From positions 1 through 11,488 of the forward strand of contig JBBDTI010000039.1 of assembly GCA_040904565.1 (NCBI GenBank): 11,488 nucleotides of DNA, read 5' to 3'. Positions 1-11,488 of this stretch are shown here, in pieces (the first letter of the stretch is position 1; every line of letters starts with the position of its first letter). The translations under genes were made by a program, and so were the position numbers. The notes beneath the pieces were generated by a model that saw only the letters and a list, made by a program, of their open reading frames with translations, did not search any database and was not told where the DNA came from. Source of the stretch: Rhodothermales bacterium (lineage in GTDB: Bacteria; Bacteroidota; Rhodothermia; Rhodothermales; VXPQ01).

Positions 1-1306
1 CACCGCGCCAGAATCGGCGCATGGCGTCGCGAAATCGGCCGTTCCATTCGGTCCACAGCCAGGGGAAGCTGCCGACCTGATATCCACCCGGACCGACATC
101 CCACGGCTCCGCGATCAGCTTCACCTGACTGAGCACGGGATCCTGCTGGATGAGCGTAAAGAAGGCCGAGAGCATGTTGATCTCGTACAGCTCTCTGGCG
201 AGTGCCGCGGCCAGGTCGAAGCGGAAACCGTCCACGTGCATCTCGAGGACCCAATACCGCAGGCTGTCCATGATGAGCTGGAGTACGTGCGGGTTGCCGG
301 CGTCCAGCGTGTTGCCGGTCCCGGTATAGTCCATCAAGAAGCGGGAATTGTCCGGATTCTCCTTGTAGTAGGAGAGATTGTCGATTCCGCGGAAGGACAA
401 AGTCGGCCCGAGCCGGTTCCCCTCCGCCGTGTGATTGTATACGACGTCGATGATCACTTCAAAGCCCGCGGCGTGGAGGGCCCGGACCATCAGCTTGAAT
501 TCGCGCACGGCCGCGAGCGGCCCTTCGCTGCAATATTCCGGTTCCGGCGCGAAGTAGGCCAGCGTGTTGTAGCCCCAGTACTGCGCGAGTCCCTGCTCGA
601 CGAGCCGCTTATCCTGGACCTTCGCGTGTACGGGGAGCAGCTGGATGGTCGTCACGCCCAACGCCCTGAGATGCTCGATCACGGGGTCGGACACCAGCCC
701 GAGGTACGTTCCCCGGAACGCTTCCGGAACGTCGGGATGGAGCTTCGTGATGCCCTTTACGTGCGTCTCGTAGATGATGGTGTCTTCCCACGGGATATGA
801 GGGGAGCTATCATCACCCCATTCGAACGACTCTTCGACAACGGCCCCGAGCGGAGCGAACGGAGCGCTGTCGAGCTCGCTATAGCTCAGATCCTCGTCTT
901 CCGATTCCAGGTCGTAGCCGAACAGACTGTCGTCCCATTCGAGCGGACGTCCTACCGCCTTGGCGTAAGGATCCAGCAAGATCTTGTTCGGATTGAACCG
1001 ATGGCCCCTCTCGGGATCGTGGGGACCGTAAACGCGGTAACCGTATAGCTGACCCGGCCTCAGGTTCGGGACGTATCCGTGCCAGATCGGGCCCGTCACC
1101 TCCGGCAGTTCGAGAACCGCCGCCGGCTGCTCGTCGTCCGCACGATCGAACAAAACGAGCTCGATTTTCGTGGCTTGCTCGCTGTAGAGGGCAAAATTTA
1201 CGCCGTGCCCGTCCCAATCCGCCCCCATCGGAAACGGTTGGCCGGGCCACATTCCGGATTCGCCGCGGGTCGTGGGACCCGATTCATCCACGTTTGTCTC
1301 ATCCAT
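1..1306 (-). CDS. glgX: Glycogen debranching enzyme/isoamylase GlgX (GH13), 5' part only; runs off the left edge
   Basis: Hand translation from ATG 1306 gives [54 protein letters not shown], a typical GlgX N-terminus. The same frame later has [14 protein letters not shown] (nucleophile Asp), [19 protein letters not shown] (acid/base Glu) and [16 protein letters not shown] at the edge. An alternative start is ATG 1252. Confidence 0.95.
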
Positions 1307-1370
1307 CGTATCTATCCACAACGCCTCGACCGTATCGGCGAGCGGGAAACGTTATTTTATTCACAGATCA

Positions 1371-1391
1371 TTGTTACGCGTTACGTGACAA
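1371..1391. promoter_or_regulatory. Imperfect inverted repeat, possible operator in the divergent glgX/glgE promoter region
   Basis: TTGTTACG-N5-CGTGACAA (7/8 dyad match), next to an AT-rich tract at ~1350-1372. Confidence 0.3.
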
Positions 1392-1543
1392 CGTTCGGCG
1401 GCGCATTCCGTATCGCCTTCGCCACAACCCTGGAAGGAGAATCTGGAAGCTCTGGTAACGAGGCCATCGAGTTTGACCTTTGTCCAGGAGCATGCATATT
1501 ACATGGTGGCGCGCGGAGAGGACGCTATGGTCGTTCGTCACGC

Positions 1544-1590
1544 TCCGGGGTCCGCGCCTTTGTAGACGACCCCGGACGCTTTAGTTTCTT
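1544..1590 (+). terminator. Terminator-like hairpin about 100 bp upstream of glgE
   Basis: Perfect 9-bp stem TCCGGGGTC (1544-1552)/GACCCCGGA (1568-1576), followed by CGCTTTAGTTTCTT. The 15-nt loop is large and the U-tract is interrupted. Confidence 0.35.
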
Positions 1591-1689
1591 GAGTTTCTGC
1601 TTGAGTTTCGCGGTCCGGTTGATTCCGGATGCCGCTCGCCGCGCGTCCGCGTCTCGCGTTCGAATCTACTCAATCAATTTTTTCCATAC

Positions 1690-3675
1690 ATGGTGGACAA
1701 CACCTTGCCTTCGAAATGGTCACGCGTCGTTCTTGCATGGATCAAGCCCGTCGTCGACGGTGGCCGGTGGCCGGTAAAAAGATCCGTCGGAGAAACCGTA
1801 ACCGTAACCGCGGCGTGGATAGCCGACGGTCATAACAAGATCGCCGGCGAGCTCTTCTTCCGGGACGAAGACGACGAAGAGGACCGTGTGCGCCGCATGG
1901 AGCTGCTCCATAACGACGAGTATCAGGCCTCCTTCGACGTCGATCGCCTGGGACGCTATACGTATCGCGTTCGTGCTTGGATCGATCGGTTCGCAACGTG
2001 GCAGGATCAGTACAAGCGACGCGTCGAGGGGGGCGACACCGAGTACGAGATCAAGAGCGAGCTCCTGGACGGAGCCGCCCTCCTGCGCGAGGCGGCCGAG
2101 GCCGCCGAAGAGCCGGATGCCGGCGAACTGCTGCGCTATGCCGAGGCCTTCGAGGACGGCGACGTGGAGGCAGCACTCAACCAGACCGTACTGAAACTCG
2201 CGCAATCCAACGATCCCCGCAAGGGGGCTGTCGTCAGCGAGACGTACGAGCTGCAGGCCGACCCGGAGCTGGCCCGGTTCGCGGCGTGGTACGAGTTTTT
2301 TCCGCGATCGGCTCCGACGAAAAACGAAAACGGGCATGCCACGCTGAACGATGCGGCCAAGCTTCTCCCCCGCATCAAGGAGATGGGATTTGACGTGGTC
2401 TATCTTCCGCCCGTCCACCCCATCGGTCGAACGCACCGCAAGGGAAAGGACAACGCGCCAACGGCAGCGCCCGACGAGCCTGGAAGTCCGTGGGCGATCG
2501 GCGCCGGCGAGGGAGGCCACAAGACCGTCCACCCCGACCTGGGCGGACTGGAAGCGTTCGATCGATTCGTCTCGGAGGCGGACGAACTGGGACTGGCCGT
2601 GGCGCTGGACATCGCGTTTCAGACGTCACCGGACCATCCCTACGTCAAGAAGCATCCCGACTGGTTCAAGCAGCGTCCCGACGGGTCGATTCGTTACGCG
2701 GAGAATCCACCCAAGAAGTATCAGGACGTCTATCCCATCAATTTCGAGTCGGCGGACTGGAAGAATCTGTGGGCCGAGCTGAAGAGCGTCTTCGAGTTCT
2801 GGATCGAGCGCGGCGTCAAGGTCTTTCGCGTCGACAATCCGCACACGAAACCCTTCGCCTTCTGGGAATGGTGCCTGGGCGAGCTGCGAAGAGAACACCC
2901 GGAGACGGTCTACCTGGCCGAGGCGTTTTCCAGGCCGAAGATCATGTACCAGCTGGCCAAATTGGGGTACAACAACTCCTACACCTACTTCACCTGGCGC
3001 AACACGAAAGAGGAGCTCGTCTCGTACTGCCTCGAGCTGTACGACACGGAGGTCGGTGACTTTTTCCGGCCCAACTTCTGGCCGAACACGCCCGATATCC
3101 TTCACGACTACCTGGTGCACGGCGGCCGGCCGGCGCACGTCATCCGCTTCGTGCTCGCCGCCACCCTCTCCTCCGCGTACGGCCTCTACGGCCCGCCGTA
3201 CGAGCACGTGGACAACCGCCGGCATCCCGATCGCGAGGAGTATGCCAACAATGAGAAATACGAGGTCCGGTCCTGGAACTGGCACGACCCGAGCTCCCTC
3301 CAGCCGCTCATCAAGCGCGTGAACGCGATTCGGCGCGAGAATTCCGCTCTGCATCACATGCGGAACGTGACGTTTCACGAGACCGACAGCGCGCATCTCC
3401 TCGCCTACTCGAAACGTCACGAAGACAACCTCATTCTGGTCATCGTCAACCTGGATCCGTATCACGAACATCAGGGTTGGGTGCACCTTCCGCTCGATGA
3501 ACTCGACATTCCCGAAGAACGACCCTACGAGATGCACGACATGCTGGGCGGCGAGCGCTACTACTGGAGCGGGGCGGACAACTTCGTGAAGCTCTCCCCC
3601 CACGTGACGCCGGTCCACATCTTCCGCGTCTACAACCACCCGCGAAGGGAGAGCGATTTTGATTATTTCGTATGA
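1690..3675 (+). CDS. glgE: Alpha-1,4-glucan:maltose-1-phosphate maltosyltransferase GlgE (GH13_3)
   Basis: 661 aa with PVVDGGRWPVKR, AWYEFFPRS, YLPPVHPIG, RKGKDN, YAENPPKKYQDVYP, FRVDNPHTKP (nucleophile Asp), YLAEAF (acid/base Glu), FWPNTPDIL and EKYE, all characteristic of GlgE. Confidence 0.97.
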   Translation: MVDNTLPSKWSRVVLAWIKPVVDGGRWPVKRSVGETVTVTAAWIADGHNKIAGELFFRDEDDEEDRVRRMELLHNDEYQASFDVDRLGRYTYRVRAWIDRFATWQDQYKRRVEGGDTEYEIKSELLDGAALLREAAEAAEEPDAGELLRYAEAFEDGDVEAALNQTVLKLAQSNDPRKGAVVSETYELQADPELARFAAWYEFFPRSAPTKNENGHATLNDAAKLLPRIKEMGFDVVYLPPVHPIGRTHRKGKDNAPTAAPDEPGSPWAIGAGEGGHKTVHPDLGGLEAFDRFVSEADELGLAVALDIAFQTSPDHPYVKKHPDWFKQRPDGSIRYAENPPKKYQDVYPINFESADWKNLWAELKSVFEFWIERGVKVFRVDNPHTKPFAFWEWCLGELRREHPETVYLAEAFSRPKIMYQLAKLGYNNSYTYFTWRNTKEELVSYCLELYDTEVGDFFRPNFWPNTPDILHDYLVHGGRPAHVIRFVLAATLSSAYGLYGPPYEHVDNRRHPDREEYANNEKYEVRSWNWHDPSSLQPLIKRVNAIRRENSALHHMRNVTFHETDSAHLLAYSKRHEDNLILVIVNLDPYHEHQGWVHLPLDELDIPEERPYEMHDMLGGERYYWSGADNFVKLSPHVTPVHIFRVYNHPRRESDFDYFV

Positions 3676-3713
3676 ATCGGTTGACCGACTACCGCTAACC
3701 GTCTGACCGAGTA

Positions 3714-6700
3714 ATGACCGACTTCCTCACGGACCCATCCTGGTACAAGGATGCCGTCATCTACGAGCTGCACGTCCGCTCGTTTTATGATGCATCCAAC
3801 GACGGGTATGGCGACTTCGAAGGACTGCGACGCAAGCTTCCCTATCTCGAGTCACTGGGCGTGAATACGCTGTGGCTTCTGCCGTTTCTGGAGAGTCCCC
3901 TGAAAGACGACGGCTACGACACGGCCGACTACTTCAAGGTGCTGCCCGTCCACGGGACGATAGACGACTTTAAGGCATTCCTCAAAGAAGCCCACAACCG
4001 GGGAATGCGCGTGATCACGGAGCTGGTGCTCAACCACACATCCGACCAGCACCCCTGGTTTCAGGAGGCCCGTGATCCTTCGTCGGAAAAACACGACTGG
4101 TACGTCTGGGGCGATACCACGGAACGATACGGCGACGCGCGCATCATCTTCACGGATACGGAGGTGTCGAACTGGTCGTGGGACCGGCAGGCGGGCAAGT
4201 ACTACTGGCATCGCTTCTTCAGCCACCAGCCCGACCTGAATTACGACAATCCCGACGTTCGTGCCGAGATGAAGGAAGTGCTCTTCTACTGGCTGGATAT
4301 GGGTGTGGATGGACTCCGGCTCGACGCCGTGCCCTATCTCTACGAGCGGGAGGGCACGAACTGTGAGAACCTGCCGGAGACGATCGACTATCTAAAGGAG
4401 CTTCGATCGGCCATCGAAGAGCGTTACGGCCCCGGTAAGATCATGCTGGCCGAGGCGAATCAGTGGCCGGAGGATACCCTGCCGTATTTCGCCGACGGCG
4501 AGGGCGTGCAGATGGCCTTCAATTTTCCCATCATGCCGCGCATGTACATGGCGCTGCGTAGAGAAAACCGGCACCCTATCGTAGAGATGCTCGAGCTGAC
4601 GAGCGGCATCCCGGATGAGTGCCAGTGGGCCATCTTTCTTCGCAATCATGACGAGCTGACCCTCGAAATGGTGACCGACGAGGAACGCGACTACATGTAC
4701 CACGAGTATGCGGCCGAGCCTCGTTTCCGCATCAACGTGGGCATTCGCCGTCGCCTGGCCCCCCTGCTGGGCGGCGAACGGAAGCGCATCGAGTTGATGA
4801 ACGCGCTCCTCCTCTCCCTTAAGGGGAGCCCGATCCTGTACTACGGCGATGAAATCGGGATGGGTGACGACCCCTTCCTGGGCGATCGCAACGGTGTACG
4901 CACGCCCATGCAGTGGAGCCCGGATAAAAATGCCGGCTTTTCACGGGCGTCCCATCACCGGCTCTTCATGCCCACGATCGGACGCGGGCCGTTCAGTTAC
5001 GAGTTCGTCAATGTGGAGGAGGCGGAGGCGGATCCCTACTCGTTGTTGAACTTTATGAAACGCCTTCTCGCCATCCGCAACCGGCATACGAAAGTCTTCG
5101 GGCGCGGCTCGATTGAGCTGCTGCCCCTCGAGAACCAGCACGTGCTGGCCTTCGTGCGCGAATATGAGGACGAGAAGATACTGGTCGTGGCCAACCTGTC
5201 CCGCTTCGCCCAGTCCATCTTCCTGTCTGACTCGGATACCTACAGGGGCTACACGCCGGTCGAACTGTTCAGCCAGTCGCCGTTCCCCGCGATCGGGGAC
5301 TCGCCCTATCACATGCTCCTGGGACCGCATGGATTTTTCTGGTTTAGCCTCGAACCCGAAGAATCGGTTTCGGCTGAGCGCTTGCAAGGCGTGCAGATGC
5401 GCCCGGACCAGCGGTCCGAAGACCTCCCGGTACTCTCGGTGGCGGAGGGCATCCAGAACCTCCTCGTTCGCACCATGGTGCGAGATCGGGGCATGAAGCA
5501 TCTGGAGAGCTTGCTGCCGGATTACGTCGCCGACCAGCGGTGGTACGGAGAAAAGGACCGGGGCATCGCGTCGATCGAGATCGACGACGCCGTCCGCCTT
5601 CAGACCAACCCCTTCCCGATCTATCTGACGCTGCTGCGCGTCCGGACCGTAGACGACTCGGAAAGCCTGTATGTGCTCCCGTTGACGCTGAGTTTCGACG
5701 GGGCGGCCGATGCCGTGCTCGACGAACACGACGGGTCGGTCATCGCCTGGGTAGATGGGCCGGACGGACGCGGCCTGCTGCACGATGCCACGGTGCGGCC
5801 AGATTTCTGGCTCCGTCTGTTTCGCTGGTGGCTCAAAGGGGGACGTGGGCGGTCCCTCCGGGGCGTCTATAAGGCATCCATCGACCGGAGCATCAGTCAC
5901 GACGCGGTAGAGACGGCTACGCTCCTCTCCGGCGAGCAGAGCAACTCATCCGCCATCATCGACGATCGGTTCTTCATCAAACTCTATCGGCGGATGGAGG
6001 AGGGTACGAATCCGGAGACCGAGCTACTCCACTATCTCACCGACGCCGGCTTCAAGTTTATCCCGCAGCTCTACGGCCGTGTTACGTTTCGGGCCGGCAA
6101 ACGGGAGTATGCGATGGGCATTCTCCAGGACGCACTGCCCGTCGAAACGGACGGCTGGAACCGCGCGATCGACATCACCCACCGTTTCTTCGAACGCGTT
6201 TCCGAGATGACGCCCCCGGCAGGCGCCCTACCAAAACATTTCGATGATGACGTACCTGGATGGCTCGAAGACGTCGCGCCTGAAATGCTTTCCCTGGCCC
6301 GGTTGTTGGGCATCCGAACCGCCGAGATGCACCTGGCGCTGGCCCGAGCCGAAGACGGGGATCTCACCCCCCTCCCGGGTTCGGATCGAGATGTCGTCGA
6401 TCTCGTCGATCGCATTCGGGGCGAATCGGCCGAGACGCGGCGCATGCTGGCGCGGCACGACGACCGGCTGGCAGACCTGCCGCGGGCCGCGGAATGGGAC
6501 GCCGGGCTCGATTTTCTGGAGCGCGTCACGGCGGCAGACGACCCACCCGACAAGATTCGCATTCACGGCGACTTCCACCTCGGACAGGTCCTTCTCGCCG
6601 CCGGCGAACTGTACATTCTCGACTTCGAGGGCGAACCCGCTCGAAGTCTGGAAGAACGGCGTCGCCGCGACATCGCCCTGCGTGACGTAGCAGGCATGCT

Positions 6701-7067
6701 TCGGTCGCTCGAATATGCGGTGCTGGCGGCCTGGAACGATCAGCGAGACGGCCGGCAAGGCGGCGAAGACAAGCTCGGGGGCTGGGCGCGCGCCCTCACG
6801 CACTGGTGCGAGGCCGTGTTTCAGTCGGCCTACTTCGGCACGGCCGGGGACGCCGGCTTCCTTCCTTCGGAGGAGGCGCGTCGAAGCTACCTGTGGGCCT
6901 TCCTCTTCGACAAAGCGCTCTACGAGGTACGATACGAGCTAAACCACCGTCCAACCTGGACCTGGCTGCCGCTCCGCGGTCTGAAGCGTCTGCTCGCTGA
7001 GGCGCGGATGGAGCCGGATGCGCCCACCGACGAACCTACCGGGAAACTCACGGATAAATCCGATTGA
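3714..7067 (+). CDS. treS: Trehalose synthase TreS fused to maltokinase (Pep2/Mak)
   Basis: 1117 aa. The N-terminal ~550 aa is TreS: [64 protein letters not shown]. The C-terminal half is maltokinase: [62 protein letters not shown]. Confidence 0.96.
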
Positions 7068-7116
7068 CTCGCTTGCCGGCGAACATCTTCATTCTCCAAA
7101 CCAGACGTTCCGACCT

Positions 7117-8988
7117 ATGTCCTGGCTCGATAACGACGACATCCGGCGCTGGAACGACGGCGCCTTCCACACGAGCTACGAAAAACTCGGCGCCCATCCC
7201 AACAGCCAGGGAACGTGGTTTGCCGTGTGGGCGCCGTGGGCCGACTCCGTGTCGGTCCTGGGCGACTTCAACGACTGGGATCCCGACGCGCACGCGTTGA
7301 AGCGCAACGATGCGGGGATATGGGAAGGGTACGTCCGGGGAGCGCGGGTAGATCAGCGCTACAAGTACCGGATCCGCCGCGGGATGTATACGGTCGACAA
7401 GACGGATCCCTATGCGTTTGCCATGGAGGCCCCGACCGCGCGCGGCGACACGTCGGCCGGACTCGCCTCCATCATCTGCGACCTCGAGTACTCGTGGTCG
7501 GACGGCGCCTGGCTGGACGAGCGAGGCGGCCCCGAATCCCTCAACCAGCCCGTCTCCATCTACGAAGTACACCTCGGTTCGTGGCGCAAGCAGGGAGATT
7601 ACTCCATGAGCTACCGCGAGATCGCCGAACCGCTGGCCGACCACGTTCAAGAGCTTGGATTCACGCACGTAGAGCTCATGCCGGTGATGGAGCATCCCTT
7701 CTACGGCTCGTGGGGATACCAGGTCTTAGGCTACTACGCACCGACCTTTCGCTTCGGCAAGCCGGGAGACTTCAAGTATATGGTCGACTACCTCCACCAG
7801 CGCGGCATCGGGGTGCTGCTCGACTGGGTCCCCGCGCATTTCGCTACGGACCCGCAGGGGCTCGTCTTTTTCGACGGAAGTACCCTCTACGAGTACGACG
7901 ATCCCGGGATGAGGTATCATCCCGACTGGGGCACGTACGTGTTCGATTATCACAAGCCGGGCGTGAAAAATTTCCTCGTTTCGAACGCGCTGTTCTGGCT
8001 GAAAGAATATCACATCGACGGGCTCCGATTCGACGCCGTCGCATCCATGCTGTACCGCGATTACTCACGCGGTGAATCGTGGTCTCCGAACATGTTCGGC
8101 GGACGGGAAAATCTCGAGGCCATCGATCTGCTCAAGCAGGTCAACGAAACGGCCTATACCGAGGTACCCGACGTGATGATGATCGCCGAGGAGTCGACCG
8201 CGTACCCGGGCGTGTCGCAGCCCACCTACAACGGCGGACTCGGCTTCCTCTATAAGTGGAACATGGGCTGGATGCACGACACCCTCGAGTATATGAAAGA
8301 GGATCCCGTCCATCGCAAGTACCACCACGACAACCTCACCTTTCCGCTCGTTTACGCGTTCTCGGAGCATTTCACGCTTCCGCTGTCACATGACGAGGTC
8401 GTTCACGGCAAGGGCTCTCTCTGGTCCAGAATGCCGGGCGATCCGTGGCAGAAGGCGGCCAATATGCGCCTGCTATACGGACATCAGGTCGGACATCCGG
8501 GGAAGAAGCTGGTGTTCATGGGATCGGAGTTCGGGCAGGAGAGGGAATGGACGCACGACCATTCGGTCGATTGGCACCTTCTCGACGACCCGCTGCACGA
8601 GGGTATCATGGGGTGGGTGAAGGATATCTTCGGATTGTACCGGGAGCGTCCGGCGCTCTGGGATGACGGTCCGGAGGGATTCGAATGGATCGATTTCGGC
8701 GATCGCGAGAACAGCACCATCAGCTACATCCGGCGCTCAGGCGACAGCAAGCTCCTGTTCGTGTTGAACTTCACGCCCGTTCCCCGAACGAACTATCGGA
8801 TCGGGGTCCCCGACGATGGACGGTGGCGCGAGGTGCTCAACTCCGACGCCGAGACGTATGGTGGAGGCGGCATGGGCAATTTCGGCGGCGTGGACACGCA
8901 CCCGGTGCCCTTCCACGGGCGCCCACATTCGCTCGTGCTTACGTTGCCTGCGCTGAGCGTCACAATCCTCGAACCCGAGGGCCGTTGA
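7117..8988 (+). CDS. glgB: 1,4-alpha-glucan branching enzyme GlgB (GH13_9), short N-terminus form
   Basis: Motifs [69 protein letters not shown] and [14 protein letters not shown] place the start at ATG 7117 (MSWLDNDD, 623 aa). The track's 7018 start overlaps treS and adds residues with no recognisable GlgB character. Confidence 0.96.
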
Positions 8989-9053
8989 TAATTTGCGCAG
9001 CTCCGCCGGCCCTCCGGGAACTGTAATTCCTCAGGCTTCGAGGGCCGTTGATA
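8976..9053. repeat. 15-bp direct repeat duplicating the glgB 3' end
   Basis: CGAGGGCCGTTGATA at 8976-8990 and 9039-9053, 63 bp apart. Confidence 0.85.
9007..9047. terminator. Possible hairpin between the convergent glgB and histidine kinase genes
   Basis: CGGCCCTC (9007-9014) pairs with GAGGGCCG (9040-9047), with an inner GGAA/TTCC stem. There is no clear U-tract. Confidence 0.3.
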
Positions 9054-9055
9054 GG

Positions 9056-10030
9056 TCAGCCGGCCGGATCCGGGAAGCTGACCGTAAACGTAGACCCTTC
9101 GCCCAGGGTGCTGCAGGCATGGATGCGGCCGTCCATTAGCTCTACGAGCGACCGGGTCATCGCCAGTCCGAGGCCGGTTCCCCGCTCTCCACGTGCGCCT
9201 CGTCTCTCTCGCTCGAAGGGTGCAAAAAGCCGCGGAATGAAGGCGGTGTCCATTCCGCGCCCCGTATCCGCAACGTACAGCCAGATCCGGCCGTCGCGTC
9301 GTTCCACGTCCATCTCGACGCGCCCCTCGTCCGTATACTTGATGGCGTTATCGATGAGATTGTGCAGTATGCGATCCAGAAACAGCGGGTGCAGCTGCGC
9401 GGTCATTTCGTCGACGTCCGGAGCGAAGACCAGCTCGATATCCTTTCGTTCCGCATCACGGCGGAGGATCTCGACGCGGTCGCGGACGTGCCGAACGATA
9501 TCGACCTCAACGAGCTCGATCTCTTTCTCACCAAACTCTATCCGCGCGAGATCGATGACGCCGTTCAGCGTATCGATCAGATGCCTTCCGCTAGCCGTGA
9601 TGATCTTCGTCATCTCCAGATCCTCGTCATCGACGCGATCCCCGAGCATTTCGGCGAAGCCGACCATGCTCGCTACGGCGGAGCGGATCTCGTGGCTCAG
9701 CTTGGCCAGAAAGCTCGCACGATCGCGATCGGCCTGCTCCGCATCGCGAAGATATTCCATCGTCACGTCCACGAGGAGGACCACGCGGCCGCTGCCGGTA
9801 TCGGCGCCGCTGCCGCCGTCGAGAACGAGAAATCGCCGCTCTCCGACCGATATGCTGCGACGACCGCCTATCGCGTCCGGCCACGCCGGTATGAGGTCTA
9901 CGATCCGGCGCCCTCGAAGCACCTCGCCGGCGGATCCAAGCACGTCGGTCGCCCGCTCGTTTGCGTCGAGGACGACATCGTCCTCGACCACCAGAGCCGG
10001 TGCGGGAAGGGAATCCAGCTTTACGTTCAT
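9056..10030 (-). CDS. Cytoplasmic PAS-domain sensor histidine kinase (PAS-HisKA-HATPase_c)
   Basis: 324 aa. PAS-like N-terminus (LDSLPAPALVVEDD..DANERATDVLG..GRRIVDLIP..VVLLVDVT), H-box FLAKLSHEIRS (His113), N-box ILHNLIDNAIKYT, G1 VADTGRGM, F-box LFAPF and G2 GTGLGLAM. No obvious transmembrane helix or receiver domain. Confidence 0.93.
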   Translation of the reverse strand: MNVKLDSLPAPALVVEDDVVLDANERATDVLGSAGEVLRGRRIVDLIPAWPDAIGGRRSISVGERRFLVLDGGSGADTGSGRVVLLVDVTMEYLRDAEQADRDRASFLAKLSHEIRSAVASMVGFAEMLGDRVDDEDLEMTKIITASGRHLIDTLNGVIDLARIEFGEKEIELVEVDIVRHVRDRVEILRRDAERKDIELVFAPDVDEMTAQLHPLFLDRILHNLIDNAIKYTDEGRVEMDVERRDGRIWLYVADTGRGMDTAFIPRLFAPFERERRGARGERGTGLGLAMTRSLVELMDGRIHACSTLGEGSTFTVSFPDPAG

Positions 10031-10082
10031 ACCGCACTCAATCGATCAGGACACATCGGCGGGAATAGGCGTCGCAACGGTT

Positions 10083-10288
10083 GATCCGGTTCAGGAGCTA
10101 GACGGCGCAAGCGGTTCGAAAGCAACATTCAAATTGGCCACGCGACTAAAGATCGACCGCTTCCCGTCGATACACAGATCGACGCTGCAAACGAGCGTTA
10201 TGACATTCACGTGCGGGTGAGCCGCCCGATCCTGCGCGTGAACCGGCCCCGCGACTGCGCTTCGGCGCCGTTGCGGGGCTATTTTTTT
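10083..10288 (+). ncRNA. Candidate structured non-coding RNA, possibly 6S RNA; 5' end approximate
   Basis: End-to-end pairing CCGGTTCA (10086-10093)/TGAACCGG (10239-10246), several internal stems whose G-U wobbles work only on the plus strand, an A-rich unpaired segment (10119-10136), and a plus-strand intrinsic terminator although both flanking genes are on the minus strand. Confidence 0.55.
10246..10288 (+). terminator. Rho-independent terminator oriented for a plus-strand transcript; may also serve yjbQ
   Basis: GCCCCGCGAC-T-GCGC-TTCG-GCGC-C-GTTGCGGGGC forms a 14-bp stem with a C(UUCG)G tetraloop, followed by TATTTTTTT (10280-10288). Confidence 0.85.
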
Positions 10289-10727
10289 AAACCCCGCTCC
10301 CCTTCGTCCGCCCGAACAGCGTGGCAAACACGTTTCGACGGCCCCCTCTATTTCTGTGCTCGCACAGGTATACGCCCTGCCACGTCCCCAGCGCCAGACG
10401 ACCGTCGTGGATGGGAATCAGAAGTCCGCTCCCGAACAGGGACGCCTTCACGTGAGCGGGCATATCGTCGGATCCTTCAATGGTATGCGTCCAATACGGA
10501 GCGTCTTCCGGGACCATCTGGTTGACGTGCGTTTCAAAATCCGACCGTACGGACGGACTCGCATTCTCATTCAGTGTGAGTCCGGCAGACGTATGCTGGA
10601 TAAACAGGTGCAGGAAGCCGGAAACGTACCGGCGCACGTCGGACAGCTCGCGGAGAATCTCGTCCGTTACGAGGTGGAACCCACGCGGGCGCTCCGGGAG
10701 CGTTATCTGTTTCTGCGTCCATTCCAT
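10287..10727 (-). CDS. yjbQ: YjbQ/UPF0047 family protein (annotated as secondary thiamine-phosphate synthase)
   Basis: 146 aa from ATG 10727 (MEWTQKQITLPERPRGFHLVTDEI) with HTSAGLTLNENASPSV, HTIEGSDDMPAHVKASLFG and LGTWQGVYLCEHR. The track's 10904 start overlaps queE, so I rejected it. Confidence 0.94.
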   Translation of the reverse strand: MEWTQKQITLPERPRGFHLVTDEILRELSDVRRYVSGFLHLFIQHTSAGLTLNENASPSVRSDFETHVNQMVPEDAPYWTHTIEGSDDMPAHVKASLFGSGLLIPIHDGRLALGTWQGVYLCEHRNRGGRRNVFATLFGRTKGSGV

Positions 10728-10737
10728 AACATACGTG

Positions 10738-11370
10738 CTAAGGTATTCCGAGCAGTTTATGGGTTTGAAGCGAGAGTCGCCACGTGGGATGCTCCAGACA
10801 GTAGGCAACCGCCCGGCGCGTATGGTCATGGACCTGCGGGCCGTCCATTGGCTGGAGGAAATAGTGCTCGAAGGGAAGCCCCTCGAACAGCTCCGGAAGG
10901 GCATCGGGCTGCGGATAGACCAGTTTGAGCTCGTGCCCTCGCTTCAGCACGAGATCGGCTCCCGCCTTCGGACTTACGCAGATCCAATCGATCCCTTCCG
11001 GCGGCGCCTTCGTGCCGTTTGTCTCGACGGCCACTTCGAAATCTCGACCGTGCAGTGCATCGACCAGCGGGCCGTCGAGCTGAAGCAGCGGCTCCCCGCC
11101 CGTACACACGACGTACCGGCCGGCCGCCCCCTCCGGCCATCGCCTCGACACGGCGTCGGCGAGCGATTCGGCCGTCGTAAAGCTACCGCCGCCCGGACCG
11201 TCCGTGCCCACGAAGTCCGTATCGCAGAACTGGCAGACGGCTTTTGCTCGATCCTCTTCTCGTCCCGTCCACAGGTTGCACCCGGTGAATCGGAGAAAGA
11301 CGGCCGGGCGCCCCGTACGGGCTCCTTCCCCCTGAATCGTGTAGTATATTTCCTTTACGCTGTAAGCCAT
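10738..11370 (-). CDS. queE: 7-carboxy-7-deazaguanine synthase QueE (radical SAM), short CX14CX2C type
   Basis: 210 aa with KEIYYTIQGEG, PAVFLRFTGC, C31-X14-C46-QF-C49-DTDF, VCTGGEPLLQ, VETNGT, WICVSPK, FLQP and WRLSLQTHK. Confidence 0.96.
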   Translation of the reverse strand: MAYSVKEIYYTIQGEGARTGRPAVFLRFTGCNLWTGREEDRAKAVCQFCDTDFVGTDGPGGGSFTTAESLADAVSRRWPEGAAGRYVVCTGGEPLLQLDGPLVDALHGRDFEVAVETNGTKAPPEGIDWICVSPKAGADLVLKRGHELKLVYPQPDALPELFEGLPFEHYFLQPMDGPQVHDHTRRAVAYCLEHPTWRLSLQTHKLLGIP

Positions 11371-11437
11371 TCAGCTCGATGCCCCGGTGCGATCGGGGTA
11401 TTGACCAATCGTTACGTGATTCGTGTTGCGGCAGTCT

Positions 11438-11473
11438 GTCCCGCGGGCGTACATAGTCCCGCGGGCGTACATA
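11438..11473. repeat. Perfect 2 x 18-bp tandem repeat
   Basis: GTCCCGCGGGCGTACATA at 11438-11455 and 11456-11473. Each unit contains the palindrome CCCGCGGG. Confidence 0.9.
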
Positions 11474-11488
11474 CAATCAGTGCAGAGA

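What the first reader, a model, noticed from the sequence alone, without database searches (positions are those of the whole stretch)
10083..10288. Plus-strand structured RNA between two minus-strand genes (6S-like candidate)
Seen: the 256-bp gap between the kinase and yjbQ ends in a strong terminator whose U-tract and C(UUCG)G loop read on the plus strand, where there is no credible CDS to terminate. G-U pairs in three separate stems (10181-10186/10194-10199, 10206-10217/10231-10242, 10246-10255/10270-10279) are valid only on the plus strand. The ends pair (10086-10093/10239-10246), an A-rich strand AAAGCAACATTCAAATT is unpaired, and ATCGAC/GTCGAT (10152-10171) forms a central hairpin. Known: 6S RNAs are ~160-200-nt rods with a central bubble and are often missed in divergent phyla. 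Inference: a divergent 6S RNA or an undescribed sRNA transcribed divergently from the kinase. This is the best novelty candidate in the window.
Basis: partly seen in the sequence, partly recalled or inferred. Interest (0 to 1): 0.7.

Follow-up and report, generated by a model that had tools for sequence, protein, structure and literature searches.

The report
Flagellar-sigma-factor-driven small RNA, not 6S
The gap holds a roughly 108-base non-coding RNA gene with a flagellar (sigma-28/FliA-type) promoter, a conserved hairpin with an unchanging C-rich loop and its own terminator; it is a new small RNA family of flagellated Rhodothermales, not a 6S RNA.

Summary
The 3' half of the reported interval (window ~10181-10288, + strand) is a real structured RNA. 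It folds far better than shuffles on the + strand only. It is conserved as one copy in 7 genera of its family plus one metagenome contig, with compensatory changes in both main stems and an invariant loop, GCCGCCCGA.

The 5' half (10083-10180) is not RNA structure. It holds an invariant two-box promoter, CTAAAG-N16-CGATAC (10146-10173), present in 8 of 8 homologues. The same motif sits upstream of flagellin, flgM and a cheY-like gene in this genome and has the spacing of E. coli FliA sites.

The RNA occurs in the 7 family genomes that score about 188-194 bits for FliA. It gives no strong match in the 12 genomes of the genus that lacks such a FliA hit.

No 6S model matches, the shape is three hairpins rather than a rod, and the promoter is not a housekeeping type, so the 6S reading is not supported. 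"An undescribed sRNA divergent from the kinase" is supported.

Best reading: a sigma-28-dependent (late flagellar) small RNA that probably acts through the C-rich loop without Hfq. Its target is unknown, because my target hunts found nothing conserved. Expression is untested, since no RNA run was listed. It is a new member of a known kind.

The parts
10146..10151 (+). -35-type box CTAAAG of a sigma-28/FliA-type promoter
   Evidence: T(A/T)AAG is invariant in 8 of 8 homologues. The exact motif CTWAAG-N16-CGATAC occurs 12 times in the genome against 0 for the reversed control. TAAAG + 15 nt + CCGATAA is the layout of the E. coli FliA ChIP sites listed in Table 2 of PMC4183435.
10152..10167 (+).
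   Evidence: The length is fixed at 16 in 8 of 8 homologues and no column is invariant (one is shared by 7 of 8).
10168..10173 (+). -10-type box CGATAC of the sigma-28/FliA-type promoter
   Evidence: CGATA is invariant in 8 of 8 homologues. In this genome, spacing 16 gives 25 matches to T[AT]AAG-N16-CGATA, against 2 for spacing 15, 6 for spacing 17 and 8 for the reversed control.
10181..10288 (+). Predicted small RNA of about 108 nt. The 5' end is inferred, not mapped.
   Evidence: The start is placed 8 nt after CGATA by analogy with sigma-28 promoters (inference). The 3' end is set by the U-tract. The fold has z = -5.14. Covariance-model matches of 52-115 bits occur in 7 genera.
10181..10199 (+). 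Stem-loop 1, a 6-bp stem; a variable 5' module
   Evidence: Predicted. Under the assumed start, a 5' hairpin is predicted in 4 of 8 homologues and an unstructured 5' tail in the other 4. The window copy carries a 10-nt insertion relative to the others.
10206..10242 (+). Stem-loop 2, the conserved core: a 12-bp stem with a 13-nt loop
   Evidence: Helix 1 is 92.7% paired across 7 sequences. Three pairs have changes on both sides (GGG/CCU to AAA/UUU, AAG/CUU and others), and U-G/U-A and G-C/G-U alternations fit the + strand only.
10221..10229 (+). Invariant loop sequence GCCGCCCGA, the proposed seed or recognition site
   Evidence: Identical in 9 of 9 aligned copies, representing 8 distinct organisms. 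In 6 of 8 predicted folds it is presented as a CCGCC pentaloop closed by G-C.
10245..10288 (+). Intrinsic terminator: hairpin 10245-10280 with a CUUCGG apex, then a U-tract at 10282-10288
   Evidence: Helix 2 has 4 pairs with changes on both sides. The U-tract overlaps the yjbQ stop codon (10287-10289, - strand). On the - strand the hairpin is not followed by U's.

Best explanation
Window ~10181-10288 (+) is the gene of a small non-coding RNA transcribed from its own sigma-28 (FliA)-type promoter (10146-10173) and ended by its own intrinsic terminator.

It belongs to the late (class III-like) flagellar regulon. It should be made when FliA is freed from FlgM, together with flagellin, flgM and a cheY-like gene.

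I propose that it acts in trans through the invariant C-rich apical loop of stem-loop 2 (GCCGCCC). It would most likely pair with G-rich mRNA sites without Hfq and tune flagellar or motility-linked expression.

Shown here: conservation, structure, the strand, the promoter motif and its regulon, and co-occurrence with FliA. Inferred: the exact 5' end, actual expression, FliA dependence, the trans-acting mode and the role of the loop.

My odds: about 0.7 that it is an independent sigma-28-driven small RNA, and about 0.4 that the loop is a base-pairing seed.
For: 1. Strand-specific structure. The + strand gives z = -5.14 (0 of 200 shuffles as good); the - strand gives -1.56.
2. Homologues. The model built from three copies gives one strong match (52-115 bits) in each of 7 of 19 family genomes, one per genus. 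One further copy lies on a metagenome contig.
3. Covariation on 7 sequences. 92.7% of cells are paired, against 34.6-49.0% when partners are slid. Seven pairs have changes on both sides. 0 of 500 shuffles reach the covariation score.
4. Promoter boxes. T(A/T)AAG-N16-CGATA is invariant in 8 of 8 homologues with an unconserved spacer.
5. Motif in the genome. The exact motif occurs 12 times against 0 for the reversed control. The relaxed motif gives 25 against 8, and 2 and 6 at spacings 15 and 17.
6. Genes behind the 12 exact sites: flagellin, FlgM, a CheY-like receiver, an SLT transglycosylase, a HEAT-repeat protein, a subtilase, a DUF4402 protein and a T2SSE ATPase. The rest are this RNA, a second sRNA-like unit, one site with no identifiable gene and one site inside a kinase gene. 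A second flagellin gene follows a relaxed site.
7. flgM in relatives. In 3 of 5 relatives examined, flgM carries the motif within 400 nt upstream of its predicted start. In the other 2 the start could not be placed reliably.
8. E. coli FliA-bound sites have the same boxes and spacing (PMC4183435, Table 2, passages seen).
9. FliA co-occurrence. TIGR02479 scores 188-194 bits in exactly the 7 genomes with the RNA, against at most 127.5 bits in the 12 genomes without it.
10. Independence from neighbours. A - strand kinase separates the RNA from glgB in 5 of 8 loci. The kinase and yjbQ come and go while the RNA stays. No + strand gene follows it.
Against: - No transcript evidence. No RNA run was listed for this DNA, and the 5' end is inferred.
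- No conserved target was found (details under Tried and rejected). The base-pairing mode is therefore unsupported by data.
- The FliA/RNA co-occurrence rests on essentially one phylogenetic contrast, one genus against the rest.
- The U-tracts of two homologues are weak (G005 CAUUUACGU, G002 CCCACCUUUG). Some read-through into the antisense of queE, or of yjbQ-queE where yjbQ is present, is possible.
- The covariation rests on only 7-8 related sequences.
Confidence: 0.7

Rival explanations
1. It is a sigma-28-driven RNA that works by binding a protein. The invariant stem-loop 2 would be a protein recognition hairpin, acting as a sponge or decoy for a regulator of the flagellar checkpoint, rather than a base-pairing seed.
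For: The sequence of the lower stem (UCRCGUxCG / CGCxCGUGA) is conserved as well as the loop, beyond what pairing alone needs. No conserved complementary target was found. No Hfq and no CsrA gene was found in this 94.9%-complete genome.
Against: No candidate protein is known. There are no GGA motifs of the CsrA type. There is only one hairpin copy per RNA, whereas sponges usually repeat their sites. C-rich apical loops are typical seeds in Hfq-less bacteria (recalled).
Confidence: 0.17
2. It is a cis-antisense device. The sigma-28 promoter's real job would be read-through transcription into the convergent queE gene (and yjbQ where present), so the hairpins would only modulate termination.
For: A convergent queE follows in 8 of 8 loci, with yjbQ between in 5 of 8 (queE named). 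The terminator U-tracts are weak in G005 and G002.
Against: In the window the terminator is very strong, with an 11+4-bp stem and U7. Stem-loop 2 and its loop are far more conserved than a termination modulator needs. The whole region, glgB included, is syntenic, so the neighbourhood is not specific evidence.
Confidence: 0.07
3. It is a divergent 6S RNA: an RNA polymerase-binding mimic of an open promoter.
For: RF00013 finds no 6S in any of the 19 family genomes, so the family's 6S, if it has one, is unidentified. The element is a structured, terminated, non-coding + strand RNA.
Against: There is no 6S or 6S-Flavo match (the 6S-Flavo control rang nowhere, so one search is uninformative). The RNA is about 108 nt with three separate hairpins and no long rod or central bubble. 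The region that would supply the 5' half of a rod is unstructured and unconserved apart from the promoter boxes. 12 of 12 genomes of one genus of the family give no strong match. The promoter is of the FliA type.
Confidence: 0.02
4. It is not an RNA gene. The hairpins would be DNA-level or leftover elements, such as a bidirectional terminator for glgB and queE (with yjbQ where present) plus a relic promoter.
For: In G001 and G004 the element lies directly downstream of glgB on the same strand, with no kinase between. G003 keeps only a 29-aa kinase remnant there.
Against: In 5 of 8 loci a - strand kinase separates it from glgB. The G-U/A-U alternations and compensatory changes fit RNA on the + strand. 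The promoter boxes are invariant across 8 organisms.
Confidence: 0.04

Closest known systems
CJnc170 (FlmR) of Campylobacter jejuni, a FliA-dependent sRNA (PMC11187230; abstract and outline seen)
   Same: It is a small RNA under the late flagellar sigma factor FliA and part of post-transcriptional tuning of flagellar biogenesis. That its host lacks Hfq is recalled, not seen in the paper.
   Different: There is no sequence or structure relationship; nothing in Rfam matches the window. The phylum is different. Function has been shown for CJnc170 (overexpression reduces filament length and motility) and nothing has been shown here.
E. coli sigma-28-dependent sRNAs UhpU, MotR, FliX and FlgO (PMC10578931; abstract and passages seen)
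   Same: They are transcribed from sigma-28 promoters and belong to the flagellar regulon. UhpU has its own promoter inside a gene.
   Different: All four derive from mRNA UTRs and bind Hfq. This RNA is a stand-alone intergenic gene in a genome where no Hfq was found. There is no sequence similarity.
6S RNA (Rfam RF00013, and 6S-Flavo RF01685)
   Same: It is a structured non-coding RNA with its own terminator.
   Different: The length, shape, promoter type, distribution and model scores all differ.
C-rich-loop sRNAs of Hfq-less bacteria, e.g. Helicobacter pylori RepG and staphylococcal RsaE (recalled, not looked up here)
   Same: They present a C-rich apical loop as the likely seed against G-rich mRNA sites.
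   Different: They are different families. Here no G-rich target has been identified.

Membership tests
6S RNA (RF00013 / RF01685) | Scores at or above the gathering threshold of the Rfam covariance model | tested here: not met
   There are no Rfam matches in the window at gathering thresholds. At E up to 10 on 9950-10400, the only match is a terminator-like hit to P35 (18.2 bits against 70). RF00013 finds nothing in the whole genome, although the control genomes rang. RF01685 finds nothing, but its control rang nowhere, so that result is uninformative.
6S RNA (RF00013 / RF01685) | A long, largely double-stranded rod of about 160-200 nt with a central bubble (recalled definition) | tested here: not met
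   The conserved unit is about 93-108 nt and forms two or three independent hairpins. The upstream 98 nt fold no better than shuffles.
6S RNA (RF00013 / RF01685) | Housekeeping distribution across related genomes | tested here: not met
   Strong matches occur in 7 of 19 family genomes. In the 12 genomes of genus g8 there are none, and only 3 have weak hits of about 21.5 bits. Nothing credible was found outside the family among the 151 genomes sampled from the order.
6S RNA (RF00013 / RF01685) | Binds the housekeeping RNA polymerase holoenzyme and templates pRNA | not testable with these tools
   This needs a co-immunoprecipitation and pRNA assay.
Sigma-28 (FliA)-dependent small RNAs (a functional class, not a sequence family) | A FliA-type promoter (TAAAG-N15-(C/T)CGATA) directly upstream | tested here: met
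   The promoter lies at window 10146-10173. It is invariant in 8 of 8 homologues, is enriched in the genome and has the same layout as E. coli FliA sites.
Sigma-28 (FliA)-dependent small RNAs (a functional class, not a sequence family) | The same motif drives known late flagellar genes in the same genome | tested here: met
   Flagellin, flgM and a cheY-like gene follow exact sites, a second flagellin gene follows a relaxed site, and flgM in 3 of 5 relatives carries the motif.
Sigma-28 (FliA)-dependent small RNAs (a functional class, not a sequence family) | The organism encodes FliA | tested here: met
   TIGR02479 scores 192.3 bits at G000:C26:38133-38783, above the 189.6-bit cut-off. All 7 RNA-bearing genomes score 188-194 bits.
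Sigma-28 (FliA)-dependent small RNAs (a functional class, not a sequence family) | A short discrete non-coding transcript | tested here: inconclusive
   The terminator and the absence of a conserved reading frame are shown; indels and compensatory stem changes break any frame. No RNA data are available.
Sigma-28 (FliA)-dependent small RNAs (a functional class, not a sequence family) | Expression lost without FliA, and an effect on flagella or motility | not testable with these tools
   This needs genetics in a cultured relative.

The most novel reading that the evidence does not exclude
The invariant hairpin (UCRCGUxCG ... GCCGCCCGA ... CGCxCGUGA) is not a seed but a recognition module for a protein of the flagellar checkpoint. 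That would make this an Hfq- and CsrA-independent riboregulator that feeds back on late flagellar gene expression in Rhodothermales, a protein-titrating RNA of a kind not yet described for any flagellar regulon.
Probability: 0.15. Interest if true: 0.65.

Novelty: new member of a known kind. Interest (0 to 1): 0.45.

Why it matters
Two literature searches turned up no small RNA described for Rhodothermus. From recall, few regulatory RNAs are known in Rhodothermales and their relatives.

This element gives that group a well-supported sRNA family: promoter, structure and terminator are all conserved, with covariation. It is tied to a defined regulon, and this genome shows no Hfq or CsrA.

It extends the recent finding that late flagellar sigma factors drive small RNAs (E. 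coli, Campylobacter) to a distant phylum. That suggests such RNAs are a recurrent feature of flagellar hierarchies.

It also yields a usable FliA promoter motif and a first regulon list for these uncultured bacteria.

Tried and rejected
- Rfam, at gathering thresholds and at E up to 10: nothing relevant.
- The simple terminator scan missed the real terminator because of its interior mismatch.
- Pattern GTGCG-N5-GCCGCCCGAT in genome contigs: 120 or more hits in unrelated taxa. It was too unspecific and the scan was wasted.
- The longer pattern gave 39 stretches. Five are 'uncultured Rhodothermales' records whose sequences equal copies already found. I did not examine the other 34 and take them as chance.
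- Metagenome scan: 2 loci, one a duplicate of the G001 copy and one new.
- Order-wide scan of 151 sampled genomes: outside the family only one hit, 27 bits, which is a terminator behind a gene.
- Sequencing runs: no RNA holder was listed. There are 4 DNA runs of one study, one of which may be the source.
- Target hunts:
  - The perfect 11-mer complement of the loop in 5 relatives gave 37 sites, one being the RNA gene itself in each of the 5 genomes; the reversed control gave 29. The only homologous pairs are coding motifs: an ABC signature and a second conserved coding stretch that I did not identify.
  - The 8-mer and 10-mer complements in the own genome are too frequent at 61.5% GC (739 sites for the 8-mer) to say anything.
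  - RNAduplex of the loop against 14 sigma-28-linked or neighbouring 5' regions gave flgM as the best, at only the 8th percentile of 1000 random windows.
  - The flgM pairing (GGAUCGGG with CCCGAUCC) holds in the window's genome only. It is 6 bp in G003 and absent in G005 and G002.
  - I listed 40 candidate genes with GGGCGGC near a start but did not annotate them.
- A small ORF inside the RNA was rejected. MTFTCG exists only in the window's 10-nt insertion, and the 104-aa ORF 10211-10525 reads through the terminator and is not frame-conserved.
- A riboswitch or leader was rejected: no + strand gene follows in 8 of 8 loci.
- The second sRNA-like unit is not conserved by blastn in the 18 other family genomes.

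Full report
**Setting**

The window is part of contig C39 of a 4.02-Mb, 95-contig genome that is 94.9% complete. Five homologous loci in named public records are titled 'uncultured Rhodothermales bacterium'.

The genes around the finding are:

| Gene | Coordinates | Strand | Note |
|---|---|---|---|
| glgE | 1690-3675 | + | |
| treS-mak fusion | 3714-7067 | + | |
| glgB | 7018-8988 | + | |
| PAS-HisKA-HATPase histidine kinase | 9056-10030 | - | |
| yjbQ | 10287 to about 10700 | - | TIGR00149, 132.8 bits |
| queE | 10738-11370 | - | TIGR04508, 354.9 bits |

The 390-aa + strand ORF at 9048-10220 has no Pfam match and lies antisense to the kinase, so it is a shadow frame.

**The observation**

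The 256-bp gap and the + strand terminator are as described. The terminator is a hairpin at 10245-10280 with a CUUCGG apex, followed by U7.

Folding splits the reported interval in two:
- 10181-10288 on the + strand gives -57.5 kcal/mol, z = -5.14, with 0 of 200 shuffles as good.
- The same bases on the - strand give z = -1.56.
- 10083-10180 on the + strand gives z = -0.36, with 69 of 200 shuffles as good.

The proposed pairing of the ends, the 'central hairpin' ATCGAC/GTCGAT and the A-rich strand all lie in that unstructured 5' half.

**Relatives**

BLASTN against 61 genomes (the window's own plus 60 relatives) matched 5 at E up to 0.01, the window's own genome included:
- Two matches are informative: G003 at 89% over 82 nt and G001 at 76% over 68 nt. 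Both cover window 10207-10288.
- Two are 21-23-nt matches that I did not pursue.

A covariance model built from the three copies then found one strong match (52-115 bits) in each of 7 of the 19 genomes of the family, one per genus. In the remaining genus, g8, 3 of 12 genomes gave only weak hits of about 21.5 bits.

A rebuilt model run over 151 sampled genomes of the order found strong matches only in the three non-g8 family members of that sample. The one outside hit, at 27 bits, is a terminator behind a gene. A metagenome pattern scan added one new copy and one duplicate.

**Structure**

On the 7-sequence alignment:
- 92.7% of cells form standard pairs, against 34.6-49.0% when the partners are slid by 1-3 columns.
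- Seven pairs carry changes on both sides, for example GGG/CCU to AAA/UUU, AAG/CUU and GCG/CGU at the top of stem-loop 2.
- 0 of 500 shuffles reach the covariation score.
- Several pairs alternate U-G/U-A or G-C/G-U. That fits an RNA read from the + strand and would be A-C mismatches on the other strand.

These sequences are related and few, so the shuffle figures are not probabilities.

The loop GCCGCCCGA (window 10221-10229) is identical in all copies. In 6 of 8 predicted folds it is a CCGCC pentaloop closed by G-C. The 5' module is variable under the assumed start: 4 of 8 have a small hairpin and 4 of 8 an open tail.

**The promoter**

Upstream of every copy lie two invariant boxes, T(A/T)AAG and CGATA. 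They are separated by exactly 16 bp in which no column is invariant, in 8 of 8 homologues. In the window they are CTAAAG at 10146-10151 and CGATAC at 10168-10173.

In the window's genome:
- The exact motif occurs 12 times, against 0 for the pattern read backwards.
- The relaxed motif occurs 25 times at spacing 16, against 2 at spacing 15, 6 at spacing 17 and 8 for the reversed control.

The 12 exact sites lead to the following:
- a flagellin gene;
- flgM (anti-sigma-28);
- a CheY-like receiver;
- an SLT lytic transglycosylase;
- a HEAT-repeat protein;
- a subtilase;
- a DUF4402 protein;
- a T2SSE-type ATPase;
- this RNA;
- a second short terminated unit;
- one site with no recognisable gene;
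- one site inside a kinase coding region.

A relaxed site precedes a second flagellin gene. flgM carries the motif within 400 nt upstream of its predicted start in 3 of 5 relatives looked at. In the other two I could not place the start.

The FliA-bound sites of E. coli listed in Table 2 of PMC4183435 have the same boxes at the same spacing, TAAAG + 15 nt + CCGATAA. An example is TAAAGTTTCCCCCCTCCTTGCCGATAAC for tar.

I therefore read the motif as the sigma-28/FliA promoter of this organism. I place the start of the RNA near 10181 by analogy. That position is inferred, not mapped.

**Co-occurrence with FliA**

The FliA/WhiG model TIGR02479 scores 188-194 bits, at or just under its 189.6-bit cut-off, in exactly the seven genomes that carry the RNA. 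In the twelve g8 genomes its best score is 127.5 bits, which matches other sigma-70-family genes that the seven also have. This is essentially one phylogenetic contrast. It is consistent with the reading but is not a statistical test.

**Independence from the neighbours**

Synteny across the 8 loci is as follows:

| Element | Strand | Present in |
|---|---|---|
| glgB | + | upstream in all 7 loci that reach far enough (the metagenome locus does not) |
| kinase | - | 5 of 8, a 29-aa remnant in one, absent in two |
| the RNA | + | 8 of 8 |
| yjbQ | - | 5 of 8 |
| queE | - | 8 of 8 |

The RNA is kept whether or not the kinase or yjbQ is there. In most genomes a - strand gene separates it from glgB, so it is not simply the glgB 3' end. 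No + strand gene follows it, so it is not a leader or a riboswitch.

No reading frame is conserved. Indels and compensatory stem changes break every frame.

**The 6S reading**

Against it:
- Neither the window nor the genome matches RF00013.
- The 6S-Flavo search found nothing, but its control rang nowhere, so it says nothing.
- The shape, length, promoter class and distribution all differ from 6S.

The family's 6S, if it has one, remains unidentified. I put the 6S reading at about 0.02.

**Mechanism**

What the data support is a stand-alone, sigma-28-driven, terminated small RNA of the late flagellar regulon.

How it acts is inferred. The genome shows no Hfq and no CsrA, at 94.9% completeness and with controls that rang. 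In such bacteria, C-rich apical loops often serve as seeds against G-rich mRNA sites (recalled). The invariant GCCGCCC loop is the obvious candidate.

My target hunts do not back this up. There is no enrichment or conserved placement of the loop's complement. No sigma-28-linked 5' region stands out. The 8-bp match to the flgM ribosome-binding region exists only in the window's genome.

The sequence of the lower stem is also conserved beyond what pairing requires. I therefore keep a protein-binding hairpin as the main rival (0.17) and terminator read-through antisense to yjbQ-queE as a minor one (0.07).

**Comparison with known systems**

The closest analogues by function are:
- The four sigma-28-dependent sRNAs of E. 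coli (PMC10578931; abstract and passages seen). These are UTR-derived and Hfq-bound.

There is no sequence or structural kinship to any Rfam family. Two literature searches listed no sRNA described for Rhodothermus, and I read only their listings.

The element is thus a new family within a known kind of regulator.

**Limits**

- There are no expression data.
- The 5' end is inferred.
- There are only eight related sequences.
- All the relatives carrying the RNA are metagenome-derived drafts.
- The supplements of the cited papers were not consulted.

Noticed in passing
G000:C70:~3950-4063 (- strand); locus L269 ~1400-1528: A second exact sigma-28 motif (CTTAAG-N16-CGATAC) is followed by a C-rich stretch of about 75 nt (CCACCGCC, CACCACCCC) and a hairpin with a U-tract. 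This is another sRNA-like unit. BLASTN finds it in none of the 18 other family genomes.
   Followed up: partly
whole family (19 genomes): The Rfam 6S model RF00013 matches none of the 19 family genomes, including 8 complete single-contig ones, while control genomes ring. The 6S RNA of this lineage is either very divergent or missing.
   Followed up: partly
G000, whole genome: No Hfq (PF17209) and no CsrA (PF02599) were found in the 94.9%-complete genome, with positive controls. Post-transcriptional control of flagella here must therefore run without either protein.
   Followed up: no
5' ends of the homologues in L208, L209, L211 and L277: Under the assumed start, 4 of 8 homologues begin with (A/G)UCACCUC(C), which resembles the anti-Shine-Dalgarno end of 16S rRNA (recalled). 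The window's copy lacks it and has a 10-nt insertion instead.
   Followed up: no
window 10224-10231 and G000:C26 just upstream of the flgM start (L261 ~1569-1576): CCCGAUCC of the RNA is perfectly complementary to GGAUCGGG, which lies 5-12 nt upstream of the flgM AUG in this genome. The match shrinks to 6 bp in G003 and is absent in G005 and G002.
   Followed up: yes
window 9056-10030 (-) and L206 1086-1172: The PAS histidine kinase divergent from the RNA is present in 5 of 8 loci, reduced to a 29-aa C-terminal remnant in G003 and absent in G001 and G004. The gene is being lost repeatedly next to a stable RNA gene.
   Followed up: partly
flgM 5' UTRs in L261, L308, L309 and L310: The flgM leaders share a short AGCCGCG(U/C)-like or CCGCGU-like stretch about 15-25 nt before the start codon. 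It resembles the RNA's GCCGC loop rather than complementing it. In a 61.5% GC genome this may be chance.
   Followed up: no
window 10282-10289: The TAA stop codon of yjbQ (- strand, 10287-10289) overlaps the U-tract of the + strand terminator. The two convergent units therefore abut without any spacer in this genome. Relatives have a gap of about 15-30 nt.
   Followed up: no
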